This document shows positions 1 to 64,000 of a stretch of DNA of 64,000 bases, piece after piece. The DNA lies in contig CALBGL010000066.1 of the NCBI GenBank assembly GCA_937892735.1, forward strand, positions 226 to 64,225, read 5' to 3'. Each line of letters starts with the position of its first letter. The first letter of the stretch is position 1. The notes beneath the pieces are model-generated. The model ran no database searches and was not told the DNA's origin. It saw nothing but the letters and a program-made list of their open reading frames with translations. This DNA is from an uncultured Clostridia bacterium. GTDB lineage: Bacteria > Bacillota > Clostridia > Lachnospirales > Bianqueaceae. A program made the translations under genes and the position numbers.

Positions 1-197
1 AGGATCTCTACCTCATCGGCCTCCGTCCGTGTGGTGCCCAGTTTCTGCCCCGGAGCGCGCCTTTTCATCTGCCGGCGCAGCTCCTCCATGTCAATCAGAA
101 GCCCCGGCTCCAGTCCATCAATCACCACACCGATTCCTCTGCCGTGGGATTCTCCGAAGATGGACACCCGAATGTCCTGCCCATATACGTTACTCAT
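1..197 (-). CDS. aroC: chorismate synthase, N-terminal part (gene runs off the window start)
   Basis: Hand translation of the reverse strand from the ATG at 197 gives MSNVYGQDIRVSIFGESHGRGIGVVIDGLEPG..., a typical chorismate synthase N-terminus. It is missing from the ORF track because it is truncated. Its ATG overlaps the aroA stop. Confidence 0.85.
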   Translation of the reverse strand, partial: MSNVYGQDIRVSIFGESHGRGIGVVIDGLEPGLLIDMEELRRQMKRRAPGQKLGTTRTEADEVEI

Positions 198-1461
198 AGT
201 TTCCTCCCATCTGCACCAGATCCGTCCAGAAGGCGGGCCAGGATTTGCTGACACTCTCTGAACCCAGAATACGAATCCCCTCTCTCGTATGCTGTGCCAG
301 CACCGCCAGAGACATGGCCATCCTGTGATCGTTTTCACTTTCCGCCGTTCCTCCGACATAGCTTGCCGGAGATCCTTCTACCAACAATCCGTCCTCCGAC
401 TCTGTGATCCGTGCGCCGATCTTCTCGTATTCCTGATGTATGGCCCGCAGCCGATCGCTCTCCTTCAGCCGCAGCCGCACCGCGTTTCGAATGACCATCT
501 GCCCTTCCGCGCAGCATCCTATGGCGGCTACAACTGGGATCAGATCCGGACACTGCGAGGCATCCACCTCGATATTGCGCAATCTCTCCGCACGATGCAC
601 CCACAGGGTCTCCCCCTGCCATTCCAGCGGAACTCCCATCCGGGACAGAATCTGCAGGATCACCCTGTCTCCCTGCAAAGAATCTTTTCGGAGACCCTTA
701 AGCCCTATTCCCGCCGGTGACGCAGCGAGCGCTCCGGCGACCAGCATGAAAGCGGCCTGGGAATAATCCGCTTCCACCTCATATTCCACGGGCTGATACC
801 GCTGTCCTCCCGGAATCCGATAACCCTGCTCTGTTCTCTCCGCATGAACCCCAAAGGCATCCATCGCCGAGAGCGTCAGCGTCACATAAGGTTCTGACTC
901 TAACGGTGTTGTCAGGATGATTTCAGAGTCTTCCGCCAACATCGGCAGAGCCAGAAGAAGTCCCGTGATAAACTGAGAGCTGACATCTCCCCGCATCCGA
1001 AATCGGCCGGGCTGAAGTTGTCCCTCTATAGACAGCGGCAGCCAGGACTCCTCTCTGCGCCATAGAATCCCGTGCCGGGGCAGCGTGTCCTCATAGACGG
1101 AGAGGGGCCTCTCTCCCAGTCTGCCCGTTCCTGTGAAGCGCGCCGATATGCCGAGAGCCGCGGCAACAGGAATCAGGAATCGCAGCGTAGACCCCGATTC
1201 CCCGCAGAAGAGATCCGCACATGTCTCTGCACACATGATGCCCTGTACTACCAGCTCTTTTCCTTCCCAGTCGATTCTTGCCCCCAACCGACGCATGGCC
1301 TCGATCGTGGCCTGAATATCCTGAGACAGGTCAATCCCGCGCAGCCGGGATGTCCCTGCGGCCAATGACGCGCAGATGACGGCGCGATGCGCGATACTCT
1401 TAGAAGCAGGAATCCGTAACAAGCCGGATAATACCGAAGGCATCACCTTTTTACTTTCCAT
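190..1461 (-). CDS. aroA: 3-phosphoshikimate 1-carboxyvinyltransferase (EPSP synthase)
   Basis: 423-aa ORF with the LRIPASKSIAHRAVICASLA N-terminal motif and typical AroA length and domain order. It overlaps the tyrA stop. Confidence 0.93.
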   Translation of the reverse strand: MESKKVMPSVLSGLLRIPASKSIAHRAVICASLAAGTSRLRGIDLSQDIQATIEAMRRLGARIDWEGKELVVQGIMCAETCADLFCGESGSTLRFLIPVAAALGISARFTGTGRLGERPLSVYEDTLPRHGILWRREESWLPLSIEGQLQPGRFRMRGDVSSQFITGLLLALPMLAEDSEIILTTPLESEPYVTLTLSAMDAFGVHAERTEQGYRIPGGQRYQPVEYEVEADYSQAAFMLVAGALAASPAGIGLKGLRKDSLQGDRVILQILSRMGVPLEWQGETLWVHRAERLRNIEVDASQCPDLIPVVAAIGCCAEGQMVIRNAVRLRLKESDRLRAIHQEYEKIGARITESEDGLLVEGSPASYVGGTAESENDHRMAMSLAVLAQHTREGIRILGSESVSKSWPAFWTDLVQMGGNYE

Positions 1462-2389
1462 GAGCGCCTCCCAGTTCCGATCGAGAGATCTCCCGGTTCC
1501 ACTCGCGCTTGCGGTCTCCAGACTTCTTCAGGAAGCACTTCAGTCCTTCCCGATCCTCCGCTTCCATCAAGGATGTAAATTCTCCCAGTGCGATCATGAA
1601 ATCACGCAGGGATTCCGTCAGCGCCTGGGAATTCATCATGAACAGCTCTGTCCAGAGATTCTCATTGATATCGGCAATACGTGTCACATCCCGGAAGCTG
1701 CCGCCCGAGAAGGCTTTGACATCGTCTCCGCCATGCCAGGCCTGCATCAGGACGGATGCCATGACATGGGGCAAGTGGCTGGTATAAGCGATCAGACGAT
1801 CGTGTTCCATAGGATCCACCTCTCGCACGCGTCCGAACCCCAGGACTCGAGCCAGATCGTACATGGCACTCACCGTCTCCGGCGTGTTTTTCTCCGTGGG
1901 CGTCAGCACAAACGTAGCGCCCAGGAACATTTCCCCGTCCCCGTTCTCATATCCTACCTTCTCACGGCCCGCCATCGGATGCGCCCCGATGAACTCTACT
2001 CCTTCCGGCATAAGCCGCTGTGCCTCTTCTACAAAGTCCCCTTTCAACCCGCAGATATCCATCACGATGGTTCCCGGCTGCAATGCCTTCGCGTGTTCCA
2101 CCAGAAAGCGCATCATCCCCGCCGGGTACATGGATAATACGACCAGACGACAGTTGCCAAGCAATGCCTCTGTTTTTTCCGGCTCCCCCGGCTCTACCGC
2201 GCCGTCCTCAATCATCTCATCCCGCAGCGCCCGCTCGATCGGCTCCGGTCGAATATCCACCGCCTGAATGTGGATATCCTCGGAATACTCCTTCAGAGAC
2301 CGCACGATGGAACCGCCCATCAGCCCCAGTCCTACGATCAGCACGTTTCCGGATAAGACCTGAGGGATCTTTCGTTTTCGTATCATCAT
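1451..2389 (-). CDS. tyrA: prephenate dehydrogenase
   Basis: Rossmann motif VLIVGLGLMGGS, with the HPMAG and ...SHLPH... motifs of prephenate dehydrogenases. Start placed at the internal ATGATG (2389), preceded by GAGGTG. The longer ORF to 2458 would overlap hisE. Confidence 0.85.
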   Translation of the reverse strand: MMIRKRKIPQVLSGNVLIVGLGLMGGSIVRSLKEYSEDIHIQAVDIRPEPIERALRDEMIEDGAVEPGEPEKTEALLGNCRLVVLSMYPAGMMRFLVEHAKALQPGTIVMDICGLKGDFVEEAQRLMPEGVEFIGAHPMAGREKVGYENGDGEMFLGATFVLTPTEKNTPETVSAMYDLARVLGFGRVREVDPMEHDRLIAYTSHLPHVMASVLMQAWHGGDDVKAFSGGSFRDVTRIADINENLWTELFMMNSQALTESLRDFMIALGEFTSLMEAEDREGLKCFLKKSGDRKREWNREISRSELGGAHGK

Positions 2390-2399
2390 CGTAATCACC

Positions 2400-2717
2400 T
2401 CAGGATTTGTATTTGCGGTCCAATTCCTTCTGTCCATGCCGCTTTTCCAGCTCGTCATAAATCTCCTGCCAGGTCACGCCCTTCTCCACCATCAGCACCA
2501 TGAGATGATACAGCAGATCGGATACCTCGTAAATGACTTCGTCCTTTCCTTCATTCTTGCCCCCAATGATGACCTCGGTACATTCTTCTCCCACCTTCTT
2601 CAGGATCTTGTCCAGCCCCCGATCGAAAAGATAATTCGTATAGGAGCCTTCTACCGGGTTCTTCTTACGGTCTGTCACAACCTCATACACCTCTTGCAGT
2701 ACGTCTTTTCTTTCCAT
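2400..2717 (-). CDS. hisE: phosphoribosyl-ATP pyrophosphohydrolase
   Basis: 105 aa with ...GSYTNYLFDRGLDKILKKVGEECTEVIIGGKN...EVSDLLYHLMVLM..., the classic HisE (PRA-PH) signature. It is monofunctional and separate from hisI. Confidence 0.9.
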   Translation of the reverse strand: MERKDVLQEVYEVVTDRKKNPVEGSYTNYLFDRGLDKILKKVGEECTEVIIGGKNEGKDEVIYEVSDLLYHLMVLMVEKGVTWQEIYDELEKRHGQKELDRKYKS

Positions 2718-2790
2718 GAAAATTCCTCCTTGTTTTATGAACTCTCATAGTTTTGTCCGGGCCTGACAGGAAGGCTCTCCCTGAGATAAT

Positions 2791-3072
2791 AAAAAACTCT
2801 CGCCCCTTAAAGGACGAGAGCCTATACTCCGTGTTACCACCTTTGTTTACGAACGGCTCGCGCCATCCGCCTTATCAAGCACAGCGTCAATGCGCGATGC
2901 TCTAGCACGATAACGAGTGCAGGTTCCGTCGCAGCCTACTTCTGGTTCGGTGCGAGACTCCGAGATGTATTCATCCGCCGCTCTCTCTGCCCCTCTCACC
3001 TGCCGGGTACTCTCTGTAAAGCGCCTCGCGGACTACTTCTTCTCTTCCTAGCCTTTGACAAATGCTATGAAT
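2791..3072 (-). promoter_or_regulatory. T-box riboswitch leader, candidate Tyr (UAC) specifier, with intrinsic terminator
   Basis: The reverse strand shows stem I elements (AGAAGAAGTAG...ACAGAGAG...GGTGAGAG), a specifier loop GAA-UAC-A (codon at 2967-2969) closed by TCCGC/GCGGA, the T-box sequence AAAGGTGGTAACACGG (2829-2844) and a terminator CTCTCGTCC-TTTAA-GGGGCGAGAG followed by TTTTTT (2791-2820). Confidence 0.8.
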
Positions 3073-3078
3073 GATTTC

Positions 3079-3107
3079 ATTATACCCGCTATCAGATGGC
3101 TTGTCAA
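3079..3107 (-). promoter_or_regulatory. sigma-A type promoter for the Tyr T-box operon
   Basis: Reverse strand reads TTGACA, 17 nt, TATAAT (both hexamers match consensus) directly upstream of the T-box leader. Confidence 0.7.
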
Positions 3108-3191
3108 CGTTTTTTTACGGTAAAATTCCTATCCAGAACGACAAGTTTTCATGGCGCGTACTTGAAAGCACCGCCGCTGTATCATCCCTTA

Positions 3192-3443
3192 TCAAGAACA
3201 CAACACCTGCAGTTCTTCCTCCGGATCCAGGGGTACTAGAATGATGGATTCAGTACCATCACCTATTGGCTTCAAATCGAAGATGACATATCCTGATGTC
3301 GCAATCAGCGGATACACACTGACATTCGTCTGCGTTTCCATAAGCGGAAATTCACAAGTTCGTATCGTATTACCATCATAGTCTGTAATCAGACTACGAG
3401 GTGTATTCCATCCCCAGGATGATACGGTAATGTGATTATCCAA
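3192..3443 (-). CDS. small ORF continuing the upstream lipoprotein gene in another frame (possible frameshifted C-terminus)
   Basis: 83-aa ORF starting at TTG, overlapping the stop of ORF 3436..4233 by 8 nt in a different frame. No separate SD is evident. Confidence 0.35.
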   Translation of the reverse strand: MDNHITVSSWGWNTPRSLITDYDGNTIRTCEFPLMETQTNVSVYPLIATSGYVIFDLKPIGDGTESIILVPLDPEEELQVLCS

Positions 3444-4233
3444 TATAGAATTCTTCTGATTCTTTTTTCATTTCATTCGTATGAATATTGTATCTATATA
3501 ATATACCCGTGATTCCTTCATTGACTCCCTCTGTGGTATAATCTCGTTCCAAAAAATACATCTCATTTCCCCAAAAGTTCATATAGAAATCGTATCCTGT
3601 GATGCTGTCTCCCTTTTTATCTAATATGATTTCTGTCTCTTCTTTATTTCCTCCCAGCTTAACCCTAGCTGCAATGAGATGATTACATGATTGCCCCGCT
3701 TCCACTTCACTCAATACTTCTGCCATATATACATATCCCCTATGTATGCGCATAGCCGCACTATATTCGTTAAACATAAATGGTTCCGGTAACTCTTGTA
3801 CCTTTTCATGATCCGATCCATCTATGTTCATAGAACATAAATAATAGCTGTCTTCTTCCCATTCCGCCCAATATAGTTTTTCATTATAATAGCAAAATCC
3901 GCACAGACCCCAGAAATACGCATTGCACGTACTGCCAGTATGTGTACATTCCGGCTTACCACACAAGGGCGCTGCCCTCTCTGTTTGCGTATCAAAGAAA
4001 TACAATATTGAACCACACTTGAAAAATATCGTATCTCTCACTATTGCAGCGTCTTTATATCGGGAAAACTGATTTTGTGCATCGTAGTCTGGCAGGTATC
4101 CATCGGTCAGGAAGAGCGCTTCTTCCTCTGTCAACGCAGGAGTCTCTGCAGAGTCTTCCCGCTCCGGCGTCTGACAGCCACTTAAGAACACCATCAGCAT
4201 GCAGATCCATACGAAGTATCTTCTCATCTCCAC
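3436..4233 (-). CDS. lipoprotein of unknown function (repeat-rich, possibly DUF5050-like beta-propeller)
   Basis: Signal peptide plus lipobox (MLMVFLSGC), a Cys-rich motif LCGKPECTHTGSTCNAYFWGLCGFC, and repeated Y/F-rich strands. Confidence 0.6.
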   Translation of the reverse strand: MEMRRYFVWICMLMVFLSGCQTPEREDSAETPALTEEEALFLTDGYLPDYDAQNQFSRYKDAAIVRDTIFFKCGSILYFFDTQTERAAPLCGKPECTHTGSTCNAYFWGLCGFCYYNEKLYWAEWEEDSYYLCSMNIDGSDHEKVQELPEPFMFNEYSAAMRIHRGYVYMAEVLSEVEAGQSCNHLIAARVKLGGNKEETEIILDKKGDSITGYDFYMNFWGNEMYFLERDYTTEGVNEGITGILYRYNIHTNEMKKESEEFYIG

Positions 4234-4301
4234 GATTCGCCCTTCTTCCCGTGATACGGCAAAAGGCGAGCATACGCCCGCCTTTTCGCCTGCCCGCGGA
4301 T

Positions 4302-4670
4302 TTACTCCACGATTCTCCCCAGATAGTTCGCATAGCTACTGGGCATATAATACTCCGCATCCGCGTATGACACATTATACAGACCACTGTGCGTTGCGGT
4401 ACAGGAACCACCCGTGGAAGTATTTCTTGCAGTTGCTATTGGTTGTCCATTGGCGTTCATCGCATACACCACCGTCGCCACACCCCATGGCGAGGTGGGA
4501 GACGTGGAAATGCTCGACCACACGGAAGTCGAGGTGGATGACGCGTTGCAGCTTGCCGTATACCCCTGATACGTAAACCGCGCCGTCTTCGCGTTGACCA
4601 CCAGAGTGGATCCTGCCACCAGCACCAATGCCAATACCAAAGAAACGATACGCTTGGAAACCTTTTTCAT
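4302..4670 (-). CDS. small secreted Ser/Thr-rich protein of unknown function
   Basis: Start placed at the internal MKKVSKRIVSLVLALVLVAGSTLVVNA signal peptide. The mature part is ~95 aa with two Cys. No family recognised. Confidence 0.5.
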   Translation of the reverse strand: MKKVSKRIVSLVLALVLVAGSTLVVNAKTARFTYQGYTASCNASSTSTSVWSSISTSPTSPWGVATVVYAMNANGQPIATARNTSTGGSCTATHSGLYNVSYADAEYYMPSSYANYLGRIVE

Positions 4671-4904
4671 TTTGGAAACAATCTTCGAACTCTTTGTTTC
4701 CTGTTTATATCCATCATACCATATAAAGGGAAAATCCGCAAGCATTTTTCACAAAAATATTGATCTTTCCCCAAAAAATATATATTATTTTTATGCATCA
4801 TTTTCTATTTTGCCCCATTCGCCTTCATACTTTTCTCCAAAAACCCATAGCTGCACAAGATTCTTTTATCTCATCTGCGCTGCATATTTTTTTCAAATAC
4901 AATA

Positions 4905-4935
4905 GAAAGGGCGAGCACTCATGGCTCGCCCTTTC
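4905..4935 (-). terminator. hairpin terminator after hisI
   Basis: GAAAGGGCGAGC-7 nt-GCTCGCCCTTTC perfect inverted repeat 30 nt downstream of the hisI stop, with a partly U-rich tail. Confidence 0.6.
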
Positions 4936-4965
4936 TAGAAAAATCCTTCGTTTTCTTCCCCCTGA

Positions 4966-5283
4966 TTACACGATCTTCTGAAAAAAGCAGCTATAGCTGC
5001 CGGTATGACAGGCGGCCCCGGTCTGCTCCACCAACGCCAGGAGACAATCCCTATCGCAATCCGCGTAGATCGCCCGCACTTTCTGGAAATGGCCGGAGGT
5101 CTCCCCTTTCAGCCACTGGGCCTTTCGGCTGCGGCTGTAGTAATGCATCCGTCCACTCGCCAGCGTATCCTCAAATGCCTGTTTGTTCATCCAGGCCTGC
5201 ATCAAGACCGTATGATCATCGGCCGACTGGACAATCACCGGAACAAGGCCCGCCTCATTGGCTTTCAGCTCTTCAAATGTCAT
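4966..5283 (-). CDS. hisI: phosphoribosyl-AMP cyclohydrolase
   Basis: 105 aa with GLVPVIVQ...MQAWMN...HYYSRSR..LW.KGETSGH...DCD.D motifs. There is no fused HisE domain. Confidence 0.92.
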   Translation of the reverse strand: MTFEELKANEAGLVPVIVQSADDHTVLMQAWMNKQAFEDTLASGRMHYYSRSRKAQWLKGETSGHFQKVRAIYADCDRDCLLALVEQTGAACHTGSYSCFFQKIV

Positions 5284-6080
5284 AGCATCCTCCTGTAAGG
5301 CCGCAGGGGAATCTCATAGGCTTGCAGCGCTTCCTTGATCTCCTGCACCGTATAGTTTCGGTCCAGCCGCGGCGAGTAGAGCATGGAGCTGATGATTCCT
5401 GCGCTGGCGCCCGTCTCCGTAAAGACCCGGGCCAGATGCTCCGGTTTCCCCGCTCCGCCAGAGGCGATCACCGGGATATTCACCGCCTCCGCGATCTTGC
5501 CGGTGATCTCCAGATCATATCCCGCGTGCGTACCGTCACAGTCGATGGAATTCACGCAGATCTCTCCAGCCCCCAGGCTCTCGCCCCGCTTCGCCCACTC
5601 CACCGCGTCCATGCCGGTGAAGACTCTGGCTCCGTCGATGGCAATCTCATAGCCGCTGGGGATCTTTTGCGTCGGCGTCACCTTCTTGACCTGCATGCTC
5701 AACACCATGCACTGCCGCCCAAAGGCCAGCGCGCCCTGCGTGATGATTTCCGGATGTCGCACGGCCATCGAATCGATGCTGATCTTCTCCGCCCCAGCCT
5801 TGAGAACCTGAAACATATCGTTCAGTGATCGGATGCCGCCACCCACCGTAAAAGGCACAAATACTTCCTTCGCCACACGGCGTACCATCTCCAGATCGAT
5901 GGGCCGTTTCTCCGCGCTGGCCATGATATCATAAAAGATGATCTCATCGATCTGTTCCTCGTAGACGGTACGGGCCATCTCCTCTGCCGGCGCGATGTCG
6001 ATGTTATCCTGAAACTGATGGGCCTTAGTCACCATCCCATTCTTCACATCAAAACAGGCAATCAACCGTTTTGTCAGCAT
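5280..6080 (-). CDS. hisF: imidazole glycerol phosphate synthase, cyclase subunit
   Basis: RLIACFDVKNG...VPFTVGGGIRS...ASGGAG motifs. 4-nt overlap with hisI. Confidence 0.93.
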   Translation of the reverse strand: MLTKRLIACFDVKNGMVTKAHQFQDNIDIAPAEEMARTVYEEQIDEIIFYDIMASAEKRPIDLEMVRRVAKEVFVPFTVGGGIRSLNDMFQVLKAGAEKISIDSMAVRHPEIITQGALAFGRQCMVLSMQVKKVTPTQKIPSGYEIAIDGARVFTGMDAVEWAKRGESLGAGEICVNSIDCDGTHAGYDLEITGKIAEAVNIPVIASGGAGKPEHLARVFTETGASAGIISSMLYSPRLDRNYTVQEIKEALQAYEIPLRPYRRML

Positions 6081-6697
6081 AGTTTGATCCCCTCCTCCAC
6101 GATTCTCACAAAGTTTCGCAGCATCCTGAGGCCGCTCTCTCCGCTCTTCTCCATATGAAACTGTGTCGCCATGATGTTCTTCCAGGCCACCATCGCGCAG
6201 AAATCCACGCCATATTCGGCCTGTCCCAATACCATGGGTTCTTCCTCCGGCACTGCGTAATAGGAATTGACGAAATAATAATAATCCGACGCTCCGCAGC
6301 CCTCGACCAGCGGATGCTCTCTCGTAAAACGCACCTCGTTATAGCCGATCTGCGGCACGCGCACCGTATCCGGGAATTGTACCACGCGGCCCGGCAGCCA
6401 GCCCAGGCAAGGGGTATCATCCTCCTCACTGTGCTCAAACAGAATCTGCAATCCCACGCAGATGCCCAGGAAGGGCATGTGTTCAAACTTTACCTTATGT
6501 TCCACCGCATCGAGCAGTTCATCGGATTCCAGAGAAAGGATCGTAGCGTCCGCCGAACCCACGCCCGGCAGAATGATTCCCTGCACCGTATCCAGTTCCG
6601 CCGCGCTCCGAATCCGCATCGCCTGGGCGCCGATCTTTTCCAGCGCGCTATAGACGCTGGGCGCATTGCCCGCCTTATAGTCAATGACTCCAATCAT
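6074..6697 (-). CDS. hisH: imidazole glycerol phosphate synthase, glutamine amidotransferase subunit
   Basis: MIGVIDYKAGN...LPGVGS...GICVGLQ...QFHMEKS motifs. Start placed at the internal ATG because the longer ORF would overlap hisA. Confidence 0.9.
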   Translation of the reverse strand: MIGVIDYKAGNAPSVYSALEKIGAQAMRIRSAAELDTVQGIILPGVGSADATILSLESDELLDAVEHKVKFEHMPFLGICVGLQILFEHSEEDDTPCLGWLPGRVVQFPDTVRVPQIGYNEVRFTREHPLVEGCGASDYYYFVNSYYAVPEEEPMVLGQAEYGVDFCAMVAWKNIMATQFHMEKSGESGLRMLRNFVRIVEEGIKLC

Positions 6698-6701
6698 ATG
6701 C

Positions 6702-7424
6702 CTACCGCCTTTCGAATGTTTCGATCGCCTGTGCCAGGTCGATCCGTTTTTCATAAAGAGATTTACCCAGGATGGCGCCCGGAATGCCGACGCGAGAGAG
6801 CGCGGCCAGATCTTCCATCGAAGACACGCCCCCGGAAGCGATCACCGCCAGCCCCGTCTCCTGCGCTAATTCCCGGGTAGCTGTCACATTCGGACCGCAC
6901 AGCATGCCATCCCGCGCGATATCCGTATAGACCGCATACCGCAGCCCCATCGCATACATCCGTTTTCCCAGTTCCACCGCGCGCATCTGGCTGACTTCCT
7001 CCCAGCCCTCCGTGGCCACAAAGCCATCCCGGGCGTCGATGCCTACCAAAATGCGCTCCGCGCCGTACTCTGAAAGCGCCTCCTTTAGGAAATCCGGATT
7101 CTTCACAGCCGCCGTTCCGATGATCACACGGCGAATCCCCACGCCAAGCTTCTCCTCGATCTGTTCCATACTGCGAATCCCGCCGCCCGTCTGCACCGGG
7201 ATATGGACACTTCGAACAATCGCCGAAAGCGCGTCCAGATTGACCGCGCGCCCCGCCAGCGCCCCATCCAGATCCACCGTATGAATCCAGGAAGCGCCCG
7301 CGTCCTCCCAGGCCTTCGCCACCCGGGCCGGATTCTCCTCATACACCTTCACCGCGTCGAAGCTTCCCTGAGAAAGCCGGACGCAACGTCCTTCTTTAAT
7401 GTCGATTGCCGGATATAGTATCAT
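6702..7424 (-). CDS. hisA: 1-(5-phosphoribosyl)-5-[(5-phosphoribosylamino)methylideneamino]imidazole-4-carboxamide isomerase
   Basis: ILYPAIDIKEGRCVRLSQG...VQTGGGIRS...ASGGVSS motifs. Confidence 0.92.
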   Translation of the reverse strand: MILYPAIDIKEGRCVRLSQGSFDAVKVYEENPARVAKAWEDAGASWIHTVDLDGALAGRAVNLDALSAIVRSVHIPVQTGGGIRSMEQIEEKLGVGIRRVIIGTAAVKNPDFLKEALSEYGAERILVGIDARDGFVATEGWEEVSQMRAVELGKRMYAMGLRYAVYTDIARDGMLCGPNVTATRELAQETGLAVIASGGVSSMEDLAALSRVGIPGAILGKSLYEKRIDLAQAIETFERR

Positions 7425-8005
7425 AGGACTCCTTTCGTGGAGCGCACGCCCTCGATCCGGGGATCCACACGAACTGCCTGATCCACGGCCTGGCCCAGCC
7501 CCTTAAACATCGCCTCGGCGATATGATGATTGTTGCTGCCGGAAAGCTGCCGAAAATGCAGATTCATACCGGCATGTATCGCCAACGCATAGAAAAACTC
7601 CCGAAACATCTCCGTATCCATCGTGCCTAGTCTGGGGACCGTAAATGCGACCTCCATGCCCAGATAGGCCCGACCCGAAAAATCCACGGCTGCCACCATC
7701 AACGTCTCGTCCATCGGCAGGATCGCCGATCCATACCGCCGGATGCCCGCCTTGTCTCCCAAAGCCTCCCGGAACGCCATTCCGAGGCAGATCCCGATAT
7801 CCTCCACCGTATGATGACAGTCCACGGCAAGATCTCCCTCCGCTTCTACCGTAAGATCCAGGAAACCATGTTTACAGAACAGGGTCAGCATATGATCCAG
7901 AAAACCAATCCCGGTATGGATCTGGGATTTCCCTGTCCCGTCCAGATTCAGCGTGATCAGAATCCTGGTCTCTCCCGTCTCCCGCTCGATCGTCGCCTGT
8001 CTCAT
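7421..8005 (-). CDS. hisB: imidazoleglycerol-phosphate dehydratase
   Basis: RETGETRI...GIGFLDHML...DCHHTVEDIGI...GSNNHHIAEA motifs. Confidence 0.93.
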   Translation of the reverse strand: MRQATIERETGETRILITLNLDGTGKSQIHTGIGFLDHMLTLFCKHGFLDLTVEAEGDLAVDCHHTVEDIGICLGMAFREALGDKAGIRRYGSAILPMDETLMVAAVDFSGRAYLGMEVAFTVPRLGTMDTEMFREFFYALAIHAGMNLHFRQLSGSNNHHIAEAMFKGLGQAVDQAVRVDPRIEGVRSTKGVL

Positions 8006-9075
8006 GCCTCATCCTCCTCGATTATCTTCATAATCTGTCTCAGCAGCCGGTCGTTCTGATCCGGCCGTCCCACCGTCACGCGGACAAAGCGCCGCATCTT
8101 TCCGCCATAGGCCCGCACCAGAAAGCCCGCGTCTAAAAGCGCCTGTCCCGGATTCTCCCGTCCGAACCGCATCAGGAAGAAGTTCGCGCTGGAAGGATAG
8201 ATGAAAAAACCATGTGTGCCATTGTACTTCTGCAGGGCCGCATACATCCGGTCTCGTTCGTTCACCACCTGATGGATCTCCGCCTCATACTCCGGCTGGC
8301 ACAGCGCCCACAGCGCGATCTTCTGCGAAAGCGTACCCAGGTTATAGGGCGCCCGCACCTTATCCAACGCGCGGATGATCTCCTCCGATCCCAGGGCATA
8401 TCCCGTACGGATACCCGCCAGTCCATAGGCCTTAGAAAACGTTTTCAGGATCACAAGATGCGGAAACTCCCGGATCCACGCGGTATGATTCTCCCCACAG
8501 AACTCCCCATAGGCTTCATCCAGCGCGACAATGCAGCCTGCCTCCCGAATCAGGCGCCTCAGATCTGCCTCCGGGATCCCATTGCCCGTGGGATTATTGG
8601 GCGTACAGAGATACAAGATCTTCGGGCGCACGCTGGCGCACCACTCCAAAATCGTCTCTACCGGATAGGCGAAGTCCTCTCCCAACGGAAAGGCTGCCGC
8701 CGCTCCATGATTGATGACCGCGCTCAGGCTATACATGCTGAACGACGGTTCCGGTACCAGAATCCGATCCCCCTCACTGAGAAAAGCACGACTCAGATAA
8801 TCGATCAGCTGATCGGATCCTACGGCACACAGCACGTTTTCCTTCCGCAGGCCATATTTCTCTGCCAATGCCTCCCGCAGCTCTATACAATCCGTATCCG
8901 GATACACCCGCAGGTCTTCTTCTTCCATAAGCCAGCCGATCAGCTTCTCCTTCAGTCCCGCGGGAAGCGAAAACGGACTCTCGTTGGCATCCAGCTTTTC
9001 CCCGGAAACCGGCTGTACCTGATAGTTCTCCATACGGCGAATCTCTGGCCGCAGCAGTTCTTCCACCCGGCTCAT
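8002..9075 (-). CDS. hisC: histidinol-phosphate aminotransferase
   Basis: Class II aminotransferase, 357 aa, with LDANESP...TPNNPTG...TFSKAYGLAG.R.GY motifs, sitting inside the his operon. Confidence 0.9.
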   Translation of the reverse strand: MSRVEELLRPEIRRMENYQVQPVSGEKLDANESPFSLPAGLKEKLIGWLMEEEDLRVYPDTDCIELREALAEKYGLRKENVLCAVGSDQLIDYLSRAFLSEGDRILVPEPSFSMYSLSAVINHGAAAAFPLGEDFAYPVETILEWCASVRPKILYLCTPNNPTGNGIPEADLRRLIREAGCIVALDEAYGEFCGENHTAWIREFPHLVILKTFSKAYGLAGIRTGYALGSEEIIRALDKVRAPYNLGTLSQKIALWALCQPEYEAEIHQVVNERDRMYAALQKYNGTHGFFIYPSSANFFLMRFGRENPGQALLDAGFLVRAYGGKMRRFVRVTVGRPDQNDRLLRQIMKIIEEDEA

Positions 9076-10355
9076 GATTTCTCCTCCTCAAGACGCAGCC
9101 TGATGGCGTTTCCATGGGCATACAATCCCTCCGACTCCGCGAAGCGAATGACGTCCGGGCCCAGCTCTTCCACACTCTGCCGGCTCATGTAGAGCAGGCT
9201 TGTCTTCTTGATGAAATCGTCCACGTTTAAGGGAGAGAAGAACCGTGCCGTCCCGCCCGTGGGCAGCACATGATTGGGACCCGCCATATAGTCGCCCATG
9301 GGTTCCGGACTATAGGATCCGACGAAGATGGCGCCTGCGTTCTGAATCCGCGGTACGATGCTCATGGGCTCCTTCGTACAGATCTCCATGTGTTCCGGCG
9401 CGTACGCATTGGCCAGCCGAATCCCTTCTTCCAGACTCTCGGTGACGATGATCATACCCCGATTCGAAAGCGCCGCCTCGATGATCTCCCTGCGCGGAGC
9501 TTCCGCCGTCTGCCGCTCCATCTCTTCCGCCACCCGATCGGCCAACTCCTGTGAAGTAGTGATTAAAATCGCGCCGGCCAATTCATCGTGTTCTGCTTGG
9601 GACAACAGATCAGCCGCCACGTAAACCGAATTCGCCGCCTCATCCGCCAGCACCAGAATCTCACTAGGGCCTGCGATGGAATCCACATTGACCTCTCCAT
9701 AGACCAGCTTCTTCGCCGTGGCCACGAAGATATTGCCCGGCCCGACGATCTTGTCCACCCGCGGAACGCTCTCGGTCCCGTAGGCGAGCGCGCCGATGGC
9801 CTGGGCGCCGCCCATCTTGAAGATCTGATCCACGCCGCATACCGATGCCGCCGCCAGAATCTTATCATCCAGCCGTCCATCCGGTCCCGGCGGAGATACC
9901 ATGATGACTTCCGGCACGCCCGCCACCTTGGCCGGCAGGACGTTCATCAGCACGGAAGAAGGGTACAGCGCCTTACCTCCGGGTACATATACGCCCACCC
10001 GCGCCAACGGACGAAAGAGCAGCCCTGTCATGGAGCCGTCCTTCTCCTGCTGGATCATGCTCTGCCGCTTTTGCATCGCATGATATGCCGTGATCCTTTC
10101 CTTGGATCGTTCCAGAATCCGTACAAATTCTTCTCCGACCCGTTCCAAAGCGCCTTGGATTTCCTCTTGACTGACCAGAAACGTTTCCGGCTTCACATGA
10201 TCAAACCGTTCCGTATACTCGGCAATCGCTGCATCTCCCCTCGCTCTGACCTGGCGCAGGATCTCCGCTACCACGCCGTCATATTGACCGCTGTCTAACT
10301 GGGTTCGGCGTAGAATATCCGACTGTCCCGTATATCGCACGCTCTCCATTCTCAT
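9072..10355 (-). CDS. hisD: histidinol dehydrogenase
   Basis: 427 aa with VYVPGG.A.YPSSVLM...IAGPSE...SQAEHD...YAPEH motifs. Confidence 0.93.
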   Translation of the reverse strand: MRMESVRYTGQSDILRRTQLDSGQYDGVVAEILRQVRARGDAAIAEYTERFDHVKPETFLVSQEEIQGALERVGEEFVRILERSKERITAYHAMQKRQSMIQQEKDGSMTGLLFRPLARVGVYVPGGKALYPSSVLMNVLPAKVAGVPEVIMVSPPGPDGRLDDKILAAASVCGVDQIFKMGGAQAIGALAYGTESVPRVDKIVGPGNIFVATAKKLVYGEVNVDSIAGPSEILVLADEAANSVYVAADLLSQAEHDELAGAILITTSQELADRVAEEMERQTAEAPRREIIEAALSNRGMIIVTESLEEGIRLANAYAPEHMEICTKEPMSIVPRIQNAGAIFVGSYSPEPMGDYMAGPNHVLPTGGTARFFSPLNVDDFIKKTSLLYMSRQSVEELGPDVIRFAESEGLYAHGNAIRLRLEEEKS

Positions 10356-11002
10356 CGTCCGTCCTCCATTCTCCTCAGGGCCTCGCTCATCTGCTGAATC
10401 AGCCCGTTGATTCTCTCCGCATGCAGTTTCATGCTGGCCTTATTCACTACCATCCGCGCCGAGATCTCCAGAAAGGCATCTAGCACCACCAGGCCATTGG
10501 CCGCAAGCGTGCTGCCTGTTTCCACAATATCAACGATCACATCCGCCAGTCCCACAATCGGCGCTAGTTCTACGGATCCATTCAGTTTCAGAATCAGGGG
10601 CTGCTGATGCCGACTCAGAAAATATCTCCGGGCAATCTCCGGGTATTTGCTGCCAACCCGAAAGTCCCCGCGCTGATTCAGCAGTCTCTTCCCCTCCGGG
10701 AATCCGGCCACGGCCATCCGGCATTTACCAAACCCCAGGTCCAGCACTTCGTATAAGTCCTTCTGCTCCTCTAAAAGCACATCCTTGCCTACGATCCCTA
10801 TATCCGCGGCGCCCTGTTCCACATATGTCGGCACATCCGCCGCCTTGGCCATGAAAAAACGCACATGATTTTCCGGATCCACGAAGACCAGCTTCCGGGA
10901 GTCCTCCGACAAGTTCTCGCAATGAATCCCGCACTGAGACAGAAGCGAAAACGTCTTCTCCGCCAGGCGTCCTTTTGTCAATGCAAACGTCAGATCACGC
11001 AT
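10352..11002 (-). CDS. hisG: ATP phosphoribosyltransferase, short (HisZ-dependent) form
   Basis: LTFALTKGRLAEK...GIVGKD...VDIVETGSTL motifs. Start at the ATG preceded by AAGGAGGT. Confidence 0.9.
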   Translation of the reverse strand: MRDLTFALTKGRLAEKTFSLLSQCGIHCENLSEDSRKLVFVDPENHVRFFMAKAADVPTYVEQGAADIGIVGKDVLLEEQKDLYEVLDLGFGKCRMAVAGFPEGKRLLNQRGDFRVGSKYPEIARRYFLSRHQQPLILKLNGSVELAPIVGLADVIVDIVETGSTLAANGLVVLDAFLEISARMVVNKASMKLHAERINGLIQQMSEALRRMEDGR

Positions 11003-12227
11003 CGGCAAGCACCTCCTTAAGCCTTTCTTCCAACTGATGACACAACCTGTCATCCTCCTTGGGATCTAACCACAAGCCCAGACGGCAGGATGCCTTCGCC
11101 TGACAGGACGCCTCAAAGCTTTCCCGATCCCTTCCAAAAAGGAGCACTACGTCTCGCCCCCCATCCCGCAGGATTCTGGCGGCCTGCAGTACCGTCCTCT
11201 CTTCCGTCCCGGAAAGAAAGATCTGCCCCGGTACCTCGGGCGCAATCCCCTGACGATTCATAGCGCTCAGCAGACTATTCATGTAAATGCCCAGTCCTAC
11301 CGATGGCCAATTCTTGGAAAACTGACGCAGAAGATCATCATACCGACCGCCGTCCAGCACATAATCCCCCGTCCCGTCCGTATATCCTTGAAATACAATG
11401 CCTGTATAATAATGCAGATCCGCCGTCATCCCCAGGTCATAGACCAGCTCCTGGCTCATTCCCTCTGCTTCGAGGAGCCGATGCAGCGCGAGCAGTCTCT
11501 CGAAAATCTGGGAGATCTCCGTAAGTCCCATCTTCTGACTATATGTATATCCCTGCTCTACCAGATCAATTCCACCGGTCTGTGCAGTCAATTCCAAGAG
11601 CGCCCGGCAGGCCTCTTCCATCTTCACCCCCGCCAGCCTCTGGTAGAGCGCCGGAAAATTCTTGCTCACCACATATTCCCGCAATTCCGCACGCAGTTCT
11701 TCCGGAAACAGACTCAAAATCTGCTCGACCAAACGGGCATGTCCCATCGCGATCTTAAATGTCGAAAGACCGGCAGCCCGGAGCGTTTCCACGGCAATCT
11801 CCACCATCTCTGCATCGGCCAGTACTGAATCGGCTCCGATCAATTCCACACCGGTCTGCCGCAGTTCCCGCTCCTTAGCGGAGTACCGGCTGTTATACCG
11901 AAATGTACTGCCTGTCATACAGATACGGCAAGGCAGATCTTCCTCTGTCAGATACGTTGTCGCAACCCGTGCCGCTGCGGGCGTCAGGTCGGGCCGCAAC
12001 ACCAGAAGTTCCCCATCCCGATCCACAAATTTGTACATATCTACCGGAGCAATACTTCCCCGTTCCTCATCATATACCTTCAGATACTCCACTGTAGGCG
12101 TCTCCACGTCCTGATACCCATAACGCCTAAATACCCGCTGAATCCGCTCAAGCAGCACACGATGCTGTGCAGCCTCCGCAAATAAACGATCCCTAAATCC
12201 ATAGGGCGTATACATCTCCTGCAGCAT
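10995..12227 (-). CDS. hisZ: ATP phosphoribosyltransferase regulatory subunit (HisRS paralog)
   Basis: Class II aaRS-like fold (GFRD...YRYQ-like...RELRQTGVELIG) directly upstream of short-form hisG. Start at MLQEMYTP (ATG 12227), preceded by AAAGGAG. The longer ORF would run through rpmF and its terminator. Confidence 0.85.
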   Translation of the reverse strand: MLQEMYTPYGFRDRLFAEAAQHRVLLERIQRVFRRYGYQDVETPTVEYLKVYDEERGSIAPVDMYKFVDRDGELLVLRPDLTPAAARVATTYLTEEDLPCRICMTGSTFRYNSRYSAKERELRQTGVELIGADSVLADAEMVEIAVETLRAAGLSTFKIAMGHARLVEQILSLFPEELRAELREYVVSKNFPALYQRLAGVKMEEACRALLELTAQTGGIDLVEQGYTYSQKMGLTEISQIFERLLALHRLLEAEGMSQELVYDLGMTADLHYYTGIVFQGYTDGTGDYVLDGGRYDDLLRQFSKNWPSVGLGIYMNSLLSAMNRQGIAPEVPGQIFLSGTEERTVLQAARILRDGGRDVVLLFGRDRESFEASCQAKASCRLGLWLDPKEDDRLCHQLEERLKEVLADA

Positions 12228-12254
12228 CCGATTTTCTCCTTTCATTTCAGATAC

Positions 12255-12303
12255 AAAAACCCCGGAACAAAGAAGAACCTTACGATCCTCTCTGATTCCG
12301 GGG
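12255..12303 (-). terminator. hairpin plus U-tract after rpmF
   Basis: Reverse strand shows CCCCGGAA...TTCCGGGG followed by TTTTT. It ends about 20 nt before the hisZ SD. Confidence 0.65.
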
Positions 12304-12322
12304 CTTTCGCGTTTAGACATAA

Positions 12323-12511
12323 TCAGTCTTCGGCAACTTGTACAACCTGTCTCTTGTTGTAAGTGCCGCAATTCTTGCACATACGGTGAGGCATAATCAA
12401 CGCGCCACACTTGCTGCACTTCGCAAGGCTGGGCGTAGAAAGCTTCCAATTCGCCTTTCTCTTATCGCGTCTTGCCTTGGAAACCTTACCCTTCGGACCA
12501 ATTGCTCCCAT
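12323..12511 (-). CDS. rpmF: 50S ribosomal protein L32
   Basis: 62 aa with KVSKARRDKRKA and CxxC...CxxC zinc-ribbon motifs. AGGAGGT SD. Confidence 0.9.
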   Translation of the reverse strand: MGAIGPKGKVSKARRDKRKANWKLSTPSLAKCSKCGALIMPHRMCKNCGTYNKRQVVQVAED

Positions 12512-12514
12512 TCT

Positions 12515-13060
12515 TTACACCTCCTGCTCCATTCCATGTCTATCTTGATTCTGCAGCAAACTCTTTAATGCGTCCCAGCGAGGATCTTCTTCCCGCAAGT
12601 CGCAGCCGCAGGGCCCTTCATTCAAGTTGTGACCGCATTTCGGACACAGCCCCTTGCAGTCCTCTCGACACAACACCTTCATGGGAATGCCCAAGCGGAT
12701 CTCATTGACAACGAAGTCTGACAGATCCAGGCGATATTCCGAGAAAATCTCTGCCTCCTCATCCGGCTCAGCCGTACCCAGTCCCTCCGCCGGAATAAAT
12801 CTCTGCGAAAACTCAGGTGTGAGGGGAACCTCCACATCGGTCATACAGCGACTGCAGGGCATCTTCACGGTCAGACGAACCGCCCCTCGAAACTCCAACA
12901 CACTCCCCTCCACATTCCGAATCTTCCCTTGTACTACCGGAGGCTGTACAATCGGAATCTCTTCTTTGCCGAAAGAAATGGACGGAAGATCCAAGGTCTC
13001 TTCCACCGTGATCACAATCCGGGGATCCGCTAAAATATCGCGAACATTGTATTGCAGCAT
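12515..13060 (-). CDS. yceD: YceD/DUF177 family ribosome-associated protein
   Basis: Conserved position upstream of rpmF and a C-terminal CxxxCxGLCPxCGxNLN motif. Start at the ATG preceded by AAGGGGAGGG. Confidence 0.85.
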   Translation of the reverse strand: MLQYNVRDILADPRIVITVEETLDLPSISFGKEEIPIVQPPVVQGKIRNVEGSVLEFRGAVRLTVKMPCSRCMTDVEVPLTPEFSQRFIPAEGLGTAEPDEEAEIFSEYRLDLSDFVVNEIRLGIPMKVLCREDCKGLCPKCGHNLNEGPCGCDLREEDPRWDALKSLLQNQDRHGMEQEV

Positions 13061-13091
13061 GGATATCCCTCCCCTTTGAGTCACTCATATT

Positions 13092-13120
13092 ATTATATAT
13101 GCCTAGATCGGTTTTGTCAA
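13092..13120 (-). promoter_or_regulatory. sigma-A type promoter for yceD-rpmF
   Basis: Reverse strand reads TTGACA, 17 nt, TATAAT. Confidence 0.65.
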
Positions 13121-13128
13121 CTGTTTTT

Positions 13129-14292
13129 TTAATTTTTCAGTCCTTCTAACAAATCACCCAGATGCGTAGCCGCCTCCTGCGTATCTGCCTGATACCCCCG
13201 GTAATCCGCCTGCTCTTCTTCTGCCTGATTCTCCATCGCCGCATCCTTCATGCTCAAGGAAATCCGGTGCTGAGCGGCATCGATCGAAAGTACCTTGACG
13301 GAAACCTCCTGTTCCACCTTCACCACGTCATTCGGTGTCCGCACGCGTTTATCACTCATCCGAGACACATGTACAAACCCCTCCAGCCCCGGCGCGATCT
13401 CCACAAACGCGCCGCTGTCGATGACCTTCACCACAGTACCGGTGACAATCTGTCCCTCTGTAACAGGAATATTCTTCCACGGATTCGCGTTGATATCCCG
13501 CAGACTCAATCCGATACGACCTCGCGCCGGATCCACACTGAGCACCGTCACCTGCACCAGATCTCCTACCTTCACCAGCTCGGCCGGATCCTTCACCCGT
13601 CTCCAGGACATATCGTTCACATGAATCAGACCGTCCACATACGGCGCGATCTCCACAAACGCGCCAAACTTGGTCAGGCGCACCACCTTCCCCGTCAGAG
13701 AATCGCCCTGACTGAGCGTCGTATACAGGCTTTCCCTCGCCTCTTCGGCCTCTTTCTTTTCTATCGCCCTATGGCTGACAACCAGATTCTTTTTCTCTTC
13801 ATTCACCTCGATAATCTGCGCCGTCAGAACCTGTCCCACATAGATTTCCAGATTGTCCATCCGTTCCATGCTCACCTGCGACGCCGGCATAAAACCCTCC
13901 ACCGTCTTATAGACAATGCGCAGGCCACCGTTGACGACTTTCTTTACCTTGACGTCAATCGGCGTCTCTTCTGCTGCCAGCTTGGCCAGATCCTCCCAGA
14001 TGACCACCCTGTCCGCCTGTTTTCTGGACAGATGGATCTGACCTTCCTGGGTATCCACGAACCATACCATCGCCTTAATTGTATCGCCTACCTGATAATC
14101 CTCGTAGGATTCTCCATCATACAGCAGATCCTCCACACTGATCACGCCATCCATATAGGAAGATACATCGACCAGAAGACCCTTCTCATCCTTGCTGATG
14201 ATTTTCCCCTCCAGGATATCTCCGTTATTGACTCTTTCGAAGGACTGTTCCAGCGCCGCCGCAAAGTCCTCCATGCTGAAATTTTCTTCCAT
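13129..14292 (-). CDS. S1 RNA-binding domain protein (30S ribosomal protein S1-like, four S1 domains)
   Basis: Four repeats of the G..v.G.V......GafV.. S1 pattern. Start at MEENF, preceded by GAGGGAGAG. Confidence 0.85.
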   Translation of the reverse strand: MEENFSMEDFAAALEQSFERVNNGDILEGKIISKDEKGLLVDVSSYMDGVISVEDLLYDGESYEDYQVGDTIKAMVWFVDTQEGQIHLSRKQADRVVIWEDLAKLAAEETPIDVKVKKVVNGGLRIVYKTVEGFMPASQVSMERMDNLEIYVGQVLTAQIIEVNEEKKNLVVSHRAIEKKEAEEARESLYTTLSQGDSLTGKVVRLTKFGAFVEIAPYVDGLIHVNDMSWRRVKDPAELVKVGDLVQVTVLSVDPARGRIGLSLRDINANPWKNIPVTEGQIVTGTVVKVIDSGAFVEIAPGLEGFVHVSRMSDKRVRTPNDVVKVEQEVSVKVLSIDAAQHRISLSMKDAAMENQAEEEQADYRGYQADTQEAATHLGDLLEGLKN

Positions 14293-14306
14293 TCTCTCTC
14301 CCTCAA

Positions 14307-15527
14307 TCACCCATGATATTTTTTCGCCAGTAACCGGAAACTTTCCAGTGAGTCTTCCACCGTCTTACGAGATACGCAGAACGCTAGGCGAAAATATCCA
14401 GGCCCCATGAAAGTGCTGCCGGGTACAATCAACAGCCGAAACTCCTTGGCTGCCGCGCAAAACGCCTTATCATCCGCTTCCATACTCTTAGGGAACATAT
14501 AAAACGCCCCCTGTGGCTCGATGAACTCGTATCCCATATCCGCCAGTTCCTTGCATAAAATGTTTCGATTCTCCACATAAACGCTCATATCGGACACCTC
14601 GTCTACACAGCGTCCAATCACACGCTGAAACAGCGAAGGCGCATTGACATACCCCAGAATTCGATTGGCCACAGAAGCCGCCGCCGCGGTCTCTTCGAAA
14701 TTCTCCATCTCAGATGGAATCACCAGATATCCGATTCTTTCTCCCGGCAAAGACAGGGACTTGCTATAGGAATACCCCACGAAAGTGTTCTTGTAATATT
14801 TCGTCAGATACGGTACCTCCTGCCCGCCGTATACGATCTCACGGTACGGCTCATCCGAAATCAGATAAATGGCATGTCCATACTCCACTGATTTTGTCTC
14901 CAATAAATCGGCCAGAGCTTTGATTTCCTGTTCTGTATACACCACACCTGTGGGGTTATTGGGTGAATTGATGATCACAGCCTTCGTTTGAGCGGTGATC
15001 TTGGGCTCCGCGGCTCTTAGATTCATCGAAAATCGAATGGGATCCGGTTCTACAACGACTGGAACGCCGTCAAAATTACTGATATAATTATTATACTCTC
15101 CAAAATACGGCGCAAAGAGCAACACCTCGTCCCCGGGCTCCAGAATCGTTTTCAGCGCCACATTCAGGCCGCCGGCCGCCCCCACTGTCATGACCAGATT
15201 TTCCTTGGCAAACTGTGTGCCGAAACGGCGATTCAGCGACGCCGCAATGCTCTCCCGCACATCTTCATATCCAGAATTACTCATGTAGCCATGCACCATG
15301 AGCTCCGGCTCCTTCATCAGAATATCCACCGCAGCCTTCCGTACCGATTCCGGGGGAGGCGTACACGGATTGCCCAGAGAGAAGTCGTACACGTTTTCGG
15401 CGCCGTAGATCGCCGCCATCTTTTTGCCTTCCTCGAACATCGCCCGAATCGCCGAACCATTCGCCACGAGCGATTGCATCTTCTTAGAAATCAAACTCTT
15501 CACCTCTTCCTTACAGAATAATGACAT
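14307..15527 (-). CDS. pyridoxal-phosphate-dependent aminotransferase, class I (AspC/aromatic family)
   Basis: YDFSLGNP...NSPNNPTG...SYSKSLSLPGERIGY motifs. The start is uncertain (ATG 15527 or 15479); the long ORF would overlap trpA. Confidence 0.8.
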   Translation of the reverse strand: MSLFCKEEVKSLISKKMQSLVANGSAIRAMFEEGKKMAAIYGAENVYDFSLGNPCTPPPESVRKAAVDILMKEPELMVHGYMSNSGYEDVRESIAASLNRRFGTQFAKENLVMTVGAAGGLNVALKTILEPGDEVLLFAPYFGEYNNYISNFDGVPVVVEPDPIRFSMNLRAAEPKITAQTKAVIINSPNNPTGVVYTEQEIKALADLLETKSVEYGHAIYLISDEPYREIVYGGQEVPYLTKYYKNTFVGYSYSKSLSLPGERIGYLVIPSEMENFEETAAAASVANRILGYVNAPSLFQRVIGRCVDEVSDMSVYVENRNILCKELADMGYEFIEPQGAFYMFPKSMEADDKAFCAAAKEFRLLIVPGSTFMGPGYFRLAFCVSRKTVEDSLESFRLLAKKYHG

Positions 15528-15559
15528 GATACAACATTCCCTGCATTCTGTCAATGCCC

Positions 15560-16330
15560 TTAGCGAATCGCGTTCTTCATCCGATGTACGTATTCTCTCA
15601 CATAGGGAACAGCCCCTGCACCATGGGCCGCGCATAGCTTCACGATGGCAGACCCTACAATAACGCCGTCGCTCTGCGCTGCCATCTGCGCTGCCTGGTC
15701 CGGCGTGGAGATACCAAAGCCAACCACGCAGGGGATCTTCTTCTCTTTCTTGACCAGATCCACCATTTCCCGAATATTAGTCTTGATCTCGCGCCGGCTT
15801 CCCGTCACACCCATAGAGGAGACGCAATACACAAACCCCTCTGCATCCCGCGCGATCGTCCGAATTCGATCGTGGGATGTGGGAGTGATCAGCGAGATCA
15901 GGTCGATGCCATGCTGTCTACAGGGTATGTCAAATTCCTCCTTCTCCTCATAGGGCACATCCGGCAGGATCAGCGCGTCCATCCCCAACTCGCTGGCTGT
16001 CTGAATAAAGCGTTCGGTTCCATAGGAAAAGACCACATTCGCGTAGGTCATAAAGGCCATCGGAATCCGCGTATGCTTTCGAATGTTTTCTACCATGGCA
16101 AAAATCCGATCCGTCGTCACGCCGCCGGAGAGCGCCCGCACGTTAGCCTCCTGAATCACCGGGCCCTCCGCCGTCGGATCCGAAAAGGGAATGCCAAGCT
16201 CGATCAGATCTGCCCCGGCTTCCTCCATGGCATATACCAGCTGCTCCGTCACAGAAAGCGTCGGATCCCCGCAGGTGATAAAGGGAATGAAAACCTTCCC
16301 CTCCGTAAAAGCTCTTGCTGTATTACTCAT
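15560..16330 (-). CDS. trpA: tryptophan synthase alpha chain
   Basis: [10 protein letters not shown]...[17 protein letters not shown]...GFGIS motifs. Start ATG preceded by GGGGGGAGG; it overlaps the trpB end by 8 nt. Confidence 0.92.
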
Positions 16331-17507
16331 ATAGATCCTCCCCCCTATAGCGCGCAATCGCGGCGCAGTCCTTGTCGCCTCGCCCCGACAATGTGATGAC
16401 GATGATCTGATCCCGCCGCATCTGAGGCGCCAGCTTTCTGGCATAGGCTACCGCGTGCGCGCTTTCGATCGCAGGAATAATCCCTTCCAGTCGGGACAGA
16501 TACTCAAACGCCGATACGGCCTCCTCATCGGTGATCGCCACATATTCCGCACGGCCCCGATCATACAGATCGGCATGTTCCGGGCCGATTCCCGGATAGT
16601 CCAGTCCTGCCGAAATCGAATACACGGGAGCGATCTGTCCGTACGTATCCTGACAGAAATAGGATTTCATCCCATGGAAGATCCCCAAACGTCCCGTGGC
16701 AATCGTAGCGGCTGTCTCCGCCGTATTCACGCCACGGCCCGCCGCCTCACATCCGATCAGTCGAACCGTCTCGTCTTCTATGAAATGATAAAAAGTACCG
16801 ATGGCATTGGAACCGCCACCTACACAGGCTAATACCGCGTCGGGCAGTTTCCCTTCCTTTTCCAGGAGCTGTGCCTTGATCTCCTTGCTAATGACTGCCT
16901 GAAAATCCCGTACAATCATCGGAAACGGGTGCGGCCCCATGCAGGACCCCAGTACGTAGTGTGTATCTTCCACTCTTCGAGTCCATTCCCGCATAGTTTC
17001 TGACACCGCGTCCTTCAGCGTCCCCGTTCCGGTGCTGACCGAATGCACCTTAGCGCCCAAAAGGCGCATCCGATACACGTTGAGCGCCTGTCTCTCGGTA
17101 TCTTCTTTCCCCATGAAGACCTCACACTCCATGCCAAACATGGCGGCGGTCGTGGCGGTGGCGACACCGTGCTGCCCCGCGCCCGTCTCCGCGATCAGAC
17201 GCGTCTTCCCCATGCGCCTTGCCAGAAGCGCCTGTCCCAGCACATTATTGATCTTGTGTGCTCCTGTATGATTCAAATCCTCCCGCTTCAGATAGATCTT
17301 GGCGCCCCCCAGATCCTCCGTCATCCGCTTCGCATAATACAGCCTGGAGGGCCTGCCTGCATATTCATTCAGTAATTCCGTGAGCTCCCTTTGAAACCCC
17401 GAATCGTTCTTATAGGTCTCATACGCCTCTTCCAGCTCCAGCACCGCATTCATCAGGGTCTCCGGGATATACTGGCCTCCATGGATCCCATACCTTCCTT
17501 TACTCAT
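16323..17507 (-). CDS. trpB: tryptophan synthase beta chain
   Basis: [16 protein letters not shown]...[11 protein letters not shown]...GGGSNAIG motifs. Confidence 0.94.
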
Positions 17508-18105
17508 GCTCTTCTCTCTCCTTTTTCCGTACACTTTCCACCAATTGACACATCTTCTCCGGATCCTTATATCCGTCGGTCTCCACACCGCTGGATACAT
17601 CGATGCCATAGGCATCCGTCCCGAGTGCCTCCGTCAGGTTATGCAGCCCGATTCCGCCTGCCAGAAAATAGGGCTTATCGAGCTTCGGCAGTTTCGTCCA
17701 GTCAAAGCTGCGCCCCGTGCCGCCGGCACCCTCATCAATCAGGAGAAAATCGGCTTCCGTGTGATCCCACGCTAACGCCTCTTCCACATGAACCGCTTTG
17801 ATCACGCCAAGCCCACAAATGTCACGTACTCGCCGCACCGTCTCCGGACTTTCCTGTCCATGCAGCTGTATCAGATCCAACTGGCAATACTCTGCGATCT
17901 CACGTATCGTCTCCGCTTCCTCATTGACAAATACACCAACTGTCCGAATCCACGGCGACAGCACCGTGCGCATCTCGGCCGCCTGCACCGGCGGCACCTG
18001 CCGGCGGCTCTTTGCAAATACAAACCCGACATAGTCCGGCATCGCACGATTGGCCGCCATCGCGTCCGCGATCCGAAACAGTCCGCAGATCTTAACCTTC
18101 GCCAT
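17500..18105 (-). CDS. trpF: phosphoribosylanthranilate isomerase
   Basis: KVKICGL...DYVGFVF...QLHG motifs; 201 aa. Confidence 0.9.
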
Positions 18106-18880
18106 ATAGAAGCCTCCTGATGGCGCTGGCAGGGTCTTGGTCCCGCATCAGTGTCTCTCCTACCAGAATCCCTGAAGCGCCCCATTCTTGGCATCGTCTC
18201 ACATCCTCGTGACTGCGGATGCCGCTTTCCGATATCCAGATCGTGCCTTTCGGAATCCTCCGACAAAGCCGTTCTGAAGTCTTAAGGTCCACCTGAAAAC
18301 TCGCAAGATCCCGGTTATTGATGCCGATGATGCGCGCTCCCGCCTGTACAGCTCTATGAATTTCCTCTTCGGAATGTGTCTCCACCAGCGCATCCAGCCC
18401 CAGCGAATGTGCCAGCCGCAGGAATGAGGCCAGTTCCTGGTCATTCAGGATCGCGCAGATCAGAAGCACCGCGGCCGCTCCCATCTGTCTCGCTTCGTAG
18501 ATCATATATGGATCGATCACGAAATCCTTGCGCAATACCGGTAACGACACGGTCTGTGTAATCTCCTGTAAGTACCTGTCTTCTCCCAGAAAGAAATGGG
18601 GTTCTGTCAGGCAGGAAATCGCGGCGGCTCCGCCTTTTTCATAGGCTCTCGCGATCTCCAGATACGGAAAATCCGGCGAGATCATCCCTTTCGACGGAGA
18701 GGCCTTCTTCACCTCGCAGATCATGGCCATCTCCTCTTTGCAAAGCGCTTCGAAGAAGGAGGGGCCAAGGTACGGCCCCATCTTTTCCACCTGTCTTTCC
18801 AATTTCTCCGGGCTCACCCGCTTCTTTCTCTCCTCGATCCGTTCTCTGGTTTTTTCTGTGATGATTTTCAATTGATTCAT
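18092..18880 (-). CDS. trpC: indole-3-glycerol phosphate synthase
   Basis: [12 protein letters not shown]...LRKDF...INNRDL...SESGI motifs. Start at MNQLKII, with ATGA overlap on the trpD stop. Confidence 0.9.
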
Positions 18881-19887
18881 TGATGACTCTCCCTGATAAA
18901 GGATTCCAATTTTTCCATGGCCTTTCCCGTATCGATCAGACCTTCTGCCATCCGCACGCCTTCTTCCATCGTTGTCACTTTGCCCGTGATGTAGATGGCT
19001 GCACCAGCGTTCAGACACACCGCCTGCCGTTTCGCCCCCTGATCCTTACCAGACAGGATATCCCGTGTGATCTGTGCGTTTTCCTTCGGATCTCCGCCCT
19101 GAAGTTCCTCTTTCTCACAACTCGTATAGCCAAACTGTTCCGGTGTAATCTGGTAGGAATGAAACGCGCCGTCTCGTATCTCGCAGACGGAAGTGGGTGC
19201 GCTCATCGAGATCTCATCCAGCCTATCCTGGCCATAGACTACCATACCTTTCGTAACTCCCATGTTTTTCATGACCCGAGCCAGCGGCTCTACCAGTGTC
19301 TCCTCGCAGACGCCCATGAGCTCCATATTGGCGCCAGCTGGGTTGGACAGGGGACCCAGTATATTGAAGACCGTACGAATCCCCAATTCCTTCCGGATGG
19401 GCGCCACATACTTCATAGCGATATGATAGTTCTGAGCAAACAGGAAGCAGATGCCGATGTCGTGCAGCATCTGTGTGCTTTGCTCCGGCGGCAAGGTGAT
19501 GCAGACTCCCAAGGCCTCCAGGACGTCCGCAGCGCCGCATCGGGAAGAGGCGGCCCGGTTGCCATGTTTCGCCACGGGGATCCCGGCCGCGGCAATCACC
19601 AGGGAAGATGTGGTCGAAATATTAAAGGAATTCGCGCCGTCGCCTCCGGTTCCTACGATCTCCAGCACATCCATGTCGTGCAGCAGACGGATGCAGTGTG
19701 CGCGCATCCCGGCCGCCGACGCCGTGATCTCTTCGATCGTCTCTCCCTTCATGGAAAGGGCTGTCAGATAGGAAGACATCTGCACAGGGCTCGCCTCTCC
19801 GCTCATAATCTCATTCATCACCTGTTCTGCCTCCGTATAAGACAGGTCCTCCCTCCTAGCTAATTTCAAAATGGCTTCTCGAATCAT
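18877..19887 (-). CDS. trpD: anthranilate phosphoribosyltransferase
   Basis: [15 protein letters not shown]...KHGNRA.SS..G.AD motifs. Confidence 0.93.
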
Positions 19888-20453
19888 GATCTGACTACCT
19901 CCATAAAATTTTGAATGATCTGTCCGCCCGATGGCGTCATGATAGATTCCGGATGAAACTGTAATCCGAAGATCGGATACTGCGTGTGGGATACCGCCAT
20001 GACCTCTCCCTCCTTCGTATGCGCAATGCTCTGCAGTATCGGCGGCAGGCTGATGGCGCAGAGGGAATGATACCGGGCCGCTGTGATCGTCGGCTCCATT
20101 CCTAGAAACAGAGGACTTTCCGTATCAATCCACACCTCGGATGGTTTCCCATGCATGAGTTCCTTCGCATAGGATACGACGCCGCCAAAGACCTCACAGA
20201 TGGCCTGATGTCCTAAACATACGCCCAATATGGGGATCTTCCCCGCGAAGTACAGCACGGCCTCTTCACATATACCCGCATCGCACGGCCTTCCGGGACC
20301 TGGAGACAGGATCAGGGCGTCTGGCTTCATTTGCTCCATCTCCTCCGGCGTGCAGGCGTCGTTTCTGATCACACGAATATCCGGCTCTATCTTCCCGATC
20401 AACTGATACAGGTTATACGAAAAACTATCATAGTTATCCATTAGAAGAATCAT
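19884..20453 (-). CDS. trpG: anthranilate synthase component II (glutamine amidotransferase)
   Basis: DNYDSF.YNL...SPGPG...GVCLGHQ...QFHPES motifs. Confidence 0.92.
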
Positions 20454-21913
20454 TCCAAACCTCCCTGAGCCGCCTCCAGTGCCCGCACCATCGCCATCGC
20501 CTTATTCTGACACTCCCTGAATTCTTTTTCCGGCACGCTGTCCGACACAATCCCCGCGCCCGCTCTGACACATACGCTGCCGCCTCGCATATAAGCCATC
20601 CGAATGGCAATGCAAAGATCCATATTGCCTGTAAAGTCTAAATATCCTACCGCGCCTCCATAAAGTCCACGAGTATCCCCCTCCAGCTCATCAATGATCT
20701 GACAGGCTCGAACTTTTGGCGCGCCAGACAGAGTTCCCGCCGGCAACACCGCATCCACCGCATCGGCCGCCTCTTTACCCGATTGAATCTTCCCTGTGAC
20801 AGTGGAAGCGATATGCATCACATGAGAATATCGCCGTACCGTCAAATACTGTTCCACCTTCACACTTCCGATTTGGCTGATTTTTCCCAAATCGTTTCTG
20901 CCCAGATCCACCAGCATGTTATGCTCCGCCCGTTCTTTCTCATCTGCCAGCAGTTCATCTTCCAATGCCTGATCTTCTGCCTCATTCCGCCCTCGAGCTC
21001 TGGTACCCGCTAGCGGAAAGGTGCTGAGTCGCCCATCTTCAAGTTTTACCAGCGTTTCCGGTGAAGCCCCGGCAATCTCCATGTCATCCCCGGAGAAATA
21101 GAACATATACGGCGAGGGATTCAGCGTTCGGAGAATCCGGTACGTATCCAGCAGGCTGCCCTCCGCTTCCGCCTTCAATGGATTCGATAACACCACTTGA
21201 AAAATATCGCCTTCACGGATGTACTCCTTTGCCCGCTCTACCATTTGGCAATAGCGCTCCTTCGAAAACGCTGGAGATAGCGGACCTTTCAACCGAAGAG
21301 GCGGGATCAACGCCTTCTGTCCCTTCATGAGAAGCTGCTGCATCACGAGAAGCTGCCGTTTTGCCTCTTCATACGCTGCTTCTCCTCCGCTTGGATCCGC
21401 TCCCGCAATCAGAAAGAGCTTCTGTCTGTCATGATCGAACGCAATGACTCGATCGAACAGCATCAGATCCATGTCTCTGAAGTCGGCTTCTTTCCAACGA
21501 TGATTCTGTAGAACAGGTTCTCCATAACGGATATAATCATAAGAAAAATATCCCACCAACCCTCCTGTAAAGGTGGGCAATCCCGGCAAAACCGCTGTCC
21601 TATACTTCGCGGTCAACTCCTTCAGCACCTCTTTGGGATGCGAAACCACTTCTTGAATGATCTTCTGCCCGGATCGAATCTGTAAACAGCCTCCCCGACA
21701 AACCACTTCCATAGAGGGATCATATCCGAGGAAAGAATATCGTCCCCATTTATGATTATCCTCCACACTTTCCAGCAGGAAACAATGGGAACTCACGCGT
21801 TTCAGCATTCGAAGAACCTCTACCGGTGTGTATGAGTCTGCATACAGCTCCTGATACAGGGGCACCCGTCGGTGAGCTGTCATGCTGAGAAATTCTTGCA
21901 GCGTAGGCTTCAT
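20450..21913 (-). CDS. trpE: anthranilate synthase component I
   Basis: 487 aa with LESV...NPSPYMFY...PAGTLSGAPK..A...GGAVGY motifs. Confidence 0.93.
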   Translation of the reverse strand: MKPTLQEFLSMTAHRRVPLYQELYADSYTPVEVLRMLKRVSSHCFLLESVEDNHKWGRYSFLGYDPSMEVVCRGGCLQIRSGQKIIQEVVSHPKEVLKELTAKYRTAVLPGLPTFTGGLVGYFSYDYIRYGEPVLQNHRWKEADFRDMDLMLFDRVIAFDHDRQKLFLIAGADPSGGEAAYEEAKRQLLVMQQLLMKGQKALIPPLRLKGPLSPAFSKERYCQMVERAKEYIREGDIFQVVLSNPLKAEAEGSLLDTYRILRTLNPSPYMFYFSGDDMEIAGASPETLVKLEDGRLSTFPLAGTRARGRNEAEDQALEDELLADEKERAEHNMLVDLGRNDLGKISQIGSVKVEQYLTVRRYSHVMHIASTVTGKIQSGKEAADAVDAVLPAGTLSGAPKVRACQIIDELEGDTRGLYGGAVGYLDFTGNMDLCIAIRMAYMRGGSVCVRAGAGIVSDSVPEKEFRECQNKAMAMVRALEAAQGGLE

Positions 21914-21951
21914 CTCTTCTTCTCTTCCTTTCCCTGTCAGGAACCGACAAT

Positions 21952-22242
21952 AAAAAAGCCCCTGACAGAATCTATTTCTGTCAAGGACGAATGATCATTC
22001 AATATACGATACACCCGCGGTGCCACCTTGCTTCATGGATCGCTCCATGCCCTTAGCGAGATACCAACATATCCCCGGCAATTTACGTATGCCTGACGTC
22101 GCAGCATACTCAGGAAAACTCCCTTTGACTGCGCCCTCAGCGGCCCATTAGGCAGCTTGCGTTCGTTCCGGCTCTCACCCGCCCCGGACTCTCTGTGCGT
22201 GCACCACTGCTTCCAACTCCGCCTCAACGGTTTCTTCTGTTA
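21952..22242 (-). promoter_or_regulatory. T-box riboswitch leader, candidate Trp (UGG) specifier, with intrinsic terminator
   Basis: The reverse strand shows ACAGAGAG...GGTGAGAG stem I elements, a candidate specifier UAA-UGG-G (codon at 22145-22147), the T-box sequence CAAGGTGGCACCGCGGGTG (22012-22030), and a terminator CCTTGACAGA...TCTGTCAGGGGC followed by TTTTTT. Confidence 0.8.
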
Positions 22243-22248
22243 TTTAAT

Positions 22249-22277
22249 ATAATACCATAATGATTTCGGAATATCAA
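22249..22277 (-). promoter_or_regulatory. sigma-A type promoter for the Trp T-box/trp operon
   Basis: Reverse strand reads TTGATA, 17 nt, TATTAT. Confidence 0.55.
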
Positions 22278-22466
22278 CTACTTTTTTGCCGTCTCGAAAA
22301 AAAGAGGAGCTGTTGCAAAATGCTTACGATATCTTATCGTTCACACAGGATGAAAGAGTAGGATCCTTTTAAGGAGTTCCGTAAATGTGCGGCGATTCCA
22401 CAGCTCATAGCATTTATACCTGGCGAGTTTTCTCATTACTCTGGCTAGGGAAATGTTACATCGCTC

Positions 22467-22517
22467 AAAAAGTAAAGGGGACACCAAAACATCCCCTATG
22501 GATGTTTTGGCGCCCCT
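22467..22517 (-). terminator. intrinsic terminator after the SPFH gene
   Basis: Reverse strand shows GGGGCGCCAAAACATCC-loop-GGATGTTTTGGTGTCCCC followed by a T-rich tail. Confidence 0.7.
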
Positions 22518-22541
22518 CCTAAAATCCTTCTTACACTTGCC

Positions 22542-23468
22542 TTACTCGTCTTTCTTGAGAAGTTCTCCCAAGGAAGTGGCCATACCTGCCAATCCCTGAA
22601 TCTCTGAAGGAATGATAATCTTGGTGGCCTTTCCATCGGCCGCCTTTTCAAAGGCTTCCAGGCTCTTCAACTGAATCACGGGGGCGTCCAGTTGTACGTC
22701 CTTGATCATCTTCAATCCTTCTGCCGTTGCTTTCTGCACCGTCAGGATGGCTTCTGCCTGACCTTCTGCCTCCCGAATCTGCGCTTCCTTAGTCGCTTCC
22801 GCATTCAAAATCGCAGACTGTTTATGGGCCTCTGCTTCCAGAATCATGGCCGCCCTCTTCCCTTCTGCCACAAGAATCTGTGATTGCTTCTCACCTTCCG
22901 CCCGCAGAACGGACTCCCGTTTTTCACGTTCCGCCTTCATCTGCTTCTCCATGGCTGCCTGTACGTCTGCCGGCGGAATAATGTTCTTCACTTCTACACG
23001 GTTGACCTTGATACCCCACGGATCTGTGGCCTCATCCAGGATGGTCCGCATCTTACTATTGATGATATCTCTCGATGTAAACGTAGCATCCAGTTCCAGA
23101 TCTCCTATAATATTACGAAGTGTCGTGGCCGACAGATTCGCGATCGCCATCATCGGCCGTTCCACACCATACGTATACGCCTTTGGATCCGTGATCTGAA
23201 AGAAGACCACCGTATCAATCTGGATCGTCGCGTTATCTTTGGTGATCACGGGCTGGGGCGGAAAATCCGCGACCTGCTCTTTCAGATTCACCTTCATGGC
23301 AACCGCGTCAATAAAAGGAACCTTCCAGTGGAATCCTGTAGTCCATGTGGTACGATACGCTCCCAGGCGCTGAATAACATAGGCGCTGGCCTGCGGAACG
23401 ATTCGAATATTGGCAATCAAGATGATTAATAGTAACAAGACAATACCCAATAAAATATAAGGAAACAT
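22542..23468 (-). CDS. SPFH/band-7 (stomatin-like) membrane protein
   Basis: N-terminal TM, then RIVPQASAYVIQRLG...TKDN..I.IDTVVFFQI.DP...RNIIG...D and a C-terminal AE-rich coiled coil. Confidence 0.88.
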   Translation of the reverse strand: MFPYILLGIVLLLLIILIANIRIVPQASAYVIQRLGAYRTTWTTGFHWKVPFIDAVAMKVNLKEQVADFPPQPVITKDNATIQIDTVVFFQITDPKAYTYGVERPMMAIANLSATTLRNIIGDLELDATFTSRDIINSKMRTILDEATDPWGIKVNRVEVKNIIPPADVQAAMEKQMKAEREKRESVLRAEGEKQSQILVAEGKRAAMILEAEAHKQSAILNAEATKEAQIREAEGQAEAILTVQKATAEGLKMIKDVQLDAPVIQLKSLEAFEKAADGKATKIIIPSEIQGLAGMATSLGELLKKDE

Positions 23469-23490
23469 CTAAACTCCCCCTGTCTTATGA

Positions 23491-23946
23491 TTATTTCGAT
23501 GACTGCTTGGGTCTGACAAATAGTTTAACACCTTCTACTCGAAGGATTGTAACAATTGCTCCCTCCGGGATGCAGTCCGTCTGTTCATCTGTCCTGGCGG
23601 ACCAGATCTGACCGCCTACCTTCACCTGACCTGTTCCTTCCAAAGGACGAATCGCCTCCGATACGACAGCCTCTCGACCAATGATTGCATCCACATTCGT
23701 CGGCTGAATCTTGGGTGTCACGTATTTCTTGACCAGAGGTCTTGTGAAGAAGAGAAGCAGACCGGATACAAGCACAAAGGCCAGACACTGGATCCATTCA
23801 CTGACTTCAAACATGGCCAGTGCCCACGCTGCCAGTGCTCCCGCCGCAAACCATATCGAAACCAGTCCCATGGTTCCCGCTTCCACCAATATGCTGACAA
23901 TCAGAATCGCCAGCCATATGTACGTCCAAACGGACATCTCCGTCAC
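23491..23946 (-). CDS. NfeD family membrane protein
   Basis: Three TM helices plus a C-terminal OB-like G.V.V.G..W.A motif, in the canonical partner position upstream of an SPFH gene. Confidence 0.82.
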   Translation of the reverse strand: MTEMSVWTYIWLAILIVSILVEAGTMGLVSIWFAAGALAAWALAMFEVSEWIQCLAFVLVSGLLLFFTRPLVKKYVTPKIQPTNVDAIIGREAVVSEAIRPLEGTGQVKVGGQIWSARTDEQTDCIPEGAIVTILRVEGVKLFVRPKQSSK

Positions 23947-23984
23947 CTCCCATCCGATAAAGTATCCTTTCTGGATCTGAGTCT

Positions 23985-24013
23985 ACAATATCATACTCCT
24001 CTTCTGCCGTCAA
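23985..24013 (-). promoter_or_regulatory. candidate promoter for nfeD-SPFH
   Basis: Reverse strand reads TTGACG, 17 nt, TATTGT. Confidence 0.45.
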
Positions 24014-24019
24014 TATACA

Positions 24020-24051
24020 GCACGCGAGTTGACAAAAATGCCAACTCGCGC
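24020..24051 (-). terminator. hairpin after the LytTR regulator gene
   Basis: GCGCGAGTTG-loop-CAACTCGCG inverted repeat overlapping the stop codon. The U-tract is weak. Confidence 0.45.
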
Positions 24052-24812
24052 TACTCCTCGTCCATCAAAATCTCACGTATATTCTCTCGAAAACCACGGC
24101 TTACCGGCAGGGGCTGAGAACAATTAAACAAATACACGGTCAGTTCCCTCCCCTCTCCTTCGACACGCTGAATCTGATCAATGTTCACCAAGATCGTCCG
24201 ATGAATCCGGCGCAGGCGGTCAATCTTCTGTTCTGAAAGCTGCTTCAGGACTTCATCAAACACTCCCTTCTCCGCGCGAATCTCCTCTACTCTGCCGGAG
24301 ATTCTCATGATCGTTAATACCCCCTTAAGAAGCTGGATGCAGGCAATCTCATTGACATTATACCGACAAATCGTATGGCCTAAACGAAACTGCAAAGTCT
24401 CCGCCTGCTCATATTTTTTACGCAGATATTCTCGAATTCCCAGTGCCTCTCCTACCGTCTCTATCAGTTCACCAGGCTCATAGGGCTTTACCAGAAAATC
24501 ATAACTGCATACTCTCTGCAGCACTCGATTCCGTAAATGCCTATGATTGCTAATAAAGATAATCGGAGTATTTAAATAGACGCTCTGCTGCCGAATCCAC
24601 TCCGCCAGATGGATGCCAGTCACACCCGAACCCGCAATTTCAATATCCAACAGAAATACGGCATATCTATGATTTTTAATCCATTCTATCGCCTCCTTAG
24701 GCGTTTTACAGGTATCCACCGCCAGTACCGGAAACGTACCTGCCAGAATCTCTTTCATTCGTCCCGTCTCTTTTTCCTCATCATCCATGATCAGAACTCT
24801 CTTTTCATTCAT
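24051..24812 (-). CDS. LytTR-family two-component response regulator
   Basis: Receiver domain with DD(10,11), D56 (FLLDIEI) and K (LVKPY), followed by a C-terminal LytTR-type DNA-binding domain (...RIHRTILVNIDQI...). Confidence 0.85.
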   Translation of the reverse strand: MNEKRVLIMDDEEKETGRMKEILAGTFPVLAVDTCKTPKEAIEWIKNHRYAVFLLDIEIAGSGVTGIHLAEWIRQQSVYLNTPIIFISNHRHLRNRVLQRVCSYDFLVKPYEPGELIETVGEALGIREYLRKKYEQAETLQFRLGHTICRYNVNEIACIQLLKGVLTIMRISGRVEEIRAEKGVFDEVLKQLSEQKIDRLRRIHRTILVNIDQIQRVEGEGRELTVYLFNCSQPLPVSRGFRENIREILMDEE

Positions 24813-26139
24813 CAGCCACTCGTGCCTCCTTTGAATAAAACGTCACTTCCACCCGAAATAGTCCCTCCTGGTCCTCCAACATCAAATCTCCATCGTATTT
24901 ATTAACGAGTCTGGAAACCTGGTATAAGCCAAGACCCTGATGATGGTCTCCTTTTGTGGTACAGTTCTTCTCTATCATCTGCGCAATACTGGGCATTCGA
25001 TCTGGAATGGGATTCTCAATCGCGAGACGATGCATCGTACGACCATTCTCCTCTTCACAGGAAAGACGGACTCCAATATACCGACGCTCTGGTTCCAGAT
25101 CCCGGACTGCCTCCATGGCATTATCCATCAGATTCTGAAATATCTCTACCAAACGGTATTCCGGCAACGGAAACTCCGGCAGACGAGGCGTCGCGCTGAT
25201 CTTCAGCTGAATCCCCTGCTTCTGCGCCTGATTGGATTGGCCGTATAGCAGCGCCCTGAATAATGGATTCTCCATATGCAGCAGAATGTCATTCAACTGG
25301 TTTTCGATCTGAAGATCCTGATAATATGTCTGCACTTCCTGCCGGAGCTTCTCAGGGTCCTTTTCCGTCATCACAAGATCATGCAAATAATTGAGATGCT
25401 TATTGTAATCATGCGCCCGCACTCTAGCGCTGTCTACATAGGCCTCCATGGATTGGATATACCGATCATTCGCAGCAATCTTCTGCGACTCCTGCCGGCC
25501 TCGAAAGAAAATCAACATACCCACAAATAGACAAAGCATGAGAAAATGGAGCAGCATAAATAACCCTGGCAGCGTCAGCGAAATATCTATCTGCTCATTC
25601 TGTAAAAACTGTGCTAATACCAGTACGGGAATTCCAAGAACCCCTGCCATCACCCAGCACATCTGCCGATGCTCATAATAGAGTGCGGCCAGATGTCTGC
25701 GCTGAATGATCCAGCACAGCAAACACACGCAGATACATGCCGAACCATTGACCAAAAGCATTTCGAAAAAATCATTCCATTCCCAAGGGACAAAGCACCG
25801 AAACAAAATCTGAAAATATTCCGTCACGGTCACCGCAAAAAACGTATGCATGATCGTAAAGGATAATGGAAATCCTCGAAACAAAAAGGCAAACACCGCA
25901 ATCAAAATCAATAGAAGAAGAATTAAGCGAGGCTGCGGATAGAAAGTCGCCCATTCCATGATGGCAAACAGAGCCCCTACAATGAGCAGAGTACCTCCTG
26001 TCTGCAACCATCTGACCGGGACATTCATTTTCCCGAATAGTATGATGCGCCACTGATCGCTGTTTTCCGGCAGCAACACTGCCCAGATCATCAGGACTCC
26101 CAGGAGCCCCAGCATATCTGCCGCCCACTCAATCCACAT
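24805..26139 (-). CDS. AgrC/ComD-like (HPK10) membrane sensor histidine kinase
   Basis: Six or seven N-terminal TM helices, an H-box RAHDYNKHLNYL, and GHKL N and G boxes (NLMDNAMEA...GLGLY). It overlaps the regulator gene by 8 nt. Confidence 0.82.
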   Translation of the reverse strand: MWIEWAADMLGLLGVLMIWAVLLPENSDQWRIILFGKMNVPVRWLQTGGTLLIVGALFAIMEWATFYPQPRLILLLLILIAVFAFLFRGFPLSFTIMHTFFAVTVTEYFQILFRCFVPWEWNDFFEMLLVNGSACICVCLLCWIIQRRHLAALYYEHRQMCWVMAGVLGIPVLVLAQFLQNEQIDISLTLPGLFMLLHFLMLCLFVGMLIFFRGRQESQKIAANDRYIQSMEAYVDSARVRAHDYNKHLNYLHDLVMTEKDPEKLRQEVQTYYQDLQIENQLNDILLHMENPLFRALLYGQSNQAQKQGIQLKISATPRLPEFPLPEYRLVEIFQNLMDNAMEAVRDLEPERRYIGVRLSCEEENGRTMHRLAIENPIPDRMPSIAQMIEKNCTTKGDHHQGLGLYQVSRLVNKYDGDLMLEDQEGLFRVEVTFYSKEARVADE

Positions 26140-26142
26140 CGC

Positions 26143-26796
26143 TTATACCTCCGCCGCGATCTGCTGTACTTTTTTCTTGATTCTCTGCAGGGCGTTATCA
26201 ATGGATTTCGGCGTCTTCCCCATGGCCTTCGCAATCTGATGATAATCATATCCCTGAAGATACAGAGAAAGAACTCTTCTTTCAAACTGACTGCAATGCT
26301 TATCGATCTGCTTTTGCAGGAGTTTTATCTCTTCCTTGCCAATCAATGTATCCTCCGGAGAATCCTCCTGCGGAGCCGCCAGAATATCCATCATCGTCGT
26401 TTCCTTCTCCTCATCGTCGTTCAATGTCTTATTGAGAGAAACATAGGAATTCAACGGCAGATGTTTCAGACGCGTTGCGTTCTTTACCGCCGTCAATATC
26501 TGCCGGTTAATACATAAATCTGCAAAGCTGCGAAAGGCTGTTTCTTTATCCGATTGATAGGCCATGATCGCTTTATACAGACCTATCATCCCTTCCTGGA
26601 TCAAATCCGCTCGATCCGCGCCAAGCAAAAAATAGGGTCTTGTCTTTACCCGAACCAAATCTTTATATCGTTCCAGCAGGAGATCCACCGCATCCGCTCC
26701 GTCCCTGCCGCCCTGCCGCACGATCTCTATGACTTCTTCATCCGTTAAATCCGCCCATTCTGGACGGTCCAAAATCGTCTGCTCGTAGTTTTCCAC
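26143..26796 (-). CDS. sigH: RNA polymerase sigma factor SigH (sigma-30)
   Basis: Close match to the remembered B. subtilis SigH motifs (YFL.GADR.D..QEGMIGLYK.I..., F..FA.LCI.RQI.TA.K.ATR.KH.PLNSY.SL, KSIDNALQR.K.K) and the conserved position after rlmB. Confidence 0.88.
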   Translation of the reverse strand: MENYEQTILDRPEWADLTDEEVIEIVRQGGRDGADAVDLLLERYKDLVRVKTRPYFLLGADRADLIQEGMIGLYKAIMAYQSDKETAFRSFADLCINRQILTAVKNATRLKHLPLNSYVSLNKTLNDDEEKETTMMDILAAPQEDSPEDTLIGKEEIKLLQKQIDKHCSQFERRVLSLYLQGYDYHQIAKAMGKTPKSIDNALQRIKKKVQQIAAEV

Positions 26797-26812
26797 TGTA
26801 TTCTCCTGTATT

Positions 26813-27571
26813 TTATCCGTTCATCCTCTGCCGTACAATCTCATACATCAAAACACCTGCTGCGACGGACGCATTCAACGAATTCACATGTCCCATCATG
26901 GGCAACTTAACGATATAATCGCTTTTCTCTCGTACCAGACGGCTGACTCCCTCATGCTCACCTCCGATAACAAGCGCAATGGGACCTGTCAGGGCCGTAC
27001 TATATGCCATCTCTCCATCCATGTCTCCACTGACAATCCAAAGGCCCTCCTTCTGTAGTCCTCCTATCGTCTGCGCGATATTGTTCACTTTGGCTACCGG
27101 TACGTACTCACAGGCGCCCGCTGCTGTCTTGGCCACTGCCGCCGTGAGTCCTACTGCATGCCGTTTAGATATGATGACGCCATGCACTCCGCAGGCATCG
27201 GCTGTCCGCAGAATCGCTCCCAGATTGTGTGGATCCTGAATGCTTTCCAGAATGACCAAAAAAGGGACTTCTCCTTTCTCTCTGGCCTTTTCCAGGATAT
27301 CCGCTACCTCCACATATTCGTACGCCTGTGCTATCGCAACGACTCCCTGATGATTCTCCCCGATGGAAAGCTCATCCAATTTCCCCTTTCCAGCCTCTTT
27401 CACCAATAGTCGCTTTTGTCTCGCAATGCCTACGATACGTCCCAAAGATCCAGTAAACGGCGGACGCTGCACATACAAACATTCTATGCCCCGACCACTG
27501 CGCAATGCCTCCAGTACCGCGTTCCTCCCTACAATGACAGAATCACTCTCCTGTTTCCTACTCTCTTCCAT
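26813..27571 (-). CDS. rlmB: 23S rRNA (guanosine-2'-O)-methyltransferase, TrmH/SpoU family
   Basis: GRNAVLEAL...DPHNLGAI.RTA...GGE..G...LNASVAAG motifs. Start at MEESRK, preceded by GGAGG; the upstream extension of the ORF is non-coding by composition and overlaps mrnC. Confidence 0.85.
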   Translation of the reverse strand: MEESRKQESDSVIVGRNAVLEALRSGRGIECLYVQRPPFTGSLGRIVGIARQKRLLVKEAGKGKLDELSIGENHQGVVAIAQAYEYVEVADILEKAREKGEVPFLVILESIQDPHNLGAILRTADACGVHGVIISKRHAVGLTAAVAKTAAGACEYVPVAKVNNIAQTIGGLQKEGLWIVSGDMDGEMAYSTALTGPIALVIGGEHEGVSRLVREKSDYIVKLPMMGHVNSLNASVAAGVLMYEIVRQRMNG

Positions 27572-27998
27572 TTTCCATGTCCTCCATGACTTCCTCCATC
27601 CCTTGACACAGCAGCCTCCACAGTCTATCTTCTTTTTTCTGCAGATACAACATCCCCAATAAAGCCTCAAATCCAGTCGCCATCTTATAGTCTGCCACTT
27701 CCGCATGTTTGGGTATCGTATGTACTTTTGCATTCCGCCCCCGTCGCAATACATCCTGCTCTTCTTCTTCCAATGTATTCCACAACGCTCTGGCCATCCT
27801 GGCCTGCGTGCTGGCCTTGGCATATTGAGATGCATGCAAGTGCATCTGCTTAGGCGAAGTCTTCTCTGCCAGCACAATTCTTGTTCTTAAAAACAAATCA
27901 AACACCGTATCTCCCACAAAGGCCAGCGCGACCGGCGAAATCTGACGAAGCACAGGGACTTCCTGCATCTGCTCTTCTGTCTTCTCTACAAACATCAT
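27558..27998 (-). CDS. mrnC: mini-ribonuclease III
   Basis: LSPVALAFVGDTVFDLF.R motif, ~145 aa, in the conserved position between cysE/cysS and rlmB. Confidence 0.85.
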   Translation of the reverse strand: MMFVEKTEEQMQEVPVLRQISPVALAFVGDTVFDLFLRTRIVLAEKTSPKQMHLHASQYAKASTQARMARALWNTLEEEEQDVLRRGRNAKVHTIPKHAEVADYKMATGFEALLGMLYLQKKEDRLWRLLCQGMEEVMEDMENGRE

Positions 27999-28647
27999 AT
28001 ATCCTCTTTCTTGTCTTCTTGTATTTCTTCTTGCAAACACCGCATCTGATCCCGAATCTCCTCCATCTCCATCTCATACGGATCCGGCAAATGAATCTGA
28101 TCCAGAGTCTTACAGGGCTCCTCGCTCTGTTCATGATATTTTACGATTCGTCCAGGAATCCCTACTACGGTACAGTGGGGCGGCACTTCTGAAAGTACGA
28201 CACTTCCGGCGCCAATCCGAGAATACGCGCCGACTCGAAACGATCCCAATACCATAGCGCCCGCGCTGATCAACACACCATCTTCGATCGTAGGATGCCG
28301 TTTTCCTTTCTCCTTACCGGTTCCTCCCAGGGTAACACCTTGATACAGCGTCACATCATCCCCAATCTCCGTCGTCTCTCCAATGACGACTCCCGCGCCA
28401 TGGTCAATAAACAGACGCCTACCCAGCTTGGCGCCAGGATGGATCTCGATTCCGGTCTTTCGCCGACTACGCTGCGAAAGCCATCTTGCCCAAAAATAAT
28501 GGCCCTTTTGGTACAGCTTATGGGCTCTCCGATGACTCCATTGCGCTCGAAAACTCGGATATAGAAATACCTCCCATTTCGAACGAATCGCCGGATCTTT
28601 TTCCCGAATCGTAGCAGACTGCTCTTTCCAAAACTGCCAAAAGTTCA
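27995..28647 (-). CDS. cysE: serine O-acetyltransferase
   Basis: Hexapeptide-repeat core (GIEIHPGA.LG...IDHG.GVVIGET..IGD.V.LYQGVTLGG). There is no in-frame ATG near the conserved N-terminus, so the start is proposed at TTG 28647, 6 nt downstream of GGGAGGGGGG. Confidence 0.8.
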
Positions 28648-28681
28648 AAATGATCCCCCCTCCCTTCCTACGTCTTTCTGT

Positions 28682-28710
28682 ATTATATGATACTTTCTGA
28701 AAAATTGCAA
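28682..28710 (-). promoter_or_regulatory. sigma-A type promoter for cysE-mrnC-rlmB-sigH
   Basis: Reverse strand reads TTGCAA, 17 nt, TATAAT. Confidence 0.6.
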
Positions 28711-28711
28711 C

Positions 28712-28745
28712 AAAAAAGGAGCCATTGCATCTCTGCAATAGCCCC
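28712..28745 (-). terminator. intrinsic terminator after the DUF3899-like gene
   Basis: Reverse strand shows GGGGCTATTGCA-GAGA-TGCAATGGCTCC followed by TTTTTT. Confidence 0.7.
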
Positions 28746-28749
28746 CGTA

Positions 28750-29142
28750 TCATACTAGATAAATGACAACACAGATGACTGCTGCTGCCAGAAAACCTAC
28801 TCCCGTGAAAAACCAACTGCTCAGCCATGGCTTTCGTGACGCGTCCCTCTCCTGTTTATATTCATAAAACGAAGGAAACTGCTTTGTCGGATGACGGAAC
28901 CCAGCTAAAAGGGAAGCGAAAGCATATCGAAGCGTAGTGAAGGCTCCCTGCGAAGCGACCCAGCTAAGCCCTCCGCATCCGGCTAATAGAACTCCCGGTA
29001 TCAGAAAACAATCGGATAAGATCCCTATTGTCGTTTTGAAATCCCGGCTCTCGAAAAGCCCCTGACTATAGGCAGAAAATGCGAAGAACAGGATTCCCAC
29101 TCCCATACAGATTCCAAAACGAATGACTCGATTCTTTTCCAT
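28750..29142 (-). CDS. small membrane protein (DUF3899-like)
   Basis: 130 aa with four predicted TM segments. Its start lies 6 nt after the oppF-like stop. The family assignment is from memory of the pattern only. Confidence 0.5.
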   Translation of the reverse strand: MEKNRVIRFGICMGVGILFFAFSAYSQGLFESRDFKTTIGILSDCFLIPGVLLAGCGGLSWVASQGAFTTLRYAFASLLAGFRHPTKQFPSFYEYKQERDASRKPWLSSWFFTGVGFLAAAVICVVIYLV

Positions 29143-29147
29143 CGATC

Positions 29148-30365
29148 TTACTTCATCTCTGCCTGATATCTCTCAAATTCCGCCTGATTACAGCTCACGA
29201 AATGACCCGGCTTAACCTCTCGGAATGAGGGTTTGTCTACGGAATAGTCATGGTCTGCCAAAGGATTATATACAATCCTCTTTCTCTTCTTCTCATATAT
29301 CGGATCCGGCAGTGGAATAGCAGAAATCAGCGACCGCGTATAAGGATGCAGAGGATTCCGAAAGAGCTCATCCGAAGGCGCCATCTCTACCATCTTTCCA
29401 AAATACATGACGCCAATCCGATCCGAAAAATATTTAACGACGGATAAATCATGCGCAATGAAAAGAAGGGTAAGTCCAAACCGATCCCGCAGATCATTTA
29501 ACAAGTTGATGACCTGTGCCTGCACCGAAACGTCTAATGCCGATACAGGCTCGTCCGCGATAATCAGATCTGGATTCATGATAATGGATCTGGCTACACC
29601 GATACGTTGACGCTGTCCACCGGAAAACTCATGCGGATACCGCGTCGCGTGCTCTCTGACTAGTCCTACCAACTCCAACATTTCATAGACCTTGTCATCG
29701 ATCACCTTCTTATTCCGTTCCCCCTGAATGACCAATCCCTCGGCAATGATATCCCGAACGGTCATACGAGGATCCAGGGACGCAATCGGATCCTGAAAGA
29801 TCATCTGAATCTGCGTCACCAGTCTGGTACGCTTGGCCTTATACAGCTCATCCTTATATTCTTTGGTAAGGCGCGTTTTCTCTTCTCCGCTCGCCTTCTC
29901 GATCAAAGGCAAATATTTCTCATTCGCCTTCTTCACCAGTTCATCCGAATATTCCTTATCACAGTGTTTTTGATCGTATTCAGCGGCTTTGATCTCTTTT
30001 TTATTTTCTGCGATAATCTGATCCAGCTCGTTTTCCAGCCTCTTTTTTTCGCTTTCACTTCCTGCAGCCGCAATCTTCTGCTTATATTCTTTTTTCGCAT
30101 GATGGATCGCATCCACATAGGATCGTGTTCCAGCCGCAATCCGAATCCCTTTGAAATACACGCTTCCAGAAGTGATATCGTATAATTTGATGATGGAACG
30201 TCCCGTTGTCGTTTTTCCACAGCCGGACTCACCCACCAGTCCAAATACTTCTCCCTTCTGAATCTCAAAGCTGACATCATCTACCGCCTTGAGTTCGCCG
30301 CCCTCCATCGGAAAGTACTGACAAAGATGCTCTACTCTGAGCAAAGTCTCTTGATTATTCAGCAT
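29148..30365 (-). CDS. Opp/Dpp-type ABC transporter ATP-binding protein (OppF-like) with a ~90-100 aa charged insertion
   Basis: Walker A GESGCGKTT, Q-loop IQMIFQDP, signature FSGGQRQR, Walker B IIADEP and an oligopeptide C-terminal domain (HPYT). Residues ~77-180 are a K/E-rich insertion that I do not remember in typical OppF. Confidence 0.85.
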   Translation of the reverse strand: MLNNQETLLRVEHLCQYFPMEGGELKAVDDVSFEIQKGEVFGLVGESGCGKTTTGRSIIKLYDITSGSVYFKGIRIAAGTRSYVDAIHHAKKEYKQKIAAAGSESEKKRLENELDQIIAENKKEIKAAEYDQKHCDKEYSDELVKKANEKYLPLIEKASGEEKTRLTKEYKDELYKAKRTRLVTQIQMIFQDPIASLDPRMTVRDIIAEGLVIQGERNKKVIDDKVYEMLELVGLVREHATRYPHEFSGGQRQRIGVARSIIMNPDLIIADEPVSALDVSVQAQVINLLNDLRDRFGLTLLFIAHDLSVVKYFSDRIGVMYFGKMVEMAPSDELFRNPLHPYTRSLISAIPLPDPIYEKKRKRIVYNPLADHDYSVDKPSFREVKPGHFVSCNQAEFERYQAEMK

Positions 30366-32520
30366 CCTGCGCCCTCCCTCTTATCTTCATTCTTGCGATT
30401 CGATCCGTGATGATCTTAGGTGTTTCCACCTTCGGCGCATCCGGATGCAGCAGCCATGTGGCGGCATAGTGTGTATCCGTGATCTTGAACATCGGCGGCT
30501 GCCGCTCAAAATCAATCTTCATCGCATACTTATTTCGAGGCGCAAATGCGTCTCCTACCGGCGGATAAATCATATTCGGCGGTGTACCCGGAATCGCTTC
30601 CAACTTTTCATTGGTATCCAGATCCGGCATAGAGGAAAGCAGAGCCCAAGTATACGGATGGGCTGAATGATAGAACACATCCTCTGCAGTTCCATATTCT
30701 ACAATCTTTCCCGCATACATAACCGCGATCCGGTCTGCCATGTTTGCCACGACACCCAAATCATGCGTAATGAAGATGATCGAAAGTTTTCGCTCTCTCT
30801 TCAGCTGATTGATCAGCTCCAGGATCTGCGACTGAATTGTTACATCCAGCGCTGTCGTCGGTTCGTCACAAATCAGAATATCCGGATTGGCCGCCAATGC
30901 AATAGCAATCACGATACGCTGACGCATACCGCCGGAAAACTCAAACGGATATTGATTATATCGCTTTCTGGGTTCGGAGATCCCCACTTCCTCCATCAGC
31001 TTGATCGCCTTTGTTTTAGCCACCTGCTTCGTGACTTTATCGACCACGCCGGAAGCATTTTCCTTCAGATACTCGATGGCGTCCAAGGTTTCCTTATGAT
31101 AATCTCTCGCTTCTTGATGCGCTAAACAATCCTCATAATGCTCTATAAGGCGTGTGATCTGACGAATTAAATTCTTCTGCACCAGCTTCAGATCGGTAAT
31201 CTGCGCGGCAGCTACCTCCCAGTCCGGCTTTTTCCCTTTCTGCGTCAAGCGATCATGCTTTGCCTTCGCCTTATTATACTTCTCCTGCTCCTTCTTGTTT
31301 TTCCCGATGGACGAGAAGTATTTATCCAATTCATTTTTCATTCCCGACTCAAAGGTATAGGAAAGACTGTCTTTCACAATCTCCAGCGGATTGATTGTCG
31401 CCTTTATCTTTTCTACGAGTACTTTATGCGCCTCATGACACTCGGAAGCAACCAGATGCTCTTTTTCAAAAATCGGAAGCTTCTCCTGCATTACCTGGAT
31501 CGCTTCTTTTTTCTTCTGATAAGAAACTTTCGCCGCATAGGCCATACCCTTCTGCGCATCTTCGATGAAGTTCTCCATGAAATGCTGATTCAGGTAATCT
31601 TCCAGGTAGACATTCAGCTCTTCCACCGGTTTTACTGGCATCTCCTGTTGTGCGAATGTCTTATAGTATCCCATTGCAAAGAAATTCGGCATAGGCAGTT
31701 CCAATGCCTTCTGAAGAATCTCATGAAGCTGCTTCAGAAGCTTCAGGGTATCCGGATCATTTGGATTCTTTTTATACCGGCTCTTTTTGCCATTCAATTC
31801 CGAAATCGTCTGATTCAGTACATTTGCCTGCTCTTTCACCACATATTCTTGCACAGATTTCTTAGCGTACTGCAGGATCTGGCTGATACGAAACGGAACA
31901 TCCTTCGCCGCATTCTTTTCCATCTCAAAGGTCAGCCCCTCAATCTCGTCCACGGCCTCAAAAGCAGCATCATATGCTTCGTTATAAGCACCCTCCAAAT
32001 CCAGATGCTTATACTCAAACTTATCAAAATTATGGCATTTCTCTGTCAACTGTTCGGCTACAGACCGTCCTTCCTCCTGCGCTGCCTGGATCATATATTC
32101 ATTCAGGTGCTTCAAATAGGTATTAAATGTAGAACGACATTCTCTCTGATGCGCCTTTCCTTTTAGGATCATAGCCTCCGTCAGCTGACGGCCAATCTTG
32201 ACAATAGGATTCAGACTAGACATCGGATCTTGAAAGATCATCGCGATTTTATCACCACGAATACGGTGAAAATCCTCTTCCGTGATTTTCAAAAGATCCT
32301 GTCCATCATAGATGATCTCTCCACCTTCTACAATCGCGTTTCCTGCTAAAATTCCAAGAATTGCTTTGGAAGTGACGGATTTACCGGACCCGGATTCTCC
32401 CACAATAGCCAGAGTTTCACCCTTCGCCAGATCGAAGTTGATACCTCGTACTGCCTGCACCTTACCATTGGAAGTGCGGAAAGAAATCGTCAGGTCTCGA
32501 ACTTGCAGTTTACTCTCCAT
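30355..32520 (-). CDS. Opp/Dpp-type ABC transporter ATP-binding protein (OppD-like) with a ~380 aa insertion
   Basis: Walker A GESGSGKS, Q-loop MIFQDP (res ~95), signature FSGGMRQR (res ~528), Walker B ICDEPTT and HPYT. It is 721 aa against roughly 330 aa for typical OppD, as I remember it. Confidence 0.85.
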   Translation of the reverse strand: MESKLQVRDLTISFRTSNGKVQAVRGINFDLAKGETLAIVGESGSGKSVTSKAILGILAGNAIVEGGEIIYDGQDLLKITEEDFHRIRGDKIAMIFQDPMSSLNPIVKIGRQLTEAMILKGKAHQRECRSTFNTYLKHLNEYMIQAAQEEGRSVAEQLTEKCHNFDKFEYKHLDLEGAYNEAYDAAFEAVDEIEGLTFEMEKNAAKDVPFRISQILQYAKKSVQEYVVKEQANVLNQTISELNGKKSRYKKNPNDPDTLKLLKQLHEILQKALELPMPNFFAMGYYKTFAQQEMPVKPVEELNVYLEDYLNQHFMENFIEDAQKGMAYAAKVSYQKKKEAIQVMQEKLPIFEKEHLVASECHEAHKVLVEKIKATINPLEIVKDSLSYTFESGMKNELDKYFSSIGKNKKEQEKYNKAKAKHDRLTQKGKKPDWEVAAAQITDLKLVQKNLIRQITRLIEHYEDCLAHQEARDYHKETLDAIEYLKENASGVVDKVTKQVAKTKAIKLMEEVGISEPRKRYNQYPFEFSGGMRQRIVIAIALAANPDILICDEPTTALDVTIQSQILELINQLKRERKLSIIFITHDLGVVANMADRIAVMYAGKIVEYGTAEDVFYHSAHPYTWALLSSMPDLDTNEKLEAIPGTPPNMIYPPVGDAFAPRNKYAMKIDFERQPPMFKITDTHYAATWLLHPDAPKVETPKIITDRIARMKIRGRAQDAE

Positions 32521-32522
32521 AC

Positions 32523-34067
32523 TTAGTCTTCCACTCCTCTCGTTGATGGGTTAAAGGCATCTCGCAGGCCATTACCAAACAGGTTAAAGGAAATCAAGAG
32601 CAACGCAAAATACAAGGCTGGGAAGAACATCGCGTGAGGCGATGTCGTCATAGACGTCTGTCCCTGACTCAGTAGTGTACCAATACTGGTTCCTACCAAA
32701 TCCATCAGATTCACGATGCCCAAATACGTCAACGTAGTCTCAGTATTGACTACGTTTGGGATGATTAAAGCACAGCTCGTCACAATGGTTCCCAGAGAAT
32801 TGGGGAAAATATGCTTAAACATCAACCGCTTGTCCGATGCTCCCAGAGTCCGGGCCGCATATACAAATTCCTGATTCTTAAAACGATAAAACTGTTTTCT
32901 GGTCAGTGCCGCCATGCTAATCCACCCTGTCAACATGAATGCGAATAGGAAAGATCCTACCGTTCCTACTTTTTGCGCCAGATGCAATTGGAACAAGGTT
33001 GCCACCACAATGAATGGAACTGCCGACAAAATATCACTGATACGGTCCATGACAAGATCGATCTTACCTCCATAGTATCCCTGAATCGCGCCATAAATCG
33101 CACCAATCGTCAGATTGATGGCAGAAACAACAACTGCAAAAATCAGAGAGAACCGCGAACCGATACCGATACCCGCGAATAAATCCTGACCCAAGGTGTT
33201 TGTTCCAAAGATATAAAACGGCTCATGACCATTTGTATAAATATAATAATTATAATAGCAAATACGGCACTGAACCGCCCCAGAACGACGCACGCTATAG
33301 ATATAGCTGCCATCATCTCCTTCTACACGAAGGCTATTGTATTCCGCTCCCTCGATTGCCTTATTGGTAGAATAGGCGGGGATAAAATTATTATTCTCAT
33401 CCAGAACCGCGGTTCCACGAGTATCCGATATCTGATACCAGATATTGGGATTATCCGAGATTCCTTGAATAGCTTCAGGTTCTACATAGGGATAAATCAC
33501 CTGAATACCTGTCTCATTCTGAAACTGCTGGATCTTTTCAAACTCATCGTACGAGAACACACGGTATACCACACCCGTCTCATAGTATTTATTCGTCTCC
33601 AAGCGATAGCTATGAGACTCTTTCTCCTGTCCGCGATACATCGAAACGGTTGTCGTTGTATTGAGAATTCGAATAATCGGATTCATCCCCGTCTCTTCGC
33701 CAATTCCTCTCCAGTAATTATACTGAATATCATTCTGACTCTCATGCACCACCGCACCATCAAACAAACCGATCCCCATGTTGGCAATGGATTCAATAAA
33801 AGGAGGCGAGTTGGTGTATACCGTATCTCGATCATCCATCGTATAGGGTGAAATCATCGGGGCAAAAATAGAGAACAGAATCAAAAAGCCAATGATATAG
33901 GCCGCTACGACGGAAGATTTATTCTTCTTAAACCGAATCAGAGCATCGGCAAAATAACTTCGGTTCTTAGTCTCAAACTTCTGGTCGTGCAGCTTTGCAT
34001 CCAACTGAGCGAACTCAAACTTCTCCGCTGGGATGTGTTCGTATTCTACATTCTGGTTCATGTTCAT
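32523..34067 (-). CDS. Opp/Dpp-type ABC transporter permease (OppC-like) with a large extracytoplasmic loop
   Basis: C-terminal BPD-transporter core (AARTLGASD..L.FKHI.PN) with a ~215-aa loop between TM1 and TM2; 514 aa. Confidence 0.85.
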   Translation of the reverse strand: MNMNQNVEYEHIPAEKFEFAQLDAKLHDQKFETKNRSYFADALIRFKKNKSSVVAAYIIGFLILFSIFAPMISPYTMDDRDTVYTNSPPFIESIANMGIGLFDGAVVHESQNDIQYNYWRGIGEETGMNPIIRILNTTTTVSMYRGQEKESHSYRLETNKYYETGVVYRVFSYDEFEKIQQFQNETGIQVIYPYVEPEAIQGISDNPNIWYQISDTRGTAVLDENNNFIPAYSTNKAIEGAEYNSLRVEGDDGSYIYSVRRSGAVQCRICYYNYYIYTNGHEPFYIFGTNTLGQDLFAGIGIGSRFSLIFAVVVSAINLTIGAIYGAIQGYYGGKIDLVMDRISDILSAVPFIVVATLFQLHLAQKVGTVGSFLFAFMLTGWISMAALTRKQFYRFKNQEFVYAARTLGASDKRLMFKHIFPNSLGTIVTSCALIIPNVVNTETTLTYLGIVNLMDLVGTSIGTLLSQGQTSMTTSPHAMFFPALYFALLLISFNLFGNGLRDAFNPSTRGVED

Positions 34068-35017
34068 TTCTTCGATCCCATCCTTATCCGCGGGTCAATA
34101 AACCCATAGCTTATATCCACAATGATATTGGCCAACAGACCAATCGTTGTGTAGAAAACCGTCAGCATCATAAACATTGGATAATCCCGACCTGTAATAG
34201 AGTTGATATAAAGATTACCAACACCCGGTACGGCAAATATCTTTTCAATAATCAGTGAACCACTCATAATACCAATGAACTGACTGAATATATTGGGTAC
34301 GACCACTACCATACAATTCTTGAGGGCGTGGCGAACCGTTGCTTGCGTCTTTGTTAATCCCTTGGTTCTCGCCAGTAGCATAAATTCGCTCGTGAGAACT
34401 TCTGTCAATTCTGCTCTTGTCGTTCTGGTAAATCCCGCGATAACACTAAAGGACAGCGACATGACCGGAGGCAGCATACTGACAAACATACTCCAAGAGA
34501 AATAATTCGTTCCTGAATTCATCAGGAACGGGAACAGTCCCAATTTATAAGATAGAAAATACTGAATTAAGAAAGCGTATACGAAAGATGGCACCGAGAT
34601 ACAGACCATGGTCAATGTGGAGATCAAATGATCGACCCAGGTGTTCTTCCTCAACGCGGCAATAATACCCAGTATGATTCCAATCGGAATACTGAACAAA
34701 ATGGAATACAGGTTGACAAAAATAGTAGCTGGCAACCTAGACGTGAAGATCGAAGCCACATCCTGTCCAAAGTATAAGACGTCGCTGACGCCCCAATCCC
34801 ATTCTGTGAAAATGTCCTTCAAGAAAATGCCGAACTGTACCAAATACGGTTTATTATAACCAGCAGCCTCTCGCCGTGCCTCAATCACCACAGAATGCGG
34901 ATCTTCAAGGGGTAGCTCTACAGGCGGCAGCATTCTTATGAGTACAAAACACATCAGGGTGATGATGAACAACGTCACCAACATCAAAGCAATTCGTTTT
35001 ATAACATACTTAAGCAT
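34064..35017 (-). CDS. Opp/Dpp-type ABC transporter permease (OppB-like)
   Basis: MLKYVIKRI N-terminus and the EAA-like LARTKGL motif. Start at the ATG preceded by GGAGG. Confidence 0.87.
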   Translation of the reverse strand: MLKYVIKRIALMLVTLFIITLMCFVLIRMLPPVELPLEDPHSVVIEARREAAGYNKPYLVQFGIFLKDIFTEWDWGVSDVLYFGQDVASIFTSRLPATIFVNLYSILFSIPIGIILGIIAALRKNTWVDHLISTLTMVCISVPSFVYAFLIQYFLSYKLGLFPFLMNSGTNYFSWSMFVSMLPPVMSLSFSVIAGFTRTTRAELTEVLTSEFMLLARTKGLTKTQATVRHALKNCMVVVVPNIFSQFIGIMSGSLIIEKIFAVPGVGNLYINSITGRDYPMFMMLTVFYTTIGLLANIIVDISYGFIDPRIRMGSKK

Positions 35018-35200
35018 ATGTTTCCTCCAAGCAAGTTCATGCTTTCCGAACGCCCGGCCCTGCAAAGCATAAACGAAATGTGTTTATAACAAAATATTGC
35101 AGGATCGCAGATCCGGCAATATTTTACTAACTCCTAGAAATGGTATGACGCGGTCAAGCCGTAACGGCCGGCCGCGTCGTTCGAATTTTACCAACAAATA

Positions 35201-37786
35201 TTAATACAACAATTCTCCGCCCTGATCTGCAACATACTGTGCCCATGCAGCGTCATCATAATTATACTTCAAGTACTGGATTCCACCATACGCCATAACC
35301 GGATTATAGTCCTCCACCACATAATATACCTGCTGAGACAACAACACCATTGCAGAATCCTGAAGCATCGGGATATAGTCGTAAGTCTGCAGTACACGTC
35401 CTTCGATAGCTGCCAGAATATCCAAACGAGTCTCAATATCCGCACTTGCTTCACCGAAGTTGTACTCTACGCCACCCACAGTCACCGTCGTACCGTTCAA
35501 AGCATCAGACCACTGCTTCAGATTCATAGTAATCGGCGTACCTTCCACTTCAATCTCCAGCTCCACAGAAGTCGAGTCAAACCAGTTCGCGTCATACTGC
35601 TTGGAAGGATTGGTATACAGATCCGTCAAACTGAATGGATTAAAAGTAGAACCAGTCCATCCTGCCAGTACCGTATCAGACATACCCGCACGGATACGAT
35701 TAGACCATTCATTCTCATAAGGAGCGGACTTCACAAACTGTACCTTTCCTTCAAAAGGTGTACCTTTCGTTACCTCCGCCATCTTTTCATTCAGATAATC
35801 GATGGTCGTGGTCATGAAGTCGCTATCCTGAGAAATCGCGTACTCAATAGTAACAGTCTGGTCGGAAATACCATCGCCGTCCTCATCAGTAATATAACCA
35901 GCGGCAATTGCCTCGTCAAAGGCCTGCGTATACAGTTCCTTCGCCTTCTCTGGATCATAACCTGTGATAGACTCTACTGCCTCATCCAAACTGGAATACT
36001 GGGACACATCCACAGAATAGAAGTCGCACAGCGCCTGCTTCGCTTGATCTGTATTCCGATAGCTGGAACCTGTCGCAGGATCATATAAATACGCATCGCC
36101 AATTAAGCCATATGCTCCAGAACGAGCCGGAGATACAGTGCTGGCAAACAGCTCACGGTCATACGTGATCACGACAGCACGACGGAAGCTTTCGATTGTC
36201 ATCGTCTGCAGATCCGTTGTCGTCGTGTCAAATCCATCGTTTGCCTCACGCTGATTCAGTGCATCCAGATAGCCGTTCAGGATCAGGAAGAAGATCGTAT
36301 CATTCGGCGTCGTGAACGCATAATCACTTGCACGATACGTATCAAAATCATCAGCCTGCAGCGCATACGTCATCAGCTCGCCCCGCAGGAACATCATCTT
36401 CTGTGTAGAAGCCTCTGGAACCAGCTGGCAGTCGATAGCTGTTGTCTGATACATATCATAGGTCTGTCCATCTACCGGATCCACATACTGATGCTTTCCA
36501 TCGGTATATCCATACCAACTCTCATTCTTTTCGAAACGCATGGACTTACCGGACTGATACTCCACCAACGAATAGGGCCCATAGCTGACCGTCGTATCTG
36601 CACTCGTATTATAGGTAGAAGTCCATACGCCATTGTTCTCGGTCAAACACTCCTCATACAGCTCCGGATACACAATCCAGTTCGAAGACAGGCTATACAG
36701 CAGATTGAAACCGCTCAGAGACTTACCGAATACAATCGTGATCTGATAATCACCGCTCTTATACAGGCCTACAGTATCAAAACTAATTTCATCCGGCCAT
36801 GTCCAGTTAATATAGATTTCATCCGCGAAATAACTCTGACCCAGCGCGATACTCGCTTCATCGGTTCCGTACATCTGCGGATAAAACACATACATCTCAT
36901 TGATCGTCAACGGAGTCTCTACTACCTCATCCTCAGCCGCCAAACACAGTCCTGCCGCGTCCGCCGTCGTACCGTCGAACGGATAATTATCAAAATCATA
37001 GGAAGCCCCGAAAGAAAGATTCCAGTTGATATACGCAACATCATCGCCATGTGCTGCGAAGAAATCTTCTAACGTCTCCAGGCCCTCTCTCTGCATGACT
37101 TCCGCAACAGAAGTCGGCATCGTCTGTCCCTGGTTCGCATAGTTCTGCGCACCGGCAATCACCCTATCACCAGAATAATAATCGGACGCTCTATAGTTTA
37201 GAAGCTCCGGTCTCAGCAGTTGCTGCATGGAATATACATAAGTATCCGCATTGATCGGAGTACCATCTTCCCAAACCGCGTTCTCATTCAAATCGATGGT
37301 ATAAGCATATCCCTCTGTCGCAGACTCTGGAATACCGAACTCCGGATGCTCCGCCTTCACCTGCTCAGTCACATCTACTGGCATATCCGCCGCCATCTCC
37401 GGGATGATCTCATATCCAGTATAAGGATCCTTGCCCTCCACCGGATGCAGTTCATCATTATAAACGAATCCATACAGACCTACACGAATATAAGTGTCAG
37501 GATATGAATCGTCCTCTGTCTGATACGTATGCGGGTTCCAGTTTGTTGCCAGAGTCGATACGGCATCCTTATAAGTATAAGTACCGCTTGTCGTCGGCAG
37601 TTCATAGTCAATACCATCATCTGCCGTACTCTCATCGGTAGCACTCTCATTTGCCGTGCTGTCTGCGACACTGTCTACTGCACTGGAAGTGCTGCTGGAA
37701 TCGCCCGACTCGCTGCTGCATCCAGACAATACACTGGATGCTGCCAGAACCGCAACCAGAAGAAAAGCCAAAAACTTCTTCTTCAT
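35201..37786 (-). CDS. ABC transporter substrate-binding lipoprotein (family 5, peptide/nickel type), oversized
   Basis: Lipobox LSGC after the signal peptide, a Ser/Asp-rich linker, then family-5 SBP-like sequence. It is 861 aa from the ATG preceded by GGAGG. Confidence 0.8.
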   Translation of the reverse strand: MKKKFLAFLLVAVLAASSVLSGCSSESGDSSSTSSAVDSVADSTANESATDESTADDGIDYELPTTSGTYTYKDAVSTLATNWNPHTYQTEDDSYPDTYIRVGLYGFVYNDELHPVEGKDPYTGYEIIPEMAADMPVDVTEQVKAEHPEFGIPESATEGYAYTIDLNENAVWEDGTPINADTYVYSMQQLLRPELLNYRASDYYSGDRVIAGAQNYANQGQTMPTSVAEVMQREGLETLEDFFAAHGDDVAYINWNLSFGASYDFDNYPFDGTTADAAGLCLAAEDEVVETPLTINEMYVFYPQMYGTDEASIALGQSYFADEIYINWTWPDEISFDTVGLYKSGDYQITIVFGKSLSGFNLLYSLSSNWIVYPELYEECLTENNGVWTSTYNTSADTTVSYGPYSLVEYQSGKSMRFEKNESWYGYTDGKHQYVDPVDGQTYDMYQTTAIDCQLVPEASTQKMMFLRGELMTYALQADDFDTYRASDYAFTTPNDTIFFLILNGYLDALNQREANDGFDTTTTDLQTMTIESFRRAVVITYDRELFASTVSPARSGAYGLIGDAYLYDPATGSSYRNTDQAKQALCDFYSVDVSQYSSLDEAVESITGYDPEKAKELYTQAFDEAIAAGYITDEDGDGISDQTVTIEYAISQDSDFMTTTIDYLNEKMAEVTKGTPFEGKVQFVKSAPYENEWSNRIRAGMSDTVLAGWTGSTFNPFSLTDLYTNPSKQYDANWFDSTSVELEIEVEGTPITMNLKQWSDALNGTTVTVGGVEYNFGEASADIETRLDILAAIEGRVLQTYDYIPMLQDSAMVLLSQQVYYVVEDYNPVMAYGGIQYLKYNYDDAAWAQYVADQGGELLY

Positions 37787-37884
37787 TCTTTTTCCTCCTT
37801 TTATATTTTTCGGTCTCAACCGAAATACGCCGCTGTTTTTATTTATACGGCGTCCTGCTGTCTGTTCAACAACAGAATAAAGAT

Positions 37885-37913
37885 ATTATACTCATCCCTT
37901 TGCATCTTGTCAA
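37885..37913 (-). promoter_or_regulatory. sigma-A type promoter for the opp-like operon
   Basis: Reverse strand reads TTGACA, 17 nt, TATAAT. Confidence 0.65.
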
Positions 37914-38035
37914 TAGGTTGCATTCATATTTCGGCAAAAAATTCGTTACAAAAACGACGCTTGTCCGTCTCTCGCATATATTTTGCAGCATTCTCTTGAT
38001 TTCTTGCAATTGATTGGATAATTTATTTGGTATTT

Positions 38036-40945
38036 TTATAAGAGCTTTTGCAGGACATCCTGGCTTAAAAGCTCCTTAGGCAGGGATTCCTCCGTTATGA
38101 TCTGACTGGACAGCAATCGTTTGCTTTCCTGCATTTCCAGTATACGTTCCTCAATTGTGTCTTTCGCTATCAAACGGAAGACTGTCACCTTGTGTTTCTG
38201 TCCGATACGATGCGCTCTGTCTGTCGCCTGATTTTGTGCCGCCAGATTCCACCATGGATCGTAATGAATCACAATGTCCGCAGCAGTCAGATTCAGTCCA
38301 GTCCCGCCCGCTTTCAGGGAAATTAAAAATACTGATGTATCATCCATATGAAAACGCCGAACCAATTCTGCCCGTTTTTCTTTAGGAACGGAGCCTGTCA
38401 GCATATAATAAGAAATCGGTTCCTCATCCATACTTTGTGCCAGAAGGCTTAGCATGGAAGTAAACTGGGAAAATACGAGCACTTTATGTCCTCCCGCTAC
38501 CGCCTCCCGTAAGAGATGCAGACATGCCTCCTTCTTAGCCGAACTTCCTTTATAGTTTTCATATACCAGCGCCGGATCACAACAGATTTGCCGTAGGCGG
38601 ACAAGTGCCGTCAAAATCTGTATATTTCCTTGTATCCCGTGTGCCAAAGAACTTTTCAATTGCCATACATTCGCATTATACAGCTTTCTCTGTTCGTCCT
38701 CCATCCCCGCATAAATCGTGATTTCATTCTTATCCGGCAATTCTTTCAAAACATCCGCCTTCAGCCGTCGTAAGACAAATGGACGAGTCATCTGACGCAA
38801 TCGTCTTGTTGCTCTCTCATCGTTCTCCCTTACAATAGGGCCTTCAAACTCCTTCTGAAACCTCGTATAGCTAAAAAGCATCCCCGGCATCAGAAAATCA
38901 AAAATACTCCAAAGCTCACTTAATCGATTTTCAATCGGAGTTCCTGTCAGCGCGAATCGACGGATTGCCTGAATCTTCTTCACCGCTCTGGCCGCCTTTG
39001 TCGCATGGTTTTTAATCATTTGTGCCTCATCCAAAAACTGATAGCGGAAGATGTGATTTTGATACTGCGTCAGGTCTCTTTTCAGAAGATCGTATGAAGT
39101 GATCAGGACACATCCCGGAATCTGCCATGCTTCTAGAAGAAGCAGTTCTCTTTCCTGCATATTTCCCGCAATCACTACTTGATGCAGTTCTGGTGCAAAG
39201 CGTCTGATTTCGCTCTGCCAATTATAGATCAACGAAGACGGACATACAATCAGCACGGGCATTTCTTTCTCTTTTTCTTCCAGGCGATAAGACAGAATCA
39301 AAGAAATCACCTGCACTGTCTTACCGAGTCCCATATCATCTGCCAGGATTCCCCCAAACCCCATAGCATCCAGCGTACGCATCCATTGATATCCCGTCTT
39401 CTGATATTCCCGCAAGATTGGTTTCATGGACTCAGGCACCGGATAATTTGCCTTTTCTGCAGATACGATTTTCTGAATCAAGTCTTTAAAACCAGCATCT
39501 CGCACGACTTGTACTTCATCCGTATCTTCCTTCAATACCATATCCAAATATGCCGCCCGATACTGCGGCAGTTCGATTTCCCCCGCCTGTAGATCTTTCC
39601 CTCCTAAATGAAGCCCATCCAGAATCTCCGATAGCATCTCCAGAGAATTATCTTCGAGCCGAATGAACTCTCCACTATGCAATCGAAAGAACTTCTTTTT
39701 CTCTCGATAGTTTTCTAGCAACCGTTCCAGTTCCTCATACGGCAGATCTTCCGCCGCAATCTGCAGATACAGGAGCTGATTTCTAACCGAGATTCCCGTT
39801 TGTAGCCGCGGAGCACTCCGAATCCTCCATCTTCGAAGCGCTTCTGATACATAGACTTCACCGACTTGAGATAATGTCTGCTGTCCCTCATCCAGAAATG
39901 CAAAAAGATCCTCCTCCGACTTCATGTTGAATCTCCGTTCTTTCCGAATCACCTCCGGAAAGAAATGACGAACCATACTTAATGCCGCGGATTCCTTCGC
40001 CACATCTCGGTATGTATCCCCTAATCGTACCGGTTCAAAAACATTATAAACCTTGTCTCCATAGGATGTTTCAATGCGACAAGTCAGAAGATCCCTCTCT
40101 CCCTCTTCAATATAAATCCGAACCTGTGCCGGCTCTGGCCGAAACTTCTCCAGAATATCCTCTTCCATCTGCACATAGCAGTATCTTTGCAGTGTTGGCA
40201 AGAGTGCTGTAATCAGTACCGGCAAATCCGCATCCGCCACAAAAAATTGCTGTCCGGGCGCCTTGCTGCTGAATGTTAAAACGGGACGCATTTCCTTACT
40301 GTATTCTTCGCTACATCGATAAATACAATTCCCCCATTGCACAATGAGCCTCTCTGCTCCGCAAATCAGCCAGAAAAAACTGCTTTGCACAGATACTCCT
40401 CCCTCGCCCTTCTGAATCCACACATCCAGCTTGGGATTCTCTGAGATCACTTTCATCTGTCTTGGATGTCCCGTATATACAAGAATCTCCTTTTGCTCTC
40501 TCAGGTTCAGCAAGTCATTCAACAACTGGGGTGTAACAAAGAGCTTTCTAGCATCTATCTCCAACAAAGGGCTTTTCATCTGCTGAAGTTCTTTTATAGC
40601 CCGCACTACAAAATCTACTATAGGAAGCGATTCTTCGCAAAAGACACTTCGATCCAACAAAATTTCCAATTTCTTTCCATATCGAACTCGTGCGTGCCGA
40701 TCTAATTGATGGACAAATCCCTGTATATCCTTTAGGATATACAGGGTCCCTATTCCAATTTTAAATTCTACCCAAGGTCCTTGATCCTGAAAATGAAGAA
40801 TCGGGATCAACTGTACTTTTCCCGCGCTTTTCCCCTGGAAATACCGCATGCTGTCTCTCAGAGCATATGTTCTCAGGATTTCACGGCCATATTCGGAAGT
40901 CAGCTTTTCCTCCTGCTCTTCATCTATTCTTGTTTCCTCATCCAT
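38036..40945 (-). CDS. SNF2-family DEAD/H helicase with N-terminal SNF2-associated domain (YwqA-like)
   Basis: Motif I LADDMGLGKT, motif II DEAQ.IKN, helicase C motifs (LISLKAGGTGLNLT..D.VIHYDPWWN...QA.DRAHRIGQ) and a ~480-aa N-terminal region. Confidence 0.88.
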   Translation of the reverse strand: MDEETRIDEEQEEKLTSEYGREILRTYALRDSMRYFQGKSAGKVQLIPILHFQDQGPWVEFKIGIGTLYILKDIQGFVHQLDRHARVRYGKKLEILLDRSVFCEESLPIVDFVVRAIKELQQMKSPLLEIDARKLFVTPQLLNDLLNLREQKEILVYTGHPRQMKVISENPKLDVWIQKGEGGVSVQSSFFWLICGAERLIVQWGNCIYRCSEEYSKEMRPVLTFSSKAPGQQFFVADADLPVLITALLPTLQRYCYVQMEEDILEKFRPEPAQVRIYIEEGERDLLTCRIETSYGDKVYNVFEPVRLGDTYRDVAKESAALSMVRHFFPEVIRKERRFNMKSEEDLFAFLDEGQQTLSQVGEVYVSEALRRWRIRSAPRLQTGISVRNQLLYLQIAAEDLPYEELERLLENYREKKKFFRLHSGEFIRLEDNSLEMLSEILDGLHLGGKDLQAGEIELPQYRAAYLDMVLKEDTDEVQVVRDAGFKDLIQKIVSAEKANYPVPESMKPILREYQKTGYQWMRTLDAMGFGGILADDMGLGKTVQVISLILSYRLEEKEKEMPVLIVCPSSLIYNWQSEIRRFAPELHQVVIAGNMQERELLLLEAWQIPGCVLITSYDLLKRDLTQYQNHIFRYQFLDEAQMIKNHATKAARAVKKIQAIRRFALTGTPIENRLSELWSIFDFLMPGMLFSYTRFQKEFEGPIVRENDERATRRLRQMTRPFVLRRLKADVLKELPDKNEITIYAGMEDEQRKLYNANVWQLKSSLAHGIQGNIQILTALVRLRQICCDPALVYENYKGSSAKKEACLHLLREAVAGGHKVLVFSQFTSMLSLLAQSMDEEPISYYMLTGSVPKEKRAELVRRFHMDDTSVFLISLKAGGTGLNLTAADIVIHYDPWWNLAAQNQATDRAHRIGQKHKVTVFRLIAKDTIEERILEMQESKRLLSSQIITEESLPKELLSQDVLQKLL

Positions 40946-40971
40946 CCCGCATCGCTCCTTCTGCCCGTATC

Positions 40972-42240
40972 CTATTCTCTCCTCAGCGCCTCAATGGGAT
41001 TCAGATTCGCTGCTTTAATCGATGGTAAGAGGCCGAATATAATACCGACCGCCATTGAAAACAATACCGACAATACGATTGCCGGTATGCTGATCGCCAC
41101 CGGCGCGTCGGAAATCCGAGACACAATCTGCGACAGGCCGATTCCCAAAACCACACCCAAAATACCGCCCATACTTGTCAGAACCGATGCCTCCGTTAAG
41201 AACTGTCCCATGATCTTTCTCTTTCTGGCACCCAACGCCTTTTTGAGTCCGATCTCCCGAGTACGCTCAGAAACAGAAACCAGCATGATATTCATGACGC
41301 CAATTCCGCCTACCAACAGTGAAATACTGGCAATCCATATCAATTGCTGATTGGTCGCCGCGCTCAGATCCTGCAGATTTTTGGCCTGCTGCAACAAATC
41401 CGGACTTTTATACAATACTGTCTGCGTCGTATCCGTCTCGCTGACTCCCGCACGAGCGTTCAAAAGATCTGCTGTTTTCTTCCCCGCCTGGGTCATATCC
41501 TCTGTACTGGTTGCTCTGAGCGCTACCATCTGCGGTTCATCATATCGATACACGATCGGCCATGCCTTTCCAGGAATAAAGACTCTGCCTGTACCATTTT
41601 GATAATAATAGGTATAATAGTCTTCTTCCGTCTGAATATCCGGCTGGAAAGCATCTGTCTGCTGAACAATCCCAATAATCACAAATGGCTCGCCTTCCAT
41701 TTCAATAGTCTTCCCCAAAGGGTCTTCCCCTGGGAACAAAGCATCCGCGGCAGCCTGATCCAGAATTGCCACTTTCCTGGTTCCATCAAAATCTCTTCCG
41801 GAGAAAATCCTGCCCTGCACGGGTATATAATCATACACGTCGAAATAATTCTCATCGACTCCTATAACATACCCGTTTGTCAATCCCGTACTCAAATGAA
41901 AGATGCCTTCATATACACTGCGCTGCAGTACCAGCGAAGCTTCTGCCACTTCTGGAATTTCCCGGATCTCCTGCAGCACCTCTTCCGTAATCGGCTGAAA
42001 CTGATCTGGAATCGTAGAATACTGCGGTTCCAATGTGGAACTTCCTTCATACAAACGTACTAATACCGCATTATTTCCCGAACCGATGATATTTTCTTTG
42101 ATCTGCTCATTCGTTCCCTTAATCGTAGAAACAATGGTAATGATCGCCGCGATTCCGATAATAATACCCAGCATCGTCAGAATAGAACGCATCTTATGAG
42201 ACCAGATCCCCTGAAATGATAATCGAATATTTTCTAACAT
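40972..42240 (-). CDS. MacB/FtsX-type ABC transporter permease
   Basis: N-terminal TM (SILTMLGIIIGIAAI), a ~250-aa extracytoplasmic domain and a C-terminal FtsX 3-TM bundle with RTREIG..KALGA. Confidence 0.88.
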   Translation of the reverse strand: MLENIRLSFQGIWSHKMRSILTMLGIIIGIAAIITIVSTIKGTNEQIKENIIGSGNNAVLVRLYEGSSTLEPQYSTIPDQFQPITEEVLQEIREIPEVAEASLVLQRSVYEGIFHLSTGLTNGYVIGVDENYFDVYDYIPVQGRIFSGRDFDGTRKVAILDQAAADALFPGEDPLGKTIEMEGEPFVIIGIVQQTDAFQPDIQTEEDYYTYYYQNGTGRVFIPGKAWPIVYRYDEPQMVALRATSTEDMTQAGKKTADLLNARAGVSETDTTQTVLYKSPDLLQQAKNLQDLSAATNQQLIWIASISLLVGGIGVMNIMLVSVSERTREIGLKKALGARKRKIMGQFLTEASVLTSMGGILGVVLGIGLSQIVSRISDAPVAISIPAIVLSVLFSMAVGIIFGLLPSIKAANLNPIEALRRE

Positions 42241-42250
42241 TGTCCCTCTC

Positions 42251-44368
42251 CTACATCAACAGTTCGTCACCCTGCGGCACCGTCTTAACGCCCTCCTGAG
42301 CCGCCTTCCCATAGGGAAACGCAATCGAGTCTTCCATCGTCAGGCCGCTCAGGACTTCCATATAGTAACCGCCGTCCAACATGCGTCCCAGTTCAATATA
42401 CCGCTTTTCCAGTACACCATCCCGATCTGCCAGTACATAGCTCTGGCCATTCTCTTCTCGAATATACATCTTAGGAATACAGAAGGTATCTTCCGACGTC
42501 TGATTCGGCGTCAGCGTCAGCTCGATGGATTCTCCCTCCTCTAAAGCACTGTAGTCATCAAAATAAACGGTGAACGGATAATACGAAGCATTCATATTAT
42601 CGCTGCTGCTCCATCCTTGCGGCTCCGTAGGAAACGCACCTACTTCTGTGACCGTCCCTTCATAGGACATACCGCTCATCCAGGACATACCGCTGACCTT
42701 CTGACCTACCTGCACCTGCTCTAAGTTAAATTCACTCATGACACCCGTCACGTAGAATCCTTCATCGCCCGTCACGACAGCGACTGGCATTCCTACTAAT
42801 GCTCCATCCGGTGTAAGAGAAGTGACTTTCCCGTTGACCGTACTGCGAACCACTGTATCCTCCAGCTTTTTACGAGTCTTTTCCAATTCCAGTTCCGCCA
42901 TCTTCTGGCTCAGTTCCAGGTCTCGGATTTCCAGTTCCTTTTCCCGAATCTGTCTCTCTAATTCTTCTTTTGTCGGTCCCTGAGGCTCTGGATCTGGAAT
43001 CGGTTCCGGCTCCTCTGGAAATGATTCTTCCGGATAAGACTCTTCCGGCACAGACTCCTCTGCCGAGGAATCATCTCCTGGCTGCGAAGTTTCCTGTCCA
43101 TATAAGTTGAAGATGCCTCCACGCTGTAATGTCAGATGAATCATCCCCTCTTCCACCGGCAGTTCCGTCAGGATGTCGCTGCCAACGACAGTGACCGTCT
43201 GCACATTGTCCATATACACCCTAAGATTCATAGACAAGACCATTTCCTTAGGCAATTCCTCCTGTGCCACTGCAAGGATCATGGACAAATCATCTATGGA
43301 TGTTAAATAGACGCCTAAATCCCAGATCTCTATCTTTTCCGGCGCAGTCAGCCCTTCTGTACTCATATACCAGGCATACTGCAGATCCTCTTCCGGATCA
43401 TCCAGCTTATACTTTTCAAATACACAGTATACCGGATCCCATCCAATCCATCGCTCATAAAAACTCTGCATGAGCTTCGCATTCTGCGCAATACGATACC
43501 GATACGGATCCTGCAAAGTACCCGTTCCCGCATACGGCTCGCTTTCCTCCGTCAATACCGTAATCGGCCCTTCTTCTACAGGTTCCTCTGGATGGCTGGA
43601 ATCCTCTCCAGAAGATTCCTCTTTAGAGGATTCCTCCGCAGAAGACTCTTCCGGCTGACTCGATTCTTCTTTTGAGGATTCTTCGGATGCACTGGATTCC
43701 TCCTCGGATGGTTCTTCCGGTCCAGTGGATTCTTCCATAGAAGATTCCTCCAGATCGGACGATTCTTCGGGAAGATAAGATTCTTCCTTCGATGATTCTT
43801 GCGGAACAAGAGAAGACTCTTCTCCCCCAGGATTCTCTTCTTGAGAGGATTCCTCCGGTTGTGTGGATTCTTCTTCTGAAGAGATGTTGGAATCCTGTTG
43901 ATGGGGTTCCTCTGCCGTTCCTTCACTCGATACCAACACAACACTGAGCCCGCTGGCATCCGACGGTTTTGTATTTTTCAATTCATTCAATTCGCGGTAC
44001 AGCCGATCCATACGAACATCCATGGAATCCAAGTTCAGCTCCTGTCGTTCGACTTCTAGCTGAATCGCTGTAGGATCATAGCTGAGAATTGGATCTCCAA
44101 TCTGTACAGAATCTCCTTCTTGCACATAAAACTCCTGCACCTGCTGTTCGGTACTAGCTATAACCCGTTGCGAATATCCCGATTGTACATACCCATAGCT
44201 CGTGTCATTATCCCAATAACTGGAGGCTATATTCATGACTGGGATTACCTCCGCCGTCATATTATTATTTTTATTTCCAGCAGCCCAAGCCAGAATCCCC
44301 GCAACAATCGCTATGCATAGAACCGATGAAAGTACAATGACAGAAACCTTCTTTGCCTTCTTTGTCAT
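42251..44368 (-). CDS. HlyD/membrane-fusion (periplasmic adaptor) family protein with a large insertion
   Basis: N-terminal TM anchor, lipoyl half-motifs (V.EGD.V..GD.L), coiled-coil helices and C-terminal barrel/MP domains. Residues ~134-465 are inserted between the two coiled-coil helices. Confidence 0.8.
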   Translation of the reverse strand: MTKKAKKVSVIVLSSVLCIAIVAGILAWAAGNKNNNMTAEVIPVMNIASSYWDNDTSYGYVQSGYSQRVIASTEQQVQEFYVQEGDSVQIGDPILSYDPTAIQLEVERQELNLDSMDVRMDRLYRELNELKNTKPSDASGLSVVLVSSEGTAEEPHQQDSNISSEEESTQPEESSQEENPGGEESSLVPQESSKEESYLPEESSDLEESSMEESTGPEEPSEEESSASEESSKEESSQPEESSAEESSKEESSGEDSSHPEEPVEEGPITVLTEESEPYAGTGTLQDPYRYRIAQNAKLMQSFYERWIGWDPVYCVFEKYKLDDPEEDLQYAWYMSTEGLTAPEKIEIWDLGVYLTSIDDLSMILAVAQEELPKEMVLSMNLRVYMDNVQTVTVVGSDILTELPVEEGMIHLTLQRGGIFNLYGQETSQPGDDSSAEESVPEESYPEESFPEEPEPIPDPEPQGPTKEELERQIREKELEIRDLELSQKMAELELEKTRKKLEDTVVRSTVNGKVTSLTPDGALVGMPVAVVTGDEGFYVTGVMSEFNLEQVQVGQKVSGMSWMSGMSYEGTVTEVGAFPTEPQGWSSSDNMNASYYPFTVYFDDYSALEEGESIELTLTPNQTSEDTFCIPKMYIREENGQSYVLADRDGVLEKRYIELGRMLDGGYYMEVLSGLTMEDSIAFPYGKAAQEGVKTVPQGDELLM
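43565..43921 (-). repeat. degenerate in-frame Glu/Ser-rich coding repeats (low complexity)
   Basis: The plus strand shows many copies of GGATTCYTC-like units. The translation is ...EESSQEENPGGEESSLVPQESSKEESYLPEESSDLEESSMEES...EESSKEESSQPEESSAEESSKEESS... Confidence 0.85.
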
Positions 44369-45054
44369 ACCCTTTCCTCCCCTCCATCCCGGTGAAACAG
44401 CTCTCCATCACGAATCATCAGACGCCTGCCTGCCTGCGCTGCTATATCCGGTTCATGTGTAATCATGATAATGGTCACACCTTCTTTATTCAAAACATGA
44501 AACAACTCCATGATCTGTTCTCCTGATTTTGTATCCAGCGCGCCGGTTGGCTCATCTGCCAGCAGAATACTCGGAGAATTCGCCATGGCCCTTGCGATAG
44601 CTACCCGCTGTTGCTGTCCGCCAGACAACTGATTGGGCCGGAATGTCATTCGATCTTCCAACCCTACTTTTTTTAGCATTTCCGCAGCTATTTCTTTACG
44701 CTCCTTGGATTTTCTCCCTGCATACACCAAGGGAAGTTCCACGTTCTCCAAAGCGCTCTGTCTGGGCAGAAGATGAAAGTTCTGAAAAACAAAACCAATC
44801 TGACGATTCCGAAGCATTGCCAATTCCCGATCATTCTTTTCCAGAACATTTTCTCCATTCAAGGTATACTCTCCCGATGTAGGCAGATCCAAACAACCGA
44901 TAATATTCATCAACGTGGATTTCCCAGATCCCGAGGGACCCATGATGGATAGGAAATCCCCCTTTTCTACCTGCAAGGAAATATTCTTTAATACGGGCAC
45001 TTCCATCTTTCCCTGCATATAGTTTTTATAGATGTTTTTTAATTCCAGGATCAT
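44365..45054 (-). CDS. MacB/LolD-type ABC transporter ATP-binding protein
   Basis: Walker A GPSGSGKST, signature LSGGQQQR, Walker B LLADEPTGALD; 229 aa. Confidence 0.92.
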   Translation of the reverse strand: MILELKNIYKNYMQGKMEVPVLKNISLQVEKGDFLSIMGPSGSGKSTLMNIIGCLDLPTSGEYTLNGENVLEKNDRELAMLRNRQIGFVFQNFHLLPRQSALENVELPLVYAGRKSKERKEIAAEMLKKVGLEDRMTFRPNQLSGGQQQRVAIARAMANSPSILLADEPTGALDTKSGEQIMELFHVLNKEGVTIIMITHEPDIAAQAGRRLMIRDGELFHRDGGEERV

Positions 45055-46250
45055 GGCATCATGCCTCCCTGATCCTCCGGAGATGTCTGCATCATATTCC
45101 GCGTTGTTGTCTGCCCCTCGGACAGCCCTTCTCTGGGGGACGCAATATAATCCTCCGGTGTCAATCCAGAGAGAATCTCATACGTATCCTCCACTTCATA
45201 GTACGTCCCCAGTGTGACGGCTCTCTTCTCCAGTTTTCCATCCCGATCCGCCCATACATACCATTGATCGCCTTCCTGCATCAAATAAGCAGAGGGGATT
45301 GCCAATAGATCTTCTCCGGCAGATTCGCTGAGCAGCTCCACATAGACATGCTGTCCCAGAATCAAACCATCATAAGAATCTAACACAATATAAAAAGCAT
45401 AGGACGAAGAAGTCTGCGATGCATCTGTATTACTCATTCCATAATACATGCCATTGACATTATCTTCTGTTTGACTGGTATCAATCTCAGAGATCACTCC
45501 CGTCCACGTTTGATCCTCAAATACTCTGGAACGAACCAACACCGCGCTGCCAGGCGTAATCTGATGAACATTCTGCTCGTTAATCTTAGCCTTTATTCGG
45601 TATTCCCCCGATGCCATCAACGTGATATATGTCTTCTCCTGACCATACATATCGGTAGTATCGCCATCCAGAACCGTTTCATCAATCGACTGCACGACGC
45701 CGGTCATCGTGCTGTACACCGTGTCATTTTCCATCTGATTTTTCTGTTTATCCATCTCGGTCTGTTTCACTTTTTTATCATACTCTGCCTGCTTAATCGA
45801 AGCTAACCGGTTCTGAATCTCAATTGTATACTGCAGCTGATTATCTTCCGAAGCGGACTTCTTCTCCTCTTCCAGAGCCGCAATCTCTGAATAATATGTA
45901 CTGATTGAATTATCCAATTGTTCAATCTCAAGCTGTGCCTGTTCCAACGTGAATTGAATTTCCTCTGTATCATAAACAAACAGCGGATCCCCCTCCTGCA
46001 CGCTCTGTCCTTCTTCTACCAATGTCGTTTTGACTGTCCGTCCCTGTTCTGGATTCACTTTCAAAGTCGCCTGCGGCTCTACCATGCCGGCAAAACGATT
46101 TTGTACCCCTGCAAATCCATTCATACCCGCAAGTTCCCCTACACTGTCCACATAGACGTCTTCCGACTCATCTCCCACGCGATCTCCGCATCCTGTGAGC
46201 AGCAGTCCCAATGCCAAACACAGTGCGATGATCCGATCCCACTTCCTCAT
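45051..46250 (-). CDS. HlyD/membrane-fusion family lipoprotein
   Basis: Lipobox LLLTGC, lipoyl motif V.EGQ.V.EGD.LF, a coiled coil and a C-terminal barrel domain. Start at the ATG preceded by GGGGGA. Confidence 0.85.
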   Translation of the reverse strand: MRKWDRIIALCLALGLLLTGCGDRVGDESEDVYVDSVGELAGMNGFAGVQNRFAGMVEPQATLKVNPEQGRTVKTTLVEEGQSVQEGDPLFVYDTEEIQFTLEQAQLEIEQLDNSISTYYSEIAALEEEKKSASEDNQLQYTIEIQNRLASIKQAEYDKKVKQTEMDKQKNQMENDTVYSTMTGVVQSIDETVLDGDTTDMYGQEKTYITLMASGEYRIKAKINEQNVHQITPGSAVLVRSRVFEDQTWTGVISEIDTSQTEDNVNGMYYGMSNTDASQTSSSYAFYIVLDSYDGLILGQHVYVELLSESAGEDLLAIPSAYLMQEGDQWYVWADRDGKLEKRAVTLGTYYEVEDTYEILSGLTPEDYIASPREGLSEGQTTTRNMMQTSPEDQGGMMP

Positions 46251-46341
46251 ACAATTGTCCCCCATTCTTTAAGGTTGATTTCCGTTTCAGTATATCAGAT
46301 TCCTTCTGAAAACTCAACTATGTAAATCAAAAGATTTTCTT

Positions 46342-46382
46342 AAAAAAAGCCGCCTGCGTTCTGTTCCCAACAGTTCCGCAGA
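46342..46382 (-). terminator. intrinsic terminator after coaX
   Basis: Reverse strand shows CTGCGGAACTGTT-GGG-AACAGAACGCAG...GC followed by TTTTTTT. Confidence 0.65.
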
Positions 46383-46394
46383 CAGCTCTTTCCA

Positions 46395-47159
46395 TCACTG
46401 ATTCTTCTGATAAATCAACCATAATCCATCTAAAAGAAGATGATCATCCCGAATAAATTTTCTTCGACAATAAGGAATCACAGCTGCCGCCAATCCTCCC
46501 GTAGCAATCAGAGCTGCCTTCATTCCCAGCTCTTCCTCAATCCGTTCCGCTATACCATCCATCATGGCCGCAGTCCCCAACACACTGCCTGATCGCATGC
46601 TATCAATAGTATTTGTACCGATCACATGCTTTGGCACGGTCAGATCGATATGGGGCAGCTGAGACGTGTGTTCCGATAAAGCCGCCAGCGCAGTACGTAC
46701 TCCAGGCAGAATCACAACTCCCCTGAAACTTCCATTTTTGTCAATAACAGAAGCTGTAGTCGCCGTTCCCAGATCAAAAACAATCTGCGGCACAGGATAC
46801 TTGTGCAGAGAAGCTACTGCCCCTGCTACCATGTCCGCTCCCAGCTGTGCCGGATTATCGATTTTGATATTCAGTCCCGATTTGACTCCTGGCCCCACCA
46901 CCAACGGTTCCCTGCCAATTATATACTGAACCGCCTTCACTAACGGAGATATCAGCGGCGGCACTACCGTAGAGATGATTCCCCCCTCCAGTTCTTTACA
47001 ATCCACATCATTAATATCCAACCAACATTTAAATTTTATAGCGTACTCTTCCGCCGTTGTCTCAAGATCCGTCTCGAAGCGGCCTACATAGCGCGCTCCT
47101 CTCTCATCCAGGCATCCGGCAACCAGATGCGTATTTCCCACATCAATCGCAAAAATCAC
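46395..47159 (-). CDS. coaX: type III pantothenate kinase
   Basis: IFAIDVGNT...DLGTATT...GG motifs of the acetate/sugar kinase fold. GTG start preceded by AAAGGAAGAG. Confidence 0.9.
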   Translation of the reverse strand: MIFAIDVGNTHLVAGCLDERGARYVGRFETDLETTAEEYAIKFKCWLDINDVDCKELEGGIISTVVPPLISPLVKAVQYIIGREPLVVGPGVKSGLNIKIDNPAQLGADMVAGAVASLHKYPVPQIVFDLGTATTASVIDKNGSFRGVVILPGVRTALAALSEHTSQLPHIDLTVPKHVIGTNTIDSMRSGSVLGTAAMMDGIAERIEEELGMKAALIATGGLAAAVIPYCRRKFIRDDHLLLDGLWLIYQKNQ

Positions 47160-47212
47160 TATACTCTTCCTTTCTTTTACAAAAAGGGCGGAGTTTCCTC
47201 CGCTCCTCTTCC

Positions 47213-47836
47213 TTATATATCCGATGGAAACTGGCGTTTCATGACCACATCCAGCGCCTTACTGATGGCAGCGGCCACAATAAAGCAAACAATCGCCTCT
47301 ATGACGCCATTCAGCCCCACAAATACGCCTACAAACGCCAGGAGATTCATCCCCCCTCGCATTCCCATAATATAATCTGTCTGTCCAAAGAGAAGCAACA
47401 CGCCCCCCACAAAAAATATAGTATTCAACAGCGCGCCGCATAAACTTGTCACACAGTACGAGAGCGACTTCGATTTGGTCCGATCCACACGCACCAAACC
47501 GCGGAAAATCAATCCACATAGCCATCCCATCAGAATTCTTGGCACCATACACACCAGAAAGGTAAATACTGGCTGAATCCCCAACAGCACATTTCCAAAA
47601 GAACTCATACCGAAGCATTGCATAAAGCTTGCCAAGCCAAACATGGCTCCTAAGAAGGCTCCTGCACCGGGCCCCATCACAATCGCTCCGATGATCACCG
47701 GAATCATGATAAATGTGATTTCCACCATCCCCACATGAAGAAACCCAATGGGAGTAAATCCCATGAGGAAAATGATGGCTGTAAGTATGGCCAACTGTGC
47801 CATCCTACTTGTTTTTGCAGAAATATTCTTGTTCAT
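47213..47836 (-). CDS. ECF transporter S component (PanT-like; substrate inferred from coaX adjacency)
   Basis: 207 aa with six TM segments and an N-terminal ...LAILTAIIFLMGFTPIGFL... pattern typical of ECF S components. A hairpin terminator separates it from coaX. Confidence 0.6.
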   Translation of the reverse strand: MNKNISAKTSRMAQLAILTAIIFLMGFTPIGFLHVGMVEITFIMIPVIIGAIVMGPGAGAFLGAMFGLASFMQCFGMSSFGNVLLGIQPVFTFLVCMVPRILMGWLCGLIFRGLVRVDRTKSKSLSYCVTSLCGALLNTIFFVGGVLLLFGQTDYIMGMRGGMNLLAFVGVFVGLNGVIEAIVCFIVAAAISKALDVVMKRQFPSDI

Positions 47837-47940
47837 TCGATTATCCTCCTGCTATTGTTTTCGTGTCAGACAGTCGCTTTTCCCGAGACTTCTGCATGCC
47901 CCGCGACGTCCTCTCTGCAATTGAAATACAATGCAGGCTT

Positions 47941-47969
47941 ATTATACCCGGTCGTTCTTAAATTTTCAA
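47941..47969 (-). promoter_or_regulatory. sigma-A type promoter upstream of the S-component gene
   Basis: Reverse strand reads TTGAAA, 17 nt, TATAAT, leaving a ~100-nt 5' UTR. Confidence 0.6.
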
Positions 47970-47985
47970 GTGATTTATGAAAAAA

Positions 47986-49017
47986 TTACCCTTTATAATG
48001 GCACTTAAAATCAGGGACTAGTTTCTTGATCACCGGCAACATACCGATTCCATCCGGCGTATGCGGCGGAAGCTGCCAAAAATCATGCGCGTTAAAAGTA
48101 TTACCTTCGATGATGACGGGCCCCTTCTCTGTCACAGCTACATCCCATCCAATATACCGTACCTGCGGCACTACCAGACTCGCCTCAAGACACATCTTAA
48201 CAGCTTCTTTTACATACGGTATCTGATATCCTACCAGCGGAACGTGTGTCTCTGGATGTTCGTAATAAATGATGCCCTTTGTGGTATCTCCGGAATGCGC
48301 AGGATACGCGATTTTCCCCGTTTCCGGATCTACTCTGGCAAATAGGCAGTTGTTGTCCACGATGCTTCCATTGAGCCCCATCTTCTGTACAATATAAACC
48401 ACATGCGGTTTTCCCCAATTATCCAGAATCGTGATAATCCGCATGCTGTTCACTGCATTGGCATATAGTTTCCGTAATGCCGGATGCTGGATGATCAGAT
48501 CTTCGATGGTACAGAATCCCTTTTCCTTAAAATAGCGGTACAAAGAGTCAAAATCCGGATAATCGGGTACATGAATCCGCTCACAGCCGATTCCGCATTC
48601 CTTATCCTTCAGTTTTCCAAAAAGCCATTCTCTGCTTTTCACAAACTCTTCCACCTCTGCCTTTGAAGCCTTCTCCAATTCGATAAAGCCCCGTCCCAAA
48701 TAATCATGGAATGTAGTATAAAATTCATCTTTATTCTCAAAAATAGAAGAATACTCCGGATCATTCAAAAACTCATTCAGCTTTTTACTGACCAACCGTG
48801 TTACATAGGTACTGCGCTGCTTCGGTGTCAGATTATAAAAAGCAAACACCTGATAATCATAATATCCCGCGCCGTATCGCAACGTACACTGTACCATATC
48901 CAGAAAGATAAAAAACTTATTTCTTCCTGTCTTCTCATGTACCGCGTTGATTGCGCTTTTCATCTTGTCAAAGCTGGCGTGAGCCAATACCCTGAAAATA
49001 TAATTGCGATCCGCCAT
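47986..49017 (-). CDS. ATP-grasp fold protein (sugar-transfer-associated / amino-acid-ligase-like ATP-grasp family)
   Basis: 343 aa from MADRNYIF, with a pattern recalled from ATPgrasp_ST-type proteins (...RYGAGYYDY..F.FY...R..Y...; C-terminal ...GWDVAVTEKGPVIIEGN...). The ATG lies 1 nt after the alr stop, with GAGGAGG inside the alr 3' end. Confidence 0.6.
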   Translation of the reverse strand: MADRNYIFRVLAHASFDKMKSAINAVHEKTGRNKFFIFLDMVQCTLRYGAGYYDYQVFAFYNLTPKQRSTYVTRLVSKKLNEFLNDPEYSSIFENKDEFYTTFHDYLGRGFIELEKASKAEVEEFVKSREWLFGKLKDKECGIGCERIHVPDYPDFDSLYRYFKEKGFCTIEDLIIQHPALRKLYANAVNSMRIITILDNWGKPHVVYIVQKMGLNGSIVDNNCLFARVDPETGKIAYPAHSGDTTKGIIYYEHPETHVPLVGYQIPYVKEAVKMCLEASLVVPQVRYIGWDVAVTEKGPVIIEGNTFNAHDFWQLPPHTPDGIGMLPVIKKLVPDFKCHYKG

Positions 49018-49018
49018 C

Positions 49019-50149
49019 TCATTTCCTCCTCGAATCTTTATAAAATCGTGGAACCCGCTTCGATATTCCACAAACAATCTCATCCACATTGGTATGCAAC
49101 ATATCTGCCATCCACTGTACACTCAGCCGATCTCCCAGCAGCGTCACAGTATCCCCCCGCTGCACATCCGGTATATCCGTTACATCGACCATACACTGAT
49201 CCATACAAATCCGCCCGATAATGGGCGCCTCCATACCATGGATCAGGACTTTTCCCTGGTTCGACAGCTCTCTCCGCAAGCCATCGGCAAATCCCACGGG
49301 CAAAGTTGCGATACGCGTCGTCCTCGGCGCCACAAAACTCCCTCCATAACCAACCTCTGCCCCCTTTAGGACTTCTTTCACCATGACCACATACGTATAC
49401 CAACTCAGGATTTGCCGTAGCCCCTGCGCCGGCCAGTCTATCTCATCGGAGGGAGACAATCCATATAGGATATCCCCTGCGCGCACCGCATCCATCTGCA
49501 CATCCTCCATCATCAATATCGCTGGACTATTCGCTACATGGAGCATTGGCAAGGGAACTTCCAATGCTTTTATCTGCTGTACAAACCGTTGAAACAGATC
49601 ATATTGTTTTCTCGCGCTCTGATGATCCGCCTCGTCCGCCCTGGCAAAATGCGTAAAAATCCCCTGTACATCCAGCCCGTCCATCCGCATAATGCGTCCA
49701 ATATCCTGCAAAGATGCTTCCGACGGTGAAAAACCGATGCGATTCATCCCCGTATCAATCTTAATCTGTACGCGCTGACGAATCCCCTTTTTTCTGGCTT
49801 CTGCCGCCATAAATTCTGCCATCTCACAGGAAAATACAGTCAGATCCAGTCGATATGGCATTGCTTCACGCACACACTCTTCTCGAATATCTCCTAAAAC
49901 CATAATCGGCTCTTGAACGCCAGCCTTGCGAAGTTCCATTCCCTCTTCCCAAATGGCTACCGCATATGCGTCCACTCCCGCGCGCTTGAATGCCGGATAG
50001 AGTCCAACAGCACCGTGACCGTAAGCATCCGCTTTTACCACCGCGATCAGCTTTACATCAGGATGCAGCCGACGTCGGATATTCTCCACATTCTGTCCCA
50101 GCCTGTCTAAATCTATAACCACGGCCGTCCTCCCCGACCAGCTTTCCAT
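49019..50149 (-). CDS. alr: alanine racemase
   Basis: PLP lysine motif AVVKADAYGHG and the C-terminal ...GYGG...R.A.LP.GFADG...G..CMD motifs. Start at MESWSG, preceded by GAAGGGGG. Confidence 0.9.
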   Translation of the reverse strand: MESWSGRTAVVIDLDRLGQNVENIRRRLHPDVKLIAVVKADAYGHGAVGLYPAFKRAGVDAYAVAIWEEGMELRKAGVQEPIMVLGDIREECVREAMPYRLDLTVFSCEMAEFMAAEARKKGIRQRVQIKIDTGMNRIGFSPSEASLQDIGRIMRMDGLDVQGIFTHFARADEADHQSARKQYDLFQRFVQQIKALEVPLPMLHVANSPAILMMEDVQMDAVRAGDILYGLSPSDEIDWPAQGLRQILSWYTYVVMVKEVLKGAEVGYGGSFVAPRTTRIATLPVGFADGLRRELSNQGKVLIHGMEAPIIGRICMDQCMVDVTDIPDVQRGDTVTLLGDRLSVQWMADMLHTNVDEIVCGISKRVPRFYKDSRRK

Positions 50150-50256
50150 GCCGACGCCCCCTTCATACATACTTCAGTGTTTCATTCTAACACATCCATC
50201 GATATTTTACAATCCTAAAATCCGACGTATTCTTGCGATCTTGACGGATGTGATCA

Positions 50257-50295
50257 TAAAAAGAGGCGATTATCCGTAGCTATGGACTATCGCCT
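50257..50295 (-). terminator. intrinsic terminator after the MazG-like gene
   Basis: Reverse strand shows GAGGCGAT-loop-ATCGCCTC followed by TTTTT. Confidence 0.7.
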
Positions 50296-50315
50296 CATGA
50301 TCTCACTCGGTTCAT

Positions 50316-50693
50316 TCAATTTGAAATAACAGGATCTTCTTGTAATAATTCTTCATATTCTTTGGCTTCTTCCTGCGCTAGAACGCGTTCCAGAAAGACG
50401 CGGTCATGAAACAGGCCATTGGTTCTTGCCTTCATCTGCCGAAGTTTTTCCAGTTCTTCCATGTTGAGTCCTCTCGCCAGTAAAATCGCATTGATCACTT
50501 CCACGACATCCGCCAACTCTTCCATACTTCGACTTGCCATGTACTCTCTCATTTCTTCCTTCAGTTTCTCATGTAGCGCATACAAATATTCATCATCATC
50601 CAGATGCCGTATTAACGGTGTATATCCATCTCGCTTCATAATTTCCGGGACACGATCCCTGACCAATTTGTTGTAAATCCGTTCTTTTTTCAT
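50316..50693 (-). CDS. MazG/PRA-PH-like nucleoside triphosphate pyrophosphohydrolase
   Basis: 125 aa with YNKLVRDRVPEI...L..KL.EE..EY......EELADV.EV motifs of the all-alpha NTP pyrophosphatase superfamily. Confidence 0.7.
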   Translation of the reverse strand: MKKERIYNKLVRDRVPEIMKRDGYTPLIRHLDDDEYLYALHEKLKEEMREYMASRSMEELADVVEVINAILLARGLNMEELEKLRQMKARTNGLFHDRVFLERVLAQEEAKEYEELLQEDPVISN

Positions 50694-50705
50694 TGTCTGC
50701 CCCCC

Positions 50706-51293
50706 CTATTCGGCTGATTTTCGGAATATAATTTCTCCTGTTTGTTCATCCATAGTATCTACGATAGCTAACGATTCTACCCGAATTCCCCGTTTTCTAA
50801 GAAGATCGCCCCCCGGCTGAAACCCCTTTTCAATTCCGATGCCAATCCCCTCTACCGTTCCTTCGGCTTCTTCCACCAACTGGATAAGCCCTGCGACAGC
50901 ACATCCATTGGCTAAAAAATCGTCTATAATCAAAACATGATCTTCTGGTAATAAGAATTTCCGAGAAACCAAAATAGGATACATTCTGCCATGTGTAAAA
51001 GACTTTACTTCTGCAGTATATACTTCCTCATCTAAGTTCATACTCTTACTTTTTTTAGCAAATACCACCGGAACATGAAAATATTGTGCTGTAATACATG
51101 CTAATCCAATCCCTGAAGCTTCAATCGTCAAAATCTTATTGACCGGCCGATCCGAAAATCTTCGCGAAAACTCCTGCCCCATCGCATTAAAAAGATCTAT
51201 ATCCATTTGGTGATTCAGAAAACTATCTACTCGTAGTACATTTCCGTTACGAACCACACCTTCTTTACGAATGCGTTCTTCCAATTGTTTCAT
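50706..51293 (-). CDS. xpt: xanthine phosphoribosyltransferase
   Basis: MKQLEERIRKEG.V..GNVLRVDSFLNHQ.D...ILTIEASGI...VFAKK...IIDDFLANG motifs. Start at the ATG preceded by AAGGAG. Confidence 0.9.
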   Translation of the reverse strand: MKQLEERIRKEGVVRNGNVLRVDSFLNHQMDIDLFNAMGQEFSRRFSDRPVNKILTIEASGIGLACITAQYFHVPVVFAKKSKSMNLDEEVYTAEVKSFTHGRMYPILVSRKFLLPEDHVLIIDDFLANGCAVAGLIQLVEEAEGTVEGIGIGIEKGFQPGGDLLRKRGIRVESLAIVDTMDEQTGEIIFRKSAE

Positions 51294-51317
51294 GCAACTT
51301 CTCCTTTGTACGCTCTT

Positions 51318-51611
51318 GAAACAAACGTCCTTGACGGCCATCTCAGGACATGGCTCAGTCCCTACCGTATAGAGATCTATCATGCCACGCCTATTTTACC
51401 ATAAGGGCAAATGGCTTTCGGAGATGCACGCCCTTTGGCAGGCATCTCAAGGCGTAATCCATCATTACGGTGTAGAAAACTTCCAAGCCACGCCTATTAT
51501 ACCACAACAAGACTTCCGTCGGAGTTTGACGCCCTTTGGCGGCAAACTCTGGGCGTGGCTCAGCCACCTATAACTATAGGAATCTATCAAGCCACGCCTA
51601 TTATACCACAT
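51318..51611 (-). repeat. three tandem ~104-nt repeats in the xpt leader, each with a TGGTATAAT-like box and a conserved hairpin
   Basis: GCCACGCCTATT(A/T)TACCA recurs at 51384, 51487 and 51591 on the plus strand. Hairpins sit at 51522-51549, 51421-51448 and 51318-51344, and their stems differ by compensatory changes. Confidence 0.85.
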
Positions 51612-51629
51612 GTTTCCTTTTTTTGTAAA
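51600..51629 (-). promoter_or_regulatory. sigma-A type promoter (extended -10) for xpt
   Basis: Reverse strand reads TTTACA, 18 nt, TGGTATAAT. It lies inside the most upstream repeat unit. Confidence 0.6.
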
Positions 51630-51657
51630 CCCTTATTTCAGCAATTGTCGTATTAAT

Positions 51658-52335
51658 TTACAAGTATAATTCCGTACAAAGCAAACGATACGGCATTTCA
51701 TCTTCTTCGATCTGGGGGAAGCGCCCAATTTTTTCATAAAAGCGATTATCATTCTCATCGTCATTACACATGGATACTTCTCCCAACAGTACATCCCCAC
51801 TTCCCCGTTCTACATGAAAGTCATGATACAGATAGGGTGGCACTGTCAGACTCTCCCCTGGCGTGAGTCGGATCTGTGTACCTGCCCGTACGCATCTTTG
51901 AGCTCCATCCGTATGAATCACCGCCGGTGTATCCGCTAATTCCCCCTCAGAAGTAGAATTATAGACGGTAATCAGAACATTGCCACCCCCTCGATTTATG
52001 ATATCTTCCATCTTATTCCAATGGAAATGCATAGGAGCCGTCTGTCCTTCTTTGAGCATAAGCAATTTCTCCGCGTATGGCTTTGGATATTGATCAACCA
52101 TTTTCACGTTTCCATTCCGGAGCGTAATCAGCGCAAACCCCACCTCATCAAAACGTCCCAAGCCATAGTCCGTGATATCCCAGCCGAGATGATTATCTCG
52201 AATCTCTTGGCATTCCTCGCCCTTCTCTTTCCATTCCTGCGGAGTCCATTTGCAGAACGGCGGGATCTGCACTCCACATTTTCGGATCAAAGTTTCCATT
52301 TCTCGAATCGCCTGATTGATTCTGGATCGTTTCAT
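51658..52335 (-). CDS. D-lyxose/D-mannose ketol-isomerase-like cupin
   Basis: ...GWDITDYGLG.F...G..L.T.RNG.......Y..KLL...EGQ..P.HFH..K.EDIINRGGG... pattern. Start at MKRSRIN, preceded by GGGGGAAGG. Confidence 0.75.
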   Translation of the reverse strand: MKRSRINQAIREMETLIRKCGVQIPPFCKWTPQEWKEKGEECQEIRDNHLGWDITDYGLGRFDEVGFALITLRNGNVKMVDQYPKPYAEKLLMLKEGQTAPMHFHWNKMEDIINRGGGNVLITVYNSTSEGELADTPAVIHTDGAQRCVRAGTQIRLTPGESLTVPPYLYHDFHVERGSGDVLLGEVSMCNDDENDNRFYEKIGRFPQIEEDEMPYRLLCTELYL

Positions 52336-52403
52336 TTTCCTTCCCCCATTTTTATAAAAATAATACGGCAACAGTCGCCTGCCACCGCATACATATCCCC
52401 TCA

Positions 52404-53375
52404 TTATTCCTTCTCTGACGTATCCTTCGAAGAAACATCCTCCTGCGCGCTGCCCTCATCTTTTTCCTTTCTCTCTGGAAGTTTTTCCGTTCCCTCATCC
52501 GCACGCACAATCTTATAGTCATCTTCTTCTACCACGTCGTGACCGCTTTCATCCACTTTGACATAACGATACTCCCCTTCCGCGTCGTACTTGGTCTGGT
52601 TCATATATCTATCAATAATCGCCTGCCGCTCCGCATCCAGACTGAAGCCCTCCAGCTCCTCTTCCTCCAGTTCCTCGTCCTCCGAAGGCATATAGTTCTT
52701 GAACACCCTTTCCAAAAGCGCCGCTGCAATATACATATATAGTCCTGGAATCACAAACAAGAGCCCCATATTGATCATCAGACAGACATATACCGAACCC
52801 ACAAAAAGCACCGTCAAAACAATCGTTGTCAGCAGATGTTTATTCGCCATCAGAAAACCATACTTGAAAAAGTCCTTCGTTTTCATTTCGAACCGAGCAA
52901 TCAACGCAGGCACATACAGACTGATAAAGATAAACTCAATACCTACCAGCCCTTCTAATGGTAAAATAATATACGTTCCAGAACCAAAACTGGACTGGTT
53001 ATTGATAATCAACCAGATATTATACAGGATTACGCAGACAAGAATGGTAATAAAAAGACTCAATAGCATGCACTGCTTATAGTTAGTTTTATACGCATGC
53101 CAGAAATCCCTCATCGTATAGGTATCGGTTCCCCGTTGTTTTTTTCCCATAGTATAAACGACCGCGCATGTGGCCGGCGCCCAATGCAAGAGACATATAA
53201 AAATCAAAAGAAGACCTACGATAGGAGGCACCATTCCCAAAATACCGGTTGAAAGTAAAATCATGACTGGCAGGATCCCACCCATCAATGCCCATACCGC
53301 ACTTAAGATGATCATATCAAAAAGTAACGTCCCATATTTGACAAATGGACCATCCATACTGAAAAATCCAGCCAT
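52404..53375 (-). CDS. YesL-like (DUF624) membrane protein with an acidic C-terminal tail
   Basis: N-terminal MDGPFVKYGTLLFDMIILSAVW... pattern, six TM segments and a ~95-aa E/D-rich tail. Start at the ATG preceded by GGAGG. Confidence 0.6.
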   Translation of the reverse strand: MAGFFSMDGPFVKYGTLLFDMIILSAVWALMGGILPVMILLSTGILGMVPPIVGLLLIFICLLHWAPATCAVVYTMGKKQRGTDTYTMRDFWHAYKTNYKQCMLLSLFITILVCVILYNIWLIINNQSSFGSGTYIILPLEGLVGIEFIFISLYVPALIARFEMKTKDFFKYGFLMANKHLLTTIVLTVLFVGSVYVCLMINMGLLFVIPGLYMYIAAALLERVFKNYMPSEDEELEEEELEGFSLDAERQAIIDRYMNQTKYDAEGEYRYVKVDESGHDVVEEDDYKIVRADEGTEKLPERKEKDEGSAQEDVSSKDTSEKE

Positions 53376-53481
53376 ACTATCTATTCCTCCAAAATCAAAT
53401 TCCAACGCTTCAGATTAATGCCTCAAAACGAATCTGCAACGCCATCTTAACAATTTTTAAGTCTCTTTTAAGACTACACTT

Positions 53482-53510
53482 ATTATACCGTATTTCCTAT
53501 TTTGAAACAA
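53482..53510 (-). promoter_or_regulatory. candidate promoter for the yesL-like gene
   Basis: Reverse strand reads TTGTTT, 17 nt, TATAAT. Confidence 0.5.
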
Positions 53511-53634
53511 CCGTCGTTTGTATCCATTTTGTGAACACTTTGTAAATCTCCATTCTTTTACATATTTTCCTATAATATCACATATTCATACCAAACCAAA
53601 ACGCGAAAATAGGAAACTTTTTCCATAGTCCCCT

Positions 53635-53805
53635 CATATCATCATTTCAGAGCGTTTCAGGCCGTCAAAACCGCAAAATCCAGCTTTTCGATGATACTAC
53701 ACATCGCGGAGTATCATCACTTTGGAGCGTTTCAGGCCGCCAAAACCGCAAAATCCAGTTTTTCGATGATACTACGCCTCGCGAGGTATCGTGTTCGCCG
53801 ATACA
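53635..53805. repeat. two tandem 75-bp imperfect palindromic repeats plus a short flanking hairpin
   Basis: 53637-53711 and 53712-53786 are about 85-90% identical by eye. Each unit is bounded by TATCATCA ... TCGATGATAC inverted arms, and GTATCG-7 nt-CGATAC follows at 53787-53804. Confidence 0.8.
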
Positions 53806-53820
53806 AAACACCCTGTCATA

Positions 53821-53871
53821 AAAAACCCCCCTTAAGTAGATTTTGGTTATCTGCCTTGTCTACTTAAGGGG
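53821..53871 (-). terminator. intrinsic terminator after gltX
   Basis: Reverse strand shows CCCCTTAAGTAGA-loop-TCTACTTAAGGGGGG followed by TTTTT. Confidence 0.8.
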
Positions 53872-53885
53872 AATCATATCATTCC

Positions 53886-55538
53886 TTAGAAATGCTCTGC
53901 CGCCTGTTCCAAACGGCGCAGCACACGTTCTTTTCCTAATAAGCCGCATACCTGCGCCAGATCTGGTGACTGTGCCCGTCCTGTGATCGCTACTCGAAGT
54001 ACCATGGAAAGATCCGCCACACTGCCCGCGTAGTCCTCCGGATTCTTTTTATAGTTCTTCATATCGCTGCACAGACGATACTTCGGACACATCTCCTTCA
54101 GCTTATCAAACCAGGCCGATCCATCATCGGCTGGATCATACACAGACTGATAATCTTCCAGGATCTGACGCAACGTATTCGTTTCCAGCGATGGCATCTG
54201 AGTATAGTCTGGCGCAAACAGCTCATCGAAGAAGAACGACATATATGGCTTCACATCCTGCCACAAGCCAATATCCTTACGAGGTTTCTTCCCGCCTCTT
54301 CCGATGCTGAGAACGGCCTGGGAATACGCGGGATCCCGAGTGAACAGCGCCGCAAACTCCGGATCGTTTTCTTCCGCCCAGGAGGCCACTTCCTCATACA
54401 CGTCAGCCGCGCTCATACGGGAAATGACATTCTTGCTGACATCCATAAGCTTATCCATATCGAACAGAGCGCCTGAACTTCCCATCTTCTTCGTATTGAA
54501 CGGGAACTTCTGCATGGGCTCTTCCGGATTCGCCATGCGCCACTCCTCATAATTGGAATTCAGCATGGTCATCAGATATTCCAATACCGAACTGTTGGGA
54601 AATCCAATCTGTCTGTAAAAAGAAAGCGCTAATTCCGGATCCTTACGCTTCGAAAGCTTTCTCTTCGCTCCGGTTTCCGGATCGATCTTCATGAGCTGCG
54701 CCGTATGCAGATATTTAGGTGGTTTCCATCCCATGGCCTGAAACAGCTGTAAATGCATGGGAAGTGACGGCAGCCACTCCTCCCCACGGACCACATGTGT
54801 CGTTTCCATCAGATGATCGTCAATCACATGAGCAAAATGATATGTGGGAATTCCATCGGATTTCAGAAGCACTAGATCCTGATCATTTTCTGTCAGTTCC
54901 AATTTTCCTTTTACTAGATCCGTATGGAAGATCTTATGCTCGATACTGCCCGGAGAACGGAAACGGATCACATAAGGAATCCCCGCCTGGATCTTCTGCT
55001 TGATCTTCTCCAAGGTCAGATTCCGACACTTAGCATACTTCCCATAGTATCCGAAATTCTCCTTATTGGCTTCCTGCTTTGCACGCATTTCACTCAGCTC
55101 TTCTTCCGTACAGAAACAGGGATACGCCAATCCTCTCTCCACCAGGGATTTTACAAAAACGTGATAAATCTCCTTGCGATGACTCTGATAGTACGGTCCA
55201 TAGTCTCCTGTTTCTCCATCCAGCGTCGCCCCCTCATCGGGCACCAGTCCAAAATTGCGAAATGCCTGGATAATCAGTTCCACACCATTCTCCACAGAAC
55301 GCTTCTGATCAGTATCCTCGATGCGCAGATAGAATACGCCGCCGGACTGATGTGCTAAACGCTCATCCACCAGGGCGCCATATAAGTTTCCCAAATGCAT
55401 GAAACCCGTCGGACTCGGTGCGATTCGTGTGACCTTGGCTCCTTCCGGCAGTTCCCGCTTAGGATATCTTGCCTCCACATCCTGCGGCATTTCCTTCACA
55501 TCTGGAAACAAATATTCCGCCAGTGCCTTTGTATCCAT
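53886..55538 (-). CDS. gltX: glutamate--tRNA ligase (long ~550-aa form)
   Basis: Class I motifs APSPTGFMHLGN (HIGH-like), RIEDTDQKR and KLSKRK (KMSKS-like). Start at the ATG preceded by GGGGAGG. Confidence 0.85.
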   Translation of the reverse strand: MDTKALAEYLFPDVKEMPQDVEARYPKRELPEGAKVTRIAPSPTGFMHLGNLYGALVDERLAHQSGGVFYLRIEDTDQKRSVENGVELIIQAFRNFGLVPDEGATLDGETGDYGPYYQSHRKEIYHVFVKSLVERGLAYPCFCTEEELSEMRAKQEANKENFGYYGKYAKCRNLTLEKIKQKIQAGIPYVIRFRSPGSIEHKIFHTDLVKGKLELTENDQDLVLLKSDGIPTYHFAHVIDDHLMETTHVVRGEEWLPSLPMHLQLFQAMGWKPPKYLHTAQLMKIDPETGAKRKLSKRKDPELALSFYRQIGFPNSSVLEYLMTMLNSNYEEWRMANPEEPMQKFPFNTKKMGSSGALFDMDKLMDVSKNVISRMSAADVYEEVASWAEENDPEFAALFTRDPAYSQAVLSIGRGGKKPRKDIGLWQDVKPYMSFFFDELFAPDYTQMPSLETNTLRQILEDYQSVYDPADDGSAWFDKLKEMCPKYRLCSDMKNYKKNPEDYAGSVADLSMVLRVAITGRAQSPDLAQVCGLLGKERVLRRLEQAAEHF

Positions 55539-55552
55539 TCTGATTCCTCCCC

Positions 55553-56590
55553 TTAGTTTTTCCATTGCATGCCATAACGCTGTACCAGAAGATCCGCCGA
55601 TAACTCTTCTGACTTGCGCTTTCTCTCCATGAGCTCCCCCTTGACCGCCTGTACCGGAAGATTCTCATATAGAATCCGATACACACATTCTGTGATGGGC
55701 ATCTCAACTCCATATCGCTGAATAAATGCCATGGCTGCCTGCGCCGTATACGCACCCTCTACCACCATCTTGACTTCCTGGATGGCCTCCTCCATGGTCT
55801 TACCCTGGCCAATTAAAATCCCGGCTCTGCGGTTTCGGCTATGCATACTGGTACAGGTCACAATCAGGTCTCCGACCCCACTGAGCCCATTGAAGGTATG
55901 AAAATCCGCGCCCATGGCCATGCCCAGCCGCGCCATCTCTGCGATTCCTCTTGTCATCAGCGCCGCCTTGGTATTATCCCCGTAACCCATTCCATCGGAA
56001 ATCCCACAGGCCAGCGCTATGACATTCTTCAATGCGCCGCCCAGTTCCACGCCGATGAGATCCGGATTGGTATAGACTCTGAAATACTCGTTCATAAACA
56101 GATTCTGTGTCTGCTCCGCAGCTGCCCTGGAATGCGATGCAGCCACTACGGACGTAGGAATCCTACGGGATACTTCTTCCGCGTGAGATGGTCCGGAGAG
56201 AACCACGACCGGATTCTTCGGACAAATCTCAGAAATCACCTCTGCCAGTGTCTTTAACGTATCCGATTCCAGCCCTTTGGCCACATTGATGAGCAGCATC
56301 GAAGGCTGCAAGTATTCTTGAATGCTCTCCATCGTGGATCGCATATAGCGAGAAGGTGTGGCCAGAACAACCGCTTCTGCGCCTTGCAGCGCCTCTTCCG
56401 CCTGGTTCGTAATCTGAATCGCCTGCGGAATCTTCACTCCCGGCAGAAATGCCTTATGTTCCCGGTCTTTTTGAAGCACTTCGCATTCCTCGGCCGAATA
56501 GGACCACAGTCTCACATCCTGTCCATTTTCACACAATAGAATGGATAATGCCGTGCCCCAGCTGCCGGATCCCATCACTGCCACTCTCAT
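55553..56590 (-). CDS. gpsA: NAD(P)H-dependent glycerol-3-phosphate dehydrogenase
   Basis: MGSGSWGTALS...GPSHAEEV...GALKNVIA...SRN...G motifs. Confidence 0.93.
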   Translation of the reverse strand: MRVAVMGSGSWGTALSILLCENGQDVRLWSYSAEECEVLQKDREHKAFLPGVKIPQAIQITNQAEEALQGAEAVVLATPSRYMRSTMESIQEYLQPSMLLINVAKGLESDTLKTLAEVISEICPKNPVVVLSGPSHAEEVSRRIPTSVVAASHSRAAAEQTQNLFMNEYFRVYTNPDLIGVELGGALKNVIALACGISDGMGYGDNTKAALMTRGIAEMARLGMAMGADFHTFNGLSGVGDLIVTCTSMHSRNRRAGILIGQGKTMEEAIQEVKMVVEGAYTAQAAMAFIQRYGVEMPITECVYRILYENLPVQAVKGELMERKRKSEELSADLLVQRYGMQWKN

Positions 56591-57225
56591 TTCTTGTCAC
56601 CATCCTCCTGATGAATCACAACTTTTTGCCCCATTTTACGTTCTGTACCTGCGAGCAGCCTCTGAATGTTCGCGCGATGTCTCCAATAGATCATGACCGT
56701 AAAGAATAGGGAAAGCAACAAAATCTCAACGCCATGTGGCCCTCCCAAATAGAACACTGCCGTACACAGCGGGAAAATAGTGACAAACAGCAGCGATGCA
56801 ATCGACATATACTTCGTCACCGCCAAAGCTAACAGCGCAGGAACTCCTGCAATCAGAAGAATCCGCCAATCCATGCATGCCATGATACCAATGGTCACCG
56901 CAACGCCTTTGCCACCGCGAAATCCCATATAAAACGGGAAATTATGTCCCAGCACAGCACCCACACCGGTAAAAAGCAACAAGTGTTTCTGATCATATCC
57001 AAAGATGAGCGCTGCCACAATCATGGCCGCAATCCCTTTTAGGATATCGCCCGCCATACAGGCAAGCCCGACTCTCGTCCCTAAGACCCGAATCGCATTC
57101 GTCGCTCCCGAGTTCCCGCTGCCATAATCTCTAATATCAATGTGCTTGGTCAGGCGCCCGACGATATAAGCCGTCTGAATACAGCCAAATGCATATCCCA
57201 ATACCATACACCATATGCGTTCCAA
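56587..57225 (-). CDS. plsY: glycerol-3-phosphate acyltransferase (acyl-phosphate dependent)
   Basis: GSGN.GATN..R..G...GD.LKG...HNFP....F.GGKGVA motifs. The start is uncertain; TTG 57225 (SD GGGGGGA) is proposed, with ATG 57207 as the alternative. Confidence 0.85.
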   Translation of the reverse strand: MERIWCMVLGYAFGCIQTAYIVGRLTKHIDIRDYGSGNSGATNAIRVLGTRVGLACMAGDILKGIAAMIVAALIFGYDQKHLLLFTGVGAVLGHNFPFYMGFRGGKGVAVTIGIMACMDWRILLIAGVPALLALAVTKYMSIASLLFVTIFPLCTAVFYLGGPHGVEILLLSLFFTVMIYWRHRANIQRLLAGTERKMGQKVVIHQEDGDKK

Positions 57226-57241
57226 CTCCAAATCCCCCCGC

Positions 57242-58573
57242 TTAGAATCTTTCTTCCAATACACCGCGCTCTCGGATGATAAACTTCAGCGGAGTTCCTT
57301 CAAAGCCGAAGTTCTCCCGCAGCCGGTTCTCAATGTAGCGCGTATATGAGTAGTGCATCAGTTCCTTACTATTGACAAATACCACAAATGTAGGGGGCTT
57401 GACCCCGACCTGAGTCATATAGTAGATCTTCAGACGTTTTCCCTTATCCGAAGGCGGCTGATTCACAGCCATTGCCTCATACAACACATCGTTCAAGACT
57501 CCTGTAGGAATCCGTTTGCAATGGCTCTCTGCCACCTGATCCACCAATTCAAAGAGTTTCGTCACACGCTGTCCCGTCTTAGCGGAAATAAAAATCTTCT
57601 GGGAATAGGGCATGAAGCTGAGTACCTGGTTGACCTGCTCTATAAATCGGTAGATGGTCTTATCGTCCTTTTCCACCGCATCCCACTTATTCACAGCTAC
57701 AATGGCGGCCTTTCCATTATCATGAGCCAACCCCGCGATCTTCGCGTCCTGCTCCGTAATCCCTTCTTCTGCGTCGATCATGATGACCGCCACATCGGCT
57801 CTCTCCACTGCCGAGACCGCCCGAATCACAGAAAACCGCTCGATATCCTCGTTGACCTTGCTCCTGCGGCGAATCCCCGCCGTATCAATAAACACGTACT
57901 TCTTCCCCTGATATTCCACCAGCGTGTCAATCGCATCCCGCGTGGTTCCCGCAATATCGCTGACAATCACGCGTTCCTCTCCCAACAGACGATTGATCAG
58001 AGAAGATTTTCCTGCATTCGGCTTCCCGATGACGGCCACTTTCAGGATCTCGTCTTCCTCGCCTTCGTTTTCGTCCCCTTTAGGAAAATACTGAACGACC
58101 TCATCCAGCAGGTCTCCGACACCCTTACCCTGTTCCGCAGATAAGGGCATGGGATCTCCCAGTCCCAGTGAATAAAACTCATAGATCGGGGTCAGATCCG
58201 TCATGCTATCCATCTTGTTGACAGCCACCACCACTGGTTTATGACTGCGCCGCAGCATGTTTCCCACTTCCATATCCGCATCTGTCAGGCCAGCCTTCGA
58301 ATCCGTCACAAAAATAATCACATCCGCCGTCTCGATCGCGAGCTCCGCCTGCGCCCGCATGTATTTCAACAAAACATCATCTGTCTTCGGTTCGATCCCC
58401 CCCGTATCCACAATCCGGAACGCATAACTTAACCACTCTGCATCCGCGTAGATGCGGTCTCTGGTCACACCCGGCGTGTCTTTCACAATCGACAAGCGTT
58501 TGCCAGCTAGTTTATTAAATAACGTGGATTTTCCCACATTGGGTCTTCCCACCACTGCTACAATCGGTTTCAT
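57242..58573 (-). CDS. der: ribosome biogenesis GTPase Der (EngA)
   Basis: Two tandem GTPase domains (GRPNVGKST...DTGG; GKPNAGKSS...DTAG) plus a KH-like C-terminus. Confidence 0.93.
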
Positions 58574-59895
58574 ATTAACTCCTTCTTTAAACAACTTACT
58601 ATCTTATGCACAAAATCCTTTCCAGATGATTTTACTATATCTATGGGCGTCTGTAAAGCTTTTTTCAGATCCTCTACGGATACATCATCCAGCAGGATTT
58701 CCTCATCCGCCTTCAGAAGATTCTCCGGCAACAGGAGCAGCTTGCCCAGTTCCTTTCCTGTAAGCTGCGCCCGAATATCCTGGCCGGTTAAGAGACCCGT
58801 TACCGTGATCCGCTCTCCAAAAAAGTCATTACGAATACAATGTACATGCACCTCGCCGCCCTGCATCCTGGCCAGAATCTGTTCTGTAATCTTTTTGATA
58901 TACCCATACGCACTGACCGCTGTCACCAGGCTCACCAGACCATATCCTCGGGTTCCCTCCGGAATCTGACAGATCTCCTCCTGCGCTTCATCCCAAAACA
59001 GCCGCATCATGCCCACACCGTTTTCGATCTGGAGGTATCCATCATAGGCTTCCTCTTCCGGCAGTTCTTCCTCCGCGAGAATATAGAACTCATCGGACAG
59101 ATGCACAAAATGCAGGCCCGTATTCTGATAGAACTTTTTCCGCCACGGTTCTACCTGCCGGATCAACGCTCTGGCGTCTTCCTTCGTAAAGGGCTCCAAC
59201 GGGTACAGTCCTTCCCGATATCGACTGAGCCCCACAGGTACAATCGACAGGCTTTGCATCGCCGGTACATACGGCTCCAGATCCCGCAGTGTCCGTTCCA
59301 ATTCCTCTCCATCATTGATCCCTTTACAAAGGACAATCTGCCCATTCAGGACGATACCCGCTTCCGCCAGTCGCCCTATGTGCCGCATGATCTCGGCTGC
59401 TTTTGGGTTTTTCAGCATCTTGACACGCAACTCCGGATTCGTAGTATGGATCGACAGATTGATGGGCGACATATGATAGCGGATCGTCCGCTCTATGTCT
59501 TCTTCTTTCATATTTGTCATCGTGATATAGTTCCCATTCAGAAAAGAAAGGCGGGAATCATCATCCTTGAAATAGAGCGTAGGACGCATCCCTTTGGGCA
59601 TCTGATCAATGAAGCAGAAGATACAGCGATTGTGACAGTGCTGATAGGTACCCATAAAAGGATCCTCAAACACAAGTCCCAGATCCTCCTTTTCCTCCTT
59701 TTCGATCTCCGCTTCCCATACTTCTCCCTGATGGTCCCGTATCTTCAGGGTCAACTCCTCTGCTGTCGTATAAAAATAATAATCCAGCACGTCTTTGATC
59801 CTGTGTCCGGAAATCTCCAGCAAGACATCTCCTGGTACAATCCCCAGTTCTTCTCCAATACTATGCGCAATGACTCTCTCGATCTTCTGTTCCAT
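58570..59895 (-). CDS. DUF512 protein (PDZ plus radical-SAM-like domain)
   Basis: N-terminal PDZ-like GDVLLEI.G, the motif [12 protein letters not shown], and the conserved position upstream of der in Clostridia (from memory). Confidence 0.75.
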
Positions 59896-59909
59896 AGTCC
59901 ACCTTCTTC

Positions 59910-60734
59910 CTAGATCAATTCCAAAATGGCCGCCATTCGTCCCGGAGACTTGGTCTTCCGATAAGAATGGAACACATCGCTATGGCAAGCTGTACACAGG
60001 TCTGTCACCGTGATATGTTCCGGCAGGACTCCCTCCGAAAGCATCGTTTGACGATTGGCCTCCCAGAGATCCACATAGAACTTTCCGCTGGACTTGGCTG
60101 GCCGAATCAGTTCGGCCCTGTGGTCTGCAAAGGCTGCTTCAAACTGCTTTTCCACATCCTCTCCCACCTCAAAACAGCAGGGACCAATCGAAGGCCCGAT
60201 CGCCGCCAGCAGGTCTGCTGGATCCGAGCCAAAGTCCTCTTGCATTCTTCGGATCATCTTGGCTCCGATTTTCCCCACGGTTCCTCTCCATCCTGCATGC
60301 GCCAATCCAATCGCTTTGTGGCGAGGATCCAGAAAGAACAAAGGTACACAGTCCGCATGAATCGTCACCAGCCCTACCTGGGACCGATCCGTAATCAATC
60401 CGTCGATAGCTTCCATCTCCCGAGGAAATACCACGCCCTTTCCCCGATCCAGCACGCCTACTCTCAGAATCTCCGTTCCATGAACCTGTGCGGATACCAC
60501 CAGATTCCCCGGAAAGCTTCCAATAGCATACGCGATCTTCTCATAGTTTCTACGTACGTTCTCGGGTACATCTGCCCCAGAGATTCCTAAGTTCATTCCA
60601 TAGGGTTCCGGACTCACACCCCCTAACCGGGTTGTGAAACAATGCCTCACCAGTCCTGTCTTTTCAAATGCGGGAATCGTGATATAACAAAGCTCCCCTT
60701 CTGTCTGTACCGTCAAGTTTTTACTTTCGAGCAT
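59910..60734 (-). CDS. pgeF: peptidoglycan editing factor PgeF (YfiH/DUF152 family)
   Basis: ...QVHG......HADCVPLFF.DP....IG.AHAGWRGT...C...C motifs. Confidence 0.85.
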   Translation of the reverse strand: MLESKNLTVQTEGELCYITIPAFEKTGLVRHCFTTRLGGVSPEPYGMNLGISGADVPENVRRNYEKIAYAIGSFPGNLVVSAQVHGTEILRVGVLDRGKGVVFPREMEAIDGLITDRSQVGLVTIHADCVPLFFLDPRHKAIGLAHAGWRGTVGKIGAKMIRRMQEDFGSDPADLLAAIGPSIGPCCFEVGEDVEKQFEAAFADHRAELIRPAKSSGKFYVDLWEANRQTMLSEGVLPEHITVTDLCTACHSDVFHSYRKTKSPGRMAAILELI

Positions 60735-60749
60735 AACCCGCCTCCTCTA

Positions 60750-61103
60750 TTAAAACGCATTCCGCAGCCATCGAATGTACAGTTGTTCTCCCTGCTTTAA
60801 CAATTCAATCACATCGAATCGAATCGGCCTGTCCAGGTCTCCCATCTGCTTGCAATACCACAGCGCGCTGCGCCGAATCCGCATCTGCTTTCGCACATCC
60901 ACCGCCTCTCCCGGAAATCCATACACAGTGGACGCACGATACTTCACTTCTCCAAAAACCAGATCCTCTCCATGCTGATAAATCAGATCCACTTCTCCAT
61001 ACACCGTTCGAAACTGCCTTTCCAGAATCCTGCAGCCCTGGTTTTCCAACCAGCGAGACGCCACAAACTCCATTCGATTCCCCAGGTCTCGCTGATTTCT
61101 CAT
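60750..61103 (-). CDS. yraN: YraN family (UPF0102) endonuclease-like protein
   Basis: G...E..A..WL...G..IL..N.R...GE.DLI.......VF.EVK.R pattern. ATG overlaps the rnhB stop by 4 nt. Confidence 0.85.
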
Positions 61104-61753
61104 TCTACAAAATGCCCGATGAAGGTGCGCCGATGCAGTGGACACGGACCATACTGACGCAGCGCCGCAATGTGCTGTGCCGATCCATACCCCTTATTGG
61201 AAGCGAATCCATATTGAGGGTAGATCTCATCCATCTCCCGCATCCACTGATCCCGGGTTTCCTTCGCCACGATACTGGCGGCTGCGATGGAAACGCTGGC
61301 TCCATCCCCTTTGATAATCGACCGCTGCGGCAGAAGAACCTCCTCCAGATGCACCGCGTCGATTAAAAGCGCTTCCGCCTGCGGCCGCAACGCCTCCACC
61401 GCCAGCTTCATCGCCTGTTTGGTCGCCTGCAGAATATTCACACAATCAATGGTTTCCACATCGACAGTCCCTACTGCCCAGGCAATCGCCTTTTCTTGGA
61501 TCTCTTCAAAGAGCGCTGCCCGCCGGAGGGGCGTCAGCTTTTTAGAATCATCGACCCCCGGAATCACCAGCTTTTCATCCGACGGCAGAATCACAGCGCC
61601 CGCCATCACGGGCCCCGCCAGCGGTCCTCTGCCCACTTCATCCACCCCCGCGATCAGTTGATACCCTTCAGCCCGAAGTGTATTTTCAAACCGACTCATC
61701 TCGTGGTACTGCTTGATCTTCTCCTCCAGTGTTTTTCTCGGCACTTCTCTCAT
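61100..61753 (-). CDS. rnhB: ribonuclease HII
   Basis: [16 protein letters not shown]...DDSKKL...ASI.AK motifs. The start is uncertain (61753 or 61699); both overlap the ylqF end. Confidence 0.9.
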
Positions 61754-62612
61754 CCTCCGGTACTTCCAGTGTGATACGTCCTATCTTCCCGTTTCGAAAC
61801 TCGTCCAAAATGACTCTTGCGGTTCGTTCCCAATCAATGTGGCCTCCACTCACACGATGTCCCCGATGAGCTCCGATCGACAACAACAACTGTTCATTAT
61901 TCTCTTGTATCTCTTCTGCTGTAAGTTTATACCGCTCTCGCAGTAACTCTCCATACTCCTCCCGCAGAAGCCCAATGAGCAGAACCGCCACCGTATATGC
62001 ATCCAAATTCTCGGCTTTAATGGAACCGATACAAGCGATTCTTTCTCCAATTTTAGGATCCTCGAATTTAGGCCAGAGCATCCCCGGCGTATCCAACAGC
62101 TCGATCCCGCCCCGCAGACGAATCCATTGTTTGGCCCGTGTGACTCCCGGCTTATTGCCGGTCTTGGCCGCTTCTTTCCTTCCTATGATTCGATTAATCA
62201 CCGTGGATTTTCCCACATTGGGAATCCCAGTAATCATCAGGCGCAACGCCCGTTCCTGCCGTCCTTTTGCCGCTTCCTTCTGAATCTTCTCCTGGCATAA
62301 TCGTTTAGCCATGGGCCCAATCTGCGCGATCCCCGTTCCATGCAACGCATCCAAAAGGACAACTCCATACCCCTGCGCCTCATACCATCTCTTCCAAAGC
62401 TCTGTCTTCGCAGGATCCGCCAGGTCTGTCTTATTCAACGCCAAAATCCTGGGACGTCTCCTCCATAGTTCATCTAGATAAGGATTCTTACTACTGTAGG
62501 GAATCCGCGCATCCACTACTTCGACTATCGCGTCTACCAAGGCGATATTTTCTTCCATCATCTTCCGAGTTTTGGCCATATGCCCCGGAAACCACTGTAT
62601 TTCCATTCTCAT
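61686..62612 (-). CDS. rbgA: ribosome biogenesis GTPase A (YlqF/RbgA)
   Basis: Circularly permuted GTPase: [10 protein letters not shown]...LNK.DLA...[11 protein letters not shown]...DTPG. Confidence 0.92.
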
Positions 62613-62641
62613 TTCCTTTCCGATATCACTGACTACATATG

Positions 62642-62676
62642 AAAAGGGGGGTGTTGCAAACGCTGCAACAACCCCC
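62642..62676 (-). terminator. intrinsic terminator after lepB
   Basis: Reverse strand shows GGGGGTTGTTGCAGCGTTTGCAACACCCCCC followed by TTTT. Confidence 0.75.
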
Positions 62677-62753
62677 GCGAATCCTTCTTGCCGGTGCGGA
62701 ACACACGGTATTTCGGCAAATCAGCGCATCTTGAATCTACGAACTTGGTTCTA

Positions 62754-63650
62754 TCATTGCACAAAGCCGATTCTATCGAGCGGCCAGAACCGTATCGATG
62801 CCTTCCCCACGATCTGATCTTTAGAAACCGCTCCTACCTCACTAAAACGGCTATCCTTACTATTCGCCCTATTATCTCCCATCACAAAATAGGAATCCTC
62901 CGGTACCAGGAACGGATACGAAATATCCCCCGAGATCTCTGTGGACATTTCCAAATACTTCGATTCATCATAAGCCGTTCCATTGATATACACCATGCCA
63001 TCCATGATCTCGATCGTATCGCCAGGAAGACCAATGACACGCTTAATCAGATATTCTTCCCCCTGTATCGGATCGTCATACGTGAACACAATAATATCGC
63101 CTCGTTGTGGCTCTGTGAACCGATAAATGAACTTATTCATCAGAATCATTTCGCCATTCTCCAGCGTAGGCGCCATGGAACTGCCATATACCGTACTGTT
63201 TTGCGCAACAAACGTCAGAAGCAACCATACCAGAACCAGGGCTATGATGATCTCCTTACTCCATACCAGAACGCCCTTCACAATATTCCAAGTACGTCTG
63301 ACTGAAGAGACGGGCACCTCGCTCTCCGTCGTCTGAGTTTTAGCAGAATCCTTTGCTGCCGATGACTTCTGCGGCTTATCCTTTTGTTTGACCTCCTGCG
63401 CCTTAGAGAAGGCATTGGACATAGTCAGGTTGGGGTGTTTCGCCGCATCCGACTCCGGTAACGGGGGAAGCCCCATATCATCTACGAAAAAAGAATCCAG
63501 CTGGTCATTCTCTTCCTTCTTACTCTGTTTGGAAACAGGAGTCTCCGCAGACCCCTCCGTCATCTGATTGAAGTCAAATTCCAGAAGCTCTGACAGGTTC
63601 TTTGTATCCCGACCCTCGTTCTGGCTTCGTTTTTCTTTCTGATTCTCCAT
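62754..63650 (-). CDS. lepB: signal peptidase I with a long N-terminal extension
   Basis: Catalytic motifs GSSMAPTL and ...YLIKRVIGLPGD...GDNR..S.DSR. About 120 charged, disordered residues precede the TM helix. Confidence 0.88.
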   Translation of the reverse strand: MENQKEKRSQNEGRDTKNLSELLEFDFNQMTEGSAETPVSKQSKKEENDQLDSFFVDDMGLPPLPESDAAKHPNLTMSNAFSKAQEVKQKDKPQKSSAAKDSAKTQTTESEVPVSSVRRTWNIVKGVLVWSKEIIIALVLVWLLLTFVAQNSTVYGSSMAPTLENGEMILMNKFIYRFTEPQRGDIIVFTYDDPIQGEEYLIKRVIGLPGDTIEIMDGMVYINGTAYDESKYLEMSTEISGDISYPFLVPEDSYFVMGDNRANSKDSRFSEVGAVSKDQIVGKASIRFWPLDRIGFVQ

Positions 63651-63714
63651 ACTATTCCCCTTTACACCGCCCCGTAGGGTCTCTTACGATTCTGTTTTCT
63701 ACAGAATATATACG

Positions 63715-63746
63715 AAAAAGGACATTTGTCTATGGACAAACGCCCC
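63715..63746 (-). terminator. intrinsic terminator after rplS
   Basis: Reverse strand shows GGGGCGTTTGTC-CATA-GACAAATGTCC followed by TTTTT. Confidence 0.65.
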
Positions 63747-63860
63747 TAGACTTTTCTCCATGGATAAATGTCCTGGTTGTATACGATCCCGCTGTAAAGA
63801 CCGAAACGGGCAGAATATATAGCATCCCACCCGTTTACTTTACAAGCTTTCGCCAAAGGC

Positions 63861-64000
63861 TCAGATCTTCTCCTTAACCTTTGCAGCCTTACCCACGCGA
63901 TCACGCAGATAAAACAGTTTTGCTCTACGAACAGAACCTTTGCGAACCACCTCGATTTTATCAATCGTGGGAGAGTGCAGCGGCCAGGTCTTCTCCACAC
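63861..64000 (-). CDS. rplS: 50S ribosomal protein L19, C-terminal part (gene starts beyond the window end)
   Basis: Hand translation of the reverse strand gives ...[45 protein letters not shown]. It is missing from the ORF track because it has no start codon inside the window. Confidence 0.88.

Follow-up and report, generated by a model that had tools for sequence, protein, structure and literature searches.

The three tandem repeats in the leader of xpt are most probably not a purine sensor, since units of the same kind (82-89% identity) directly precede 11 or more genes of unrelated function in Candidatus Faecimorpha stercoravium and its close relatives; this contradicts the conjecture of a first-pass annotation that they replace a guanine riboswitch with another purine- or xpt-specific sensor. 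On balance, and with confidence only a little above even, we favour the reading that the units form a genus-specific, multi-copy, portable cassette of a promoter and a structured 5' leader that sets expression and does not sense purines. Each period of ~104 nt would comprise a sigma-A-type extended -10 box (TRTGnTATAAT) and a body of ~93 nt, whose RNA is predicted to form a stem P1 (8 bp, with a locus-specific inner stem, P1b), a two-part stem P2 (7+4 bp) and a CUCCGA tail.

Three structured units fill the xpt leader

In the window (the whole 64-kb stretch of DNA that was analysed), the minus-strand leader of xpt is taken up by three head-to-tail units (51608-51311), in a spacer bounded by the lyxose-isomerase stop codon (51660-51658) and the xpt ATG (51293). 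Their coordinates and a shared 17-mer, GGTAWAATAGGCGTGGC, confirm the earlier description of three tandem structured units before xpt. The 17-mer occurs exactly three times (51607-51591, 51503-51487 and 51400-51384), and at up to 3 mismatches it gave four matches in the 64-kb window against 0.14 expected, a count reached by 0 of 100 shuffles. The fourth match (33366-33382, 3 mismatches) was dismissed as chance by inspection, and the covariance model finds no unit there.

Unit A (51505-51608, minus strand, 104 nt) is the copy nearest to the family consensus and scores 97.9 bits with the covariance model. On the same strand, its P1 pairs GGCGUGGC (51598-51591) with GCCACGCC (51559-51552), its P1b hairpin lies at 51582-51565 and P2A at 51549-51522, and its 3' end consists of a CUCCGAC tail and a small GAC-GGAA-GUC hairpin. 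Unit B (51402-51504, minus strand, 103 nt, 71.5 bits) has the box TGGTATAAT at 51504-51496, a shortened P1 of AGGCGU (51495-51490) with ACGCCU (51455-51450), and a P2B (51448-51421) of the GAGAUGC subtype. Unit C (51311-51401, minus strand, ~91 nt, 78.4 bits) has the box TGGTAAAAT at 51401-51393, a P1 of GCGUGGC (51390-51384) with GCCAUGU (51354-51348) that includes two G-U pairs, and a P2C (51344-51318) with four G-U pairs in its outer stem. The three hairpins quoted in the first-pass annotation proved exact as written, and the pairing it described between the AGGCGTGGC box and GCCACGCC in unit A or ACGCCT in unit B was recovered, together with a counterpart in unit C (GCCAUGU). Its suggestion of mutually exclusive folds did not generalise, as a long-range pairing of AGGCGUGGCUU with AAGCCAUUUGCC is predicted in unit B and is absent from the other units.

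The same xpt leader was present in nine independent assemblies with 0-1 differences. Aligned with one another, units A, B and C have a mean column identity of 72%, and Tandem Repeats Finder made no call on the array because the units are too diverged. When covariance model R1 was run over the 64-kb window and the flanks of the searched loci, it detected no additional unit. Each unit of the window is nearer to units elsewhere (70-83%) than to its array neighbours (58-65%): unit A shares 83% identity over the body with unit L020_1, the P2 region of unit B shares 85% over 40 nt with the third unit of the maa locus, and a P2 of the GAGAUG type, as in units B and C, is also seen at unrelated loci (the third unit of L010, and L026). 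The differences between the three hairpins had been read as compensatory; pairing is indeed kept, but with P2 subtypes that recur elsewhere they are not simply compensatory changes after a local triplication. An origin of units A, B and C by independent insertions was also considered and set aside, as the identities fit star-like decay from a consensus equally well.

The first gene behind the array is xpt (xanthine phosphoribosyltransferase; 50706-51293, minus strand, 195 aa), whose identity is confirmed by a match to NF006671 (267 bits against a cutoff of 177). A 125-aa gene follows 12 nt downstream (50316-50693, minus strand); source annotations of its cluster members name an NTP pyrophosphohydrolase of the MazG superfamily, and Pfam, NCBIfam and PDB sequence searches with the protein returned no match. 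Gene callers were misled by the array and extended xpt into unit C, and repeat units break short-read assemblies.

Units precede unrelated genes in one clade

Units were found beyond xpt, before many unrelated genes. An exact-box scan of 185,579 species genomes gave matches in one Ca. Faecimorpha stercoravium MAG (five contigs) and in two further Clostridia MAGs, and a P1-based metagenome scan added eleven more contigs with about seven further loci. The genes behind units are xpt, maa, MATE, tex, hypA, OYE, DUF2200, dcd, cca, GNAT and a CoADR-like gene (families Xpt, Maa, MatE, Tex, HypA, Oxidored_FMN, DUF2200, dCTP deaminase, CCA-adding enzyme, GNAT and Pyr_redox_2), and a purine-related gene is found behind a unit at 1 of 11 loci. 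Within a single genome, MAG CHK195-9767, the first units of five unlinked loci are 82-89% identical over 88-100 nt. Wherever the downstream gene could be called, units point to its start and adjoin it, and promoter-proximal orientation and position were seen at 11 of the 12 independent loci with readable context. All members of the family come from a single genus-level clade of uncultured gut Clostridia. Two patterns searched against viral contigs returned no unit copies. The window contains no orthologs of the other element-bearing genes, and so offers no empty site for comparison. Matches L011, L016, L017, L019, L021, L028 and L029 were discarded as chance, the rest of the unit being absent.

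Tandem structured repeats that each carry a promoter-like box and lie directly upstream of a gene could also represent tandem small-RNA genes or type III antitoxin-type repeats, acting in trans or processed by the downstream product. This is scarcely credible here, as the units lack separating terminators, many loci hold a single unit, and the downstream genes encode ordinary, diverse enzymes and no endoribonuclease toxin; unlike ToxI-like repeats of type III toxin-antitoxin systems, the units precede metabolic and housekeeping enzymes.

Pairing is conserved in the RNA

The consensus fold is two consecutive hairpins separated by a variable 2-nt linker. Across 29 units, 91.6% of stem cells are paired, against 38-44% with slid partners, and two-sided changes occur at ten pairs, which 0 of 500 shuffles matched; this supports the earlier claim that an RNA-type structure is under selection and that the repeats are no neutral duplication. 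Folding of unit A alone gave -43 kcal/mol (z = -4.4), and the whole leader gave z = -3.6. Between the hypA leaders of two species, whose HypA proteins are 77% identical, P1 changes from GGCGUGGC/GCCACGCC to GGCGCAGC/GCUGCGCC by two adjacent compensatory pairs, and the P1b stems of these same orthologs are wholly unlike with pairing retained in both. The two halves of P2 vary jointly as well (UUUG/CAAA, AUGC/GCAU and CUUG/CAAG). Selection on the structure is not uniform, since the unit that has stood alone for the longest time, in the F. stercoravium lineage that lost xpt, has stem changes that are not compensated and a poor predicted fold.

P1 and P2 are near-perfect, highly conserved palindromes directly downstream of the -10 box, and might be taken for double-stranded DNA operators of a transcription factor acting at or just past the promoter. 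However, the P2 variants alter both halves together, P1 covaries in the hypA ortholog, and the arms of P1 lie 30-35 bp apart with a variable insert between them. Hairpin C and the P1 stem of unit C form solely through sense-strand G-U pairs and are thus not palindromes in DNA; over all stems, G-U pairs (50 cells) exceed A-C pairs (26 cells). A role as DNA operators is therefore very improbable.

A new riboswitch or other cis-regulatory RNA would respond, across a dispersed regulon, to a single cue, be it a metabolite, an ion or a protein that binds RNA, with tandem copies sharpening or multiplying the response; the first-pass conjecture is the purine-specific form of this reading. The covarying stems are what such an element would show, as are conserved unpaired positions in the P1 internal region (UG...AG versus UGA) and at the C/U mismatch of P2, a location strictly 5' of genes in sense orientation, retention of the unit at orthologous hypA and xpt loci across species, and the absence of a matching Rfam family. 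We nevertheless consider it possible rather than probable. The genes share no common theme, xpt alone being purine-related, copy number is polymorphic within species, and one unit lies antisense inside a coding gene. Moreover, the fold consists of two independent hairpins with no junction and no pseudoknot by inspection, there is no terminator, and accessibility of the Shine-Dalgarno (SD) sequence differs widely between loci. The stems are also almost invariant in sequence between unlinked loci, unlike those of known classes, for which the narrow phylogenetic range sampled, one genus-level clade, may be the explanation.

Several specific motifs were tried and rejected. A kink-turn (the L7Ae/YbxF-binding motif) has a 3-nt bulge followed by tandem sheared G-A/A-G pairs, with an invariant A at position 1n. 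Here, the 5' strand of the P1 internal loop is WUGRNAG and has only two nucleotides ahead of GA; a kink-turn is further contradicted by GG in place of GA in three loci, by UGC in place of the 3'-strand UGA in four, and by UGC/UGU in the hypA ortholog. Likeness to PyrR, RAT or CsrA sites was dropped because the P2 and P3 loops are variable and the Rfam PyrR family gave no match. Pairing of P1b with the downstream start region was no stronger for matched than for mismatched combinations (-10.6 versus -11.3 kcal/mol; permutation P = 0.80), and no link was found between the variable stem and the downstream gene.

No purine riboswitch and no consistent expression platform in the leaders

No known Rfam family fits the units, as a covariance-model scan of the leader assigned none. 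At the gathering threshold, the 64-kb window gave no purine-family match; nor did positions 51200-51750 or one canonical array at E <= 10, where the matches were just chance-level eukaryotic or irrelevant families. Like the units, the purine riboswitch RF00167 is found in a Firmicute ahead of xpt, within the 5' leader, and has a UAUAAU followed by a G+C-rich stem; the units differ in having no three-way junction of P1, P2 and P3 with a kissing loop-loop contact and a conserved J2/3, and no expression platform, and in not being restricted to purine genes. A purine sensor is further contradicted by a sister lineage that holds one unit after deletion of xpt, and a more distant xpt (73% identity) has neither a unit nor a purine riboswitch.

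No terminator-like site was seen in the four leaders examined. The predicted unpaired probability of the SD ranges from 0.19 to 0.97 across 11 loci, the window giving 0.97, and the idea that the CUCC tails act as an anti-SD was abandoned as SD sequestration is not consistent among these loci. In the xpt translation initiation region (51285-51324, minus strand), the SD AAAGGAG (51307-51301) lies 10 nt after hairpin C, as first described, and precedes the ATG (51293-51291). The 3' strand of P2C, UUGUUUC (51324-51318), is perfectly complementary to GAAACAA (51291-51285), so that the xpt start region and hairpin C compete for one strand; the predicted unpaired fractions are 97% for the SD and 35% for the AUG. 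The competing helix is not kept in an xpt ortholog of 84% identity.

A probable extended -10 promoter box

Box A, TGGTATAAT (51600-51608, minus strand), follows TGTG in the manner of an extended -10 element (TRTGn motif). A -35-like hexamer, TTTACA (51624-51629, minus strand), lies upstream with an 18-nt spacer to TATAAT, giving 11 of 12 matches with TG present, which agrees with the earlier observation that a -35 hexamer accompanies unit A alone. The sister lineage retains the upstream context of this first promoter. A -35-like hexamer is enriched ahead of first units: scored 16-18 nt upstream at 15 loci, the best candidates averaged 3.53 of 6 against a background of 2.43, a mean reached in 0 of 20,000 resamples. 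At other loci the box varies (TATAAT, TATAAA, TATACT or TACAAT) and retains the TA...T pattern, and some second units without a box still hold the remainder of the unit. Judged by these sequence statistics, TGGTATAAT has the marks of an extended -10 promoter element; promoters were also predicted from sequence in the window leader and in other leaders. The first-pass annotation had left open whether the downstream boxes are transcribed sequence or extra extended -10 promoters, and the second option is the better-supported part of that reading.

Copy number, insertion and rearrangement

Within one species, the hypA locus holds either one or two units, and copy-number differences were also found at the maa and CoADR-like loci; at the latter, the duplicated segment reaches 14 nt upstream of the box. 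In the sister lineage, xpt was deleted with a breakpoint in the unit linker, leaving one unit at the locus and the 125-aa gene directly behind it. L025 joins the upstream flank of the GNAT locus to the downstream flank of the maa locus with a crossover inside the unit, although this flank exchange is seen in a single short contig, possibly an assembly chimera. In two samples, a PDDEXK_2 (transposase-family) gene carries a unit antisense to the gene; the inserted stretch, 93 nt with a 12-bp duplication besides, lies at a point across which intact PDDEXK_2 homologs are contiguous. The 12-bp repeat at this locus (L039; CTACTGTCTCAC / CTATTGTCTCAT) is gene-derived, with LLSH in frame from both copies, and, read as the reverse complement, it agrees with the box TGTGGTATAATAG in 8 of 12 positions.

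These events bear on the reading of the 93-nt body as a miniature non-autonomous mobile element that joins and duplicates 12-mers resembling the extended -10 box. The hairpins would then be recognition structures of a mobilising enzyme, possibly as single-stranded DNA, and the link to promoters a by-product of target choice. An insertion of exactly one period, the resemblance of the duplicated 12-mer to the box, a bare third box behind the two bodies of the GNAT locus, box-like remnants behind several other arrays and the role of units as rearrangement hotspots all point this way. Against it, a single insertion event was seen, a clean 3' box is missing from most arrays, and the duplication at the CoADR-like locus is more readily explained by unequal recombination than by a fixed 12-bp duplication. 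The body ends (GCGTGGC... and ...GTCTTGTTG) are not inverted repeats, there is no linked candidate transposase or integrase, and copies are absent from the viral contigs. Stable inheritance at orthologous loci across species, the excess of G-U over A-C in stems and a hairpin C present in the sense RNA alone add to the doubt, and we rate a mobile element as rather unlikely.

Comparison with known repeats and leaders

BOX elements of Streptococcus pneumoniae, ERIC and Correia elements are ~100-150 nt, dispersed, intergenic and transcribed into stable RNA folds; they are partly modular or tandem (boxB) and can change the expression of neighbouring genes, with Correia elements supplying promoters and duplicating TA on insertion. 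The units share with them short length, dispersal, intergenic position, predicted transcription and RNA folding, a partly tandem arrangement and a presumed influence on the neighbouring gene, but have no sequence similarity to them and no terminal inverted repeats, are promoter-proximal at 11 of 12 loci and are confined to one clade. In contrast to the TA duplication of Correia elements, the duplication of the unit is 12 bp and was seen once, and relative to MITE- and Correia-type derivatives in general it occurs at one insertion, not at every copy. IS200/IS605-derived palindromes carry hairpins near both ends and insert 3' of a 4-5-nt target without duplication. Compared with such PATE- or REP-like elements, the unit insertion has its 12-bp duplication, and P1 and P2 are not copies of each other. 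The 5'-terminal stabiliser stem-loops of Firmicutes, such as those of the aprE and ermC leaders, are single gene-specific hairpins. The units resemble them in placing a stable stem within a few nt of the predicted start and in conserving structure over sequence, as in P1b, and differ in being a conserved two-hairpin module that is common to many genes and tandemly repeated.

Among known systems, the putative mobile promoters (PMPs) of Matus-Garcia, Nijveen and van Passel (NAR 2012; PMC3575422) come close to the units; they are highly similar sequences that lie before non-homologous genes of the same genome, with 80% identity or more over 50 nt or longer. According to that source, some PMPs hold RNA motifs and most are without an Rfam match or a known route of movement; they were defined on positions -150 to -50, mostly without a -10 box, and Correia and ERIC are cited as promoter-bearing repeats (PMC3575422). 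At 82-89% identity over 88-100 nt, the units at five loci before unrelated Pfam families fall within this identity definition. Unlike PMPs as described there, they have the -10 box inside the repeat, tandem arrays, strain-level copy variation and covariation-supported pairing. Signs of movement or exchange are also present: the PDDEXK_2 insertion with its 12-bp duplication, the unit-internal exchange of flanks (a possible chimera) and polymorphic copy number.

A proposed portable promoter and structured leader

If the units are portable promoter and leader cassettes, box A with TTTACA would be the main promoter of the operon of xpt and the 125-aa gene, and boxes B and C would provide additional extended -10 starts without a -35. 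Every transcript would begin with a structured 5' leader of one to three hairpin sets, and this leader most likely shields the mRNA 5' end or offers a platform to a shared trans-acting factor. The module would have spread to many unrelated genes, with copy number shifting by inter-unit recombination, from which the analysis takes the array to set or tune expression and not to sense purines. The family and its distribution, the promoter statistics, the conservation of pairing, the copy-number variation, the insertion and, in one contig, the flank exchange are observations; transcription starts, an effect of the leader on the mRNA and a trans-acting factor are what we infer from them. If transcription starts 5-8 nt past TATAAT, part of the 5' strand of P1 in the first unit would be lost, yet P1 is conserved even where a locus has one unit, and this counts against the cassette. 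Unlinked loci and different species agree in the sequence of P1 and P2 and not just in their structure, beyond what a generic 5' stabiliser needs, which points to a specific partner (a protein, a ligand or a DNA-level machine). The downstream genes may form a coherent regulon not recognised as such.

As a long shot, the body could be a new miniature integrative element, or the two-hairpin RNA the site of an undiscovered global regulator with a genus regulon. Were it integrative, 12 bp would be duplicated at extended -10-like sites, so that the element lands directly behind host promoters; the body RNA might serve its own propagation or act as a shared regulatory handle, and arrays would lengthen or shorten at the duplicated boxes.

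Overall, a false lead is removed, as a tandem structured repeat ahead of xpt resembles an orphan purine riboswitch and the multi-locus distribution says otherwise. In its place stands an undescribed, covariation-supported family of RNA-forming repeats with a -10 promoter box built in, which, from the loci compared, appears to rewire and tune the expression of many unrelated genes through duplication, deletion, apparent recombination and at least one insertion. A trans-acting partner or a targeting mechanism, if real, would be new biology.

Three tandem units occupy the xpt leader

On the minus strand, the 364-nt spacer separating the lyxose-isomerase stop codon (51660-51658) from the xpt ATG (51293) holds three head-to-tail units, A (51608-51505), B (51504-51402) and C (51401 to about 51311), each combining a box with a body that carries the hairpins P1 (inner stem P1b) and P2. 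All three start with TGGTA(T/A)AATAGGCGTGGC. The 17-mer GGTAWAATAGGCGTGGC is present in the array in three mismatch-free copies, and a search allowing up to three mismatches returned four matches against a chance expectation of 0.14. The fourth box-like site (33366-33382, plus strand; GGTAGAATAGGCGGGGA, 3 mismatches) was rejected by inspection as a chance match, and the covariance model placed no unit there. The remainder of each unit has diverged, and because mean column identity among A, B and C is only 72%, the array was not reported by Tandem Repeats Finder. The features described in the first-pass annotation were all recovered: the three hairpins are exact, the box complements and CUCC tracts are present, the single -35 hexamer is TTTACA with an 18-nt spacer, and the SD lies 10 nt 3' of hairpin C (P2 of unit C). 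Compared with shuffled sequences, folding gave z = -4.4 for unit A and z = -3.6 for the whole leader, which is identical or differs by one base in nine independent assemblies.

The downstream gene was confirmed as xpt. Its proposed MazG-like neighbor (50316-50693, minus strand) encodes a 125-aa product for which Pfam, NCBIfam and PDB sequence searches all gave no match, and the label comes solely from source annotations of its protein cluster members (NTP pyrophosphohydrolase, MazG superfamily or phosphoribosyl-ATP pyrophosphohydrolase). A mechanical xpt ORF (50706-51383, minus strand) runs 90 nt upstream into unit C from an ATG at 51383, and 222-aa and 225-aa members of the 90% protein cluster of Xpt show that gene callers sometimes choose a start of this extended kind. 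The start with SD support lies at 51293.

Units precede unrelated genes

An exact-match scan with the box GGTAWAATAGGCGTGGCNTG against one genome per species matched five contigs of a single Candidatus Faecimorpha stercoravium MAG and two other uncultured Clostridia/Lachnospiraceae MAGs; the last four matches lack the rest of the unit and arose by chance. A second pattern, comprising P1 and the start of P2, identified eleven further real contigs in metagenomes. At all loci with a callable downstream gene, one to three units are positioned directly upstream and in the same orientation as the gene. These genes encode a maltose-type acetyltransferase, a MATE efflux protein, Tex, HypA, an Oxidored_FMN (old-yellow-enzyme type) reductase, DUF2200, dCTP deaminase, the CCA-adding enzyme, a GNAT acetyltransferase, a Pyr_redox_2 (CoA-disulfide-reductase/NADH-oxidase-like) protein and, in the window, Xpt. 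This finding is decisive, since it shows that xpt is only one among several unrelated genes preceded by the unit. Small-RNA or antitoxin repeats are the most improbable of the readings considered.

The first units of the five loci in the Ca. F. stercoravium MAG share 82-89% identity over 88-100 nt. The window originates from a MAG labeled 'Lachnospirales bacterium', whose 125-aa protein shares a 90% cluster with a Ca. F. stercoravium protein, and both therefore belong to one genus-level clade. At the Oxidored_FMN locus (contigs L015, 1050-1150, and L020, 7450-7545), the stretch TGTCAAGCATAGAAAATGCATA lies upstream of the unit in two species and adjoins the end of a divergently oriented gene; a role as operator or divergent promoter is possible.

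Base pairing of the unit body is conserved

In the consensus fold, P1 spans 8 bp (GGCGUGGC paired with GCCACGCC) and is followed by an asymmetric internal region, in which WUGRNAG faces UGA, and by the variable inner hairpin P1b. A variable 2-nt linker leads to P2, a hairpin of 7+4 bp whose stem has a C/U mismatch and whose loop is purine-rich. The tail is CUCCGA, followed between units by a small GAC-GNRA-GUC hairpin. Across 29 distinct units, standard pairs were found in 91.6% of stem cells versus 38-44% when partners were slid by 1-3 columns, ten pairs had changed on both sides (2 in P1, 4 in P1b and 4 in P2), and 0/500 shuffles reached the observed pairing values. The clearest case of covariation is the orthologous hypA site, where two units are present both in Ca. 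F. stercoravium and in a sister species whose HypA is 77% identical. The sister-species P1 (GGCGCAGC/GCUGCGCC) carries two adjacent compensatory pair changes, and its P1b is entirely different yet well paired (UUUUUC/GAAAAG); the P2 stems are unchanged and the folds are equally stable. In window unit C, P1 and P2 form only through sense-strand G-U pairs, and G-U cells outnumber A-C cells (50 vs 26) in P1, P1b and P2 overall. Pairing conservation, the hypA changes and the G-U bias together bear out the first-pass view of a selected structure and not a neutral duplication. Set beside this sense-strand pairing, a function of the units as DNA operators is very improbable.

A second unit subtype, similar to window unit B (compare 51448-51402), closes the arrays upstream of maa (L010, 690-790; L025, 2345-2440). 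It has GAGAUGCC...CAUCUCCGAAAGC as its P2 and, at the maa loci, no P1 5' strand. Arrays thus seem to be modular and ordered, with a type 2 unit placed after units of type 1.

The units do not look like a riboswitch

Searching Rfam 15, as the first-pass annotation had proposed, assigned the units to no known family: the whole window gave no match at gathering thresholds, and the xpt leader and the canonical array of a relative gave only chance-level matches at E <= 10. A true cis-regulatory RNA with an effector of its own would agree with the conserved fold and is unlikely, if the foremost of the alternatives, since no terminator-like site was found in the window leader or three other leaders, SD occlusion is inconsistent (predicted unpaired probability 0.19 to 0.97 across 11 loci, and 0.97 for xpt), and P1 and P2 are merely adjacent hairpins without a junction. 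No pseudoknot was seen in the unit by inspection, a permutation test (P = 0.80) gave no sign of complementarity between locus-specific P1b sequences and the start region downstream, and stem sequences are almost identical between unlinked loci. Neither the unit nor a purine riboswitch was found at the 73% identical xpt of another genus, making the guanine riboswitch expected at this position a weak expectation in this group. Overall, the units do not look like a riboswitch, least of all the purine-responsive one suggested earlier, given the many unrelated genes they precede.

UUGUUUC, the 3' strand of hairpin C, can pair perfectly with GAAACAA, which spans the last base of the AUG and xpt codons 2-3. 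Folding programs favor this helix over the hairpin C pairing, and it is not conserved in an 84% ortholog. Locally, this predicted pairing could be relevant to xpt.

The box is a predicted promoter element

Judged from its sequence and position, the box is a putative promoter element. A -35-like hexamer is found 16-18 nt upstream of first-unit boxes (mean best score 3.53/6 vs 2.43 background), an enrichment whose observed mean was reached in 0/20,000 resamples, and a generic promoter scan called the box in the window and in relatives. Box variants between loci (TATAAT, TATAAA, TATACT and TACAAT) keep the key -10 hexamer positions, and the box follows TG or TRTG, the extended -10 or -16 motif typical of Firmicutes. 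The window leaves little other promoter space, with only about 50 nt between the box and the stop codon upstream of it. Second units at the loci L012, L013 and L022 have lost the box and retained the rest of the unit, so the box is unnecessary for the RNA fold. As the three window boxes are intact despite 35-40% divergence of the bodies, boxes B and C are either used or continually renewed.

Copy number, insertion and possible recombination

Strains differ in copy number at individual loci. At hypA, four contigs of one species carry a single unit and three carry two; arrays of 2+1 or 1+1 units occur at maa, and one or two units at the CoADR-like locus. The syntenic xpt locus of Ca. F. stercoravium (L041, 2289-2500, also L042-L049; window 50694-51657) keeps the window promoter context and one unit, followed by the last 15 xpt codons (MNEQTGEIVFRQSMK*) and then directly the 125-aa gene. 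This arrangement indicates that xpt was deleted in that lineage, with the breakpoint in the unit linker. The lone unit left there has uncompensated stem changes, a poor fold (z = -1.2) and one P1 position that is polymorphic (T/G) among strains.

In two samples (L034, 1187-1303; L039, 32-148), a unit without the TATAAT box lies antisense inside a PD-(D/E)XK (PDDEXK_2) transposase-family gene, between codons H30 and K31, where intact homologs are contiguous. The 105-nt insert, near the tandem period (103-104 nt), comprises the 93-nt body and an imperfect, gene-derived 12-bp direct repeat, both copies of which encode LLSH. The L034 gene also has an in-frame stop. The duplicated 12-mer matches the reverse complement of the box at 8/12 positions, a likeness that would suit a miniature integrative element aimed at -10-like sequences; we nevertheless regard such an element as improbable. 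In L025 (1602-3009), the upstream flank is that of the GNAT locus (96%, L030) and the downstream flank that of the maa locus (96%, L010), with the switch falling inside the unit; either dispersed units have apparently recombined here, swapping promoters, or the contig is an assembly chimera. Logan short-read unitig assemblies stop inside the repeat upstream of xpt (L008, L009, L035 and L036). The repeat, being long and similar between loci, breaks short-read assemblies, and its copy number in public MAGs is therefore probably under-represented.

A proposed genus-specific promoter and leader cassette

The best-supported interpretation is that a promoter and a structured 5' leader form a cassette, specific to this genus, which has been copied before many genes and expands and contracts in tandem. 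In the window, the array would equip the xpt/125-aa operon with a complete promoter plus two additional extended -10 boxes, and with a leader containing up to three hairpin sets. A stem at or near the transcript 5' end is a classic Firmicutes arrangement against 5'-dependent decay, and the 5'-proximal hairpins of the cassette may protect the mRNA in this way. That P1 and P2 are strongly conserved in sequence suggests a specific partner as well.

BOX, ERIC and Correia elements are transcribed, structured intergenic repeats of other bacteria, and the cassette behaves like them. The putative mobile promoter, as operationally defined (PMC3575422), is likewise a description that fits the cassette. 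Dispersed promoter-bearing structured repeats are a kind with precedents; a -10 box as part of the repeat is an unusual feature. The family itself is undescribed, with no Rfam match and only taxonomic literature naming the genus. Its restricted distribution limits the claims that can be made, and the riboswitch premise fails. Covariation, orthologous conservation and a single clean insertion nevertheless mean that a new regulator or targeting mechanism is still conceivable.
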